56,516 bases of DNA from Gammaproteobacteria bacterium (GTDB lineage Bacteria; Pseudomonadota; Gammaproteobacteria; UBA12402): NCBI GenBank assembly GCA_016930035.1, contig JAFGHQ010000044.1, positions 1 through 56,516 on the forward strand, read 5' to 3'. The translations under genes were made by a program, and so were the position numbers. A model generated the notes under the pieces. It was not told the DNA's origin. It made no database searches and saw nothing but the letters and a program-made list of their open reading frames with translations. Positions within the stretch are counted from its first letter, which is position 1, and every line of letters starts with the position of its first letter. Below, piece by piece: positions 1 to 56,516 of the stretch.

Positions 1-153
1 AAAATCTTTCCTCATGTTTATCTTCATATCATGTAACAACTTTTTGTGACCACTATTAAAAACAAAACGTAAAACGCGGTTTGACCCCTTGGATTCAGTA
101 GCGTAAATATTGGGTTTAAAACCTAGACGAAACGTAAAACGGTGTTTGACCCC
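1..153. repeat. Window-edge copy of a ~153-bp direct repeat (second copy at 1877-2029). It carries two copies of the motif AAACGTAAAACGCGGTTTGACCCC, at 65-92 and 130-153.
   Basis: Aligning 1-153 with 1877-2029 by eye gives 7 substitutions in 153 nt (~95% identity). Confidence 0.9.
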
Positions 154-155
154 AT

Positions 156-293
156 TCATTTTTGAGCTTTCCCTACTTGTTTTAAGAAACTAAGTTCTTT
201 AAGTTCATGCAATTGTCGTTGCAAAGTTCTTCTACTTAGATTAAGTTTTTGCATAAGTTCAGCAAGAGTTGCTTGATCTTTAAAAGTAAGTTT
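156..293 (-). pseudogene. Remnant of a C-terminal helix-turn-helix segment (..ATLAELMQKLNLSRRTLQRQLHELKELSFLKQVGKAQK*). It has no N-terminus.
   Basis: My own minus-strand translation. It is preceded by an in-frame TAG, and the HTH-like pattern is the only support. Confidence 0.25.
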
Positions 294-351
294 CTAGCTC
301 CCTTTATTCGTTCATCTTTGATTGAGTCAATCTTTTCCAATTGATTGTTAG

Positions 352-1113
352 CTAAAGCCATACAGCCCAATCTCCATAGTCAAATGTTCCGGCGCCATGA
401 TGCAATTTTCCTTGATTCTGTAACGCTTGAAAAGCATCTTTCATTCTAATCAAAATCTCCGGATGGATATCCAATGAATGATGCGCTGGGAAAACTCGCT
501 TTACAGGTAATTGAGATAATCGTTTCAAAGAGCGAAAATACGCTTCTGGATCTGTAGAAGGATAATAGGCAAATAAGGTATCTTTATAAACTAAGTCACC
601 GGTAAAAAGATAACCGCATTCTTTTTCCCAGAAACACATATGACCCGGAGAATGCCCCGGTGTGTGTAGTATTTGAACACTACGATCTCCGAGATCAACC
701 ACATCATTATCTTTGAGTAATTTTGTAGGCATCCCTTGAAAAAATTCATAGCTGTTTACATCATAACCTTCAGGAAGATCACAGCGATCGATAACCATCT
801 CTCTAATTTGTTCTATAGTTAAAGGAAATTCTCCTCTGAGCCAGCTTAATTCCTCCGCATGAGCGTAAAAATCGGGGAAATATTGATGACCACCAACGTG
901 ATCCCAGTGAATATGAGTGGCTACTGCGATAATTGGCTTGTCAGTTAACTTAATTACCTCATTATATATATTGCAGATTCCAAGGCCAGTGTCAATCAGC
1001 AAACTCTTTTCAGAACCATTTAAAAGATAGCAATGCGTTTCCTCCCAATGACGGTATTCGCTAATAATATAAGTCTGTTTATCAATTTGATCTATAGTAA
1101 ACCAATCATTCAT
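352..1113 (-). CDS. MBL-fold metallo-hydrolase (beta-lactamase/glyoxalase II-like superfamily)
   Basis: 253-aa ORF with the HxHxDH motif (HIHWDHVGGH). Downstream metal ligands are also present (HTPGHSPGH, TGD, PAHH). Confidence 0.8.
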   Translation of the reverse strand: MNDWFTIDQIDKQTYIISEYRHWEETHCYLLNGSEKSLLIDTGLGICNIYNEVIKLTDKPIIAVATHIHWDHVGGHQYFPDFYAHAEELSWLRGEFPLTIEQIREMVIDRCDLPEGYDVNSYEFFQGMPTKLLKDNDVVDLGDRSVQILHTPGHSPGHMCFWEKECGYLFTGDLVYKDTLFAYYPSTDPEAYFRSLKRLSQLPVKRVFPAHHSLDIHPEILIRMKDAFQALQNQGKLHHGAGTFDYGDWAVWL

Positions 1114-1216
1114 TTAAATTTTTTCCTCGAGAATAATAATTTCGATTTTTCCATTTGTTGCTAATCAGAATCCATTGTGGGACAAATCCTAGGACCTAGT
1201 AGTAATTATAATTTTT

Positions 1217-1777
1217 TTATAATTCTAGAGCACGTTTTAGTTTTTCAATTGCTGCTTGGTGTTTTTCCGCGCTCATTTTGCGAACATTGATGACTTTCCA
1301 TCGTAGTGCGGGCAAGCTTTCAACATTCAAGTCTGGAATCAACGAGTAATTTGGGTCTCCTAATTTGACAGACATTAAAAATTGACGTTCTTTGTTGGTT
1401 AAATTTTCTTTGATAAGTTGGATCAGTTTTTCGCGATAATATAACAAGTCATGATAACCAACTGGATGTGTTGTTAAACCTGAAAACTCTTTATGAAACA
1501 AGTCTTCTATATCAAAGAGGTTTGGTTCTAATAATTCGCTCATAGGTCTTGGGCTACTGGCGAGATAAATTAAAAAAGCTTGTCGAATAGCATCGGTAAA
1601 ACCTTCAGAATCTAACAGCATTTTGATATCAAATAAATCCCGAGGGTGTTATCTACTCAGTGCTGCACAGATTTTTCCGGCATATAGATCAGCAGCGGAT
1701 AAACTTTTTACAAAACAGGAAGAAAGGAATTGGTCTTCGGCGGCGTCACATAAGGTCATTTCTTCTGGCGGAATGGA
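1217..1777 (-). pseudogene. AbiEii/AbiGii-family nucleotidyltransferase toxin. It is truncated at the 5' end and carries an in-frame TAA.
   Basis: The 134-aa ORF matches the C-terminal region I recall for this family (..LTNKERQFL..LPALRWKVINV..). The same frame continues upstream as ..DLYAGKICAALSR*HPRDLFDIK-MLLD.., with TAA at 1649-1651. The frame ends in the repeat cluster at 1778. Confidence 0.6.
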
Positions 1778-2029
1778 CCAAAGGGGTCAAACCGCGTTTT
1801 ACGTTTTGTGAAGTCTTCGAAGCTAGTATTTATCTGATTGGCCCAAGGGGTCAAACCGCGTTTTACGTTTATCAACAAAATCTTTCCTCATGTTTATCTT
1901 CATATCATGTAATAACTTTTTGTGACCACTATTAAAAATAAAACGTAAAACGCGGTTTGACCCCTTGGGTGCAGTAGCGTAAATATTGGGTTTAAAACCT
2001 AGACAAAACGTAAAACGCGGTTTGACCCC
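1778..2029. repeat. Nested inverted-repeat cluster. Two forward copies of CCAA(A)GGGGTCAAACCGCGTTTTACGTTT lie at 1778-1807 and 1842-1870, facing two reverse copies at 1941-1969 and 2006-2029. MITE-like.
   Basis: Motif read directly on both strands. The inner pair encloses ~70 bp and the outer pair encloses the inner element. Confidence 0.85.
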
Positions 2030-2109
2030 ACTGGTACAGTTCTGTTGGTTCGTAAGTGTGAGACGACGCATACCTTGGCTTCGGCATTTTTCTCGCTTAT
2101 GGGACATTT

Positions 2110-2271
2110 CTATAGTCTTTCCAATTAATATTTTAACAAAAGGCTGTCATCCAAAGGGAGTTCTGCCATCGCTGTCATTCCGAGGAGAGATTCTTCGTCG
2201 GCGCGTAGCGCCGCCTCTGAATGACAGTATGGTGAGAATTATTTATCAAAATGTTAATTGGAAATACTATA
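2110..2271. repeat. MITE-like element, family B (~162 bp). Terminal inverted repeats are CTATAGTCTTTCCAATTAATATT and AATGTTAATTGGAAATACTATA.
   Basis: Terminal inverted repeats were read directly. The interior (GTCATCCAAAGGGAG.., GTCATTCCGAGGAG.., CGGCGCGTAGCGCCGCC) recurs in inverted order at 52693-52853 and partly at 53374-53489. Confidence 0.85.
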
Positions 2272-2432
2272 ACGTTCAAAAAGGAAGTCCGGCTACCGCT
2301 CCTGAGTTATGTATTTTTTGCTTCAAAAAAATAAAAGTTGCAGTTATTCATCGGGTTATAAAATCTTGGCACAACATTATTTTGTTTTTAAGCTAAATGG
2401 ATCGTGGCGTTTTAAGGCCAATGGATACTGGA

Positions 2433-2458
2433 CCAAAGGGGTAAAACGGTGTTTGACC
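2433..2458. repeat. Solo hybrid copy of the GGGGTCAAACC.. motif (CCAAAGGGGTAAAACGGTGTTTGACC)
   Basis: Matches the 130-153 variant (GTAAAACGGTGTTTGACC) fused to a CCAAAGGGG end. Confidence 0.6.
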
Positions 2459-2596
2459 ACGTTGACTCAAAGGTTGTGCTTCTACTTTTAATTCATGCTT
2501 TGTTATACTTCATTTTGTATTATAAAAATTGTGGGGCCGAAAACTGCTTTGTCTTTATTTACGGTTCACGAAAATATCAGAAAGGAATAACTATTA

Positions 2597-3457
2597 ATGA
2601 TCACAAAACGCAGGCTTGGAAGAGGGTTGAATGAGTTATTAATGGGTTCTCAACCCAGCACTTATCAAGTAGAACAAATTGCTGATGAGTTTAATTTATT
2701 ACCGATCGAGTATTTGCATCCTGGCAAATACCAACCTCGTCAAGATATGAATGAAGAGGCGCTTGAAGAATTAGCAGAATCTATTAAATCACAAGGTATT
2801 ATTCAACCCATAGTCGTTCGGTTTATTCATGACAATCATTATGAAATTATCGCTGGCGAGCGGCGTTGGCGGGCTGCGCAATTAGCTGGCCTTAAAGATG
2901 TTCCCGTTCTTATCAAAGATATTTCTGATGAGGTAGCTGTTGCGATGTCTTTAATTGAGAACATTCAACGCGAAAACTTGAACCCATTAGAAGAAGCCGG
3001 TGCACTACGAAGGCTACTTGAAGAGTTTGGTATGACTCAGCAACAAGTTGCTGATGTTGTCGGGAAATCACGGGCCACCGTAACCAATTTACTACGTTTA
3101 TTGAGTCTAAATAAAGAAGTGAAAAAGTTACTTGAACACGGCGATTTAGAGATGGGACATGCTCGAGCCCTCCTCTCGCTTGAAGGTCAATTGCAGAATC
3201 AAGCTGCCCAGCTGATTGTATCAAAAGAGTTATCCGTTCGCGAAACTGAGAAGTTGGTCAAAAAACTCTTAGCAGGCACGCCGATCCATAAATCAAAAGA
3301 AAAACAACACCCCGATGTCATCTCGCTTCAAAATCAATTATCCGATAAGCTTGGTGCAAAAGTTGCTATTCAGCATAATGCAAAGGGCAAAGGGAAATTA
3401 GTGATTTCTTTCAACAACCTCGACGAACTCGACGGCATATTTGAACATTTTAAATAA
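2597..3457 (+). CDS. parB: Chromosome partitioning protein ParB/Spo0J
   Basis: 286 aa. It has the N-terminal RRLGRGLNELL box, the IIAGERRWRAA arginine patch and an HTH (TQQQVADVVGKSRATVTNLLRLL). Confidence 0.93.
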   Translation: MITKRRLGRGLNELLMGSQPSTYQVEQIADEFNLLPIEYLHPGKYQPRQDMNEEALEELAESIKSQGIIQPIVVRFIHDNHYEIIAGERRWRAAQLAGLKDVPVLIKDISDEVAVAMSLIENIQRENLNPLEEAGALRRLLEEFGMTQQQVADVVGKSRATVTNLLRLLSLNKEVKKLLEHGDLEMGHARALLSLEGQLQNQAAQLIVSKELSVRETEKLVKKLLAGTPIHKSKEKQHPDVISLQNQLSDKLGAKVAIQHNAKGKGKLVISFNNLDELDGIFEHFK

Positions 3458-3513
3458 TTCTATCTATGCCTTTCAATAGCAGAGCACAAGCAATTCTAAA
3501 ATTTTTAATTATT

Positions 3514-4371
3514 TTATTTTCCCACCTCATCAATCATTTGTTGGAGTTGGTTTTGTGAGGTTTGCCCTGGGAAAAATGCCACGGGTAATTTGGGATCTTG
3601 ATCAAGATTGCTCGCTGTTATAATGAAAACAGGTGTCCCAATTAGTTTTAACGCTTGAGCAAGTTGATAGTTTTGTTCCAATTCTCTTGAAATGGATTTT
3701 AATTTCATATTAACAAGTAATTGTTTGCTATCAAGCCCTACTTTTTTAGCCATATTGATAATATTGGTTTGGCTGAAAGGAATTTGAGAATTCATAAAGA
3801 CCTGATGAAGTGCAAAATATTTCTTTTGCAGATTAGCAGCGAGAGCAGCTCGGGCAGCTCTAGTTGAATCTGGTCCAAAAATGGGAAATTCTTTGAAAAT
3901 AACCCGAAGATTAGGATTCATTTTCATGAGTTTGTCAATAATATCGGCCATCGCGCGACAATGTGTGCATTGATAATCGAGAAATGCAATTAATGTTACT
4001 GAACCTTTAGGATTACCCTCAACGGGGCTTAAAGGCGCATCCAATAACTTTTTGGCATTGCCTCGTGTTGCCTTAATGGCCATTTTTTGCATATCCTCAA
4101 TTTCTTTTTGTTGCAATGCATGAGACGCTTCCACTAAAACTTCCGGATTGGCGATTAAGTAGTCATGAATTACTTTTTCAATTTGGGCCTGTTGGGAAGG
4201 AGACAATCCATTTTTTGCATTTTCATTTTGTTGGGGTTTTCCAAGAGCTAATTGATTTGTTGGTGCTTGTTGAGATTGAGCAGAAGCATTTTTATTCTGT
4301 AAAACATTAGCAACCAATATTCCAATCGAAAAAAAACAGATAAGAATAATAATAAATTTGATCATTTTCAT
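3514..4371 (-). CDS. Periplasmic DsbA-family thiol:disulfide oxidoreductase with a long N-terminal extension (DsbA2/Com1-like)
   Basis: Signal or anchor peptide, a Q-rich linker, a thioredoxin CxxC active site (DYQCTHCR), and the LIGTPVF cis-Pro loop region. Confidence 0.8.
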   Translation of the reverse strand: MKMIKFIIILICFFSIGILVANVLQNKNASAQSQQAPTNQLALGKPQQNENAKNGLSPSQQAQIEKVIHDYLIANPEVLVEASHALQQKEIEDMQKMAIKATRGNAKKLLDAPLSPVEGNPKGSVTLIAFLDYQCTHCRAMADIIDKLMKMNPNLRVIFKEFPIFGPDSTRAARAALAANLQKKYFALHQVFMNSQIPFSQTNIINMAKKVGLDSKQLLVNMKLKSISRELEQNYQLAQALKLIGTPVFIITASNLDQDPKLPVAFFPGQTSQNQLQQMIDEVGK

Positions 4372-4428
4372 AAATGCTAGTCCTTATGTCTCAGTGTGAT
4401 TTAATTAGCAAACAACATAACAGATCAG

Positions 4429-6447
4429 TTAACAAATTTCAATCGGATCGACATCAATAGACCAACGAACTGATTTATGGGGTTCTATCTGGGGAATGAT
4501 TTTATCCAAAATTCTATGAAGCGCCTGGCGAGATTTTGATTCAAATAGTAATTGAGCATAATAATGATTTTTTCGCCGCGCCATGGTCGCTGGAACAGGC
4601 CCCGATATTTTGACACGATCATTTTTTTGAAGAAAAGGCATATTTTTTATTTGAGTTAAAAATCCAAGGGCATTTTTGAGTTGCTTCGAATAGGCTCTTA
4701 TCAATGTGAAGTGAACGAAAGGAGGTAATCCCGTATCTTTTCGTTCGTCTAATAGGAACTCGCTAAAATCCGCGTATCCCGACTGAATCAATTTCAATAA
4801 TAATGGATGTTCGGGATGGAGCGTTTGGATAAAAACTTCGCCTGGTTTTTCAGCGCGGCCTGCGCGCCCTGATACCTGTACGAGTAATTGCCCAATTCGT
4901 TCGAGAGATCGAAAATCAGCACTAAAAAAACCTGCGTCAGCATTAATAATACCAACCAAAGTAACATTCGGGAAATGGTGGCCTTTGGCTAACATTTGTG
5001 TGCCGATTAAAATTTGCCGATGCCCAGATTGAACATTTTCGATCATGGCCTCCAAAGCGTCTTTTTTTCGAGTCGAATCACGGTCAACACGAACAACAGG
5101 AATGTGAGGAAAATGTTTTTTTAAGAAGGTTTCGAGGCGCTGTGTCCCAACGCCCACGTCATCCAAATTAGCACCATGACAGGTAGGGCAAATTTCAGGG
5201 ATACTTTGTCGTCGGTTACAATGATGGCAGCGAAGTTCTGCTGGATGGTGATGTAAAGTCATATGGGCATCACAGTTAGTACATTTGGCAATCCAACCGC
5301 ATACATGGCACATCAAGGTTGGTGCGTAACCCCGGCGATTCAAAAATAAGAGTACTTGGTTTCCGCGCTTTAAATGATTTTCCATGATCTTTAGCAACGG
5401 TCTAGAAAGACCATGTTGTAGCCTTAAATTCCGAATGTCGATCAAATGGAAATGAGGGTGAATGGCTGTGCCCGCGCGTTCTGGGAGCTCTAATCGACAG
5501 TATTGCTTATAGCGAACGTTATATAAACTTTCTAATGACGGAGTTGCGGAACCTAAAACCACCGGAATTTGATTAAAATGAGCACGAAAAACGGCCAAAT
5601 CACGGGCTGAATACCGCATCCCATCTTGTTGTTTGAATGAAGGATCATGTTCTTCGTCTACGATAATAATCCCTAAATGCTGAAGAGGGGTGAAAATAGC
5701 TGAACGCGTGCCGATAACGATTTTTGCATGCCCTTCTTTGGCTAACAACCATGCATTCAATCGCGCGCGGGGAGCCAGCCCCGAATGTAAAACCGCAATA
5801 GGCTCTGTGAAACGTTCCTCGAAGCGAGCAAGCGTTTGCGGTGTTAAAGCTATCTCAGGAATCAATACCAATGCTTGGCGTCCTTGTTGCACTACGGATT
5901 CGATTAAGTTTAAATAAACTTCGGTTTTGCCGCTTCCAGTAACGCCATCGAGCAAAAAACATTGAAACTGATCGAAGCTTTTCTTAATTGCATCAATGGC
6001 GTTTTTTTGTGCAGAATTCAAAATAATTTTTATTTTTTTTTGTACGGACGGGTCGTGACCTGTCCCTACGTTCTTGAGCGTAGCTTTTTTCCCTTGGCGG
6101 AGCAACGCAGGCAAAGCATTTGAAAACACATCACCTAAAGGATGGTGATAATATTGGCTTGTCCATTGACAAAGGTTGAGCAATTCTTGGGGTATAAGAG
6201 GTTCCTGATCAAGGATCTCAATGATCGGTTTTAATTTATTTTGGGGAACTTCGGTTTTTGTCCCTGTTTCCAATAAAATCCCAACTAATTCCTTTTTACC
6301 AAAAGGCACTTTAATCCGCAAACCGGGTTTTAATTCAGGATCACATATCAAACATTTATAATCAAATATCTGATACAAAGGCACTGGCAGCGCCACCCGC
6401 ACAATGATATTTGAGTCAGTAGAAAAAGCGTTAGACATAAAATACAT
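4429..6447 (-). CDS. priA: Primosomal replication restart helicase PriA
   Basis: Walker A (GVTGSGKTEVY), DEEHD box, and a Cys-rich zinc-binding insertion (CHVCGWIAKCTNCDAHMTLHHHPAELRCHHCNRRQSIPEICPTCHG). An alternative ATG lies at 6438. Confidence 0.93.
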   Translation of the reverse strand: MYFMSNAFSTDSNIIVRVALPVPLYQIFDYKCLICDPELKPGLRIKVPFGKKELVGILLETGTKTEVPQNKLKPIIEILDQEPLIPQELLNLCQWTSQYYHHPLGDVFSNALPALLRQGKKATLKNVGTGHDPSVQKKIKIILNSAQKNAIDAIKKSFDQFQCFLLDGVTGSGKTEVYLNLIESVVQQGRQALVLIPEIALTPQTLARFEERFTEPIAVLHSGLAPRARLNAWLLAKEGHAKIVIGTRSAIFTPLQHLGIIIVDEEHDPSFKQQDGMRYSARDLAVFRAHFNQIPVVLGSATPSLESLYNVRYKQYCRLELPERAGTAIHPHFHLIDIRNLRLQHGLSRPLLKIMENHLKRGNQVLLFLNRRGYAPTLMCHVCGWIAKCTNCDAHMTLHHHPAELRCHHCNRRQSIPEICPTCHGANLDDVGVGTQRLETFLKKHFPHIPVVRVDRDSTRKKDALEAMIENVQSGHRQILIGTQMLAKGHHFPNVTLVGIINADAGFFSADFRSLERIGQLLVQVSGRAGRAEKPGEVFIQTLHPEHPLLLKLIQSGYADFSEFLLDERKDTGLPPFVHFTLIRAYSKQLKNALGFLTQIKNMPFLQKNDRVKISGPVPATMARRKNHYYAQLLFESKSRQALHRILDKIIPQIEPHKSVRWSIDVDPIEIC

Positions 6448-6521
6448 TCTACATCAAAATCGTTTTTTAAAAATGGTATTTATCTTTTTCTAAATAGTAT
6501 AAGTTTTTAATTTATCATTAT

Positions 6522-7151
6522 TTGAGCAATGTTATGGAAAAAGTCCGAGCCCTTTTAGAAAAATATTTGAAAAACAGTCTATCCGATCAGCAAATTGATT
6601 TATTAGATCAATATGTATCACTCATATTGAAGTGGAATAAATTTTACAATTTAACCGCGATCACAGATCCGCAAGAAATTGTTATCAAGCACATTCTTGA
6701 TAGTTTATCTGTTTTGCCTTATTTGAAAGGTGATCGTATTTTAGATGTTGGAACCGGTGCCGGCTTTCCTGGCATTCCTTTGGCCATTTCTCTTCCAAAT
6801 AAACATTTTAGTTTGCTCGACAGTAGCAATAAAAAAATACAATTTCTCATTCATATTGTGAGCATGCTCCATTTGAAGAATATCGAAATTATCCACAGCA
6901 GGGTGGAAAGCTATCAGAATCAGCAAGGATTTAACACTATTATCACGCGTGCTTTCAGCGATCTTCCCCATTTTCTTAAAACCACACAACATTTGATAGG
7001 ACCGCATGGAATTTTTATTGCGATGAGAGGCGTGACCCTAAGTACCATCCAAACCCCAGATGGTTTTCAGATTAAAGACATTATTTCACTCCGGATTCCA
7101 GATCTCTCCGCAGAAAGACATGTCGTGATTGTAGAAAGCCGTAGTTCCTAA
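6522..7151 (+). CDS. rsmG: 16S rRNA (guanine527-N7)-methyltransferase RsmG (GidB)
   Basis: 209 aa with a SAM-binding motif (ILDVGTGAGFPGIPLAI) and the typical WNKFYNLTAI region. The track start is TTG; an ATG lies at 6534. Confidence 0.9.
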   Translation: MSNVMEKVRALLEKYLKNSLSDQQIDLLDQYVSLILKWNKFYNLTAITDPQEIVIKHILDSLSVLPYLKGDRILDVGTGAGFPGIPLAISLPNKHFSLLDSSNKKIQFLIHIVSMLHLKNIEIIHSRVESYQNQQGFNTIITRAFSDLPHFLKTTQHLIGPHGIFIAMRGVTLSTIQTPDGFQIKDIISLRIPDLSAERHVVIVESRSS

Positions 7152-7314
7152 TTTTGATTACTACGATGATATTCCTCTTTTTTCAGAAATGCGTATTGTT
7201 ACGTAGTCTTAAAATTATTTTAATATTTTGGTGTTATACTTAGGCGGAGTTTATTTATTTTTGAGCATTTCTTATTTTAAAGTAATGGCCTATTAACTAT
7301 GAGGAGAAATATTT

Positions 7315-7788
7315 ATGTCAATGAATTCTTCAATATCTGAACTTGCGATTCTCGAACGCTTGCTTGAACATGGTGTGGATATTAATGAGGCTAACAACGA
7401 AGGTGACACGCCACTGCATATGGCAGCGAGCTGCAATAATTTTTTGCAGACTGTTATGGCGCAATTCTTACTTAATGCTGGAGCAGATCCTGATTTGCCT
7501 AATAAGGATGGTGACACAGCCCTGCATTTGGCAGTGAAAGCGAGAAATGCTGATCTTAATGTGCGTGCAGCTATGGTAAAAGTTTTGCTTGATGCTGGTG
7601 CAAATTCTCATTTATTTAACAATGAGGGCAAAACGCCCGAAGATCTTGCGTTTGAGTCTAAAGAGAAGGGGAGCGAAGTAATACAGCGATTATTGGGGAA
7701 ATTTACAAGAAAAGAAAAAAGTCAACCCTTTGAGGAACAACACGATCAAGTAAAAGAAACAACGCCACAAAAACCTGCTTTTTTTTGA
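7315..7788 (+). CDS. Ankyrin-repeat protein (3-4 ANK repeats)
   Basis: Repeated ANK consensus (GDTPLHMAA, GDTALHLAV, GKTPEDLA, LLxxGAD/N). A GAGGAG RBS lies 8 nt upstream of the ATG. Confidence 0.85.
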   Translation: MSMNSSISELAILERLLEHGVDINEANNEGDTPLHMAASCNNFLQTVMAQFLLNAGADPDLPNKDGDTALHLAVKARNADLNVRAAMVKVLLDAGANSHLFNNEGKTPEDLAFESKEKGSEVIQRLLGKFTRKEKSQPFEEQHDQVKETTPQKPAFF

Positions 7789-8068
7789 TCGACCTAATGG
7801 TGGCTCACATACAACCCTAATCCACATCGAAGAAGGAATTCACACGGACACCCCGTAATGGTTTAATGCTATTATGTTAACCCCATTAAACTGCTAATTG
7901 GTGATAGTAAGTGATATTAGCGACTTTTTAGTTTTAGACTCTTCGCCTCTCAAGCTCGCCTTGCACTATACAAGTGGGAGAGGGACAACAGCAATTTAGT
8001 CTCTAGTTTTAAATCTCTGCAATTCATTGTGCGAAGTATGGGGGTTGTTGTTACTCCCTCTTTGGTCT

Positions 8069-8096
8069 TTGAACGCTCACGCTCTTCGAGTATAAT
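8069..8096 (+). promoter_or_regulatory. Candidate sigma70 promoter for parA (TTGAAC-16 nt-TATAAT)
   Basis: Hexamers read directly at 8069-8074 and 8091-8096, about 35 nt upstream of the parA GTG. Confidence 0.4.
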
Positions 8097-8131
8097 CTTG
8101 AGCTCAATATATATTTACAGTGAGAATGTGA

Positions 8132-8923
8132 GTGGGAAAAATTATTGCCATCGTCAATCAAAAAGGGGGAGTCGGAAAAACAACGACTTCTGTCAATTTG
8201 GCCGCTTCTTTGGCTGCTGCAAAACGCAAAATCCTATTGGTAGATCTTGATCCTCAAGGTAATGCCACGATGGGGAGCGGATTTGAAAAGCATACCGTTC
8301 AAAATACGGTCAACGAACTATTGCTTCAAGAGATAGGCTTAAATGCGGTTGTTCAGGTTTCTCCTTCAGGTTTTGATCTTTTACCGGCTAATGGTGATTT
8401 GACGGTTTCTGAGGTCAAATTACTGAGGCTGCCGAACCGAGAAATGCGATTGAAAAAACAATTGGATACTGTGGTGGATCATTATGATTTTATTATGATC
8501 GACTGCCCTCCCGCGCTAAATGTTTTGACTTTAAATGCATTGGTTGCCGCTCACTCGGTGATCATTCCGCTTCAATGTGAATATTATGCCTTAGAAGGGC
8601 TATCAGATCTTTTAAATACGATCGAGCAAATCAAAAATACCATCAATCCCGAATTAGAAATTCAAGGGATTCTGCGCACGATGTACGATGGACGCAATCG
8701 TTTGTCTTTGGAAGTTTCTGAACAATTATTAAAACATTTTGGCAATAAGGTTTATCGTACGGTGATTCCCCGAAATGTTCGACTGGCAGAAGCCCCCAGT
8801 CATGGTAAAGCCGCGCTTGATTATGATAAACGATCACATGGAACGATAGCTTATCTGGCCTTGGCCGGAGAAGTTATACGCCGCCAGAAACTCTTATCAG
8901 CTCCAAATACGATTGGCAAATAA
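8132..8923 (+). CDS. parA: Chromosome partitioning ATPase ParA/Soj
   Basis: Deviant Walker A (KGGVGKTTT), LLVDLDPQGNAT and MIDCPP motifs. GTG start. Confidence 0.93.
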   Translation: MGKIIAIVNQKGGVGKTTTSVNLAASLAAAKRKILLVDLDPQGNATMGSGFEKHTVQNTVNELLLQEIGLNAVVQVSPSGFDLLPANGDLTVSEVKLLRLPNREMRLKKQLDTVVDHYDFIMIDCPPALNVLTLNALVAAHSVIIPLQCEYYALEGLSDLLNTIEQIKNTINPELEIQGILRTMYDGRNRLSLEVSEQLLKHFGNKVYRTVIPRNVRLAEAPSHGKAALDYDKRSHGTIAYLALAGEVIRRQKLLSAPNTIGK

Positions 8924-8990
8924 ACAATTGCCTCTCTAAATGGCCAGACACAGTCCAGCAATTTAAGTTGGGCACATTATTAAGATACTC

Positions 8991-9905
8991 ATGACATTTG
9001 ATTTTTTTAAGCCAATTTGTTCTCGTTTTGATCTGGGTTATTTGCTTGAAACGTTCTCTGTTTGTAGGGGGATTCTGCATCAAGTCTATCCCATCAAAAC
9101 CCAAAAGGATCAATTTGCCATAAAAATTTTGAATCCCTATTTAACTCAACATGTAGGTTACTTAGAACAAATTGAGAACGCTCAAAAGTTTGCCAGAATA
9201 TGTCAAAAAAATGGAATGCCTGCAGTCACGGCACAAGTTTATGATCAAAAAATCGTGTTTCAACAAGATCATTTATATTTTATGATTTTTCCATGGATTC
9301 AAGGAAAATCGTTCTCCAAAACGAGTCAATCCTTGTCTGCATTTAATCAAGCCAGACAGTTATTAATCAAGATTCACCAAATCGGGGCTTCTATCAAAGA
9401 TATCCAAATGCCTCATCTTTTGGAAAATATACGAAATTCTATTAATTTAAATTGGTCTGCACTTATTCAAAAAGGTAAAAAGCACCAATGTGCTTGGGTT
9501 GGTGATGTTCAAAAAAATAGGCCATTGATCGAAAAAGTTATTGTTCATTTCAATGATGCTTATCCAGAACTTTGTAAAAATCAGGTGCTGAGTCATGGCG
9601 ATTTTTTGCCTAAAAATGTACTTTGGGACGGTCAAAACCAACCATTTATTATCGATTGGGAATTTGCAGGATTTGTGAATCCTGAATGTGAATTATTTGA
9701 TGTGACATTCAATTGGTATCAGGAACGAGCTTTAAGGCAGCACTTTTCTCCTAACGTCATTTCCGGCTGTTTGGGCAATTGGCTGAGCTGGGTAGTTTTT
9801 AATATGCACCGAACATTTTGGGATGATATTGGTAAAAGCGAATTAAAAATAGCTGAACAGGAGATTAGCAAAACGCTGGAATGTATTAACGTCAGTTATG
9901 GATAA
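8991..9905 (+). CDS. Aminoglycoside/choline-kinase-like phosphotransferase (APH fold)
   Basis: Catalytic loop HGDFLPKNVLWD (HxDxxxxN) and IDWEFAG (metal-binding D). 304 aa. Confidence 0.65.
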   Translation: MTFDFFKPICSRFDLGYLLETFSVCRGILHQVYPIKTQKDQFAIKILNPYLTQHVGYLEQIENAQKFARICQKNGMPAVTAQVYDQKIVFQQDHLYFMIFPWIQGKSFSKTSQSLSAFNQARQLLIKIHQIGASIKDIQMPHLLENIRNSINLNWSALIQKGKKHQCAWVGDVQKNRPLIEKVIVHFNDAYPELCKNQVLSHGDFLPKNVLWDGQNQPFIIDWEFAGFVNPECELFDVTFNWYQERALRQHFSPNVISGCLGNWLSWVVFNMHRTFWDDIGKSELKIAEQEISKTLECINVSYG

Positions 9906-10014
9906 CTGACGTAATTTTAAATGTTAAATTTTAGATTTTAAATGTCGGAATTGCTTCCCCCCTTCGCATGTTCCATGCTATGACGGAGCAGTGCGCCTGT
10001 CCATACCATAATCA

Positions 10015-10455
10015 TCATTCTTCAAGAATCGGGAAATCTGTCGCCACATCTAAAATTTGGTCGAATTCATAATCAGCTTCAATCGTATTTTTTATTTTGG
10101 GATGATTTTTTTCATAGAGATATAGGGCAATACTTTTTTCCGCATAAATAAAATTTTCGGGAGAAACAGAACTGAATTCATATGTTTTGCCATCCGGCAT
10201 CTTGATAGTTAGCGTACAAAAATTTTGTTGTTGATTCATTTGTACATTGAAATCCGCGTGCTCATCGAAGTCCTCATATAGTTGATCTTCTACTAACGTA
10301 TTTTTTAAAAAATCGTAACATGAGATGGGTGGTGTGGTTCCATTTGCTTGAACAGTATTGGCCGTTTGGGTGGGTTGTTGGGCAAAGGCAGAGGAAATAA
10401 GCATGAAAGAAATAGCTAGAACTAGTGTTTTGCAGAATAGTTTTTTCATGGACAT
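10015..10455 (-). CDS. Small secreted hypothetical protein
   Basis: 146 aa with a clear Sec signal peptide (MSMKKLFCKTLVLAISFMLISSAFA|QQ). I recognise no family. Confidence 0.55.
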   Translation of the reverse strand: MSMKKLFCKTLVLAISFMLISSAFAQQPTQTANTVQANGTTPPISCYDFLKNTLVEDQLYEDFDEHADFNVQMNQQQNFCTLTIKMPDGKTYEFSSVSPENFIYAEKSIALYLYEKNHPKIKNTIEADYEFDQILDVATDFPILEE

Positions 10456-10537
10456 ATGCTCCTTATCGAGGGTTGGTTTGATTTTATTTTATCTAGTTTT
10501 TGGGTTGATTAATAGTTTTCTTTCTCTGAGGATTTGG

Positions 10538-10553
10538 TTTTTTTTGGGGGGGG
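10538..10553. repeat. Homopolymer pair T8G8 (C8A8 on the minus strand), ~85-100 bp upstream of the secreted-protein gene
   Basis: Counted directly in ..GATTTGGTTTTTTTTGGGGGGGGATAG.. Confidence 0.9.
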
Positions 10554-10646
10554 ATAGATTGCGTTTTTCATATTTCTTCTGGATTGCTTTATCTCTTTCT
10601 TCCTATAAATTCGCCTTGCTGATTTGGCCTCTTTATCATTTCAGAT

Positions 10647-11483
10647 CTAAATGGCCTTTTTATATAACTGATTCTTTTTCTTGCCGGTGATTTTGGCCAC
10701 AAGGGAGACGGCTTGTTTGGTAGGAAGTTCTTGAGAAAGGATTTTTAGCATTTTAAGATCCTGATCGTTTATCAATTTTTCATCAGTCTTATCAATTCCG
10801 TGAATGATCACCACAAATTCGCCTTGCTGTTGCTCCGGATTTTTCTTTATTTCGTCTAATAGTTCTACTAATGAACCGTCCGAAATGGTCTCAAACATTT
10901 TTGTCAGTTCGCGGGCAATAACCGCTTGCCGCTCTTGGCCAAAAACTGTTGTCATATCTTCTAGCATGGCAATAATACGATGCGGAGACTCATAAAAAAT
11001 CATAGTTCTTGATTCGTTTTGTAAATTTTCTAAATATTTGACTCGGGCATTGTGTTTTGCGGGCAAAAATCCCTCGAAAATAAAACGATCCGAAGGTAAT
11101 CCGGAAACGCTTAGTGCGGCAATAGCAGCACAGGCTCCAGGAACAGGAATCACATTTATATTTTCTGCTCTTGCTCTTCGCACCAGACGAAATCCCGGAT
11201 CGCTAATTAAAGGGGTTCCCGCGTCAGAAATAAGCGCAATGGATTTTGACTGTTGGAGTAACGTCATGATGTGCTCAATATCTTTTTCCTTGCTGTATTC
11301 ATGGAACGCAATCAACGGAGTTTTAATAGAGAAGTGGTGAAGTAAAGGCTTGCTATGACGGGTATCTTCTGCTGCAATAAAATCCACCTTTTTTAAGGTT
11401 TCAATAGCGCGAGAGGAAATATCCGATAAATTGCCAATAGGTGTAGCAACAATATAGAGCGTTCCTAAGTTACTCGATAACAT
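10647..11483 (-). CDS. rsmI: 16S rRNA (cytidine1402-2'-O)-methyltransferase RsmI
   Basis: LYIVATPIGNLSDIS..AAEDTRHS N-terminus and tetrapyrrole-methylase fold motifs. I prefer the ATG at 11483 (GAGGA RBS) over the track GTG at 11501. Either start overlaps the mvk stop. Confidence 0.88.
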   Translation of the reverse strand: MLSSNLGTLYIVATPIGNLSDISSRAIETLKKVDFIAAEDTRHSKPLLHHFSIKTPLIAFHEYSKEKDIEHIMTLLQQSKSIALISDAGTPLISDPGFRLVRRARAENINVIPVPGACAAIAALSVSGLPSDRFIFEGFLPAKHNARVKYLENLQNESRTMIFYESPHRIIAMLEDMTTVFGQERQAVIARELTKMFETISDGSLVELLDEIKKNPEQQQGEFVVIIHGIDKTDEKLINDQDLKMLKILSQELPTKQAVSLVAKITGKKKNQLYKKAI

Positions 11484-12486
11484 GTAATCCTCGGCTGGCA
11501 CCTCTTACAGGACTTAAATCATATTGATATTGCGCACAAATTTTCGTTACCGGCTCTTTATCGTCCGCGACAATGAGCACCATACCTCCATGATGACCTG
11601 CAACAGCTCCTGCCCCACAAATTTTAGCGGCCGCACCCACAGACTCGAGATCCTTAATGAAATTTTGTGTCGCCCCCGGAACAACGCCAATCCTCACGAG
11701 CAATCGATGATTTTGTTTTATTAAATCACGTATTTCGGCTAATTTTTGATTTTGTAAAGCCTGGTGCATATGGTTGGATATTTGCTCAAATTCATCCCAT
11801 AGTGCTCCATCATTTTTAAATCGTTCGGCAACATAAGTGACACATTCCCCCGTGCCCACCACAGGCGTTCCTGTATTAGCCATAAACATGGCAATATCAG
11901 GAAATTGGTACATTTGCACTTGTCCTGATTGAAAATAGACATAGCCTCCATGAAGAGAAGCGTGCAGGTCCAAACCGCTCGGGAAACCATGTTGTAACCT
12001 TTCTGCTTCATATCCTAATTTGAGCGCTTTTTCAGGATTAAGCTCTATCCTAAAATAGGCTGCAATAGCTTGAAGTACGCTCAAAATAACAGCGGCCGAT
12101 GACCCCATCCCGCACCCAATGGGAATCGTGGATTCTGTCTTAACATTAAACCCTTTGATAATTTTAGAATTTAAATGATCGAGAAAATTAATCAGTGTAA
12201 ATTGAGCTAATTCAAATGGCGTTTGCAAAACATCACGAATACCACATTCATTATTGACAAATAGTTGATATTTATGAAAAAGACGATTTTTGATTTCACG
12301 TAACGTTTGAATGGTAAAGGAGTCTTTATAGCGAAAATTCAACAAGCTGAATGAAATAAGTTTTGAAAATTGTGGCGTGATAGTGGTTTGCGCATATCGA
12401 TCCACAGCAATGGCTATTGCCGGTCGCCCATAAACGACAGCATGTTCACCTGATAAAATCAATTTTCCGGGAGAAATCGCTTTCAT
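11470..12486 (-). CDS. mvk: Mevalonate kinase (GHMP family)
   Basis: KLILSGEHAVVYG N-terminal motif and GHMP ATP motif PIGCGMGSSAAV. Its ATG overlaps the upstream stop (ATGA). Confidence 0.8.
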   Translation of the reverse strand: MKAISPGKLILSGEHAVVYGRPAIAIAVDRYAQTTITPQFSKLISFSLLNFRYKDSFTIQTLREIKNRLFHKYQLFVNNECGIRDVLQTPFELAQFTLINFLDHLNSKIIKGFNVKTESTIPIGCGMGSSAAVILSVLQAIAAYFRIELNPEKALKLGYEAERLQHGFPSGLDLHASLHGGYVYFQSGQVQMYQFPDIAMFMANTGTPVVGTGECVTYVAERFKNDGALWDEFEQISNHMHQALQNQKLAEIRDLIKQNHRLLVRIGVVPGATQNFIKDLESVGAAAKICGAGAVAGHHGGMVLIVADDKEPVTKICAQYQYDLSPVRGASRGLHVIE

Positions 12487-13667
12487 GTTATTTTTTCGTA
12501 AATACGCTTATGTTTCTCAATGCCCGCTAACCTAAAATCCCCTGTTTTGTACTGATGAGGGGTGAGAAATTTGGAGCCATCTTCCGGTAAACGAAAATGA
12601 TAAAATGTTTCGTAATCTTCATAGGATAGTGGATGCCGAAATGCAAGCATTTCTTTATGCGTTTCTGTTTTGAGTAAACTTTTATATTCGGGTTGTATCA
12701 TACCGCTAAAATATTCGGCCATGCAACCGGATCCATAACTGTAAAAACCAATTCGTTTTCCAGCCAAATTATCTGTTTTATTTTCTAAAGCTGAAATTAA
12801 GTTAACATATAATGCCGCTGTATAACTGTTACCGACTAATCGTGAATAAACCAAAGAATCAGCCACGACTGATTTGGCGGCCTCATCGGATAATTCTTGT
12901 TGATTAATTCTAGCAAGCAGTTTGTGGGCTTTTTCAACGAGACGTGGTACTGGGCTATGATAGCAATGTATATCCAAATCTTTAAATGTGCGCCCTGTTA
13001 CTTCTTTAAAGTGAGTCCAGGAGGACTCTAATGCTTTAAGATATAGCGTTGATGAATATTTGCCTTCCACGATGGCGGCTCGTTTGTATTGCGGCCTCCA
13101 AAAATCCATCACATCCTCAGTGTGAAGACCTGAACCAGATTCTAATGCGATCATACGGGGGTTAGTACTCAGTATCATAGCAACAGCCCCGGAGCCTTGA
13201 GATGATTCGGCCGCTGAATGTAAGCTATATTTTGCAATATCTGAGGCTATAATAAGTATTTTTTTGGAAGGATTTTGGAGTAGAAGCGCGCTGCCAAGCT
13301 TAAGTGCCGCAGTCATACCATAGCAAGCTTGTTTTAATTCAACGACACGGCAACGCAACGGCAAATTTAATAAACGATGAAGATACGTTCCTCCTGATTT
13401 CGATTGATCAAAAGCGGATTCCGTTGCAAAAAGCACCGTCTCAATGTCATTTAAATCAATATTTTTAAGTAGGCGGTAGGCAGCATTAGCCCCCATAGTT
13501 ACAATATCTTCGCAAGGAGCAGGAAGCGCCATTTTAAATTGGCCTAATCCCACGTGAAATTTATTCACGTCAATGTCTCGTTTTTGGGCTAAGATTTCAA
13601 GATCTAAATAATAATTGGGGACATAAAAATCAATTGCGTCAATACCTATTTGATGATTCATTAGCAT
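12483..13667 (-). CDS. mvaS: Hydroxymethylglutaryl-CoA synthase
   Basis: 394 aa of the thiolase-like/HMGS pattern, with an active-site Cys context (ELKQACYGMTAAL) and an N-terminal IGIDAIDFYVP. Confidence 0.85.
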   Translation of the reverse strand: MLMNHQIGIDAIDFYVPNYYLDLEILAQKRDIDVNKFHVGLGQFKMALPAPCEDIVTMGANAAYRLLKNIDLNDIETVLFATESAFDQSKSGGTYLHRLLNLPLRCRVVELKQACYGMTAALKLGSALLLQNPSKKILIIASDIAKYSLHSAAESSQGSGAVAMILSTNPRMIALESGSGLHTEDVMDFWRPQYKRAAIVEGKYSSTLYLKALESSWTHFKEVTGRTFKDLDIHCYHSPVPRLVEKAHKLLARINQQELSDEAAKSVVADSLVYSRLVGNSYTAALYVNLISALENKTDNLAGKRIGFYSYGSGCMAEYFSGMIQPEYKSLLKTETHKEMLAFRHPLSYEDYETFYHFRLPEDGSKFLTPHQYKTGDFRLAGIEKHKRIYEKIT

Positions 13668-13708
13668 TACCTTATCAAGAATTCGGCGCTATCGAATTCA
13701 ATAACCGA

Positions 13709-14776
13709 TCACGGATTCAAAATTTCTATACGTTTTTTTTGCTTTTTAGTTTTAGCCGATCTTTCGAGTACGCGATGACACCGCATTAACTCTCCAGGCA
13801 CTGTCTGGCTGGCAAGCAAAGATAATTCACCGCAAAGTACGGTAGCTGCAGCGATAATAGCCAAACGATGAGCATTATCTCCGGGTGGTACATCAGCTAA
13901 ACACCCCAGTTCTTTCAAATTTTCCTGAACAAAATCTAATTCCTTACCATTGCCTACTGTTCCTACAATAATATTAGGTAACGTAACTGAAAAATATAAA
14001 TCAGTTTTACAAATTTCAGCCGTCACTAAGCCTTGAGACCCTTCAATGATGTTAGCTGCATCTTGTCCCGTAGCTAAATAAAAAGCGAGCAGCATATTGG
14101 CGAAATGAGCATTCGCACTACGAATGCTTCCTGATAATATTGATCCGATCAGGTTTTTTTCAATATTAATTCTAACAATCTGTTCCGGTGTGATTTTTAG
14201 AATTTTCTCGCAAATATCTCGGGGAATGGTCATTTCAGCGACTACATTTTTTCCTCGCCCTAAAATCCCATTTACTGCGGAAACTTTTTTGTCCGTGCAA
14301 TAATTTCCAGAAATCGAACGATATGCTAAAACGGGGTATGCTTTTAAAAACCATTGCATGAGTGAATCAGCTGATTGAGTTACCATGTTATGGCCTGATG
14401 CATCCCCTGTAAAAAATTCAAATCTTGTGTATAAAAGATGGCCGACAATTTGAAAGTGTATATCTAAAAGTTTGGCAAAACGACTTGTTTGAGCAATAAC
14501 GGCTTGCAATTCTTGTTTACGATTTTTTGCCTCCTGAATAATTTTTAACGCAGTTTCTGCATCAGGCGCTTTGAAGATGACCGAACGGGTCATTCGATCA
14601 TCGATCAAAGTTACGTAAATACCCGCTGATTCCCGAGAAACTCGAGCACCTCGATTGACAGAAGGCCACAGGGGTGATTCAAAGGTAGCGAGTGGAACCA
14701 TGACCGTTTCAGGGGTGCTATCAATGATAATCTTTACAGGGCCGACTGCCCGCATAGGGATTTTTGCTATATTCAT
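13709..14776 (-). CDS. Class I-type HMG-CoA reductase catalytic domain (compact, 355 aa)
   Basis: Has SGNYCTDKK (catalytic Lys region), GQDAAN (Asp) and the C-terminal LMRCHRV (His). Variant motifs are DASGHN (usually DAMGxN) and GTVGNG (usually GTVGGG). Confidence 0.8.
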   Translation of the reverse strand: MNIAKIPMRAVGPVKIIIDSTPETVMVPLATFESPLWPSVNRGARVSRESAGIYVTLIDDRMTRSVIFKAPDAETALKIIQEAKNRKQELQAVIAQTSRFAKLLDIHFQIVGHLLYTRFEFFTGDASGHNMVTQSADSLMQWFLKAYPVLAYRSISGNYCTDKKVSAVNGILGRGKNVVAEMTIPRDICEKILKITPEQIVRINIEKNLIGSILSGSIRSANAHFANMLLAFYLATGQDAANIIEGSQGLVTAEICKTDLYFSVTLPNIIVGTVGNGKELDFVQENLKELGCLADVPPGDNAHRLAIIAAATVLCGELSLLASQTVPGELMRCHRVLERSAKTKKQKKRIEILNP

Positions 14777-14796
14777 GAATTTTTAAAAAAGTGAGT

Positions 14797-15786
14797 TTAT
14801 AACGTTTTTATATAGGATTGGCTACGGAGTTTTTCAATAAAGTCTTTCACGGCCTCATTGAGTTTTTTTTGAAAAACGATTTGTTCCGCTTGTTCTTTCG
14901 TTATTTTTTGTTGCTGCGTTGTCTTCGGATTTTCGATCAATTTGATCATATGAAATCCATTTGGGGTTTTGATTGGCTTAGTTATTTGTCCTTTTTTCAT
15001 CGAGACAATATACCCTTCAAAAACAGACGGGAGTGCTGATAAGGGCCGCCAGCCCAAATCCCCGACGTGAATCGAGGGATCGGCATTTGCAGATTCAATG
15101 GCTAGTTGTTTAAAATCTTTACCTTTTTGGAGTTGTGCAAAAATATTTTCAGCTTTTTGTTGGGCCATATCAATTTGATGAGCAGATGCTTTTTCAGGCA
15201 GTGATACAAAAATATCTTGCAAGTGATAAAGTTTGATTGTTGCATTTTTAGCTGCTGCATTGATGAAGTTTTGAATTTCTTGCGGGGTCACTTTAATTTT
15301 GGAGCCTAATTCCATGCTTTGTAGTTTTTCAACGATCATTTCTTCATGAATTTCTTGTCTAAATTCAGCGATAGTCCAGCCATCCTTTTGCACAGCCTCG
15401 TACAATTGAGACAATGTCATATGATTTTGTTTTGAAATACGATTCAAGGCCGCATTCAGTTCTAAAGTGCTCACACGGATACCAGCATTTTTAGCTGATT
15501 GAAGTTGTAATTTTCGATCAATCATTTGATCTAAAGTGCTTTTTCGCAGTTTTTGATCGCTGGGTATAGCCATGTTAGCGTGTTTAAGTTGTGATTTAAT
15601 AATGCGAATCTGATGATCCAGCGATGACTGGGTAATAACATCTTTATTAACGATAGCGACAACACGATCAATAACGGAGCTATCCGTAGTCTGTTTTATA
15701 GTCGAAACAGCAGAGGCATTATAAGAAATCCATAAAGCGATCCCTAGAAAGGAAATGAGTATCATTTTTTTTAACATAATAAACAC
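14797..15786 (-). CDS. surA: Periplasmic chaperone/PPIase SurA (single parvulin domain)
   Basis: Signal peptide, SurA N-domain (VDRVVAIVNKDVITQSSL) and one parvulin domain (GDLGW..NGFHMIKL). It sits downstream of lptD, as in other gammaproteobacteria. Confidence 0.85.
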   Translation of the reverse strand: MFIMLKKMILISFLGIALWISYNASAVSTIKQTTDSSVIDRVVAIVNKDVITQSSLDHQIRIIKSQLKHANMAIPSDQKLRKSTLDQMIDRKLQLQSAKNAGIRVSTLELNAALNRISKQNHMTLSQLYEAVQKDGWTIAEFRQEIHEEMIVEKLQSMELGSKIKVTPQEIQNFINAAAKNATIKLYHLQDIFVSLPEKASAHQIDMAQQKAENIFAQLQKGKDFKQLAIESANADPSIHVGDLGWRPLSALPSVFEGYIVSMKKGQITKPIKTPNGFHMIKLIENPKTTQQQKITKEQAEQIVFQKKLNEAVKDFIEKLRSQSYIKTL

Positions 15787-15801
15787 CTTGTTTTAATAAA
15801 G

Positions 15802-15967
15802 AATGGCGTTGTTGCATAAATCGTCATTAAGGTCATTCTGGAAATCCAGACCTCGTCATCCTGAACTTGATTCAGGATCCAGGCCTATTTAATTTAACGT
15901 CCCTGTCAACTGGATCCTGGCATCCCAGCCAGGATGACAGATGGGGTTATTTATGCAATAACTCCAT
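15802..15967. repeat. MITE-like element, family A, copy 1 (~166 bp) in the lptD-surA spacer
   Basis: Terminal inverted repeats are AATGGCGTTGTTGCATAAAT and ATTTATGCAATAACTCCAT. Internal hairpins include GTCATCCTGAACTTGATTCAGGATCCAG and TGGATCCTGGCATCCCAGCCAGGATGAC. Nearly identical copies lie at 22586-22752 and 36939-37168. Confidence 0.9.
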
Positions 15968-15995
15968 GAAGAATTCAACATTTTATTGGGTTTCG

Positions 15996-18488
15996 TTAAT
16001 TGTTGAAGCGATCTTCGTACCCGTTAATATATTGTGTTAGCAAACTTCGCGGATCACTATTATCAACCGTCCCTAATCCTTTTAGTAAAAATTGCACGTA
16101 AACACCCGTATCTAATTTTCTTTTATAATCGGGCGCAGGTCCCAACCCTTCAAACGTTCTCGCAACCACAAAGCGAGCGGCCCAACAACAACTCTGATAA
16201 GAAAGACCATAAAAATAAGCTAAGAAATGTCGATGGCTCCAATTGTAATTCCAGCGACCTATAATACTGAAATGTTGGTTCATTGCCCAGTAAATAGAAA
16301 GATCAGTTTGTTTTAAATCATTTTTAGGACTATTGAACGGCGCTCCTAAAAAAGTGTCGCCTAGTCGAGAATAATTATAGCCTAAATTTAACACATGTTG
16401 AGAATCAAGTTTATACTGGAACCCAAAATTTTGATTATCAAAGTACTGGAATTTAGGATCCCAAACAAGCCCCCCAGATACTGACCAATGATTATAAAAA
16501 TTATAAGCCGCTTTGGCAGCAAGAGGGGAACTCAAACGTTTGTTATCTGTATTTGAGGAAGGAAGCATTATCTTTCGTTGCTTAAAATAACGTATTTGCC
16601 CAATGCTGGCGCTCGCTTTTTCATCCCCCGTATCATCGTTAATAAATCGCGTAGTCAGCGCTAAGGTGGCTTGGTTAGTATCTCCAATGCGATCAATACC
16701 GCTGAATCGATTCGCTTGAAACATATAATCATAATCAAAAATGTATAAATTGGTGTCAAAGAGTGGCAGATTATCTTGATCATGATAAGGAATGTAGAGG
16801 TAATATAACTCCGGCTCTAAAGTCTGACGATACTTTACGTTAAACAAACGCAGAGGGCGATCAAAAAATAATCCCGTTTTTAGGTCAAAAATGGGAATAG
16901 CGTAATCTGGGGAATTAGGCTTCCCGGGAACTATGTTTTTGAGTTCGTATTGGGTGAGTTGAGCTTGTATGCGTGGTGTTACGTAGGCATAAGGCCAAAC
17001 CAAGGGCAAACTTATTTCGGGATTTAGATTGTAGCGGTCTCCAATAATAGGTTTCGTAGTCGAGCCTGGTTCAGGATCCTTCAGAAAATTGACAAATTGG
17101 GTATTAATACTATAGATCAGCCCGCCAAATTGCGAAGGAGCAGTTGCTCCCAAATTTAACTCAGGCAACCGTTTATATTGATTTAGAACATCAGCTTGGT
17201 CGACACGATGTAAAGTTCGATAATCTTGTACATTGCCTGAAAAGTTCCAAAAATCACTGACATAATTTACTTTAAATTGGCGATTTAATTGATTATCGCT
17301 GTTGTCGATCATGTTTTTTCCAAAATCACGTAGATAATAAGCATCAGAAACATTGTTATAATCAACCGTTGTTGATAAATGAGGCGTAAATTGAGATTGA
17401 TCTTTCCAAATAAGCTCCCATCGGTTAGCACTTGCGTTTTCAAGTTCGCCAAGCGTTGGACGGCTAGGCCATTTGTTGGGAGCTTTATTCTTGAAGTGTT
17501 TAAATGCTTGATCGGAAAAAATAATACCGCCCAATATATCTCCTCGATCGTATTTTGTAAGATAACGGAATAAGCCATTCCATAAAATTCCACGTTTACT
17601 CATAATATGCGGGGTAATGGTAGCATCATAATTAGGCGCTATATTCCAATAGTACGGAATGGAAAAAACGGAACCCGTTTTTTTAGCTGAAAAGCTATAA
17701 GAAGGCATTAAAAATCCGCTATATCTGCGTTTATCAATAGGAAAATTGATATAAGGCAAGTAAAAAAAAGGTATGCGATTGGTAAATAACCGCACATTCG
17801 TAGCGCTTCCACGGCCGCTATTGGAATCTAGATGTATATGAGAACCTTTTAGTTTCCAGCAGTTATTGCCGGGGGGGCAGGTAGTATAGGTGGCTTGATT
17901 GAGATCCAAAATGCCTTTTGCAGGTCGCCTGGCTGTTTCTGCTTCACCTCGAGCATATAGTTGATCGGCTGGTTGTTGCGCCGCTGTTATTTTTGAAGGG
18001 ATTCCGCGAGCAATGCGATAAATAATTTTTTTTAGTTTTACGATATCAGTTTTTAGGTCTAACGTTGCAAAGTCGGCGATAATCAGTTTTCCTGCCTCAA
18101 TCAGATGAACGTTTCCTAACGCTTCAAGTCTTGAGGCTTTTCCCGTTTGATCACGATATATTTTTCCCGTATTTGCTTTGAGTTCTTTGCCTGGTTGTGT
18201 AATGACAACATGCCCCTTAAGACGTGTTACGTTTTTTGGGGAATAAAACATTTTATCTGCTTTTATATGATAATAATTTTCTTTCGATGGGATTTGGGGC
18301 GTCGGGCCTTCAGGAAGCGGGATGATTTTATAATAACCATGGCAAAGATTATTCAGATTTTCCGAGTAAACCCAGCCCAATTGGTTTGCTAATGCTGTCG
18401 CATCATCAATATGTTGCGCAAAAGGTTTTGATGTTAAAAACAAACACGAATAGAAAATGATGATACAAAAAAAAACCTTTTTAGACAT
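15996..18488 (-). CDS. lptD: LPS-assembly outer-membrane protein LptD (OstA/Imp)
   Basis: 830 aa with a signal peptide, an OstA-like N-terminal domain, a long aromatic-rich beta-barrel region, and the lptD-surA linkage. Confidence 0.88.
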   Translation of the reverse strand: MSKKVFFCIIIFYSCLFLTSKPFAQHIDDATALANQLGWVYSENLNNLCHGYYKIIPLPEGPTPQIPSKENYYHIKADKMFYSPKNVTRLKGHVVITQPGKELKANTGKIYRDQTGKASRLEALGNVHLIEAGKLIIADFATLDLKTDIVKLKKIIYRIARGIPSKITAAQQPADQLYARGEAETARRPAKGILDLNQATYTTCPPGNNCWKLKGSHIHLDSNSGRGSATNVRLFTNRIPFFYLPYINFPIDKRRYSGFLMPSYSFSAKKTGSVFSIPYYWNIAPNYDATITPHIMSKRGILWNGLFRYLTKYDRGDILGGIIFSDQAFKHFKNKAPNKWPSRPTLGELENASANRWELIWKDQSQFTPHLSTTVDYNNVSDAYYLRDFGKNMIDNSDNQLNRQFKVNYVSDFWNFSGNVQDYRTLHRVDQADVLNQYKRLPELNLGATAPSQFGGLIYSINTQFVNFLKDPEPGSTTKPIIGDRYNLNPEISLPLVWPYAYVTPRIQAQLTQYELKNIVPGKPNSPDYAIPIFDLKTGLFFDRPLRLFNVKYRQTLEPELYYLYIPYHDQDNLPLFDTNLYIFDYDYMFQANRFSGIDRIGDTNQATLALTTRFINDDTGDEKASASIGQIRYFKQRKIMLPSSNTDNKRLSSPLAAKAAYNFYNHWSVSGGLVWDPKFQYFDNQNFGFQYKLDSQHVLNLGYNYSRLGDTFLGAPFNSPKNDLKQTDLSIYWAMNQHFSIIGRWNYNWSHRHFLAYFYGLSYQSCCWAARFVVARTFEGLGPAPDYKRKLDTGVYVQFLLKGLGTVDNSDPRSLLTQYINGYEDRFNN

Positions 18489-18517
18489 GATTTAAAGTTT
18501 AAATATTAGCATGGGAA

Positions 18518-18601
18518 TGCCGAGGAGAGGACTTGAACCTCCACGGGGTTGCCCCCACAAGTACCTGAAACTTGCGTGTCTACCAATTCCACCACCTCGG
18601 C
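18518..18601 (-). tRNA. tRNA-Leu (anticodon CAG), 84 nt, long variable arm
   Basis: The reverse complement GCCGAGGTGGTGGAATTGGTAGACACGCAAGTTTCAGGTACTTGTGGGGGCAACCCCGTGGAGGTTCAAGTCCTCTCCTCGGCA folds as a cloverleaf. The anticodon stem is CAAGT/ACTTG and the loop is TTCAGGT. Confidence 0.93.
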
Positions 18602-18766
18602 TCATCGAACCGACAACTTTAAATTCTACAATGTTTAATACTTATTTGCGAATAATTCATTTGCTAAAGCATTCAAAGGACTTTTGACAATTTTTTAGTG
18701 TTTTGGCATGATGTGAATGAATAAAAACCAAATAGAATAATCAATTCTACCATGTGGAGGTATTTT

Positions 18767-19318
18767 ATGCGCAAATTCTTATCCATTTTTCTATTCAGCA
18801 CAGTATTCTTGTTCGTTGGTTGTACCCATACCCCAAGACCATCTGATATGTACGGGAGTGGAGGGGGCGCCGATGAATCTGTCATGACTAGCGGAACAGG
18901 AACAACACCTGGTTTTGGAAATGGTCGTTATAACGAAGAAAATTTAATTAATACTCAAGCGGGGCCGCATGAAGGCTTATTAGCAAAACGCAGCTATTAT
19001 TTTGATTTTGATAGCAATGAAGTTCGCCAATCTGATTATCCTGCCGTTAAGGCACATGCTCGTTATCTTATCGAACATAAAAATGCACGAATCGTTTTAC
19101 AGGGTAATGCGGATATCCGTGGCAGTCGGGAATACAACATTGCTTTAGGACAAAGGCGAGCCGATGCCGTTGCCGATATTTTGAAAATGCAGGGCGTCGC
19201 ATCAAAACAAATTAGGACGATAAGTTTTGGAGCAGAAAAGCCGATAGCAACAGGACATACGGAGGAGGATTATCAGTTAAATCGCCGTGTTGATATTGTT
19301 TATACGCTTCGTAGTTAA
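18767..19318 (+). CDS. pal: Peptidoglycan-associated lipoprotein Pal (OmpA-like domain)
   Basis: Lipobox LFVGC and OmpA-family motifs (NADIRGSREYNIALGQRRADAV, NRRVDIV). A GGAGG RBS supports the ATG at 18767 rather than 18752. Confidence 0.9.
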   Translation: MRKFLSIFLFSTVFLFVGCTHTPRPSDMYGSGGGADESVMTSGTGTTPGFGNGRYNEENLINTQAGPHEGLLAKRSYYFDFDSNEVRQSDYPAVKAHARYLIEHKNARIVLQGNADIRGSREYNIALGQRRADAVADILKMQGVASKQIRTISFGAEKPIATGHTEEDYQLNRRVDIVYTLRS

Positions 19319-19320
19319 AT

Positions 19321-20166
19321 ATGATGATGATGATGAAAAAAATATTATTATTGATATGTTGCTTGATCCCTTTTGTGGCTGTTGCTGAAGTGCCGGTAGT
19401 CGATTTAAATTCGCAAATATCAAATGACGTGGCGACAGCCAGCCAAGATCAAGACCAAAGCATCGATACTTCACAGATGAACCCCGAAGACCGGCTTTCC
19501 CAACTCGAGCAACAAATGAAATTTCTTCAAGGTATGGCCATTTCCTCCAAGATTCAACAATTGCAACAACAAGTTCAGGATTTGAGGGGCATTGTAGAAA
19601 TTCAAGGCCATGAAATTAAACAACTGCAAGATCAACAACGAAGTTTGTACAATGATTTAGACGAACGCATTTCAAAATTCACGTCGACTTCCAATATTGT
19701 TACGCCCATTTCGACGGCAAACATCCAACCTTCACCAGAAAAAAAGACCGTTGATCAAAAAGTCTCAGCAAAAGAAATTCAAGTTTATCAATCTGCATTT
19801 CAGCTCATAAAAGATAAGCAATATAGCGACGCTACTCGTGCATTAAATGATTACTTAAAAAATTTTCCTTCAGGCAAATATATTTCCGATGCCCATTATT
19901 GGCTGGGCGAAATTTACCTCATATCAGGTGATAATGATCATGCAAAAGGGGAATTTTTTACGGTGGCCAACGTTTATCCCAATTCAGAAAAAGCTCCTGG
20001 CGCTTTACTCAAATTAGGATCGATGGCTTACGATCAATCTGCTTTTCAACAAGCGCAGCAATGGTGGAAAACATTGATTAACAAATATCCAAAAAGCAAT
20101 GAAGCCAAAACAGCGCAAACTCGCCTCTCTCAACTCGAAAGTAGTGGAATTGTTGATAACGGTTAA
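19321..20166 (+). CDS. cpoB: Tol-Pal system protein CpoB/YbgF (coiled coil plus TPR)
   Basis: Signal peptide, a Q-rich coiled coil and C-terminal TPR-like repeats (YQSAFQLIKDKQYSDA.., HYWLGEIY..). It lies immediately downstream of pal. Confidence 0.85.
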   Translation: MMMMMKKILLLICCLIPFVAVAEVPVVDLNSQISNDVATASQDQDQSIDTSQMNPEDRLSQLEQQMKFLQGMAISSKIQQLQQQVQDLRGIVEIQGHEIKQLQDQQRSLYNDLDERISKFTSTSNIVTPISTANIQPSPEKKTVDQKVSAKEIQVYQSAFQLIKDKQYSDATRALNDYLKNFPSGKYISDAHYWLGEIYLISGDNDHAKGEFFTVANVYPNSEKAPGALLKLGSMAYDQSAFQQAQQWWKTLINKYPKSNEAKTAQTRLSQLESSGIVDNG

Positions 20167-20335
20167 ATCAATAAAGACTACAGAAATTTTGAATTCTAAA
20201 TTGTGGGGCCGCTTGCGCAACAAAATTAATCGTAGGGGGCGCGGTCCTGCGCTCCGTGCAGCATAATCCAATAACTCGAATTCTTGCTAACACTCATAAC
20301 GTTAGATATACTAACGTTTATAACGTTAGATATTT

Positions 20336-21661
20336 TTGAGAATCGCTAAAGTGGATATTCCATCAATCAACAATAATCTCGCTCAAGCCAAAATTAACAT
20401 ACCTGGAATGTTTCCTCATTTAGACTCATTGAAATCAGCTCCCTGTGTTTTTACTATTCATTTTGGTTTAAAGACATTACCCACAGAACCCGGTATTTTG
20501 ATGATTCGCGGAGCGAGACAGTATGGGAAAAGCACATGGCTTGAACAAATGCTTTATAAAACAGTGCAAGAATTTGGTGCAAGCTCAGCTTTTTATTTGA
20601 ATGGCGAATATCTTTTAAGCGCAGATCGGCTTGAACATGAAATATCAGTATTATTACCTTTTTTTTCTCAGAAAACAGTTGTACGACGCCTATTTATTGA
20701 TGAAATTACAGCAATTCCGAATTGGGAGGTAGCTATAAAACGATTAGCTGATAGTGGGAAATTAAAAGAAATATTGATCATCACAACAGGATCAAAAGCC
20801 ACTGATCTACGAAGAGGTATTGAAAAATTACCAGGAAGAAAAGGAAAATTATCCCGAACTAGTTATTTATTTACTCCTATTTCGTATAAAGAATTTCACA
20901 GAGTTTGTGGTAAGAAATTGGGTAATAAAGCTCTTATAACCTATTTAATTTCTGGTGGTTCTCCTGTCGCCTGTTCTGAACTCTTGATTCAAGGAAACAT
21001 ACCTGAGTACGTTATAGAATTGACTCGCGATTGGATTGAAGGTGAAATTTTTGCAACAGGTCGTTCCCGTATCTCATTGTGTAATATTTTAAATACAATT
21101 TTTCGCTGGGGGGGAACCCCTGTAGGACAAGCTAAAGTAGCTCGCGAGGCGGGTTTAGCTAATAATACGGTTGCTTTAGGATACTTAGAAATTTTAAATG
21201 ATCTCGGTTGTATCATACCCGCTTACCCTTGGGATCAGCATAAAAAACAACTGATTTTGCGAAAACCCTGTAAATACCATTTCACTAATCTGCTGACAGC
21301 AGTTAGCTATCACACTTCAATGATTCGACAAGCGGAGGATTTTTTAACGCTCCCCAAAATGACACAGAGAATTTGGTATGAATGGTTAATAGCCCAAGAA
21401 TTGACGCGGCGATCTGCTATTTGTGGTGAGGAAATTTTATCACCACTTGCTTTTTGGCAAAATAAAGAACATGAAATAGATTTTATTATTAATTCAGAAT
21501 CATTTATTGAAGTCAAAAAAGGCACTTCTTCCCCTTTTGAGTTTGCCTGGTTTCCTCATCAGTTTCCGAAAAACAAACTCACTGTAATTAACTCCTCTCA
21601 ATTTAAAAATGAATTTGTGGAAGGGGTCACCATAGAAGATTTCTTATTATCTTCTGAATAA
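20336..21661 (+). CDS. AAA+ ATPase (AAA_14-like) fused to a DUF4143-type C-terminal PD-(D/E)xK-like module
   Basis: Walker A GARQYGKST, Walker B LFIDEI and a C-terminal EIDFII..IEVKKG motif. The track start is TTG; an alternative ATG lies at 20408. Confidence 0.65.
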   Translation: MRIAKVDIPSINNNLAQAKINIPGMFPHLDSLKSAPCVFTIHFGLKTLPTEPGILMIRGARQYGKSTWLEQMLYKTVQEFGASSAFYLNGEYLLSADRLEHEISVLLPFFSQKTVVRRLFIDEITAIPNWEVAIKRLADSGKLKEILIITTGSKATDLRRGIEKLPGRKGKLSRTSYLFTPISYKEFHRVCGKKLGNKALITYLISGGSPVACSELLIQGNIPEYVIELTRDWIEGEIFATGRSRISLCNILNTIFRWGGTPVGQAKVAREAGLANNTVALGYLEILNDLGCIIPAYPWDQHKKQLILRKPCKYHFTNLLTAVSYHTSMIRQAEDFLTLPKMTQRIWYEWLIAQELTRRSAICGEEILSPLAFWQNKEHEIDFIINSESFIEVKKGTSSPFEFAWFPHQFPKNKLTVINSSQFKNEFVEGVTIEDFLLSSE

Positions 21662-21734
21662 GATTTTCTGCCTTAAGAGCTATTTATACAACCACGCCAT
21701 TTAAAGGTAATCCTAGTTCGATCAGTCTTTTCGC

Positions 21735-21762
21735 TTGATATTTTAGAAAAAATCATTACTAT
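21735..21762 (+). promoter_or_regulatory. Candidate promoter for tRNA-Lys (TTGATA-16 nt-TACTAT)
   Basis: Hexamers read directly. The -10 element ends 12 nt before the mature tRNA 5' end. Confidence 0.4.
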
Positions 21763-21774
21763 ACATGGCCTCTT

Positions 21775-21850
21775 GGGTCGTTAGCTCAGCTGGTAGAGCA
21801 GCAGGCTTTTAACCTGTTGGTCCTGCGTTCGAGTCGCAGACGACCCACCA
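21775..21850 (+). tRNA. tRNA-Lys (anticodon UUU), CCA encoded
   Basis: GGGTCGTTAGCTCAGCTGGTAGAGCAGCAGGCTTTTAACCTGTTGGTCCTGCGTTCGAGTCGCAGACGACCCACCA, with anticodon loop CTTTTAA. Confidence 0.95.
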
Positions 21851-21877
21851 TCCTCATTCTCTTAACGTCAATAAAAC

Positions 21878-22579
21878 ATGACCCAAATCAGTGAAAATCT
21901 ATCTGCTATAAGACAGCGAATTCAAGAAACCGCTCAAAAATTTCATCGCGATCCCCAAACCATAAAACTATTAACAGCATCGAAAGCAAGAAGTATTGCT
22001 GAAATCCAAGAAGCAGTTGGATTAGGCCAATATATTTTTGGTGAAAACTATGTACAAGAAGCTTTATCCAAAATAGAAGCACTGTCCGATAGCCGCATTG
22101 AATGGCATTTTATAGGTCCTATTCAATCCAATAAAACTAAAACGATTGCTGAACATTTTGCTTGGGCACAAAGTATCGATCGATTAAAAATAGCACAGCG
22201 CCTGAGTGCTCAGAGACCTGAGAATCTTCCCCCTTTGAACGTGTGTATCGAAGTCAATTTGAGCAAAGAATCCACAAAATCTGGGGTTTCCGATGAGGGG
22301 GAACTGATTCGATTGGCAGAAGCGATTTCTGCTCTGCCAAACTTAAAATTAAGAGGATTGATGGCAATTCCAGAACCCAGTTCAACCTTTGATAAACAAA
22401 GAAAAATCTTTAGAAAATTAGTTGATTATTTAAAAATTCTCAATGACCGGGGATTAAATCTCGATACCCTTAGCATGGGCATGTCCGATGATTTTGAAGC
22501 GGCCATAGCAGAGGGCGCAACGATTATACGACTGGGTACAGCCATTTTTGGCCCAAGGGAAAAAATAATTAAGCATTAA
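21878..22579 (+). CDS. yggS: YggS-family pyridoxal-phosphate homeostasis protein
   Basis: 233 aa with the PLP-Lys context (LLTASKARS), FGENYVQEA, WHFIGPIQSNKTK and SMGMSDDFE. Confidence 0.9.
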   Translation: MTQISENLSAIRQRIQETAQKFHRDPQTIKLLTASKARSIAEIQEAVGLGQYIFGENYVQEALSKIEALSDSRIEWHFIGPIQSNKTKTIAEHFAWAQSIDRLKIAQRLSAQRPENLPPLNVCIEVNLSKESTKSGVSDEGELIRLAEAISALPNLKLRGLMAIPEPSSTFDKQRKIFRKLVDYLKILNDRGLNLDTLSMGMSDDFEAAIAEGATIIRLGTAIFGPREKIIKH

Positions 22580-22585
22580 AATAAA

Positions 22586-22752
22586 AATGGCGTTGTTGCA
22601 TAAATCGTCATTAAGGTCATCCTGGAATCCAGACCTCGTCATCCTGAACTTGATTCAGGATCCAGGGATATTTAACTTTAACATCCCTGTCAACTGGATC
22701 CTGGCTTCCCAGCCAGGATGACAGTTGGGGTTATTTATGCAACAACACCATT
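22586..22752. repeat. MITE-like element, family A, copy 2 (~167 bp) in the yggS-murA spacer
   Basis: Same termini and internal hairpins as 15802-15967, in the same orientation on the + strand. Confidence 0.9.
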
Positions 22753-22773
22753 TTTAATTCATACTAAAGGTAA

Positions 22774-24036
<1,263 letters not shown>

Positions 24037-24060
24037 TTAAAAATCGTTATAAAATAAAGT

Positions 24061-26736
24061 ATGCAAAACTCACCTTTCATACTCGTAGACGGATCTTCTT
24101 ATCTTTATCGTGCCTATCACGCACTACCTGCATTGACCACTTCCAAAGGGCAGCCAACAGGTGCGGTTTACGGGGTCATTAGTATGCTTCGTCGTTTAGT
24201 GAACGATTACCATCCCCAACATATGGTTGTGGTGTTCGATGCAAAGGGAAAAACCTTTCGACATGATCTTTACCCCCAATATAAAGCACATCGACCACCT
24301 ATGCCGGATGAGCTGATTCAGCAAATTAAACCGCTTCATGAAATTATCAAAGCCATGCGGATTCCTTTACTTGTTATTGAAGGCGTAGAGGCGGATGATG
24401 TGATTGGCACTTTAGCGCAAAAGGCCGTCAAAAAAGGCGCCCAAGTTTTAATTTCGACAGGCGATAAAGATCTGGCTCAATTGGTTAATGCCAACGTTAC
24501 CTTGGTCAATACCATGACAAACACCCTCCTTGATCGTCGAGGCGTTGAGGAAAAATTCGGAGTCAAGCCCGAGCAAATCGTGGACTATCTTACACTCATT
24601 GGTGACCCAACTGATAACATACCTGGCGTCCTTAAAGCCGGCCCTAAAACAGTATCAACATGGTTAAAAGATTATGGCTCGCTTGATAATCTCATCTCCC
24701 ATGCATCAGAAATTACAGGAAGAGTGGGGGAAAATTTGCGCGCGAGTCTCAATCAACTACCTTTATCTAAAGAATTAGTCACCATTCGTAAAAATGTAGA
24801 TTTGGATATTGATATGGAACAGCTGGTTGATGAACCCGATGATCGCGAAAAACTCATTGCGCTTTTTAAAGAATTGGAATTTAAAAATTGGCTTGCTGAA
24901 CTCCTTGAGGAACATGCTACTCATCATAATCGAAACTATGAGGCCATTTTAGATGAAAAAACTTTAGAAAACGAAATTCAGCGCCTAGAAAACACGGGAA
25001 TTTTTGCGCTCGATACAGAAACGACCAGTTTAGATTACATCGATGCAGAATTGGTTGGGCTATCATTTTCTACGGAAGCGGGAAAAGGAGTTTATATCCC
25101 GCTTGCACATCAATATCCCGAAGCGCCCGCCCAACTCAATCGAGAATGGGTGCTTGGTAAACTCAAACCTTTACTCGAAAACACTAAACTTAAAAAAATA
25201 GGCCACAATTTAAAATACGATAAAGAAGTTTTGCTCAATCATCATATTAATCTTCAAGGTGTTGCTTTTGATACCATGCTGGAATCTTACGTCTTTAATA
25301 GCGTTGCTTCTCGGCATAATCTTGATGCACTAGCGTTAAAATATTTAGGTTACAAAACAACAACTTATGAAGATGTTGCCGGAAGAGGTGCAAAAAAAGT
25401 TTCTTTTCAAAAAGTTCCCATTGAAAAAGCTGTTCCTTACGCTTGTGAGGATGCTGATATCAGTTTACGACTTCATCAGTATTTTTGGCCGAAGCTGGAA
25501 GATGAAGTAGCATTGAAAAAAGTTCTTTTAGATATTGAAATGCCGCTGCTTGAAGTTTTATGTAAAATGGAGCGTAAAGGGGTCATTGTAGATGATATGT
25601 TATTAAAACAACAAAGCACCCAAATAGAAAAACATTTGCAAGAACTGACGCAAAAAGCTTACCAACAAGCAGGCATCGCTTTTAATATGAATTCTCCCAA
25701 ACAGCTTCAAGAAATTTTGTACGAAAAATTAGGATTACCTATCTTGAAAAAGACACCGGGCGGACAGCCTTCCACCGCAGAAGCGGTACTTCAAGATTTA
25801 GCACTCGATTTCCCTTTGCCCAAGCTCATTTTGGAATATCGAAGTCTCAGTAAACTGAAATCTACTTATACCGATCGGCTTCCCGAGCAAATTAGCGCCA
25901 AAACAGGACGTGTTCACACATCCTATAATCAAGCGATAGCAGCCACAGGACGTCTTTCCTCTTCTGATCCTAATTTACAAAATATTCCGATTCGAACGCC
26001 CGAAGGACGCAAAATTCGTCAAGCTTTTATTGCCCCAAAAGGCTATAAATTAGCTGCGCTTGATTATTCGCAAATTGAATTGCGCATTATGGCGCACCTT
26101 TCTCAAGATGCAGGATTGATTCGAGCTTTTAGCAAAGGTTCGGATATTCACAAAGCAACTGCTTCCGAAATTTTTGGAGTGGATATCAATAAAGTAACGC
26201 CCACTCAACGTCGGAAAGCTAAAGCCATCAATTTTGGTTTAATTTATGGAATGAGCGCCTTTGGTTTAGCCAAACAAATTCAGGCAGAACGTGAGGCAGC
26301 CCAAGCTTATATGGATGTCTATTTTTCAAGATACCCCAGTGTTAAAGTTTATATGGAACGAATACGCCAACAAGCTAAACAACAAGGTTATGTTGAAACA
26401 TTATTTGGCCGTCGGCTTTACACGCCTGATATGAAATCGCAAAATATGATGAGAAGAAAAGCGGCAGAACGAGCGGCGATTAACGCGCCGATGCAAGGCA
26501 CCGCAGCAGATATTATCAAGAAAGCAATGATTGCTATTGACCATTGGATTACTGAGGGCAAAATTGATGCTCACATGATTATGCAAGTGCATGATGAGCT
26601 GGTATTTGAGGTAGCAGAGCCCACCGCAGAAAAAACTGTCGCCCAAATACAAAAACTCATGGAAAATATTGTCGAACTTTCTGTCCCGCTTATTGTTGAT
26701 GGAGGTATTGGTAATAACTGGGATGAAGCCCATTGA
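24061..26736 (+). CDS. polA: DNA polymerase I
   Basis: 891 aa. It has the 5' nuclease domain (GDKDLAQLV), the 3'-5' exo motif (ALDTETTSLD) and pol motifs (DYSQIELRIMAH, RRKAKAINFGLIYG, QVHDELVFE). Confidence 0.96.
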   Translation: MQNSPFILVDGSSYLYRAYHALPALTTSKGQPTGAVYGVISMLRRLVNDYHPQHMVVVFDAKGKTFRHDLYPQYKAHRPPMPDELIQQIKPLHEIIKAMRIPLLVIEGVEADDVIGTLAQKAVKKGAQVLISTGDKDLAQLVNANVTLVNTMTNTLLDRRGVEEKFGVKPEQIVDYLTLIGDPTDNIPGVLKAGPKTVSTWLKDYGSLDNLISHASEITGRVGENLRASLNQLPLSKELVTIRKNVDLDIDMEQLVDEPDDREKLIALFKELEFKNWLAELLEEHATHHNRNYEAILDEKTLENEIQRLENTGIFALDTETTSLDYIDAELVGLSFSTEAGKGVYIPLAHQYPEAPAQLNREWVLGKLKPLLENTKLKKIGHNLKYDKEVLLNHHINLQGVAFDTMLESYVFNSVASRHNLDALALKYLGYKTTTYEDVAGRGAKKVSFQKVPIEKAVPYACEDADISLRLHQYFWPKLEDEVALKKVLLDIEMPLLEVLCKMERKGVIVDDMLLKQQSTQIEKHLQELTQKAYQQAGIAFNMNSPKQLQEILYEKLGLPILKKTPGGQPSTAEAVLQDLALDFPLPKLILEYRSLSKLKSTYTDRLPEQISAKTGRVHTSYNQAIAATGRLSSSDPNLQNIPIRTPEGRKIRQAFIAPKGYKLAALDYSQIELRIMAHLSQDAGLIRAFSKGSDIHKATASEIFGVDINKVTPTQRRKAKAINFGLIYGMSAFGLAKQIQAEREAAQAYMDVYFSRYPSVKVYMERIRQQAKQQGYVETLFGRRLYTPDMKSQNMMRRKAAERAAINAPMQGTAADIIKKAMIAIDHWITEGKIDAHMIMQVHDELVFEVAEPTAEKTVAQIQKLMENIVELSVPLIVDGGIGNNWDEAH

Positions 26737-26776
26737 AACACTATCCTGATGAAATTTTAAAGTAAGGAGGTCCACT

Positions 26777-27127
26777 ATGAAATTTTCAGTAGCATATCTT
26801 CCCGCAGAAAGCGACCTGGTTGCGGGTGATTTTATTATTACTTGCGAAGATGATGAAGCCAAATATTTCATGGAGGCTATTAATCGAGAACTGAAATGGA
26901 TGGAAGCCAAAAGAGTCGATGCCGTTAGAAAAGGTTCCAAAATGGGAGTTAGGGAAATCCCTCATTATCCCATGCAAAAAGAAGACGATCATTACCATTT
27001 TAATAGTATGCACAAGGAGGACGTTTGCCTTGCTGCGCGACATTTAGTAGGTGAAGAGCAAGAAATCATTATTACAACAGAAATGGTTGACGAATTAGAA
27101 AAAGAACTTTATGAAAAAGGGCGGTAA
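26777..27127 (+). CDS. Hypothetical acidic 116-aa protein
   Basis: A strong RBS (AAGGAGG) lies 7 nt upstream of the ATG. I recognise no family. Confidence 0.5.
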   Translation: MKFSVAYLPAESDLVAGDFIITCEDDEAKYFMEAINRELKWMEAKRVDAVRKGSKMGVREIPHYPMQKEDDHYHFNSMHKEDVCLAARHLVGEEQEIIITTEMVDELEKELYEKGR

Positions 27128-27185
27128 GTTCTGCCACCGCTTGCGACGCGATGTTTTATTAAAACACGATAAAGCGCATAAAAAA

Positions 27186-27237
27186 ATAACTATTCACTGT
27201 TCAATCAAGTAACCTCTTGATTAAGCAGTGAATGGTT
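27186..27237. repeat. Hairpin repeat, family C (TAACTATTCACTGTTCAATCAAGTAACCTCTTGATTAAGCAGTGAATGGTTA)
   Basis: Imperfect palindrome read directly. Related modules occur at 42084-42138 and 47031-47174. Confidence 0.75.
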
Positions 27238-27338
27238 ATATACTGAATATATCTTAAAAGAACCAAAAAGGATAAAATTCCGACATCTCATAAACCCAAG
27301 AACATGACAATTTAATTGATAAAAATGTTGAGCAAACT

Positions 27339-28367
27339 GTGACCGCAAAAACTAATACTAATGATAAACTAAAAAAAGCGAATCGAGTCTTAGAAGAAAT
27401 TGCAAAAACCATCCCTCATATCACGCCTGTGACTCCAGCAGATAGAGCATTATTTGAGGATTTCTTTAACCGAGAAGCGCGCCATACCTACGGGAATTCC
27501 TGGATTTATGTGACCCAGGGAGTCTATGGCATTGGGCCTAACAATCTAGGCTATAAATACTATGACGGCGAAAATTTATGCATGCTCTGCATTTATCCCA
27601 AGATAGAACAGCCTGATATTTTGATGATGTACTGGGTTAGACCATTAGGTAACAGCATGCTTGACATTATTGCAGCCTTAGCTACTCAGATTCAGAAAAA
27701 ATATGGCATATCTTGCTATGTCAAAAAACTTTTTAAAGATCAATATGATTATTTAGTGGCAAAAGGATTTAAAGACGCCAGGCTATTCCCTTGGCATTCC
27801 TCTTGTCCCTTAGAAGATGATACTTTCCCAGAAATGATATTCAATAGAATAGAAACATTAAACGCTGTTAGAACATCTGGGAGAAAAAAGGATATAGGAA
27901 ACTCTTTTAGAGAAGCATTAAAATTAGCTTGGGATAATAAAATGGAATTAACAGAAAAAAATTTTTCTAAGAACGCTTTCAAAATAACACAACAATATTT
28001 TGAAGACTTATATAAAAATACTAAAAAAATTAACATATCAAGTGTTATTGACTATATCAATATGATTTCTGATAGCTTTTATGGAGATAATATCAGGAAA
28101 CTAATTTTGGTTAATGATGTCCCGATGGGCTTTTTTATAACTCAGACATCTACCATATTCAACACAAACAACATATATGCGCACTTTGCATTACGTGAAA
28201 GATTAAAATATTTATCAGATTATTTATTGATAAAATTATTTGAAACCTGTGGCTCAACTTATATCAACTGGGGAGGTTCAGAAGATATAGGGATACATCG
28301 ATTCAAAGCTAAATATCACCCAATAAAAAAAAATAAAATGTATTGGGTTACCAATTATCCCTTATAG
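27339..28367 (+). CDS. Hypothetical protein, possibly DUF2156-like (MprF/LysX C-terminal, double-GNAT fold)
   Basis: 342 aa with a GTG start. The spacing pattern (ITPVTPADRALFEDFF..NSWIY..YKYYDGENLCML..RPLG..) resembles my memory of stand-alone DUF2156 proteins. No catalytic motif was verified. Confidence 0.35.
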   Translation: MTAKTNTNDKLKKANRVLEEIAKTIPHITPVTPADRALFEDFFNREARHTYGNSWIYVTQGVYGIGPNNLGYKYYDGENLCMLCIYPKIEQPDILMMYWVRPLGNSMLDIIAALATQIQKKYGISCYVKKLFKDQYDYLVAKGFKDARLFPWHSSCPLEDDTFPEMIFNRIETLNAVRTSGRKKDIGNSFREALKLAWDNKMELTEKNFSKNAFKITQQYFEDLYKNTKKINISSVIDYINMISDSFYGDNIRKLILVNDVPMGFFITQTSTIFNTNNIYAHFALRERLKYLSDYLLIKLFETCGSTYINWGGSEDIGIHRFKAKYHPIKKNKMYWVTNYPL

Positions 28368-29149
28368 GGTTTTAAAACTCTCCATATAAACTCAAAAATA
28401 GCTTTGTTATTTTGATAAACATTTGAATCACTAATCATGATACCATTAATGCTTGAGTTAAAGTTTACAATGGCAACATTATCATCAAACATCATATAAT
28501 CTATTACCGACAGATTAGCTTCAGATGGGGCTATTCTACAATGATAGCGGGTTTGGGGCATTTTCAAAGCATAATCTCTTGCCTCTAGGGAATCTTCTAC
28601 AATTTCCCACATCTGCATGTCCTCTCTTGCCTCTAGCACTTCAATAAATTTGTTTGGATTGTTTGGAAACGCATTTGATAATTTTTTACAGTTTAAATAG
28701 GCTCTAAATTCCTTTGCTTTCGACGCCTCTTCATAAATGAATCTTACCTCATTTTTGCCATGATAATATCTAACTTCCATATTATTCGTATTAGACTCTT
28801 GTGTTTCCTTAACTAATCCAGAAAGCTTTTCAATAATAGACGGAAGTTGCTTTTCCGCCAAAGCCAACTCAGATTTTTTCTGCTCCATTAAGATAGCTAA
28901 TTTTTCTGGTGGTTCTGCAAATAATGCTCGCCTTGATCCTTGTCCTTTATGAACTTGCTTAATGAGATTTTTTTGCAAAAGTGTTTCTAAGTTGGCATGA
29001 ACAGTTGGACGTTTAATACCTGTAGCTTCGGCAGCTTCTAAAACCGTAGTGGGACTATTTTTGAGAAGATACAAATAGAGTTCTACTTCTTTATCACTTA
29101 ACTCAAATTTTTTGGTTAAAAATTCATAAATTTCTGCTGAAATATCCAT
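28355..29149 (-). CDS. TrmB-family transcriptional regulator
   Basis: N-terminal winged HTH (LSDKEVELYLYLLKNSPTTVLEAAEATGIKRPTVHANLETLLQKNLIKQV), then a coiled linker and a C-terminal effector-like domain. The 3' end overlaps the convergent gene by 13 nt. Confidence 0.7.
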   Translation of the reverse strand: MDISAEIYEFLTKKFELSDKEVELYLYLLKNSPTTVLEAAEATGIKRPTVHANLETLLQKNLIKQVHKGQGSRRALFAEPPEKLAILMEQKKSELALAEKQLPSIIEKLSGLVKETQESNTNNMEVRYYHGKNEVRFIYEEASKAKEFRAYLNCKKLSNAFPNNPNKFIEVLEAREDMQMWEIVEDSLEARDYALKMPQTRYHCRIAPSEANLSVIDYMMFDDNVAIVNFNSSINGIMISDSNVYQNNKAIFEFIWRVLKPYKG

Positions 29150-29509
29150 AAAATTTCATAAAAAATATTGACAAACATTAACTATTAACAAGTTAATCGC
29201 CCCTTAAGCCCAATTATAATAGAAAATATATAATACAAAATCTGTCAATGTCAATTTATTTTTAAATGTTTTTATTAGATATTAACATTTCCTTGACAAT
29301 GTTCATTTCCATGTTACGCTATGCTTGTGGTTAAGTTTGAGCGGTGGAGCTTGAAAAATAATGCCTGCTTAAACACGAACTTAAGGCCTCCAATAACATA
29401 AAAACAACTACTTTTAAGATACGTGTTAAGTCTAATAACACCATAACGGGCTATTCTTGAGTAGGACGCCACCGCTCTCTTTGGTTTCAACACTTTGAGA
29501 GTATATCTT

Positions 29510-30001
29510 ATGGACATTTCAGCGACAACTATTCCTAGGCCAGAATATTTTAATGATAGAGCTTTCCCTTCTATTTCGCGTTCTTCAAAAAAACATTCCA
29601 AAACTTCAAAACGCGCACAGCCTTTCCATATTTTAATTGTCGAAGATAACAATATTGAACAGCATATTTATCGCGTCATCGTAGAGGAACGAGGTTTTGA
29701 ATGTACTATCGTAGGAACGGGCAAAGAAGCTTTAGAACAGTTTGCTAAAGGCGATTATCATGCCATGATTTTAGATGTGGGTTTGCCCGATATGACTGGA
29801 ATCGATGTGTGCGAAAAAATTCGTCAAGCAGAACTTAAAACGCATGCCCATTTGCCCATTCTTGTGATGACGGCTTATGGGGATATGGTTGAGGAGCAAT
29901 GTCGAAAGGCGGGCTGTGATGATTTTGCTACTAAGCCAGTTCTAGAAGCTTCTACCTATGACCATTTTTTCAATTCTTGGCTTCCTAAAAATCCTCAGTA
30001 A
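29510..30001 (+). CDS. Stand-alone response-regulator receiver (CheY-like) with a ~40-aa N-terminal extension
   Basis: ILIVEDNN acidic pocket, phospho-acceptor context AMILDVGLPDMTG, VMTAYG (Thr) and ATKP (Lys). There is no output domain. The ATG at 29510 lies inside the track ORF that starts with TTG at 29495. Confidence 0.8.
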   Translation: MDISATTIPRPEYFNDRAFPSISRSSKKHSKTSKRAQPFHILIVEDNNIEQHIYRVIVEERGFECTIVGTGKEALEQFAKGDYHAMILDVGLPDMTGIDVCEKIRQAELKTHAHLPILVMTAYGDMVEEQCRKAGCDDFATKPVLEASTYDHFFNSWLPKNPQ

Positions 30002-30023
30002 GACCAATTTTATCCCCGCTTCT

Positions 30024-33000
30024 TTATTTTGACGTCATTTTTTCATGTAATCTTTTGGCTTGTAAAACAAACGCTTCTAAATTGGCTTCGACCATTTGAG
30101 GGAAAGGATTGCCATCTGTTTCTAAAAATAAACACGGAAAAGTATCCATATCTTTATATTGAAGTGCGACTTGTTCCTCGCCGCGTATTCGTTGCTTGCC
30201 CGCAACGTTCATTTCTTTGCGTAAAATGGCTTCCGCCACGCGAGATGGCATGCAACCAAAAGGACCAATACAAATCACGCCACAAGAAGTGTGTAAAATC
30301 TCTCGTAATGCTAAGCCAACGGTTAATATTCCTTCTCCTTCCAGTCTCTTATGAATTAAATGATGTGCAGTTTGTATGGTTTTAGCAACGTCGATCATCT
30401 CATATCGATATAATCCGGATTTCGCTAATATCGATTTAATATACTTTTCCCACCATTTTTGAATTTGAGTGATGATTTTAATTTTAATGCGTTCAAGAAA
30501 GGAGAACTGAGTACCATTGATTTTATGATTCATAATGTAATTGCTGTAACAAATATATTCACTGACGGGCGCGACTTTGACCATGAAACCACGCTCTTCC
30601 AGATAATCGATAATATTTTTGCGAGAAAACTCCTCATTTCTGACATAAATTTCACCCACCAAAGAAATCACAGGAACAGTCCGCGGATCTTTTCGTAATG
30701 GGATTTGCACAAGCCGTTTATTGACGGTCGTCAATGTTTTCGTTAAAGAATACGTGGATGTGCCGGCAAAATAAGGTAACAATAGGTTTTGCCAGAGCGC
30801 TTCATATTCCGCTAAAGCTGCATCCTTATTTTGTGCTGTAACGGCCAGCATACTTTTGATTTGATCTAACACTTCAGCAATAACCATCACTTGCCAGCTA
30901 CGGAGTAATATTTTGTTACCCAAACCTGCGTAACCATTTTCATCGCTAATAGTTAATACCGCCACATTGGATAATTGATGCTTTTCGATAACGTTTTCCA
31001 ATGCTTTGGCATACTGTCCTAAGCGGCAAGGGCCTTTGCCCGTCGCCATTAAAAATAAAATGATTTTATTGTTGTTGGGTTTGGTTTTTAGCGCTGACAA
31101 AAAAGAACCCGTTGTGAGTATGTACGGCAAACATTCTTTGCAGAGCGTATTTTTCTTGCCTTCCAGCAAGACATCTTTATCAGGGACAGGCAAAGCCCGC
31201 GCTTGAATCCCAAAACGACGAAATATGGCTGAAATTGCTTCCGTACCTAGTCTTCCTAGCGGCGGAAGCCAAACTTCGACTTGTGGGTCACGTAAGGAAT
31301 ATTGAGTGTTATCCGCAGTAATAACGTAGGGTTCTTTACCATAAACAACGCGCACAGGTTTATACGGTGCGCTTGTTACTTTAGATGTTGAGTTAAACAC
31401 AGTTCGGTACGCCTTCATGATACTAAGCGCGGCTTCAATCCGAGTGTCTATGCCTGCATCGGCGGTATGCTGATCAAGCTCTATGGTCAGCGACGGTTTT
31501 GTGCCCATATCATGACGAAAATACCCCAGCACAAAAGAATCGGGGCCACAAGAGAAGTTCGTGATATAAAAACCAAATAAATTTTCTTTTTCTTTGATCA
31601 TCTGAGCTGTTTGCAAAATTTTCTGGCCCATCGCCCAATATACTTTTTCATCGCATTGGTAGTTTTTAAGCGGCAGCATATCAAATGGAATAGTCATGAT
31701 CCCTCTAGAGGCTATTTTATGGGGGATGCCCATGTTCACATCGTCAGCAAAAGCATTATAAGGCCGACCCAAAAGTACGATACCAAAAGTTTGGGGGTGA
31801 GCATCTAAATAAGCTAGCGCTTTTTTGCCATAGTCTAATAATTCTTGTTCAAATTGATATTGTTTTTGGGAAGCCTCATCAAATGCTTTTTCAGCCAATT
31901 TTTTAGATACTCCCATTTCTAATGCCATATTCATGAAAAGGTCTCTTGCTTGCTCATAGCCTTGATTCATGTTCAAAATAGGCGAGAGGATTTGGGTGTG
32001 AACTTGATTAATTTCCTTGCGGAAAGTTGTTTTTAAATAATAAGGTTCCCCTTGAACAAAAACACAGGTTTTACTGTGAATTTTCGCATCAGGTTTTGAT
32101 ATCGGAATTTCTTTAATGTGTGGCAAAAAAATATAATCGAGGTCTTTTTTAATTAAATGGAGAAAACTGCCGTGACTTATTTCTGCTGGCAGGCAAAATG
32201 AGGATTCAATACGAGCAATGCCAGCAGGATCAATACGATCAGCTAGAACGATCTCAAAACCGAGTTGGTGAAAAAAGTGTGTATAAAGTACCGCCAAGGA
32301 GTGCGTTAAAAAAGAGCGCATGATCCCAACTGTTTTTCGTTTTTCGGCATGATATTGGGCATTTGACGGAAAATAATCACGAAACAACAAACGTTGTCGT
32401 ATAGCAACATAATTAAATTCGCCGGGATTTACTTCATGATGAAGTCTTAAGTTGTAGTAGCGATCGCATGCCCCACCGAACGGGTACATCTTGTCGTTGA
32501 TTTTTATTTTGGCAATTTCACATTTTCGATCACAGCGCTCCTTGCCTCCCGCGCAGACGAAATGACCCACTGTTTCTGCTTTTCTGGTGATTAATTCATC
32601 AAGATTCACGTTTTCAGGGGACATTAATCCGAGCTCTAGTTGCTTTTTTACTTCCAGCGCCACCCCGAAAGCTCCCATCAGACCTGGGTCCGGAGGTACG
32701 ACAATGGGCGTTTTGAGCAAGGATGCCATAGCAACAGGTACGGCTTTGTTATAACACACACCACCTTGCATGAATATTTTTTTATCAACAGGTCGCGCCC
32801 CCTTCACTCTATTAATATAGTTTAAGCAAATGGAATAGACGAGACCTGCAAGAATGTCGTTTTTGCTGATCCCTTCTTGACCAGCGCGCTTGATATCGCT
32901 CGATATAAATGCTGCGCATTGATCCGTAAAATTTGGTGGTGTTTGCCCTTGCAAAGCCAAATCCCCAATCTCTTCCGTGGGAATGTTTAATGATTCTTTG

Positions 33001-34319
33001 GAAGATTCCTCAATAAAAGAACCTGTGCCGGCACTACAAGCTTCATTCATCGCGTAATCAGAAGGAACGCCGCCAGTTAAATAGGTATATTTAGCATCTT
33101 GGCCGCCAATTTCAAAAATAGTATCCACGTCCGGATCAAAAAAAGCCGCGGCAGTAGCATGAGCAATGATCTCATTAATAACAAAACGAGAGAGTGCATG
33201 TAGTGCTGCGATCTGTCGACCCGAACCTGTCACACCTAAGCCAACAATTTTGATAGGCACATCACCAATTTGTTCTCGAATGGCTTTATAACACATCTTT
33301 GATGCTTCAATAGGGTTACCATTCGTGCGCCCGTAAACCGAGGCAGCAATTTTTTGTTTTTCTTTATGGAGCAATACTGCTTTAGTGGTAGTTGAACCAA
33401 CATCGAGCCCTAAAATACAAATATCCCCTTCAACGAGTTTAATACGGCTACTTTCTTTAAAATGAATGAGGGAAGTGGATTTATGAAGCGGTTCATGGAA
33501 TCCGAAGGAATAGGTGGTTTTGTTGACTATTTGTTGAAGGTTATCAGGTACTTTTATACATTCATTTTCCAACGCCCACAAAGCGGCGCCATAAGCTTCA
33601 AATGTAGCTGATAGTTTTGGCACTTCAACGCTTGGCAATCGGTTTGATAAAATTTGGATCAAAGTGGGATTAAGTGAGCCCCCGCCGATAAAAGTTATTT
33701 TTTCACATTCCTTATCTTTAACCAGTTCTAGCATTCTGTCAGCCATCATGTGACAAAGGCCTGCAACGATATTTGGGCGAGGTTCCCCTTTGTTGAGAGC
33801 GTGTGTACAATCACTTTTGCAAAATACACTGCAACGGCCTGCTATTTTGTGAGGAGTACCATGACTGCTGAGTTTAATAGCTTCTTCCAACGTCAAATTC
33901 ATCCTTTTAATTTGCTGTAGGAAGAATTCTCCCGTTCCAGAAGCGCATTTATTACCCGAATAAACTGCAATGATATGACCGTTGGGGCTTATTTTGTAGG
34001 CGAGCTGGGTTTCTCCTCCAGAGCTAATGACAAAATCAGGAAAATCGGAGGCCACATATTCTTTTTGTATAGCATGTTCAAGGGCTACTGCCTCAGCAAT
34101 CGAACTTAATTGGACATTTTTTCTAAAACTTCTTCCTGTAACCGCAAGCTTATCAATCGTGGTTAAATCAAGCGTGTTGAGAAAATTCAGGAAAGTTTTT
34201 TTCGGATCACCTTCGTGGAGAATTCTATGAGAAGATTCTACACGGGTGACATCAGCATCATTATACAGTAAGACGTTTTGTAATGTGGTCGCTCCAAAAC
34301 ATATGCCTAACGTGCGCAT
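30024..34319 (-). CDS. 1431-aa fusion protein. Two BcrAD/BadFG-type (HgdC-like) activase ATPase domains are joined to DUF2229/2-hydroxyacyl-CoA-dehydratase-like Cys-rich domains.
   Basis: Domain 2 has the canonical LGLDVGSTTTK, EIGGQD and cluster Cys contexts (EACSAGTGSF, DQCAAF). Domain 1 has a degenerate GICFGATT but keeps NKCASGTGEF and GRCSVF. Cys-rich motifs lie downstream (CAGGKERCDRKCE, GACDRYYN, FSCGPDSF, GKGPCRLGQY, CIGPFGCMPSR). Confidence 0.8.
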   Translation of the reverse strand: MRTLGICFGATTLQNVLLYNDADVTRVESSHRILHEGDPKKTFLNFLNTLDLTTIDKLAVTGRSFRKNVQLSSIAEAVALEHAIQKEYVASDFPDFVISSGGETQLAYKISPNGHIIAVYSGNKCASGTGEFFLQQIKRMNLTLEEAIKLSSHGTPHKIAGRCSVFCKSDCTHALNKGEPRPNIVAGLCHMMADRMLELVKDKECEKITFIGGGSLNPTLIQILSNRLPSVEVPKLSATFEAYGAALWALENECIKVPDNLQQIVNKTTYSFGFHEPLHKSTSLIHFKESSRIKLVEGDICILGLDVGSTTTKAVLLHKEKQKIAASVYGRTNGNPIEASKMCYKAIREQIGDVPIKIVGLGVTGSGRQIAALHALSRFVINEIIAHATAAAFFDPDVDTIFEIGGQDAKYTYLTGGVPSDYAMNEACSAGTGSFIEESSKESLNIPTEEIGDLALQGQTPPNFTDQCAAFISSDIKRAGQEGISKNDILAGLVYSICLNYINRVKGARPVDKKIFMQGGVCYNKAVPVAMASLLKTPIVVPPDPGLMGAFGVALEVKKQLELGLMSPENVNLDELITRKAETVGHFVCAGGKERCDRKCEIAKIKINDKMYPFGGACDRYYNLRLHHEVNPGEFNYVAIRQRLLFRDYFPSNAQYHAEKRKTVGIMRSFLTHSLAVLYTHFFHQLGFEIVLADRIDPAGIARIESSFCLPAEISHGSFLHLIKKDLDYIFLPHIKEIPISKPDAKIHSKTCVFVQGEPYYLKTTFRKEINQVHTQILSPILNMNQGYEQARDLFMNMALEMGVSKKLAEKAFDEASQKQYQFEQELLDYGKKALAYLDAHPQTFGIVLLGRPYNAFADDVNMGIPHKIASRGIMTIPFDMLPLKNYQCDEKVYWAMGQKILQTAQMIKEKENLFGFYITNFSCGPDSFVLGYFRHDMGTKPSLTIELDQHTADAGIDTRIEAALSIMKAYRTVFNSTSKVTSAPYKPVRVVYGKEPYVITADNTQYSLRDPQVEVWLPPLGRLGTEAISAIFRRFGIQARALPVPDKDVLLEGKKNTLCKECLPYILTTGSFLSALKTKPNNNKIILFLMATGKGPCRLGQYAKALENVIEKHQLSNVAVLTISDENGYAGLGNKILLRSWQVMVIAEVLDQIKSMLAVTAQNKDAALAEYEALWQNLLLPYFAGTSTYSLTKTLTTVNKRLVQIPLRKDPRTVPVISLVGEIYVRNEEFSRKNIIDYLEERGFMVKVAPVSEYICYSNYIMNHKINGTQFSFLERIKIKIITQIQKWWEKYIKSILAKSGLYRYEMIDVAKTIQTAHHLIHKRLEGEGILTVGLALREILHTSCGVICIGPFGCMPSRVAEAILRKEMNVAGKQRIRGEEQVALQYKDMDTFPCLFLETDGNPFPQMVEANLEAFVLQAKRLHEKMTSK

Positions 34320-34397
34320 GGTTTTTTCTACTTTTATGATGAATCAATATGAATATTCGATCTGGTTGATGCAACAACGCCTTTTTAAATCAAGTGC

Positions 34398-34844
34398 TTA
34401 CTTGCTTTTTTCTTGCTGTTGAAGTTGCTGCCGATAGAGCGCATCAAAATTTACTGGCGCTAAATTTAATTGGGGCAATCCTGCATGCATAATTAAATTA
34501 GCGATCATTTCTCGAGCGTAGGGAAATAAAACACTCGGACAATAAGCCCCTAAAAGATGACTCAACTGAGCCTCATTAAAGCCTTCTGCACTAAAGATAC
34601 CTGCCTGCTCCAGTTCAACAAGAAAAATAACTTTTTCACCCTCTTTGGCGGTAATCGTGGCGGATAAAACAACCTCATAAAAATGATCGCCTAATGGAGT
34701 ATCATGAACATTCAAATCGACAAACAATTCGGATTGTTCTTTTTGTTTAAATGCTTCTGGCAAACCAGGCGTTTCTAAAGAAATATCTTTCACATAAATT
34801 TGTTCGATATTCAAATTTTGAGTCGTTTGCTGTTCTTCAGTCAT
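34398..34844 (-). CDS. secB: Protein-export chaperone SecB
   Basis: Typical SecB sequence (IEQIYVKDISLE..LLGAYCPSVLFPYAREMI..LAPVNFDALY). The ATG at 34844 has a GAGGAG RBS and removes the overlap implied by the track start at 34898. Confidence 0.9.
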   Translation of the reverse strand: MTEEQQTTQNLNIEQIYVKDISLETPGLPEAFKQKEQSELFVDLNVHDTPLGDHFYEVVLSATITAKEGEKVIFLVELEQAGIFSAEGFNEAQLSHLLGAYCPSVLFPYAREMIANLIMHAGLPQLNLAPVNFDALYRQQLQQQEKSK

Positions 34845-34864
34845 TATTTTCTCCTCAATGATGT

Positions 34865-35293
34865 TTAATGTACCAGGGGTAATCCTGCGTTTTTCCAAGC
34901 TTTAATGCCGCCAGCCAAAAGCATAGGAATGGAATCGTTTGCTTTTGTTTTTTTCAATTTTTGAATAAAATCAAGCGGTACTTCGCCCGTTTCTGTCACA
35001 AAAATAAGGGGTTTATTTTTATATGAATCTAACAAAGATGGCTGGTTTTTTAGTAAGGAAAAAGATAAATTTTTAGCTTCAGTAATATGACCATTGGAAA
35101 AATCTTGTGCTTCTCGAAGATCAATAACAACTGCATTTTTCTCATTAATCCATTGAATTAGTTCTTGAGGGGTAATGCGTTTTAATAATGAGATTCTTTC
35201 CTTAATTTCATACAATATAATAAGAAGTAAAACAAAAAGAAAAAGCGAGGCAAGAATCCAATGCTGTAATAAAAATTGAATATAGTCTTTCAT
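34865..35293 (-). CDS. yibN: Membrane-anchored rhodanese-domain protein (YibN-like)
   Basis: N-terminal TM helix plus a rhodanese fold (VVIDLREAQDFSNGHI). There is no active-site Cys in the loop (FVTETGEV), which matches my recollection of E. coli YibN. It sits upstream of secB, as in E. coli. Confidence 0.7.
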   Translation of the reverse strand: MKDYIQFLLQHWILASLFLFVLLLIILYEIKERISLLKRITPQELIQWINEKNAVVIDLREAQDFSNGHITEAKNLSFSLLKNQPSLLDSYKNKPLIFVTETGEVPLDFIQKLKKTKANDSIPMLLAGGIKAWKNAGLPLVH

Positions 35294-35371
35294 ATTAAAG
35301 GATCATTTAATTCTCGTTTGGAAAAAAGTATCATACCTTCTTAATTAAGAAGATACTAATAAAATGGATAG

Positions 35372-36937
35372 ATGTCTATGTCGAATATTGAAAAAAAACA
35401 CCCCATTATTCTCATCATTTTAGATGGTTGGGGCTATCGTGAAGAAACAAAATTTAATGCCATTGCTGCTGCAAATACGCCCACTTTTGATGATTTATGG
35501 CGGCATTATCCTCATACGCTTTTACATGCTTGCGGCAAATATGTTGGGCTTCCTGATGATCAAATGGGAAATTCTGAAGTGGGCCATTTAAATTTGGGCG
35601 CTGGGCGTGTCGTTTACCAAGATCTTACTCGAATCTCTCACGCCATCGAGACTGGTATTTTTTTTAAAAACCCCGTTTTTATTAAAGCGATCGATGATTG
35701 TATAAGAAATGACAACGCTATTCATATTTTTGGATTGCTTTCGCCAGGTGGTATTCACAGTCATGAGGAACATATTTATGCGCTGATTCGATTAGCCGAA
35801 ATGCAAGGCGCTAAAAAAGTTTACATTCATGCCTTTCTCGACGGGCGTGATACGCCCCCTAAAAGTGCTCAACAATATATAGAGCATTTGGAAAATATGA
35901 TCCAAAAAATCGGTGTTGGGCAAATTATATCACTCGTGGGCCGTTATTACGTGATGGATCGAGACAACCGATGGGATCGCGTCGAAAAAGCTTATGATTT
36001 ATTTACCGAGGGTAAAGCCGATTATCATGCTTTTTCGGCTGTTGAAGGATTAAATATCGCTTACGGCGAAGGGGAAGCCGATGAATTTGTTAAGCCAACA
36101 AGCATCCATCCAAAAAATCAAAAACCCATTACTGTCAATGATGGGGATTGCATTATTTTCATGAACTTTCGCGCGGATCGTGCCCGAGAAATTACTCGCG
36201 CATTCACCGAAAAAAACTTTACCGGATTCGCCCGAAAACGAACGATTCATTTAAGTTCTTTTATTTGTCTGACCGAATATGATTCAACTTTTAACTTACC
36301 GATTGCCTTTCCGCCTGAAAGGTTAACTCATATTTTGGGTGAAATACTTGCTGAAAATGGACTATGCCAACTGCGAATCGCTGAAACCGAAAAATATGCT
36401 CACGTCACTTTTTTCTTTAATGGGGGAATAGAAACTCCTTATAAAGGTGAAGATCGCATTCTTATTCCTTCTCCTAAAGTGGCTACTTATGATTTACAAC
36501 CTGAAATGAGCGCTCCAGAAATAACTGAAAAGCTGGTGGCCGCCATAAAAAGCCAAAAATATGATGTGATTATTTGTAACTATGCTAACTGTGATATGGT
36601 AGGACATACGGGAAATTTTAAAGCCGCAGTCAAAGCAGTGGCCTATTTAGATATTTGTTTAAAAAAGATTGTGCAAGCCTCCAAAGAAGTGGACGGCACA
36701 GTGCTCATTACAGCAGATCATGGTAATGCAGAATATATGTTTGACCCCCAAATTAAACAGCCTTACACAGCTCATACTAAAAACCCGGTTCCTTTTATTT
36801 ACGTAGGCCAAAACGCCCAAATGACAAAAATAACAACACAGGAAGGAGCGCTCTGTGATGTGGCACCCACCATATTACACTTGCTGGGATTGCCTATTCC
36901 CAAAGAAATGACAGGGGAGATATTAATTAAAAATTAA
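35372..36937 (+). CDS. gpmI: 2,3-bisphosphoglycerate-independent phosphoglycerate mutase
   Basis: 521 aa with ILIILDGWG, NSEVGHLNLGAGR, DGRDTPP, NYANCDMVGHTG and ITADHGNAE. Confidence 0.95.
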   Translation: MSMSNIEKKHPIILIILDGWGYREETKFNAIAAANTPTFDDLWRHYPHTLLHACGKYVGLPDDQMGNSEVGHLNLGAGRVVYQDLTRISHAIETGIFFKNPVFIKAIDDCIRNDNAIHIFGLLSPGGIHSHEEHIYALIRLAEMQGAKKVYIHAFLDGRDTPPKSAQQYIEHLENMIQKIGVGQIISLVGRYYVMDRDNRWDRVEKAYDLFTEGKADYHAFSAVEGLNIAYGEGEADEFVKPTSIHPKNQKPITVNDGDCIIFMNFRADRAREITRAFTEKNFTGFARKRTIHLSSFICLTEYDSTFNLPIAFPPERLTHILGEILAENGLCQLRIAETEKYAHVTFFFNGGIETPYKGEDRILIPSPKVATYDLQPEMSAPEITEKLVAAIKSQKYDVIICNYANCDMVGHTGNFKAAVKAVAYLDICLKKIVQASKEVDGTVLITADHGNAEYMFDPQIKQPYTAHTKNPVPFIYVGQNAQMTKITTQEGALCDVAPTILHLLGLPIPKEMTGEILIKN

Positions 36938-36938
36938 G

Positions 36939-37168
36939 AGTGGTGTCGTTTCATAAATCGTGATTAAGGTCATCCTGGAGATTCGGTCTTTGTCATTCTG
37001 GAAATCCAGACCTCGTCATCCTGAACTTGATTCAGGATCCAGGGATATTTAACTTAACATCCCTGTCAACTGGATCCTGGCATCCCAGCCAGGATGACGG
37101 GGAAAATGTGTGGATCCTGGCTTCCCAGCCAGGATGACGGATGGGGTTATTTATGCAACAATGCCATT
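36939..37168. repeat. MITE-like element, family A, copy 3 (expanded, ~230 bp) in the gpmI-envC spacer
   Basis: Same termini as copies 1 and 2, plus an extra 5' GGTCATCCTGGAGATTCGGTC module. The TGGATCCTGGC(A/T)TCCCAGCCAGGATGAC module is tandemly duplicated at 37071-37098 and 37111-37138. Confidence 0.9.
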
Positions 37169-37188
37169 TTTAATTAAAATACCGTTTT

Positions 37189-38325
37189 ATGAAACTGAAA
37201 TATCTATTAACCATCATTTTTTGTGGAAGCGTCTTATGCTTTCCCCTATACGCTACTCCTAACGAAATTCAAACGGCGGGTTTATTGGATCGTATTATTC
37301 AAAAAATAGCCCTATTAAAAAAGAAACTGTTTGCCGAAACACAGAAAAAAGAAGGTTTGACCGCGGATTTGAAAGGCTATGAAGCCGATATCGGGAGCCT
37401 GTCCAAAAAAATTCTCTTAACGAAACAACAACTAAATGAGAAAACCAAAACGTTACAAAAAATAGAACGCGAACAAAAAGAAAATGAGGAAAAATTAAAT
37501 CAACAAATCCAAACATTAAAAAAACAAATTTATTCGGCCTATATGCTGGGAAGGCAACCTTTTTTGAAGATTTTACTCAATCAAGAGCATCCTGAAAAAA
37601 TAAACCGGTATCTTCGTTATTATCAATATCTCAATAATGCGCGTGAAAAAAATATTCAAAACATAAAAATATTAGTCAGTAAAATTAAAGCTTCCGAAAT
37701 CTACATTAAAAAACAAACCGAGATTTTGCAATCAATCGAAAACAAACAAACACAACAACATAAAACGTTAAAACAAAAACGAGCACAAAAACAGTATTTG
37801 TTGAGCATTGTAAGCAAAAACATTAAGGGGAAACAAACTCAACTTAAAAAATTATATGATGATAAAAAACGCCTTCAGGCAGTTATTGAACGTTTAAAAC
37901 AAGAAAAAATCTATGAGCGCTCTGGTATAAACTTTGCCAAATGGAAGAAAAAATTAATTTGGCCTGTAAGCGGCCAGATTATTCAACATTTTGGCCAGCC
38001 CCTTGTGGGGGATCGGCTGCCCGCAACCGGGATTCTCATCCGAACTAAACCCGACTCAAAAGTTCGGGCTGTTTTTGCGGGAAAAGTTGTGTATGCGCAA
38101 TGGTTAAACGGTTTCGGGTTGCTCATTATTGTTCAACATGGCAAAAATTACTTAACCTTATATGGACATAATAAAAATATTTATGTAAAAGTAGGGGAAC
38201 TAGTGCAGGCGGACCAAATCATTGCCTCCACAAAAAACGTTGCGGATACCCCCCAAGATGAAGCACTATATTTTGAAATTCGATATAATGGGAAACCTGA
38301 AAACCCTCTATTGTGGCTAAAGTAA
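37189..38325 (+). CDS. envC: Murein hydrolase activator EnvC (coiled coil plus degenerate LytM/M23 domain)
   Basis: Signal peptide, a long K/Q-rich coiled coil, and a C-terminal LytM fold lacking the HxxxD/HxH metal ligands. The gpmI-envC linkage matches E. coli. Confidence 0.85.
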   Translation: MKLKYLLTIIFCGSVLCFPLYATPNEIQTAGLLDRIIQKIALLKKKLFAETQKKEGLTADLKGYEADIGSLSKKILLTKQQLNEKTKTLQKIEREQKENEEKLNQQIQTLKKQIYSAYMLGRQPFLKILLNQEHPEKINRYLRYYQYLNNAREKNIQNIKILVSKIKASEIYIKKQTEILQSIENKQTQQHKTLKQKRAQKQYLLSIVSKNIKGKQTQLKKLYDDKKRLQAVIERLKQEKIYERSGINFAKWKKKLIWPVSGQIIQHFGQPLVGDRLPATGILIRTKPDSKVRAVFAGKVVYAQWLNGFGLLIIVQHGKNYLTLYGHNKNIYVKVGELVQADQIIASTKNVADTPQDEALYFEIRYNGKPENPLLWLK

Positions 38326-38344
38326 TGTCAAAAAACATAGGAAT

Positions 38345-40651
38345 ATGAAAATGAACATCAAAAAATGGACGCTCTGGATCTATTTCATTCTCACACTATT
38401 ATTTACCACTACCGCTTTTGCGATATCCAATATTGAGAACGCTTTCGACACAGTACAAGCAAATAGGACTTTAGATAAATTAAGTATTGATCTCTCTATC
38501 TCAGAGCTTGAAGTTAAAAACTTGGAAAATGCTATTGATGTGCTCTCCAAGCTTCAAGATCAAGCAAAATTATGTGTTAAAACTACGCAAAGCGAAATCG
38601 ATAAAATTAATCAGCAAGTAGAAGAAACAAAAGCTACTGTTACAGAAGGGGAAAAACTTACCGAAGCAGAACAATATTTGAGCACTAAAAAAGAAGAGCT
38701 CACCAAGCAGCAATCGGCTTGCCAATTATTTGTACTGAGATCTGAGGAAATTATTAATTCTTTTAGTAGTAAAGTGAAAGAACTATCAGCGCAAAAATTA
38801 TTGAAAACGACCCCAACATTTTTAACGAAAATAGCAACCAGTAAAACATTACTCGAAAGTCTCCACAAAAATTTTAACACCTCCCTGTTTCTGAAGAAAA
38901 GTGGGCTACAAATTTTACCCGCCCCTTTCATGCTGGGCATTTTTTTGTTGTTATTGGCACTAAGCTTTGGGGTCGGGTTTCTTATTAAGAAAAAATCACG
39001 ATTCCCCAAAATAAAAGGGGAAGAACTTATTGCAATTTTTAGAGATAAATTAAAATGGGTTTTAATTTATACAACCAAAAAACATATCATTCCCTTTCTC
39101 TTTATCTTATTGGCTTTCACGGCCATATCTATTCCTAGTTTTATCAACAATCAAATATATTCATTGACATTGGTTATATTCGGACTATTCATTTTAGAAA
39201 CAATTTTTATTGTCATCGAAATCTTTTTTCGACCCATTGCTCACGAGAAATCCCTAACAGATTTTGATAAAACAATTTCTTTGCCACTATTACGCCGCCT
39301 CAATATTTTAGCAACACTCTGCTTTCTCGGATTTTTTGTTTATGTACTATTACTCGGGCAATCTATTCCGGCGGCTGTGATGGATTTTTTGCGAACATTA
39401 TTTATTACTTTATTTTCTATTAGCCTGATTACTGTACTTTGGCTAGTCAATCGTCTGCCCAATATATTAAAACAACATAAAATCCTGAGAATCAGCATCA
39501 GCTTAGTTTTAACCATTCTTTTATTAACCTTGCTAACTACCGAATGGCTGGGCTATCAATATCTGGTCAACTACATTTTGAAGGGCATCACATTAACAGT
39601 CCTATCTACTTTTTTGGCCTGGATCTTTTACAAAATGATCAGCGGTATTTTAAAAATAATCGACGCCCCCGAATCTCGAATCCGTCAATATCTACACCTT
39701 AAAAAAACACAAAGCATCCCGGAAATCATGTGGTTCGGATTGATCTTTTTTGTGCTCATCTGGGGTGGGTATGTACTGAGTTTGTTAAAAATTTGGGGCT
39801 TATCTGATACTGAATTTAGAAAAATTATTACAATATTATCTGAAGGATTTAAAGCGGCTAACTTAAAATTTATTCCTGCTCGTATTTTTTATGGGTTCGT
39901 TTTATTTACTGTTTTATTTACCTTGGTTCGAGGGCTTCGAATCTTAATTGAAAAAAAATGGCGCATTGACAAAACCATTGACACGATCATCGCCTACATC
40001 ACTACTTTTATCTTTCTGATTATTTCACTTTTAGTGGCTGGTGTGAATTTCGAAGGTCTCGCAATTATTGCCGGAGCGCTTTCCGTGGGTATTGGTTTTG
40101 GGTTGCAAAATATTGTGAATAATTTTGTGTCAGGCATTATTCTGCTCTTAGAAAAACCCATCAAACCCGGTGACCGAATTGCTATTGAAGGAACCGAGGG
40201 TTTTGTGAAAAAAATCAGCATTCGTTCAACGCAAATCCAAGCTTTAAATTTATCTAATATTATTGTACCCAATGCTGAATTAATTTCTAAAAACGTGATT
40301 AATTTAAGTCTTCGTGATGATAACTCCCGGATCAATATTATTGTCGGCGTAGCTTATGATAGCAATATCGAGCTCGTCAAAAAAGTTCTGATGGAAGTCG
40401 CTAATGCGCATCCAGATGTGGTCACAGAAGATCTATCTAAGCAACCCTCCATTTATTTTACGGCATTTGAAGCGAGCAGTTTACGATTTGAACTTTATTG
40501 TACTATCCGTGATGTGAATGCAAAATATCGTATTATCAGTGAACTCAATACCGCAATTAATAAAGCCTTCAAAGAAAATAATATTGAAATACCTTGCCCA
40601 CAAATGGAAGTGAAATTGAAAAATAAAAATGTACATCCTCAATCTTTCTAA
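38345..40651 (+). CDS. Large MscS-family mechanosensitive channel (MscK/MscM-like)
   Basis: Signal peptide, a periplasmic coiled coil, about 10 TM helices and the MscS core (GALSVGIGFGLQNIVNNFVSGIILLLEKPIKPGDRI). Confidence 0.85.
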   Translation: MKMNIKKWTLWIYFILTLLFTTTAFAISNIENAFDTVQANRTLDKLSIDLSISELEVKNLENAIDVLSKLQDQAKLCVKTTQSEIDKINQQVEETKATVTEGEKLTEAEQYLSTKKEELTKQQSACQLFVLRSEEIINSFSSKVKELSAQKLLKTTPTFLTKIATSKTLLESLHKNFNTSLFLKKSGLQILPAPFMLGIFLLLLALSFGVGFLIKKKSRFPKIKGEELIAIFRDKLKWVLIYTTKKHIIPFLFILLAFTAISIPSFINNQIYSLTLVIFGLFILETIFIVIEIFFRPIAHEKSLTDFDKTISLPLLRRLNILATLCFLGFFVYVLLLGQSIPAAVMDFLRTLFITLFSISLITVLWLVNRLPNILKQHKILRISISLVLTILLLTLLTTEWLGYQYLVNYILKGITLTVLSTFLAWIFYKMISGILKIIDAPESRIRQYLHLKKTQSIPEIMWFGLIFFVLIWGGYVLSLLKIWGLSDTEFRKIITILSEGFKAANLKFIPARIFYGFVLFTVLFTLVRGLRILIEKKWRIDKTIDTIIAYITTFIFLIISLLVAGVNFEGLAIIAGALSVGIGFGLQNIVNNFVSGIILLLEKPIKPGDRIAIEGTEGFVKKISIRSTQIQALNLSNIIVPNAELISKNVINLSLRDDNSRINIIVGVAYDSNIELVKKVLMEVANAHPDVVTEDLSKQPSIYFTAFEASSLRFELYCTIRDVNAKYRIISELNTAINKAFKENNIEIPCPQMEVKLKNKNVHPQSF

Positions 40652-41861
40652 ACAAATTCTTCGTGACATGTGGGCACGTAAACTCCGCTCTATTCTTGCT
40701 CTATTTGGCGTCATGTGGGGCACTCTGACTGTCATTTTGCTACTGTCTATTGGGCAAGGCTTCCAACAAGCGAGCCAAAAAAATATTATGCAACTAGCGG
40801 ATGGCGCTTTCTTTGCGATCCCACGAACAACCAGCAAAAGTTATCGCGGTTTCCCTAAGGGACAATCGATCAAAATCAAAGCTGATACCATTGCCAATCT
40901 GCCAAAAAATGTTCCTTTCATTACCGCGGCAACCCCCATTTTGCAAAACTTTGCTGCTATCAGCTATAACAATGGAAAACAGACCGAGAAAGTTGTTTAT
41001 GGGGTCTCGGAAGATTTGTTAAAACTCAGGAAACTACAATTGGTCGACCGTAGCCGATTTTTTAATCCTCTCGATATCAAAAATTCAAACCGTGTCGTCA
41101 TTTTGGGAAATAAAGTAAAAACCCAATTATTTAAAGATGAAAATCCTTTAGGGAAAACGATTTTTATTAATCACGTCCAGTTTTTGGTTGTCGGCGCTAT
41201 TAAAAAAACGCGTCAAACGCGACACGATTGGTATGACGATAATCTTCTCATTCCTTATACCACCTATAAAGCTTTGTGGGGGGACCAAGATGTTGTTTTT
41301 TTTGCTGTGCTTCCTGATCGCGCCATTCCTGAGAAGCAAGCGGAAAATGCACTGAAAACATATCTGGGATTTAAATATCATTTTGACAAAACAGATGAGG
41401 TCGGTTTAAGAATATTTAGTACCACTAAAATTTTTACCTTTTTTAAATGGTTTTTCATCGCTGTTCAATTATTCTTGGGCGCTTGCGGAGCTTTAACATT
41501 GGGCGTGGGCAGTTTGGGTGTTGCAAATATTATGTTTTTAATCGTGACGGAACGAACAAAAGAAATCGGTATTCGAATGGCCGTCGGGGCCAAACAATGG
41601 CACATTTTCTTACAAATATTACTGGAAGCGTTGCTCATTGTAGGATTAGGAGCGTTTTTGGGATTTTTTATTTCATATATAGTTGTTGAAACTTTTTATT
41701 ATATTTCTCTTCCTGATTGGCTTGGTCAGCCTCAGATTTCTTCTTTTGTCGTATTTATCACTATAGCCATTTTGGCTGTCTTGGGATCACTATCGGGCTT
41801 TTTCCCAGCGCGTCGCGCTGCCAGAATGGATCCTATCGATGCATTAGGTTTTGGCGGGTAA
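40629..41861 (+). CDS. MacB/FtsX-type ABC transporter permease (4 TM plus a periplasmic MacB_PCD-like domain)
   Basis: N-terminal LRDMWARKLRSILALFGVMWG helix, a large periplasmic loop, the FtsX motif region (ERTKEIGIRMAVGA) and a C-terminal PARRAARMDPIDAL. It overlaps the channel gene by 23 nt. Confidence 0.85.
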   Translation: MYILNLSKQILRDMWARKLRSILALFGVMWGTLTVILLLSIGQGFQQASQKNIMQLADGAFFAIPRTTSKSYRGFPKGQSIKIKADTIANLPKNVPFITAATPILQNFAAISYNNGKQTEKVVYGVSEDLLKLRKLQLVDRSRFFNPLDIKNSNRVVILGNKVKTQLFKDENPLGKTIFINHVQFLVVGAIKKTRQTRHDWYDDNLLIPYTTYKALWGDQDVVFFAVLPDRAIPEKQAENALKTYLGFKYHFDKTDEVGLRIFSTTKIFTFFKWFFIAVQLFLGACGALTLGVGSLGVANIMFLIVTERTKEIGIRMAVGAKQWHIFLQILLEALLIVGLGAFLGFFISYIVVETFYYISLPDWLGQPQISSFVVFITIAILAVLGSLSGFFPARRAARMDPIDALGFGG

Positions 41862-41877
41862 AAGTCTTTACATATTA

Positions 41878-42049
41878 GCTTCCCAAATCCCGATTTAGAA
41901 CGTCACGAAAGTGTAAAAAAAATCAGGAGGTATCATGCTTCAGAATAAAAATGTTATCACCCAATGGGTGAAATAGGTATCTGACTCAAGCTCAGGTGTA
42001 TCTTACCCTGTCAGCCTTTTAGCTATGTTAAAATCGGGATTTGGGAGCT
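41878..42049. repeat. ~172-bp segment bounded by 20-nt inverted repeats (AGCTTCCCAAATCCCGATTT and AAATCGGGATTTGGGAGCT)
   Basis: Inverted repeats read directly, with one indel. Confidence 0.75.
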
Positions 42050-42083
42050 TATTTTTGCTATTTTTGTAATGATATTTGTGTTT

Positions 42084-42138
42084 TAACTATTCAGATGCTA
42101 CGCGCGAAATGAATTCGCGCGTAGCATCTGAATAGTTA
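42084..42138. repeat. 55-bp near-perfect palindrome, family C (TAACTATTCAGATGCTACGCGCGAAATGAATTCGCGCGTAGCATCTGAATAGTTA)
   Basis: Read directly: 24-nt arms with a 7-nt centre in which only the middle base is unpaired. The left arm recurs at 47031-47065. Confidence 0.9.
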
Positions 42139-42295
42139 CAAAATATCTTAATCATCTTCTAAAAGGCAATTACTCTGATTGTTACGAATGTCATATAGAG
42201 CCAGATTGGCTTCTGATATATCTCATTCAAAAAACAACGATTACTTTTGTGCGAACCGGAACTCATACGGATTTATTTAAGTGATTGTTAAAGTC

Positions 42296-43642
42296 TCATT
42301 TCCCCACACAAAATTCGGAGAAGATTTTGTCTAATAAATCTTGGGGCGTGAATTCACCCGTAATTTCAGATAGAGTATTTTGAGATTGTCTAAGGTCTTC
42401 TGCAAAAAGTTCAAAATGCTTTTCTTCTAATTGTTTTTTGGCGGAATTTAAAAATTTCCTGGCTTTATTTAACGATTCTAAATGTCTTCGCCGTGCGATG
42501 AATAAAGCTTCGCCCTCATTGAAATTAGAAGATTCTTTCAATACTTGCCGCAGTAGATCCATCCCGGCTCCCGTTTTTGCGGATAAATAGATAATTGTTG
42601 CCGGCGGTTGTTCTTTTTTCTCAATCCTGGGTTTATCGCCGGTTAGATCAATTTTGTTTTTAATGATAATAATTTTCTGGGGATCGATTTCTTCCAAAAT
42701 CGTTTTGGATTCTGTTTCGCCAACTTCGGATACGAGTAAAATACGATCAGCTTTTGCGATTTCTTTCCAAGCCCTTTTTACCCCTTCTTTTTCTATTTTA
42801 TCCTCGGTTTTCCGCAATCCTGCCATGTCAATAATATGAAGCGGTAACCCATCAATATGAATATGCTCAGAAATGACGTCCCGGGTGGTTCCTGGAATTT
42901 CTGTAACGATAGCAGTTTCTTGGCCTGTCAATTGGTTTAATAGACTCGATTTCCCCACATTGGGTCTTCCCGCAATAGCAATAGAAATCCCTTCTTTTAA
43001 GATAACGCCTTGCTTTGCGTGCTGGGCCGTTTCAGTTAAGCGATTGAAGATTACATCGAGCCTTTGCCCTATTTCAGTATGATCAAGAAAATCAATTTCT
43101 TCTTCTGGAAAATCAATCGCAGATTCTATGAACATACGAAGTTGAATAACCTCATCAACAAGCGCATGTATTTCATTTGAAAATGCTCCTTGAAGCGATT
43201 TCATTGCGAATCGAGCTGCTTGTGCGGAGGTTGCATTAATTAAATCGGCAATAGCTTCTGCTTGAACAAGATCTATTTTTCCATTTAAAAAAGCACGCTT
43301 TGAAAATTCCCCAGGTTCAGCAAGTCTTACCCCCTTAATCTTTAAAACATTTTGTAAAAGCAAATCCAAAACAGCCATGCCGCCATGTCCTTGCAGTTCC
43401 AAAATATTCTCCCCGGTAAAGGAATATGGTTTTTTAAAGTACAAAGCAATTCCATGGTCAATGATGTCGCCTTTTGGGTCGTAAAAATTGGAGTAAACGG
43501 CAACGCTAGGTTGGGGAATTTTTTTGAGGATTGTTTTAGCGACTAATTGAGCTTTTTCACCAGAAATACGAATAATGCCGATGCCGCCACAGCCAATGGG
43601 TGTTGCTACGGCGGCGATAGTATCTATACTATTTTTTAACAT
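42296..43642 (-). CDS. mnmE: tRNA modification GTPase MnmE (TrmE)
   Basis: DTIAAVATP..GIGIIRISG N-terminus, G-domain motifs (GRPNVGKSSLLN, DMAGLR, NKID) and the C-terminal CVGK. I prefer the ATG at 43642 over the track TTG at 43681. Confidence 0.93.
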   Translation of the reverse strand: MLKNSIDTIAAVATPIGCGGIGIIRISGEKAQLVAKTILKKIPQPSVAVYSNFYDPKGDIIDHGIALYFKKPYSFTGENILELQGHGGMAVLDLLLQNVLKIKGVRLAEPGEFSKRAFLNGKIDLVQAEAIADLINATSAQAARFAMKSLQGAFSNEIHALVDEVIQLRMFIESAIDFPEEEIDFLDHTEIGQRLDVIFNRLTETAQHAKQGVILKEGISIAIAGRPNVGKSSLLNQLTGQETAIVTEIPGTTRDVISEHIHIDGLPLHIIDMAGLRKTEDKIEKEGVKRAWKEIAKADRILLVSEVGETESKTILEEIDPQKIIIIKNKIDLTGDKPRIEKKEQPPATIIYLSAKTGAGMDLLRQVLKESSNFNEGEALFIARRRHLESLNKARKFLNSAKKQLEEKHFELFAEDLRQSQNTLSEITGEFTPQDLLDKIFSEFCVGK

Positions 43643-45287
43643 GCTTTTTCTGAGGTCTATCTGTTTGATAATATTTTCCAATGTACCACTGCTGTAAAAC
43701 AGACAGGATATTATTCACAAGCCAATATAACACTAATCCTGCTGGAAAATTTAAAAATAACACCGTTAAAAAGACAGGTAAGAGCATCATCATTTTGGCT
43801 TGAGTGGGGTCTGGGGGAGCGGGGGTCAATTTTTGCTGCACCCACATTGAAATACCCATCAAAATAGGCAAAATATAATAGGGATCTTTTACCGACAAAT
43901 CATGTATCCAAAGAATAAATGGCGCTTGACGTAACTCAACACTTTGTAACAAAACATAATAAAGTGCGATAAAAACGGGGATTTGGACGAGTATCGGTAA
44001 ACAGCCTCCTAATGGATTGATTTTTTCTTTTTGATAAAGCTCCATCATGGCTTTATTTCGTTCTTGAGGGTTGTCTTTGTAGCGATTCTTAATCATTTCC
44101 ATTTTAGGCTGCAACTTTTTCATTGCTGCCATTGATTTATAACTTTTCGTGGATAAATGATAAAAAACTAGTTTAATTAAAATGGTAATGAGGATAATCG
44201 ACCAGCCCCAATTCCCTACTATTCCATTAATAAATTTGAGAATCTTAAATAACCACGAAGCAAGTAGAGAGAGTAAAGCAAAAGAACTGTAATCAACCGT
44301 TAGATCTAGTTTCGGCGCAACATGCTCAAGATTCTCGGCAATTTTTGGCCCGATATAAACTTTAGACTTTACATCAACACGATTGCCAGCATTCACAAAA
44401 ATTCTCGGGCTAACAAGACCCGCTACATAAAATTTCCCATTTTCTGTTTGACTATAATAACGATAGATTACATTTTGGTTAGGTACCCAAGCTGAAACAA
44501 AGTAGCGTTGACTCATGGCAAGCCACCCATTTTGTGCACTTTCATCAAGTGGCTCTTTTTTTAATTTTTCAAAAGTATAACGTTTATAATCACCTTTACT
44601 GTCGAGAATAGCTATCCCCTCAAAAGGATGAATATTTAAAAACCCTCGTTCAGGTTCTTGAGCTATTTGATTAAACTGGGCGTAATAACGCCCTTTCCAA
44701 TCTTTTCCCGTCTGATTGTTAATTTGGTAATCTACATCAATGAGATATTCGCCCGGTTTAAAGGTATAGGTTTTAGTAATGTCTAAACCATCTTCATTTT
44801 TTGCCTTTAATTTTACTGTTAAGATATTGTCATCTTTATTAAACGTATAACTATTCGCTTCACTTTGATATTGGAGTAAATCTTTTTTTGATCGAAATCC
44901 ATTGGATCTATAAATTCCTGATTGGGAAATATAAAATGATTTAGGATCATAATTTAATAATACAAGTGGTTCCTTGTCTTTTTCTCTCTTTGGATATTCA
45001 AGTAGAGCAACTTTAACTATATCACCGCCTGTTTTATCAATATCAATATCAAAAACATCTGTATGAATGCTGATAAGATTTTCTTGAGGTACCGTTCTTA
45101 AATAAGAAATTTTAATAGGTTTTACATCTTCCGAAGTTTGAGGAATTTGTTGATTTTGAGGTTGAGAAAGTGAGGAATTATTCTTAGCACTATTAAGATG
45201 CTCTTGTTGCCAGACATTCCAAAGTAAAATAGCAATAAAAATTAAAATTCCGTAAAGTAAATAACGTATATATTTTTTCATATTCAT
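43629..45287 (-). CDS. yidC: Membrane protein insertase YidC
   Basis: 552 aa with an N-terminal TM, a large periplasmic domain and the conserved C-terminal core (NWGWSIILITILIKL.., KINPLGGCLPILVQIPVFIALY). Confidence 0.95.
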   Translation of the reverse strand: MNMKKYIRYLLYGILIFIAILLWNVWQQEHLNSAKNNSSLSQPQNQQIPQTSEDVKPIKISYLRTVPQENLISIHTDVFDIDIDKTGGDIVKVALLEYPKREKDKEPLVLLNYDPKSFYISQSGIYRSNGFRSKKDLLQYQSEANSYTFNKDDNILTVKLKAKNEDGLDITKTYTFKPGEYLIDVDYQINNQTGKDWKGRYYAQFNQIAQEPERGFLNIHPFEGIAILDSKGDYKRYTFEKLKKEPLDESAQNGWLAMSQRYFVSAWVPNQNVIYRYYSQTENGKFYVAGLVSPRIFVNAGNRVDVKSKVYIGPKIAENLEHVAPKLDLTVDYSSFALLSLLASWLFKILKFINGIVGNWGWSIILITILIKLVFYHLSTKSYKSMAAMKKLQPKMEMIKNRYKDNPQERNKAMMELYQKEKINPLGGCLPILVQIPVFIALYYVLLQSVELRQAPFILWIHDLSVKDPYYILPILMGISMWVQQKLTPAPPDPTQAKMMMLLPVFLTVLFLNFPAGLVLYWLVNNILSVLQQWYIGKYYQTDRPQKKHVKK

Positions 45288-45296
45288 ATGATATCT

Positions 45297-45527
45297 CTAT
45301 TTCAGTAAATCAATTCCCCCAATACACCAAGGATGACATTTTAGTAAGCGTTTTATAGTAAGATAAGTGCCTTTTAATGAACCATATTTTTTTAAGGCTT
45401 CTTGCGCATATTGTGAACAAGATGGATAGAATCGACAATTTTGACCTAAGATTGGACTAATAAAATAAGAATATCCTTTTATAGTGTAAAGAAGTACTAA
45501 TTGGATAGGTTTGATATTTTTTCCCAT
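45297..45527 (-). CDS. yidD: Membrane protein insertion efficiency factor YidD
   Basis: 76 aa with [16 protein letters not shown], the hallmark of the family. Confidence 0.9.
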
Positions 45528-45850
45528 AAGATATCTAATTTTTTTCGTAGTAATTTTCTATCGAGCTGGTCCGTTCCTTTCTTAACAAGAACCACAATAT
45601 CGAAGTTGTTAAGAATTGCTTTATAATGTCTAAAACTTTCTCTAATAATGCGCTTTATTCTATTTCTATCTACAGCGTGTTTGGTATTTTTCTTTGATAA
45701 AATTAGGCCCAATCTTGCTAAATTTAAACTCTTCTCATTTTCTCTAAAAAGAATGGTAAAATTATCATCTGATACTTTTTTTGCTTTTTTAAAGACATAA
45801 TCGTATTCATCGGAAGTTAGTAGTCGGTTTTGGCAGCTAAACTTACTCAT
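45497..45850 (-). CDS. rnpA: RNase P protein component RnpA
   Basis: 117 aa, basic, with the RNR motif region ([13 protein letters not shown]). It lies between rpmH and yidD. Confidence 0.9.
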
Positions 45851-45880
45851 TCTTTTCGTTTGTGTGAAGGTGAGTGATAT

Positions 45881-46015
45881 TTACGCACTTAATCTTTTAC
45901 GGCCTTTTTGGCGGCGACTTTTTATAACTTTTTGTCCGTTACTGGTTTGCATTCTCTCTCTAAAACCGTGTGTTTTGGCACGTTTTAGCTTACTTGGTTG
46001 ATAAGTTCTTTTCAT
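45881..46015 (-). CDS. rpmH: 50S ribosomal protein L34 (absent from the ORF track because it is under 60 aa)
   Basis: My own translation is [44 protein letters not shown], a canonical L34 sequence. Confidence 0.95.
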
Positions 46016-46236
46016 AGTTCTTTTCTCTTAAAAGTATATTTTAGATAAGTAATATAAGGGGGGAGAGGATTGTATTCAAGTTTTATTGTATTTGTCAAAA
46101 ATAGTTATTAATAATTTATATTTTATATCTTAATATTAATAATAAGCTAAGGTATAAAGATTGAATATCTATTCGATATTATTATATTACAATAACTTAT
46201 CTATTTTATAACAAGATGTATTGATAGTGGAAAAGT

Positions 46237-46245
46237 TGTGGATAA
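46237..46245 (-). promoter_or_regulatory. Perfect DnaA box (TGTGGATAA, which is TTATCCACA on the minus strand)
   Basis: Exact 9-mer match. It forms an 11-nt inverted repeat (GTTGTGGATAA / TTATCCACAAC) with the box at 46282. Confidence 0.7.
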
Positions 46246-46281
46246 TTTGTTAATAAACTAAGTAACGTAATTTTAAACAGG

Positions 46282-46290
46282 TTATCCACA
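46282..46290 (+). promoter_or_regulatory. Perfect DnaA box (TTATCCACA)
   Basis: Exact 9-mer match, 24 nt upstream of the next ATG. Confidence 0.7.
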
Positions 46291-46313
46291 ACTTATTAAA
46301 AGGAAAGTCACTG

Positions 46314-47021
46314 ATGTCTTTTAATCAAAAAATTGAGTTTAATATTATTAAAAGTCGTAGAAAAACTCTTGTGATCCAAGTTAAATCTAATGGAGAAGTG
46401 TTAGTTAAAGCTCCTATTCGGTTAAGTGATAAGAAAATTTTGAGTTTTATAGAAAAACATCAAGGATGGATTATTAAAAAGAAACATCAGATTATAAATA
46501 ATCCTAAGAAGGTTTTAAAATATATTCAGGGAGAGAAACATTACTATTTAGGAAATCCTTTTAAATTAGATATTCAAATAGGTTTTAAAGAATTTATTGA
46601 ATTATCAGAAACTTGTTTAATAATTTTTACTAGGAATAAATTAAATTCCAGTCAAATTAAAGTAATACTGTATGATTGGTATCGTAGGCAAGCTGAAAAT
46701 ATATTTTTAGCAAGGTTTGATCAATGTCTTACTATAGCAAAAACCCATGGTATTAAAGATCGACCTTCTATGAATATAAAACGGTTAAAAAGTCGTTGGG
46801 GAAGCTGCAGTTCCAATAAAAATATTAGTTTAAATTTAGAGTTAATTAAAATGCCTATCCATTGTCTCAACTACATTATTATGCATGAACTTTGCCATTT
46901 AAAACACATGAATCATGGCAAACGGTTCTACGCTTTATTGGAAAAACTTATGCCAGATTGGAAAGAACATAAATTAGTGTTAAGAAAAAGAATGCATGAA
47001 TATGGAGCTATGACGTTTTAA
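46314..47021 (+). CDS. YgjP-like M48/DUF45 zinc metallopeptidase
   Basis: 235 aa with the HExxH motif in the typical context (IMHELCHLKHMNHGKRFYALLEKLMPDW). Confidence 0.8.
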   Translation: MSFNQKIEFNIIKSRRKTLVIQVKSNGEVLVKAPIRLSDKKILSFIEKHQGWIIKKKHQIINNPKKVLKYIQGEKHYYLGNPFKLDIQIGFKEFIELSETCLIIFTRNKLNSSQIKVILYDWYRRQAENIFLARFDQCLTIAKTHGIKDRPSMNIKRLKSRWGSCSSNKNISLNLELIKMPIHCLNYIIMHELCHLKHMNHGKRFYALLEKLMPDWKEHKLVLRKRMHEYGAMTF

Positions 47022-47030
47022 GATATTTGT

Positions 47031-47174
47031 AACTATTCAGATGCCACGCGCGAAATGAATTCGCGCTTGCAATCTTCGGTGCGAATCGCGGTTCTCCCCT
47101 TTGATAAAACCCCATCGCGATGAGAATTAACTGCTTAATCAAGTAACATCTTGATTAAGCAGTTAATAGTTACA
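47031..47174. repeat. Composite family-C repeat. A half-palindrome like that at 42084 (TAACTATTCAGATGCCACGCGCGAAATGAATTCGCGC) is joined to a hairpin like that at 27186 (AACTGCTTAATCAAGTAACATCTTGATTAAGCAGTTAATAGTTA).
   Basis: Read directly and compared with 42084-42138 and 27186-27237. Confidence 0.8.
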
Positions 47175-47181
47175 GATATTT

Positions 47182-48150
47182 TTAATAGGGAGAAGTTTGA
47201 CAGATTTTTTGTGCCATATAAGTTACGGTGCCCGCGTAATAAGTGGAATGATTCCATTTCATTAAGCTTTTAAAATTATTAAACACAATCCATATAGGCC
47301 CCCCAGTTAGTTCAATGATTGAAGCAGCAGCATTTGGATTGATATATCGGTTAGTGCTTGGACGTGCACCAAGATTTAACCATTCTTGATAAGGTTTAAT
47401 GATTTTTATACCAATTAAAGTATGATCAAACTCTGGGATTAAGCGAGTAGTAATAAGGATGGGTTGCTTATATTCCCAACCATTTTGTTTTAAATAGTTT
47501 GCAATAGAAGCAAAAATATCCCCATAGTTTTTCCAGATATCTTTTTTACCATCTCCATCATAATCTATAGCATATTGATAAAAGCTAGATGGTAAAAATT
47601 GTGGCTGGCCACTTGCGCCCGCCCACTCTCCTTTAAAATCCTGATAAGTAACATGTCCCTCATCGAGCATATGTAAAGCAAGCAGTAATTGCTTTCTAAA
47701 AAAATCACTTCGTCTGCCATCATAAGCAAGTGTGGCCAAAGATTGAATCACATTAAATTGCCCCATAAAATGGCCATAGCTTGATTCCAAGCCCCAAAGT
47801 GAAGCAATCACACAAGGATTTACCTCAAAATCTTTTCCCACCTTGTTCAATAAATCTTGATGTTTTTTTAATTCTTTTTGCCCCATTTTTATTCGATAAG
47901 CATCAGCGCGAGTGTCTCGATATTCATAATAAGTAAGTCGTTTTTCGGGTTGAGTTCGGTCTAATCGAATATGTTTAGCGCTTGGCCTCATATTTTGGAA
48001 AACGCGGTCAAATAAGACAGGATTAATACCTTGATGAATAGCTTCTTTTCGCAGATTCACGACCCATGAATGCCAGCTTATTTTTGCAGCAGCAGACCCG
48101 CTCAATAGGCAACAAATAAAGATGAAGGAAAATCTAAAAAATTTTTGCAC
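47182..48150 (-). CDS. mltB: Lytic murein transglycosylase (MltB/Slt35 family)
   Basis: Signal peptide, catalytic Glu context (LWGLESSYG), GASGQPQFLPSS and DYDGDGKKDIW (EF-hand-like loop). Confidence 0.88.
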   Translation of the reverse strand: MQKFFRFSFIFICCLLSGSAAAKISWHSWVVNLRKEAIHQGINPVLFDRVFQNMRPSAKHIRLDRTQPEKRLTYYEYRDTRADAYRIKMGQKELKKHQDLLNKVGKDFEVNPCVIASLWGLESSYGHFMGQFNVIQSLATLAYDGRRSDFFRKQLLLALHMLDEGHVTYQDFKGEWAGASGQPQFLPSSFYQYAIDYDGDGKKDIWKNYGDIFASIANYLKQNGWEYKQPILITTRLIPEFDHTLIGIKIIKPYQEWLNLGARPSTNRYINPNAAASIIELTGGPIWIVFNNFKSLMKWNHSTYYAGTVTYMAQKICQTSPY

Positions 48151-48160
48151 GACAAATTCC

Positions 48161-49099
48161 TTAATTTGATATTTGAGGATATAAACGTTTAATGAACCCT
48201 CGGGAATAATAAGCCGCGATCTTTTTTACGAATTCCTGAAAATTTATTGCCGCGCTATGATCTGCTTTATCTGAAATGATTCTGAACACAATAAAAGGCT
48301 TATCATATTCATGACACACCTGAGCAATAGCAGCGCCCTCCATTTCGATAGCTTTAGTAGTAGGTTGTTCTATTAATAGCGCCTGCACTTTTTTGATATC
48401 AGTGACAAATTGATCGCCACTAGCAATAGTTCCGATAGCTACTTTGGGGTTTAAAATAAAGAATTTAGCCAAAAGTTTTGGGGAAATCTCTGTTTTTAGA
48501 TCTTCGGAAAGGAATCGTTTTGCAGCTATTTCCGCTATATTGAGTAAGTCTTTATCAGAATGGAAGTAAATAAGATCAAGCAAAGGGATAATATATTTAT
48601 CGTAAATGGGTCTTGCATCCATATCGTGTTGATATAATTTATTAGCCAATACGATATCCCCAATATTTAGAGTAGGGTTTGCGGCGCCGGCAACCCCGGT
48701 AAAAATGATCATATCGACATTAAAGACATTAAATAATGTTGTAGTGGTGGATGCGGCGGCCACCTTCCCCCAACCGGAGAAAACCATCGTTGTGTCCCGG
48801 CCATAAAGAGTGCCCGAATAATATTTTCGGCCGGCTATTGTTTTAATAATGGGTTTTTTTAGATCGTCTCTGAGTAAATCAATCTCTTCATTCAATGCTC
48901 CCATAATACCTATTTTGGGGGTTTTCGTTTTTTTAATAAGGATTGTAATGATATTTGGAGTTGTTAATTCAACAGATTTGTAAACATTAGCTCTTACTGA
49001 TGAAATGCTTATGAAAAGTAGTATGAAAAAGGCTAAATTGATCCATAAATGAAATTTTGTTAATTTGAAGCGATTATAGGACTTAGGAAATAGATCCAT
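48161..49099 (-). CDS. mtnN: 5'-methylthioadenosine/S-adenosylhomocysteine nucleosidase with a ~65-aa N-terminal signal or anchor extension
   Basis: The core aligns to E. coli Pfs as I recall it (IGIMGALNEEIDLL, GWGKVAAA, FTGVAGA, SGDQF, EMEGAAIAQVC, RIISDKAD). The N-terminus carries the hydrophobic segment LWINLAFFILLFISISSVRA. Confidence 0.85.
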   Translation of the reverse strand: MDLFPKSYNRFKLTKFHLWINLAFFILLFISISSVRANVYKSVELTTPNIITILIKKTKTPKIGIMGALNEEIDLLRDDLKKPIIKTIAGRKYYSGTLYGRDTTMVFSGWGKVAAASTTTTLFNVFNVDMIIFTGVAGAANPTLNIGDIVLANKLYQHDMDARPIYDKYIIPLLDLIYFHSDKDLLNIAEIAAKRFLSEDLKTEISPKLLAKFFILNPKVAIGTIASGDQFVTDIKKVQALLIEQPTTKAIEMEGAAIAQVCHEYDKPFIVFRIISDKADHSAAINFQEFVKKIAAYYSRGFIKRLYPQISN

Positions 49100-49263
49100 A
49101 AAAATTCCTGCCTTATGACTAGTATGTTGGGATGTTATTATAACGTGAATTTTGGATAAGCAAACAACAAAGTCGACTATCTATTTTTAAATAACTTTGG
49201 ATAACTTATTGTTAAATTAAAAATTAAGAATTAAAAATGACTGATTAATCCCTGAAAATTGCT

Positions 49264-49989
49264 TTAATTCTCATGTAATTTTTCTAGCTCTGCTTTAAAA
49301 TGAGCATTGGTTTTTTCTAAATAATCTTTAGGGCTAATCCATTCTTCATGAAGAAGTTGATAGGTTTTTTGATCGATACTGTTTTGTTCAATCAGTTGTT
49401 TTCCAGCTTCTTCGAGTAAATTAAAGTAAGTATTGGCTTTGTCTTTTAGCGCTTCAATAAACATCAAGCTTGCAGCAGGTCTTACTATAGCGCCGATATA
49501 TTCACTATTACATGCCTGCGCCACCTGTTTGAATGTGGCAATCAATGAATCAAAGTGAGCCGTTTCAGGAAAACCACCAGCAGAAACCAAGACCAATTTC
49601 TTAAAGCTTTTATCGTGACGTGAGGGGTGTGTTACCATGCCATTTTGCGCTTCTTCTACATAAGGTGATGCAAGAGGTAATGTTCGATCTAGAAAATTTT
49701 TAAACAATCCCGTCATGTTAAAATAGTACAATGGTGTACCAAAAACCACCAAATCAACATCAATCATTTCTTTTAACAACGATTCCATATCGTCCTGAAA
49801 TACGCAGCTTCCAGGTGTTTTGAACCAACAATTGAAACATCCAATGCAATGATGAATTTTTTTGTCGGCTAAATGCAAAATTTTTGTCTCTGCTCCAGCC
49901 GTTTGCATCCCTTTCAACAAACACTGTAACATTTTATTAGTACAGCTGTTTTTAGTTCGAGGTGATCCATTAATTGCTAATATTTTCAT
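49264..49989 (-). CDS. Flavodoxin-like NAD(P)H-dependent FMN reductase / iron-sulfur flavoprotein-like protein
   Basis: ILAINGSPR..NS N-terminus, the Cys motif HHCIGCFNCW..PGSC, and GTPLYYFNMTG. Confidence 0.75.
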   Translation of the reverse strand: MKILAINGSPRTKNSCTNKMLQCLLKGMQTAGAETKILHLADKKIHHCIGCFNCWFKTPGSCVFQDDMESLLKEMIDVDLVVFGTPLYYFNMTGLFKNFLDRTLPLASPYVEEAQNGMVTHPSRHDKSFKKLVLVSAGGFPETAHFDSLIATFKQVAQACNSEYIGAIVRPAASLMFIEALKDKANTYFNLLEEAGKQLIEQNSIDQKTYQLLHEEWISPKDYLEKTNAHFKAELEKLHEN

Positions 49990-50371
49990 CAGGTTTTCTT
50001 TCCTTTTTTAATTTTGAAAAAATAGGCTTCAAAAAGAAACGCTCGTAACTCAAAAAACATTTTGTTTGATTAAAAAGCTCTGTTGCGGCTTTGCATTTTC
50101 TATCTTTAGCCACTTCTGTTTTGTACATTACATAGGCTTCAATGCTTGGAAAACTAAAAAGGGCGAAAGCAACATTATCCTCACCACACTTGCCAATTCC
50201 AGGAAAACTAAAAAAAGGATCGGGAAATAAATCACCCTCACGTCCAGGAATGAAGTACCCGTGGTGCTTTCCACCGTATTTTTCAATTAATGCGATCCAT
50301 GTACGAGCATACAACTCAAAATAATCCAATTTATTGGGATCTAGAGTGTATTTTATAAGACAAGTAAACAT
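49970..50371 (-). CDS. NIPSNAP-family protein
   Basis: 133 aa. The pattern (..YELYARTW..YGGKHHGYF.P..G....A.ALFSFPS.EAY..Y) matches my recollection of the NIPSNAP domain. It overlaps the downstream flavoprotein gene by 20 nt. Confidence 0.55.
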   Translation of the reverse strand: MFTCLIKYTLDPNKLDYFELYARTWIALIEKYGGKHHGYFIPGREGDLFPDPFFSFPGIGKCGEDNVAFALFSFPSIEAYVMYKTEVAKDRKCKAATELFNQTKCFLSYERFFLKPIFSKLKKERKPDENISN

Positions 50372-50384
50372 ATTGTCATTATAC

Positions 50385-51416
50385 TCAAACTTGACAATAT
50401 TTCTTTTTATTTTCTTGATAACCCAACTCTTTCAAAATTTCTGCTTCTAATTTTTGAGGATCGGATAACTTACCAGCGATTTCTTTAGGCAAATCATGAC
50501 TTAATTTATAACCAGAAATACCTATAGGTTTATTTAAATCCCTAAGTGCAAATTCTATATCTACTTTGTCTCTACTAGTACAAAGGATAATGCCAATAGA
50601 AGGGTTTTCATCTTTTTCTTTCAAAGCATCATCAAGCAAACTGAGATAATAATTCATTTTCCCGGCGTATTCTGGTTTGAACCGACCTATTTTGAGCTCG
50701 ATACAGACAAGCGATTTAAGTACCCGATTAAAACATAAAAGATCAATAAAACTTTCTCATCCATTGGGTGCCACAACACGATATTCATTTCCAATAAAGG
50801 TAAAACCTCGACCAAATTCTTGAAGCACATCTTTTATTTTAGAAACCATGCGTTTTCTCAATTCTTTTTCAAGTACTGGTTTTGATAAACCTAGCATTTC
50901 TAGCGAATAAACACTTTTCAGTGTTTTATCTGCTTGTTTTGCCAATGCTTTTTCGAAGTTATGATCTTTTTTCTCTAAACAATGATGTTGATAAGATTGA
51001 GAATCTATTTGTATTTGTAATTCTTGCCGTGTCCAACCCATGTCGATAACAGATTTAAGATAATATTTTCGTGCTTCAGGTTCTTTGACTTTAGACATAA
51101 TATCGAGATTAGAACCTCAACCAATTTCTCCAACAATCCGTTGGATTTTTGGAAAGTTCTTATATTCTAAGAAAAATTGGCACATGTACCATAAATTTTG
51201 AGGAGAAAAACCAAATTTTACATCCGGAAAAGCTTTACGGAGATCTCGAGATAGATGTTCAACAACGGATTTTCCACAACCTTATTTTTTCTGATTTTCA
51301 ACTATCGTTTTCTCGACAAACCAATAAAGTGCATTTACTTCTCGTTTTTCTGGTGGTATTTCCTAGGATAGAAATATGCTCTCAAGAAATTTAGATGACA
51401 CATTACCCGAATCCAT
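50385..51416 (-). pseudogene. Full-length (344-codon) DUF1016/YhcG-like PDDEXK nuclease frame interrupted by four in-frame stops and no frameshift
   Basis: My own codon-by-codon translation gives a single frame: MDSGNVSSKFLESIFLS*EIPPEKREVNALYWFVEKTIVENQKK*GCGKSVVEHLSRDL..GEIG*GSNLDIMSKVKEPEARKYYL..VVAPNG*ESFIDLLCFNRVLKSLVCIELKIGRFKPEYAGKMNYYLS... The stops are TAG 51363-51365, TAA 51282-51284, TGA 51117-51119 and TGA 50757-50759. Confidence 0.75.
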
Positions 51417-51709
51417 TATTATCGAACTTGTCACATTATCTGATGAAGAACAATCATGGGTGCGCCAATGTAGAGGCGATCAGAATCGATTAGTTTTTTG
51501 TTATAAATGTTACCCAACGACAAAAAGCGCGTTAGTTTATTAATGAAAAAGTTTTAGCACTTTTATCCAAAGAACAACAAGATAAATTAGATGCATTATT
51601 AGGAGTTGATGATACACGAACGTCAAAATTTCGGTTACTCAAAAAACCGCCAGCGTTACTATCACCGAAAAGTTTTTTACGGTCGAGCGAAACGTCAACT
51701 AGTGTCTAA
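51376..51709 (+). mobile_element. Tn3-family transposase remnant: an N-terminal DUF4158-like piece plus a later piece in another frame
   Basis: Fragment 1 (51376-51543) reads ..LPESIIIELVTLSDEEQSWVRQCRGDQNRLVF.., which resembles the conserved ..RRG..NRLGFA.. N-terminus. Fragment 2 (51545-51709) reads ..LSKEQQDKLDALLGVDDTRTSKFRLLKKPP... About 110 of roughly 1000 aa are left. Confidence 0.6.
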
Positions 51710-51730
51710 TTTATTAAATTAGACACTAGT
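51698..51730. repeat. Perfect 33-bp palindrome (ACTAGTGTCTAATTTATTAAATTAGACACTAGT)
   Basis: Read directly: 16-nt arms around one central base, at the end of the transposase remnant. Confidence 0.9.
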
Positions 51731-51980
51731 ATAAATGTTTTTTAAAGAAAGGTTTGTCGTTCTCTCATAAAAAACACTAGGTTTTTTTGATATCTTGTGA
51801 AACAATATCATTCGGTTCTTGTAGTTATCACCGATTTGAGATTTGAAAACTATTTTTTTATTGGGTTTTTAAAAAATCGTGATTCGTTAAAAGAACTATA
51901 ATATTATTCAGAAAGCTATAAATACCTTCTCAAAGTTATCTTATAGCTTTTCTTTTTCTATGATTTTGAGGAACTCAATA

Positions 51981-52289
51981 ATGAACAAACTATACGTGGG
52001 AAATCTTCCCTATTCTTTAACCGAAGATGAACTGAGAGATTTATTTGTTAAATATGGCGAAATTATTAGCGCCAGTATTATTACCGATAAATTTTCAGGA
52101 CGATCAAAGGGTTTTGGATTTGTGGAATTTGAAAGTGAGGAGCAAGCCAAAGCTGCAACAGAACTCGATGGTCAAGACCTTAAAGGCAGACCATTAAAAG
52201 TCAATATTGCAAGAGAAAAGGAGGAACGTGGGCGCTTCGGTGGTGGTCGCGGCGGGAGTCGTGGTGGAAGCCGTGGTGGTCGTTGGTAA
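51981..52289 (+). CDS. RRM-type RNA-binding protein with a C-terminal RGG/RGGS tail
   Basis: RNP2 (LYVGNL) and RNP1 (KGFGFVEF) motifs and the tail GGGRGGSRGGSRGGRW. The likely start is MNKLYVGNL, inside the track ORF that starts at 51960. Confidence 0.85.
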   Translation: MNKLYVGNLPYSLTEDELRDLFVKYGEIISASIITDKFSGRSKGFGFVEFESEEQAKAATELDGQDLKGRPLKVNIAREKEERGRFGGGRGGSRGGSRGGRW

Positions 52290-52313
52290 TTTTATCATTA
52301 ACCAATTCAAACG

Positions 52314-52336
52314 AGGTGGGGCAAAGCCCCGCCTCC
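52314..52336 (+). terminator. GC-rich hairpin downstream of the RRM gene (GAGGTGGGGC-AAA-GCCCCGCCTC)
   Basis: The stem was read directly. There is no clear U-tract, so intrinsic terminator function is uncertain. Confidence 0.35.
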
Positions 52337-52692
52337 CCTTATCAAGTTATTCAGCAATAATCGCACTTCGATAATACTCGTGTATTTTTGGACTCGTATC
52401 TCACTAACCGCTATCTACATAAAAATAGCCATAGGTCACGATCATAAGAAAGCTGCATCAACGCATCCGTTAAAACATCTCCGAATAAATATAAAGCTTT
52501 TTCTTCCTGTCTTGCGTCAATACTTTTAACAGTAATATATTGATTATCAATGATATTAGTTTTGAGCGGATTGATTCGCAAGAAGCAAGGCATATAGCAA
52601 AAGCATCGCACGTCATTATTGTTTTTTTCATCATATTCTCTTTATTTAATCTTAATCTTATTGTTGTTTTTTGGAGAGGCTAGATCTCCTTT

Positions 52693-52853
52693 CTATAGTC
52701 TTTCCAATTAACATTGAGACAAATAATGGTCACCAGGCCGTCATTCAGAGGCGGCGCTACGCGCCGACGTAGAATCTCGCCTTTGAGATTCCTCGGTCGC
52801 AAGCTCCCTCTGGATGACAACCGCTTGTCTAAATGTTAATTGGAAATATTATA
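52693..52853. repeat. MITE-like element, family B, copy 2 (~161 bp), interior inverted relative to 2110-2271
   Basis: Terminal inverted repeats are CTATAGTCTTTCCAATTAACATT and AATGTTAATTGGAAATATTATA. The interior is the reverse complement of the copy 1 interior. Confidence 0.85.
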
Positions 52854-53011
52854 TATTTCACAGTGCCCCTGCTGAAGGAAATGTTCACCTGTACAATATC
52901 GATTCTAAGAATAGAAATAAAATTAAAATAAGTCGGGTTTAGCTCTATTTGGGTATAACGTACAATAATGAATAGCCGAATAAAAAAACCACAAAAACGA
53001 GTTTTTATAGC

Positions 53012-53089
53012 TGGCGCACCCGAGAGGATTCGAACCTCTGACCACCTGATTCGTAGTCAGGTACTCTATCCGGGCTGAGCTACGGGTGC
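53012..53089 (-). tRNA. tRNA-Arg (anticodon ACG), CCA encoded
   Basis: The reverse complement is GCACCCGTAGCTCAGCCCGGATAGAGTACCTGACTACGAATCAGGTGGTCAGAGGTTCGAATCCTCTCGGGTGCGCCA, with anticodon loop CTACGAA. Confidence 0.93.
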
Positions 53090-53373
53090 GGAGAGATTAA
53101 AATTACATTAACTCCATCCATTATCGCACAAATATAAAAAATTGCGAATGGTTCTGATTTTGTTACTTCCGTTATTTTTTGACAAGTATAGCGTTTTTGG
53201 GGCAAAGCATGATTTAAGGGGTGTAAAATATTATCAAAATTTATCTAAATGATATAAAATACTTTTACCGGCTTATTTTCAGTAATGCATAAATAAAAGG
53301 TTAGGGAAGGCCGTGTCCTTTGCAACTGTAAAGTAGGCCGGCAAAATTCAAATTTTAGACGGTCAACTTTCAG

Positions 53374-53489
53374 TTATCGTATCTCCCATTAACGTTGAGA
53401 CAAGAGGTTGTCATCCAGAGGGAGGGTTGCTCCTACTGTCATGCCGAGGGAGCGTAAGCGACGGAGGAATCTCAAAGGAGCGATTCTTC
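53374..53489. repeat. Degenerate, truncated family-B element
   Basis: Has a left end resembling a terminal inverted repeat (TTATCGTATCTCCCATTAACGTTGAGACAA) and interior modules GTCATCCAGAGGGAG, GTCATGCCGAGGGAG and GGAATCTC. No right terminal inverted repeat is recognisable. Confidence 0.6.
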
Positions 53490-53551
53490 TTACTTTTAGG
53501 CTCAAAAAATTATAGTACCAAACAAACCCTTCGTCGAAAGATGAAGGTAGT

Positions 53552-56146
53552 TTAATCTCTGTGTTTTTTTACCCAATTTTCAACCTCGGCGAGTGCTTTA
53601 GGTAGTACTTTGGGATTATTGCCGCCCCCTTGTGCCATATCAGGGCGTCCGCCGCCCTTACCGCCAATTTGTTCAGCAATCATTTTGACCAGCTCCCCGG
53701 CATGGAGTTGTTTGGTTAAATTCTGCGTGATTCCGGCAACCAGATGAATGTTTTCTTCATCCACCCCCGCTAAAACGACAACAGCTTTTTTAAGTTTATT
53801 TTTGAATTGGTCAACCATGGTCCGCATGTTTTTGATCTCAATGCCGCTCAATTCAGCGGTTAAAATATGAACATCCTGTATTTTTTTGACGTGTGAAAGT
53901 AATGCATCGGCTTGATTTTGAGTCAATTTCGCTTTTAATTGTCCTAGTTCGCCTCGTAATTGGAATTGCTCGTCCAGAATTTGCTGGAGTCGCTCTAATA
54001 AGCGAGATTCATCTGTTTTAAGTAGAAACGCTGCCTGATTCAACAATTCAAATTTTTGATTAATAAAATCTAAGGCTCCTTGTGCCGTGACAGCTTCAAT
54101 GCGACGAATGCCGGCCGCAACGCCTGTTTCCGAAACAATTTTAAATAATCCAATATCGCCCGTGCGATTAACGTGTGTACCCCCGCACAGTTCAATGGAA
54201 AAATCGCCCATACATAACACACGAGCTTTTTCACCATATTTCTCGCCGAATAATGCCATGGCGCCTTTTGATTTGGCTTCTTCGGGAGACATGATTTCAG
54301 TTTTAACAAGATCATTAGCACGAATTTGTGCATTGACCATGGTCTCGATCGCTGAGAGTTCTTCAGGAGATACGGGGCGCATGTGTGAAAAATCAAATCT
54401 CAATCGATCGGGCGCCACCAGAGACCCCTTTTGCTCCACATGTTTGCCTAAAATGCGGCGCAATGCGCCATGCAGTAAGTGAGTGGCAGAATGATTAGCG
54501 GCAATGGCTTTTCGCCGTCTCTCGTTAATGGCGGTTTTAACTAAATCACCGAGTTGAATACCGCCTTTCTCAAGATAGCCATAATGCAGATAAGTACTGC
54601 CGATTTTTTGAGTGTCTTCAACGACGAATTTAGCGGTTGGAAATTCTAAAATTCCCGTATCGCCGACCTGCCCTCCTGATTCTGCATAAAATGAAGTACG
54701 ATCTAAGACCACGATACCTTTATCGCCCGCCTCCAGTTTTTTGGTGGGAGTATTATCTTTAAGTAGCGCTACGATCGAGCCATTGCCGCTTATATCTTCA
54801 TAACCCATAAATTCAGTAGGTTGTTGTGTACTGAATAATTCATTGTAATCAACGTCAAAATGACTTGCTTCTTGAGAACGTTTGCGTTGTTCATTCATCT
54901 CGCGCTCAAAGCCCGCCTCATCAATAGATAGACCATGTTCTTTTGCGATAACTGCGGTTAAATCGGTTGGAAATCCATAAGTATCGTAAAGTTTAAACAC
55001 CATATTTCCAGGAATGGTTTTCAGTTTGGGATATTGTTCAAGATAATCCTCTAGGATTTTCAATCCATGATCGAGCGTTTTTGCAAAGAGTTCTTCTTCT
55101 AGGAGTAACGTGTCTTCAATAATAACTTTGCGGTCCATTAAAATAGGATATGCTTCCCCCATCAGTTCGACGAGAGGTGTTACTAATTTGTAAAAGAAGG
55201 GTTCTTGAACGCCCAGTTTGTTGCCATGTCGAAGCGCTCGTCTAATGATGCGTCTTAACACATAACCGCGGCCTTCATTGGAAGGATACACGCTGTCTGC
55301 GATTAGGAACGCAGCGGAACGAATATGATCGGCAATTACGCGAACCGACGGGGATTGGTTGTCTATTGTTTTTGTTATTTTTAGGATGGCTTGAATCAAA
55401 TCTTGAAATAAGTCAATTTCGTAGTTGTTATGGACGCCTTGCAAGATAGCAGCGATGCGTTCTAAACCCATACCCGTGTCAATGGAAGGATTGGGTAATG
55501 GCGTCATGTTACCTTCAGCGTCTCGGTTAAATTGCATGAAAACCAAATTCCAAACTTCGATATAGCGATCGCCATCTTCATCGGGACTGCCCGGAGGCCC
55601 TCCTGGAATTTCCTCGCCGTGATCGTAGAAAATTTCAGAGCAAGGGCCGCATGGGCCTGTATCGCCCATCGACCAAAAGTTTTCATCAAGACGGATGACG
55701 CGGTTTTTTGTTATGCCAATTTCCTTTATCCAAATATCTGCTGCGTCATCATCATCTTTATAAACTGTGACCCAGAGTTTTTCTTTAGGGAGTTTGAATA
55801 CTTGAGTTAAACATTCCCATGCAAATTGAATGGCTTCTCGTTTAAAATAATCGCCGAAACTAAAATTACCGAGCATTTCAAAGAAGGTATGGTGTCGTGC
55901 GGTAAACCCGACATTTTCTAAGTCATTATGTTTTCCACCAGCGCGAACGCAACGTTGCACTGTCGTGGCGCGTGTATAAGGGCGTTTGTCAAGACCTAGA
56001 AAGACATCTTTGAACTGTACCATCCCGGCGTTGGTGAATAAAAGTGTGGGGTCATTGCCTGGGACTAAAGAGCTGCTTGGGGCTATTTGATGTCCGCGCT
56101 CTTTGAAATAATTTAAGAAAAGTTTTCTGATTTTGTTGGTTTTCAT
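53552..56146 (-). CDS. alaS: Alanine--tRNA ligase
   Basis: Class II aaRS motifs ([37 protein letters not shown]), editing-domain HxxxH (HSATHLLH .. CGGTH) and a C-terminal DHHA1-like [12 protein letters not shown]. The ATG at 56146 lies inside the track ORF that starts with TTG at 56161. Confidence 0.96.
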
Positions 56147-56292
56147 AGAAATAGTTCTCAATGGGTAAGAAAAGTTGAAACAGTTTATATCATAAGTTAT
56201 GAGTAAAAGGTAGGGGGTTGGTTTGGGTTTTATTGGAGGTGATTTTGGTAATCGTAGGTTGGGTTGAGGGGGCTGTTGGGGTCTGCGCGTGT

Positions 56293-56320
56293 GTCATCCT
56301 GAAATTGATTCAGGATCCAG
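56293..56320. repeat. Isolated family-A hairpin module (GTCATCCTGAAATTGATTCAGGATCCAG)
   Basis: One substitution compared with the module inside 15802-15967. A family-B-like module (GTCATTCAGAGCGCAGCGAAGAATCT) lies at 56467-56492. Confidence 0.75.
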
Positions 56321-56516
56321 GAGGATTCGTCGGGAACGAATTTTTTATTTGGAGTAGTTTGGTGTGGGGATAGGAAGGGGAATGGGGCATAGATTTGGCT
56401 GGATATTAGAAATAAAATGGCGGGGTGAAATTGGGTTTTATGGGGCTGTTGCGATCTGATCATTTTGTCATTCAGAGCGCAGCGAAGAATCTTTAAAATC
56501 AAAGACTTATAATTTT

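Follow-up and report, generated by a model that had tools for sequence, protein, structure and literature searches.

A divergent PlsA/Ger-family protein from a deep-branching gammaproteobacterium, a probable ATP-driven ester-to-ether lipid reductase

Results and Discussion

Gene and genomic setting

The DNA analysed (contig JAFGHQ010000044.1, 56,516 nucleotides, referred to here as the window) carries a single uninterrupted open reading frame with an ATG start, which was identified from the ORF list and its translation. The giant gene of 1431 codons claimed in an earlier note on this DNA is thus real. Full-length homologues are 56–75% identical to the encoded protein, and more than 7,900 homologues are collinear with it from end to end. 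The GC content (0.41) and GC3 (0.36) are like those of neighbouring housekeeping genes. The intact frame, the collinearity, and the neighbour-like GC3 speak against a pseudogene, which the earlier note had considered as a possible refutation. The features of the gene are collated in Table 1.

Table 1. Features of the 1431-aa protein and their positions in the window.
Feature	Residues	Position	Strand	Basis
Whole gene, single-polypeptide PlsA/Ger-family protein, Act1-Act2-linker-Red1-Red2	1–1431	30024..34319 (including stop codon)	(-)	ORF and translation
Act1, ASKHA/HgdC-type domain with non-canonical nucleotide motifs	1–255	33555..34319	(-)	HadI 4eht alignment, Foldseek, motif conservation
Act1 phosphate-1 loop GICFGATT, Cys replacing the catalytic Asp	5–12	34284..34307	(-)	Clade alignment, EfPlsA comparison
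Act2, canonical activator ATPase domain	300–560	32640..33422	(-)	Pfam BcrAD_BadFG 303–555, PDB matches
Linker mini-domain, C589-x6-C596-x3-C600-x17-C618	585–620	32460..32567	(-)	Cys conservation, AF2 models
Red1, DUF2229 reductase module, conserved C709, C752, C924	655–990	31350..32357	(-)	Pfam, Cys conservation, fold matches to DCCP and MbdO/N
Red2, second reductase-like module, PlsR-equivalent, conserved C1063, C1098, C1356	1005–1431	30027..31307	(-)	AF2 model, Cys conservation

The host is a deep-branching gammaproteobacterium. Its description as a reduced, host-associated genome of the Legionellales type was not established, as AlaRS matched only generic Gammaproteobacteria (61–62% identity). 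Apart from a few uncultured lineages, it is the Fibrobacterota that hold the closest relatives of the 1431-aa protein (55–61% identity), and the clustering of the gene with these versions suggests, from sequence comparison, an old horizontal transfer. The same relationship would suit a relic without function, or faulty assembly or binning that had joined a Fibrobacterota gene to a gammaproteobacterial contig. This explanation is highly improbable: the reading frame retains all conserved motifs and cysteines, its base composition matches that of the neighbouring genes, it lies on one 56.5-kb contig with secB/rhodanese to one side and polA to the other, and the closest homologues (69–75% identity) likewise have surroundings that look gammaproteobacterial, with gidB, parA, and parB.

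The adjacent receiver and TrmB-like regulator genes, which had been offered as context, are not kept beside the gene in its closest relatives. Since the neighbourhood is not conserved, both are regarded as incidental; moreover, the receiver gene is convergent with the 1431-aa gene, so nothing links the two. No lipid gene adjoins the gene in the window. Its homologues usually stand alone in their loci, which would suit an enzyme whose substrate is the bulk lipid of the membrane.

ATPase half

All six motifs quoted in the earlier note are present (GICFGATT at residue 5, NKCASGTG at 123, GRCSVF at 161, LDVGSTTTK at 305, EACSAGTG at 426, and DQCAAF at 466), and its proposal of two activator-type ATPase domains fused to Cys-rich, reductase-like sequence was borne out, the C-terminal part amounting to approximately 860 residues. 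As anticipated there, Pfam BcrAD_BadFG was found in two stretches (E 1.3e-56, the best stretch being 303–555), together with DUF2229. The NCBIfam model TIGR00241 (acyl-CoA dehydratase activase) scored 231 bits (cutoff 125). The AF2 model of residues 1–620 (pLDDT 87.7) gave its best Foldseek matches with the activators HadI, HgdC, MbdQ/P, and DCCP-R (E down to 2.6e-20, TM 0.76–0.90 per target).

Act2 is canonical throughout, with the motifs LDVGSTTTK and EIGGQDAK and the cluster-ligand positions C428 and C468. Each of its motif positions 304–313 is near invariant (197–201 of 202 sequences), and its PDB matches include 4eht (E 3.2e-28) and 1hux (E 1.4e-25). Residues 1–252, within Act1, gave an alignment of their own with the activator HadI (4eht, E 5e-16), in which C125 and C163 stand opposite the cysteines of the HadI motifs DKCAAGTG and STCTVF; a cluster-ligand pair is therefore kept in each ATPase domain, as had been noted. 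Act1 additionally carries the clade-specific C167, C171, and C189. Its nucleotide motifs are non-canonical (G-I-C7-F-G-A10-T-T..Q14, and S99-x-G-G-E103-T104 in place of D/E-x-G-G-Q-D). The earlier description of Act1 as degenerate holds to this extent, but not in the sense of local decay, since Cys7 is kept in 194 of the 198 aligned clade members across phyla, with S99, E103, and T104 conserved alongside.

The linker was modelled by AF2 as short beta strands with lower confidence. All full-length representatives of the family that were examined, E. faecalis PlsA among them, have its four cysteines, which form a candidate extra metal or Fe-S site.

Reductase half

Pfam DUF2229 was matched at 663–882 (E 3.5e-49), within Red1. 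Red2 has no Pfam match; its region was nevertheless modelled confidently by AF2, and its three cysteines are invariant across the family. Alignment of Red1 with Red2 by hhalign was weak (E 0.013) and paired C709 with C1063 and C752 with C1098.

The AF2 model of residues 571–1431 (pLDDT 86.9, pTM 0.85) found the double-cubane cluster protein DCCP, known with its reductase DCCP-R from 6eno and 7yyl/7yzm, as its best structural match in the PDB (probability 1.0, E 2.4e-3). The three best matches were DCCP 6eno, 7yzm_A, and the 3-methylbenzoyl-CoA reductase chain 9gai_A, with 9gai_E in fifth place; the scores were weak overall (E 2.4e-3 to 1.7e-2, TM 0.31–0.45 per target), and for DCCP the TM was low (0.43–0.45 per target) at 13% identity. 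DCCP-R matches the ATPase domains. DCCP and DCCP-R form a two-component system, whereas the window protein is one chain, and DCCP holds six cluster-binding cysteines in one 421-aa chain, where the window protein has 3+3 on two modules.

The HGD-D domain (2-hydroxyglutaryl-CoA dehydratase D-component), which the earlier note had proposed as a Pfam check, was undetected in the window protein even at E up to 10, so that the label "dehydratase-like" for the last 550 residues rests on fold only. This bears on the framing of that note, namely a 2-hydroxyacyl-CoA dehydratase, or an enzyme of the benzoyl-CoA reductase type, that is fused to its own activator and serves the fermentation of amino acids or aromatics. 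The activator domains are indeed closest to HadI, HgdC, and MbdQ/P in sequence and fold, and the catalytic part matches MbdO/N weakly. Such an enzyme is nonetheless improbable, given the missing HGD-D match, NCBIfam benzoyl-CoA reductase equivalog scores of 88–104 bits against cutoffs of 312–578, the absence of CoA-transferase, acyl-CoA, and fermentation genes nearby in the window and in 84 related loci, and a DUF2229 architecture of the PlsA/Ger type (PMC13159169).

What was upheld is an ATP-driven machine for low-potential electron injection that belongs to the BCR/HAD superfamily. With the HgdC/HadI activators and their HgdAB/HadBC 2-hydroxyacyl-CoA dehydratases, and with class I benzoyl-CoA reductase (BcrABCD/MbdONPQ), the window protein has in common the fold of the ATPase domains, a pair of cluster-ligand cysteines in each of them, three cysteines per catalytic module, and the logic of ATP-coupled low-potential electron injection into a carbonyl. 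The window protein differs from them in the fusion of every part in one chain, in its one non-canonical ATPase half, in the additional 4-Cys linker, and in its presumed substrate, a lipid ester instead of a CoA thioester.

Relationship to PlsA and Ger

PlsA (single-gene in E. faecalis, EF1327/Q835P9, in L. cremoris, and in B. longum) and C. perfringens PlsA-PlsR are anaerobic plasmalogen synthases. Single-gene plsA (4.2–4.9 kb) encodes Act1, Act2, Red1, and Red2 modules (PMC12838417). The E. faecalis plsA sequence was recovered from a metagenome by means of the published cloning primer, and its 4,248 bp equal the published length. The product (EfPlsA) aligned collinearly with window residues 5–1370 (26% identity, E 3e-101). 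The module order Act1-Act2-linker-Red1-Red2 is the same, the length of 1431 aa compares with 1415–1436 aa for E. faecalis and L. cremoris PlsA, and both genes stand alone. The window protein, EfPlsA, and the full-length representatives of the family at 50% clustering all have the same 14 cysteines (2+2 bridging, 4 linker, 3+3 reductase), the one exception being a representative without Act1. The earlier note had presented an uncharacterised system of unknown substrate; because the four-module architecture is that of validated PlsA/PlsR and Ger, the protein is instead a divergent member of a described family.

Differences from EfPlsA were also found. In Act1 of EfPlsA the loop is canonical (GIDVGSTTVK) and the phosphate-2 motif acidic, where the window protein has C7, A10, and Q14, with S99, E103, and T104; C167, C171, and C189 are extra in the window clade; DUF2229 scores 307 bits in EfPlsA and 168 bits in the window protein; and EfPlsA gave a weak HGD-D match.

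Ger, the glycerol ester reductase (T. maritima Tmari_0479/AGL49404; D. alkenivorans SHJ90043), was compared by published descriptions. The Pfam "BBD" core of the window protein is shared with Ger and is, according to the authors, common to all alkyl-ether producers (PMC13159169). Ger of D. alkenivorans produces mono- and diethers (PMC11150832). Indirect clues as to whether validated Ger enzymes fall inside the window clade are conflicting. A Desulfatibacillum sp. protein (1458 aa, 159.1 kDa), 47% identical to the window protein over the full length, agrees in size with SHJ90043 as described in PMC11150832 and the supplement to it. On the other hand, published architectures of validated Ger contain several HGD-D matches (BBDHDDH, BBDHDHDH) and HGD-D was found neither in the window protein nor in two other clade members, so the validated enzymes may lie outside the clade. 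Ger2 of D. alkenivorans, which is 25.9% similar to Ger and gave no ether lipid in E. coli (PMC11150832), could be the representative of the window clade in that organism.

PlsA/PlsR and Ger act on membrane glycerolipid esters, as validated by heterologous expression in anaerobically grown E. coli (PMC13159169, PMC12838417, PMC11150832), and are considered in the field to be indistinguishable from sequence (PMC13274423, PMC11868695). The window protein is accordingly assigned, as the probable though by no means secure reading, to the ATP-driven ester-to-ether lipid reductases of the PlsA/Ger family, self-contained and oxygen-sensitive. A less likely reading, which still deserves serious weight, is that the clade with Cys in the P-loop comprises the same kind of ATP-driven Fe-S reductase as a functionally distinct paralogue, with a substrate other than the sn-1/sn-2 acyl ester of membrane glycerolipids. 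This could be another ester, a thioester, or a small molecule, as DCCP reduces acetylene and similar compounds. The window protein and EfPlsA lie in separate deep clades with a very long branch between them (24–26% identity), the Act1 site and extra cysteines are the clade's own, the HGD-D signal of published Ger and PlsA architectures is absent, and DCCP is the best fold match. D. alkenivorans also has two paralogues, ca. 26% similar, of which one proved inactive (PMC11150832), and a clade member occurs in a Pontiella desulfatans MAG while no ether lipids were seen in cultured Pontiella (PMC11868695).

Against a distinct paralogue stand the cluster-type cysteines (14 of 14) and the module order, identical to those of a validated plasmalogen synthase; the lipid genes that flank Desulfobacterales clade members (CDP-alcohol phosphatidyltransferase, a FabH-like gene, GDPD, and YhdP); and the finding that no genes of an alternative pathway recur beside the gene in related loci. 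Fibrobacter is rich in plasmalogens according to older literature, which likewise counts against it. The clade is abundant in ether-lipid-producing Desulfobacterota, and taxa in which it is common, such as Desulfobacterales and Syntrophales, are classic producers of alkyl glycerol ethers (PMC11150832, PMC13159169).

Proposed mechanism

For the ester-to-ether lipid reductase, Act1 and Act2 would pack together within the chain to form a pseudo-dimer and jointly hold one bridging cluster, presumably [4Fe-4S], through C125/C163 and C428/C468. ATP hydrolysis at what is probably the one active site, that of Act2 with all its canonical motifs, would gate the injection of an electron of very low potential. 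Act1, whose site is conserved but non-canonical, probably has a structural or regulatory role. The Fe-S clusters of Red1 and Red2 would then receive the electron, perhaps by way of the invariant linker site with its four cysteines. The acyl ester carbonyl of a membrane glycerophospholipid, the likely substrate by family relationship, would then be reduced via a ketyl-type intermediate and dehydrated, and the product may be an alk-1-enyl (plasmalogen) lipid or, on further reduction, an alkyl ether lipid.

Conclusion

The PlsA/Ger family is part of the BCR/HAD "archerase" superfamily, and E. coli with a protein of its BBD+ architecture forms ether lipids exclusively or predominantly when anoxic (PMC13159169). 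What the window encodes is thus not an unknown machine but a divergent member of a family that has been shown since 2021–2022 to convert the ester lipids of membranes into ether lipids in the absence of oxygen.

Open reading frame, domains and motifs

The window gene (4,296 bp) was found to be a single uninterrupted open reading frame with an ATG start. Its product of 1431 amino acids (aa) is described here in terms of the modules Act1 (aa 1-255), Act2 (aa 300-560), a linker (aa 585-620), Red1 (aa 655-990) and Red2 (aa 1005-1431). The Shine-Dalgarno sequence is weak, a scan for promoters and terminators at the gene gave nothing above shuffled expectation, GC3 is about that of the neighbouring genes, and no transmembrane segments were predicted in the protein. 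Positions of the gene, of its conserved cysteines and of the surrounding features are collated in the table.

Both activator-type ATPase domains and the DUF2229 region that an earlier note had read from the sequence were matched by Pfam profiles: BcrAD_BadFG twice (E 1.3e-56, best stretch residues 303-555) and DUF2229 once (residues 663-882, E 3.5e-49). The six motifs quoted in that note were all located, at residues 5, 123, 161, 305, 426 and 466. The NCBIfam model TIGR00241 ('acyl-CoA dehydratase activase') scored 231 bits against a cutoff of 125, and the equivalog models of class I benzoyl-CoA reductase (BcrA/D, BzdQ) reached 88-104 bits against cutoffs of 312-578, so that the protein was not assigned to that enzyme. 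When aa 1-252 were compared alone with the HadI activator (4eht), an E value of 5e-16 was obtained, and C125 and C163 landed on both HadI cysteines. In the crystal structures of HgdC and HadI these two cysteines are the ligands of the bridging [4Fe-4S] cluster; by analogy, C125 and C163 would be bridging-cluster ligands as well. The ASKHA fold and two conserved cysteines per domain that mark HgdC/HadI/BcrAD-type activators are thus present. Two equivalent, catalytically competent nucleotide sites were not found in the window protein, Act2 being canonical and Act1 non-canonical.

The C-terminal part had been called dehydratase-like. Pfam HGD-D (PF06050) gave no match to the window protein at E values up to 10, and for this reason the label is carried, for the last third of the chain, by matches of fold and not of sequence.

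Features of the window gene, its protein and its surroundings (nucleotide positions in the window; residue numbers for cysteines)
Feature	Position	Strand	Remark
Window gene	30024-34319	-	
Activator cluster-ligand Cys, putative (Act1)	C125, C163		invariant in alignment except in P0402, which lacks Act1
Activator cluster-ligand Cys, putative (Act2)	C428, C468		invariant in alignment
Linker Cys	C589, C596, C600, C618		invariant in alignment
Red1 Cys	C709, C752, C924		invariant in alignment
Red2 Cys	C1063, C1098, C1356		invariant in alignment
Rhodanese, secB	upstream of window gene	same as window gene	
Receiver-domain ORF (convergent), then TrmB-like HTH gene, unknown ORF, polA	downstream of window gene		
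342-aa ORF between polA and TrmB-like gene	27339-28367	+	without Pfam match
112-aa ORF	29314-29652	-	without Pfam match; overlaps 5' part of receiver ORF on opposite strand; may be no real gene
Ankyrin-repeat protein, 157 aa, between gidB and parA	7315-7788	+	
Mevalonate-pathway genes (GHMP kinase, HMG-CoA synthase, HMG-CoA reductase), adjacent	11470-14776	-	
AlaRS gene	53552-56161	-	

Membership in the PlsA/Ger family

More than 7,900 full-length homologues were present among the matches listed, and when the C-terminal 861 aa were used alone as the query, 607 clusters (50% identity) were recovered with E <= 1e-30. The combination of two BcrAD_BadFG domains, DUF2229 and a further reductase part is the published architecture of the 'modified PlsA' Ger, a glycerol ester reductase (PMC13159169); in the passages of PMC9702350 and PMC12838417 that cite Jackson et al. 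2021, it is likewise the architecture of the anaerobic plasmalogen synthase PlsA/PlsR. Single-gene plsA measures 4.2-4.9 kb and encodes the modules Act1-Act2-Red1-Red2 (PMC12838417). Both PlsA and Ger were validated by expression in E. coli, where vinyl or alkyl ether lipids were formed only or mainly under anoxia (PMC13159169, PMC12838417). The window protein has this four-module architecture, which is accepted for the family as one chain or as a two-gene operon.

The validated plasmalogen synthase of E. faecalis (EfPlsA) was used as the reference. Metagenome contigs were scanned for exact occurrences of the published E. faecalis plsA cloning primer, and the match gave a gene of 4,248 bp (locus L084, 1622-5869), which is the published plsA length. 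Its product aligned with residues 5-1370 of the window protein (26% identity, E 3e-101), that is, as a full-length homologue. Cysteines were then compared in an alignment of the window protein, EfPlsA, P0122 (a homologue from Desulfatibacillum sp.) and 66 full-length representatives of the family. The first three and 65 of the 66 representatives have fourteen cysteines in common, the exception (P0402) being a protein without the Act1 region. Architecture, homology to EfPlsA and the 14 shared cysteines therefore place the window protein in the family at the level of PlsA/Ger. The earlier note had proposed an uncharacterised system; with the same build as PlsA/Ger and full-length homology to EfPlsA, the protein belongs instead, as a divergent member, to a family that has had a known function since 2021-2022.

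Predicted structure

Two overlapping halves were modelled (AF2) with an alignment of 59 homologues as input, the full chain being over the length of the predictor. The model of aa 1-620 (pLDDT 87.7, pTM 0.76) gave HadI, HgdC, MbdQ/MbdP and DCCP-R as its best PDB matches in Foldseek, with E values down to 2.6e-20 and TM scores per target of 0.76-0.90. The model of aa 571-1431 (pLDDT 86.9, pTM 0.85), in which the second module, Red2, was also modelled confidently, was matched in the first three places by DCCP (6eno, 7yzm_A) and by a chain of 3-methylbenzoyl-CoA reductase (9gai_A), with chain 9gai_E in fifth place. All are weak matches (E 2.4e-3 to 1.7e-2, TM 0.31-0.45 per target), including the top one, to DCCP (E 2.4e-3, TM 0.43). 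In DCCP six cysteines bind an [8Fe-9S] cluster, whereas the six conserved cysteines of the window protein are split 3+3 across the two modules.

A profile-profile comparison of Red1 with Red2 was not significant (E 0.013), but it paired C709 with C1063 and C752 with C1098, as would be expected for an alpha/beta-like internal duplication. When the family profile was searched against PDB sequences, only activators and chance-level NDUFS5 matches were obtained for the reductase half.

The Cys-P-loop clade

EfPlsA and the window protein are 24-26% identical, and their clades are set apart by a long branch. PlsA sensu stricto, the E. faecalis / C. perfringens clade, was taken to be marked by canonical motifs for phosphate-1 (GxDxGST..K) and phosphate-2 in the two activation domains, and the window protein falls outside it. 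The Act1 phosphate-1 loop of the window protein reads G-I-C-F-G-A-T-T..Q and is accompanied by S99, E103 and T104. Throughout its deep clade, referred to here as the Cys-P-loop clade, the loop follows the pattern G-x-C-x-G-[AS]-[TS]-T, with cysteine at position 7 in 194 of 198 sequences, and the phosphate-2 motif follows S-x-G-G-E-[TN]. Act1 is thereby clade-wide without the phosphate-1 Asp, Ser and Lys and without the phosphate-2 acidic residues; Act2 is essentially invariant and canonical. Domain 1 had been described as degenerate. The non-canonical motifs on which that description was based are real, but they belong to the clade as a whole and do not reflect decay in this genome. In a small transitional group (31-38% identity) position 7 is D, N or E, and all more distant representatives, together with EfPlsA, have the canonical Asp/Ser/Lys in Act1. 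Members with the Cys-for-Asp exchange were found in Fibrobacterota, Desulfobacterota, Ignavibacteria, Bacillota, Spirochaetota and several archaeal groups.

Further cysteines are characteristic of the clade: C167 and C171 (200 of 202 sequences) and C189 (183 of 202). Together with C7 they are clade-specific, absent from EfPlsA and mostly co-occurring, with the spacing C163-x3-C167-x3-C171 followed by C189. An additional metal or redox site might be built from these residues, in place of ATP binding by Act1. This cysteine stretch also draws chance-level matches to NDUFS5 (CHCH-type).

At five loci (L008, L035, L038, L072, L074) a second full-length gene copy is only a few genes away from the first; the second copy in L008 begins MKTLGVCCGATT, which places it in the same clade. 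Separately, the homologues P0458 and P0544 suggest transfer of the enzyme into a eukaryote.

Two readings bear on what this divergence means. The main rival to an ester-to-ether reductase, namely that the same machine acts on a different substrate in this clade, is considered rather unlikely; the long branch to EfPlsA speaks for it, the 14 shared cysteines against it. A broader, joint reading, considered unlikely, is that a large, phylum-spanning clade of the PlsA/Ger superfamily has never been characterised, with a rebuilt Act1 half, a differing product or substrate and an origin of the gene in Fibrobacterota. Under this joint reading the rebuilt Act1 half could offer a new site for redox activity or metal binding and not a second ATP site, and, if so, the enzyme would be a one-ATP-per-electron or redox-gated archerase. 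The clade could then supply the factor, so far missing, that decides between alkyl and alkenyl ethers, or could be a non-lipid reductase, and the gene may have been acquired from Fibrobacterota by Coxiellales-like gammaproteobacteria.

Relation to Ger

PlsA and Ger are stated in the field to be indistinguishable from sequence (PMC13274423, PMC11868695). Validated Ger enzymes are Tmari_0479 (AGL49404) of T. maritima and SHJ90043 of D. alkenivorans. The active Ger of D. alkenivorans (SHJ90043) is listed with 1458 aa in the supplement and has a mass of 159 kDa; its paralogue Ger2 (SHK01260, 153 kDa) was inactive in E. coli and is 25.9% similar to Ger (PMC11150832). This distance between Ger and Ger2 equals that between the window protein and EfPlsA. 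In supplementary Table S2 of the same paper SHJ90043 and SHK01260 are both given as 1458 AA, and, compared with the main text, the labels and lengths seem to have been exchanged or repeated (PMC11150832), so that assignment of Ger versus Ger2 by size is unsafe.

P0122, the clade member from Desulfatibacillum sp., has exactly 1458 aa (159.1 kDa) and is 47% identical end to end with the window protein. The size match between P0122 and Ger was rejected as proof of clade membership, since proteins of 1461-1463 aa exist outside the clade; it is further undercut by the HGD-D-rich architecture published for Ger and by the swapped labels of Table S2. Several HGD-D matches are given in the published Ger architectures (BBDHDDH, BBDHDHDH). 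HGD-D was absent from the window protein and two other members of its clade and present in several non-clade representatives. The indirect sequence clues to whether Ger belongs to the window clade thus appear to conflict: the size of P0122 fits, but an HGD-D-containing architecture does not. No entry named D. alkenivorans was found among the best 120 matches to the Desulfatibacillum sp. protein.

Gene neighbourhood

The receiver and TrmB genes beside the window gene had been offered as context; none of the neighbours in the window is seen again beside the gene in its closest relatives. In L081 (6580-13368) the 75%-identical homologue is flanked by the AMMECR1 and Memo genes and, across from them, by a radical SAM gene, which together make up the 'AmmeMemoRadiSam' system. 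The 69%-identical homologue ('Coxiella sp. DG_40') has an aldehyde dehydrogenase gene and an ATP-grasp gene as its two neighbours, with an MGDG synthase nearby. Across 84 loci no neighbouring family recurred in more than nine, and a conserved neighbourhood was accordingly rejected as a clue to function, only Desulfobacterales showing a lipid-flavoured cluster.

The set that recurs in Desulfobacterales comprises CDP-alcohol phosphatidyltransferase, nitroreductase, ATG22-type MFS transporter, GDPD, FabH-like, radical SAM, MurJ and YhdP genes and has a phospholipid flavour (4-8 loci per gene family, among L015, L017-L019, L026, L032-L034, L036, L046, L050, L051, L056 and L065). At L094/L095 (434-13131) the gene lies amid radical SAM, FabH-like KAS III, MurJ, double CDP-alcohol phosphatidyltransferase, nitroreductase, ATG22-type MFS and GDPD genes, and four of these (MurJ, phosphatidyltransferase, nitroreductase and MFS) are found again in 6-8 further Desulfobacterales loci. 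Loci of this type may serve lipid remodelling.

Host and origin of the gene

The window, an entire contig of 56,516 bp, carries the origin-proximal housekeeping genes gidB, parA, parB, yidC and mnmE. The mevalonate pathway, whose genes were also found, is unusual in Gammaproteobacteria and known in the Coxiella and Legionella lineages. The ankyrin-repeat protein has the look of a eukaryote-type effector and hints, as far as sequence goes, at a host-associated lifestyle. Among 5.8 billion proteins no relative of the AlaRS is more than 62% identical to it, so that the host is regarded as a deep-branching, unplaced lineage; the best matches are generic Gammaproteobacteria, e.g. Kaarinaea, Thioalkalivibrio and Thiodiazotropha. 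A Legionellales assignment from AlaRS was not adopted, there being no close relative, and the reduced, host-associated Legionellales-type genome proposed earlier is unproven.

In a neighbour-joining tree the window gene grouped with about 10 uncultured homologues, including that of Coxiella sp. DG_40, within or next to Fibrobacterota (Chitinispirillales) and far from other Proteobacteria. This placement points to an old horizontal transfer, probably from Fibrobacterota. The host of the 75%-identical homologue shares 30-64% identity with the window in LptD, GidB, ParB and ParA. Plasmalogens are known from Fibrobacter.

Proposed function and significance

The window protein is probably an ATP-driven glycerolipid ester-to-ether reductase. 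This assignment draws on the architecture, motifs, folds and homology observed in this analysis; we infer the cluster types, their geometry, the ATP stoichiometry, the substrate and the product. Homology to the BCR/HAD archerases suggests that Act1 and Act2 would pair within the chain as a pseudo-dimer holding one [4Fe-4S] cluster. Hydrolysis of ATP in Act2, whose site is canonical, would drive a low-potential electron, possibly via the four-cysteine linker, to clusters in Red1/Red2. There the carbonyl of the glycerolipid ester would undergo reduction and dehydration to the vinyl ether, and further reduction would give the alkyl ether.

Bacterial ether lipids (plasmalogens, alkyl glycerol ethers and brGDGT precursors) matter in membrane biology, in gut and host interactions and as palaeoclimate proxies. 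The anaerobic enzymes that make them were first identified in 2021-2022, and to our knowledge none has been purified or structurally solved. The Act1 motif GxCxG[AS]TT, together with S99/E103/T104 and C167/C171, provides a sequence marker that divides the family into deep clades. The remaining interest lies in the conserved Cys-for-Asp site of Act1, as a clade marker and possible mechanistic variant, and in the occurrence of the gene in a gammaproteobacterium of unplaced lineage, by which a gammaproteobacterial host joins the likely makers of ether lipids.
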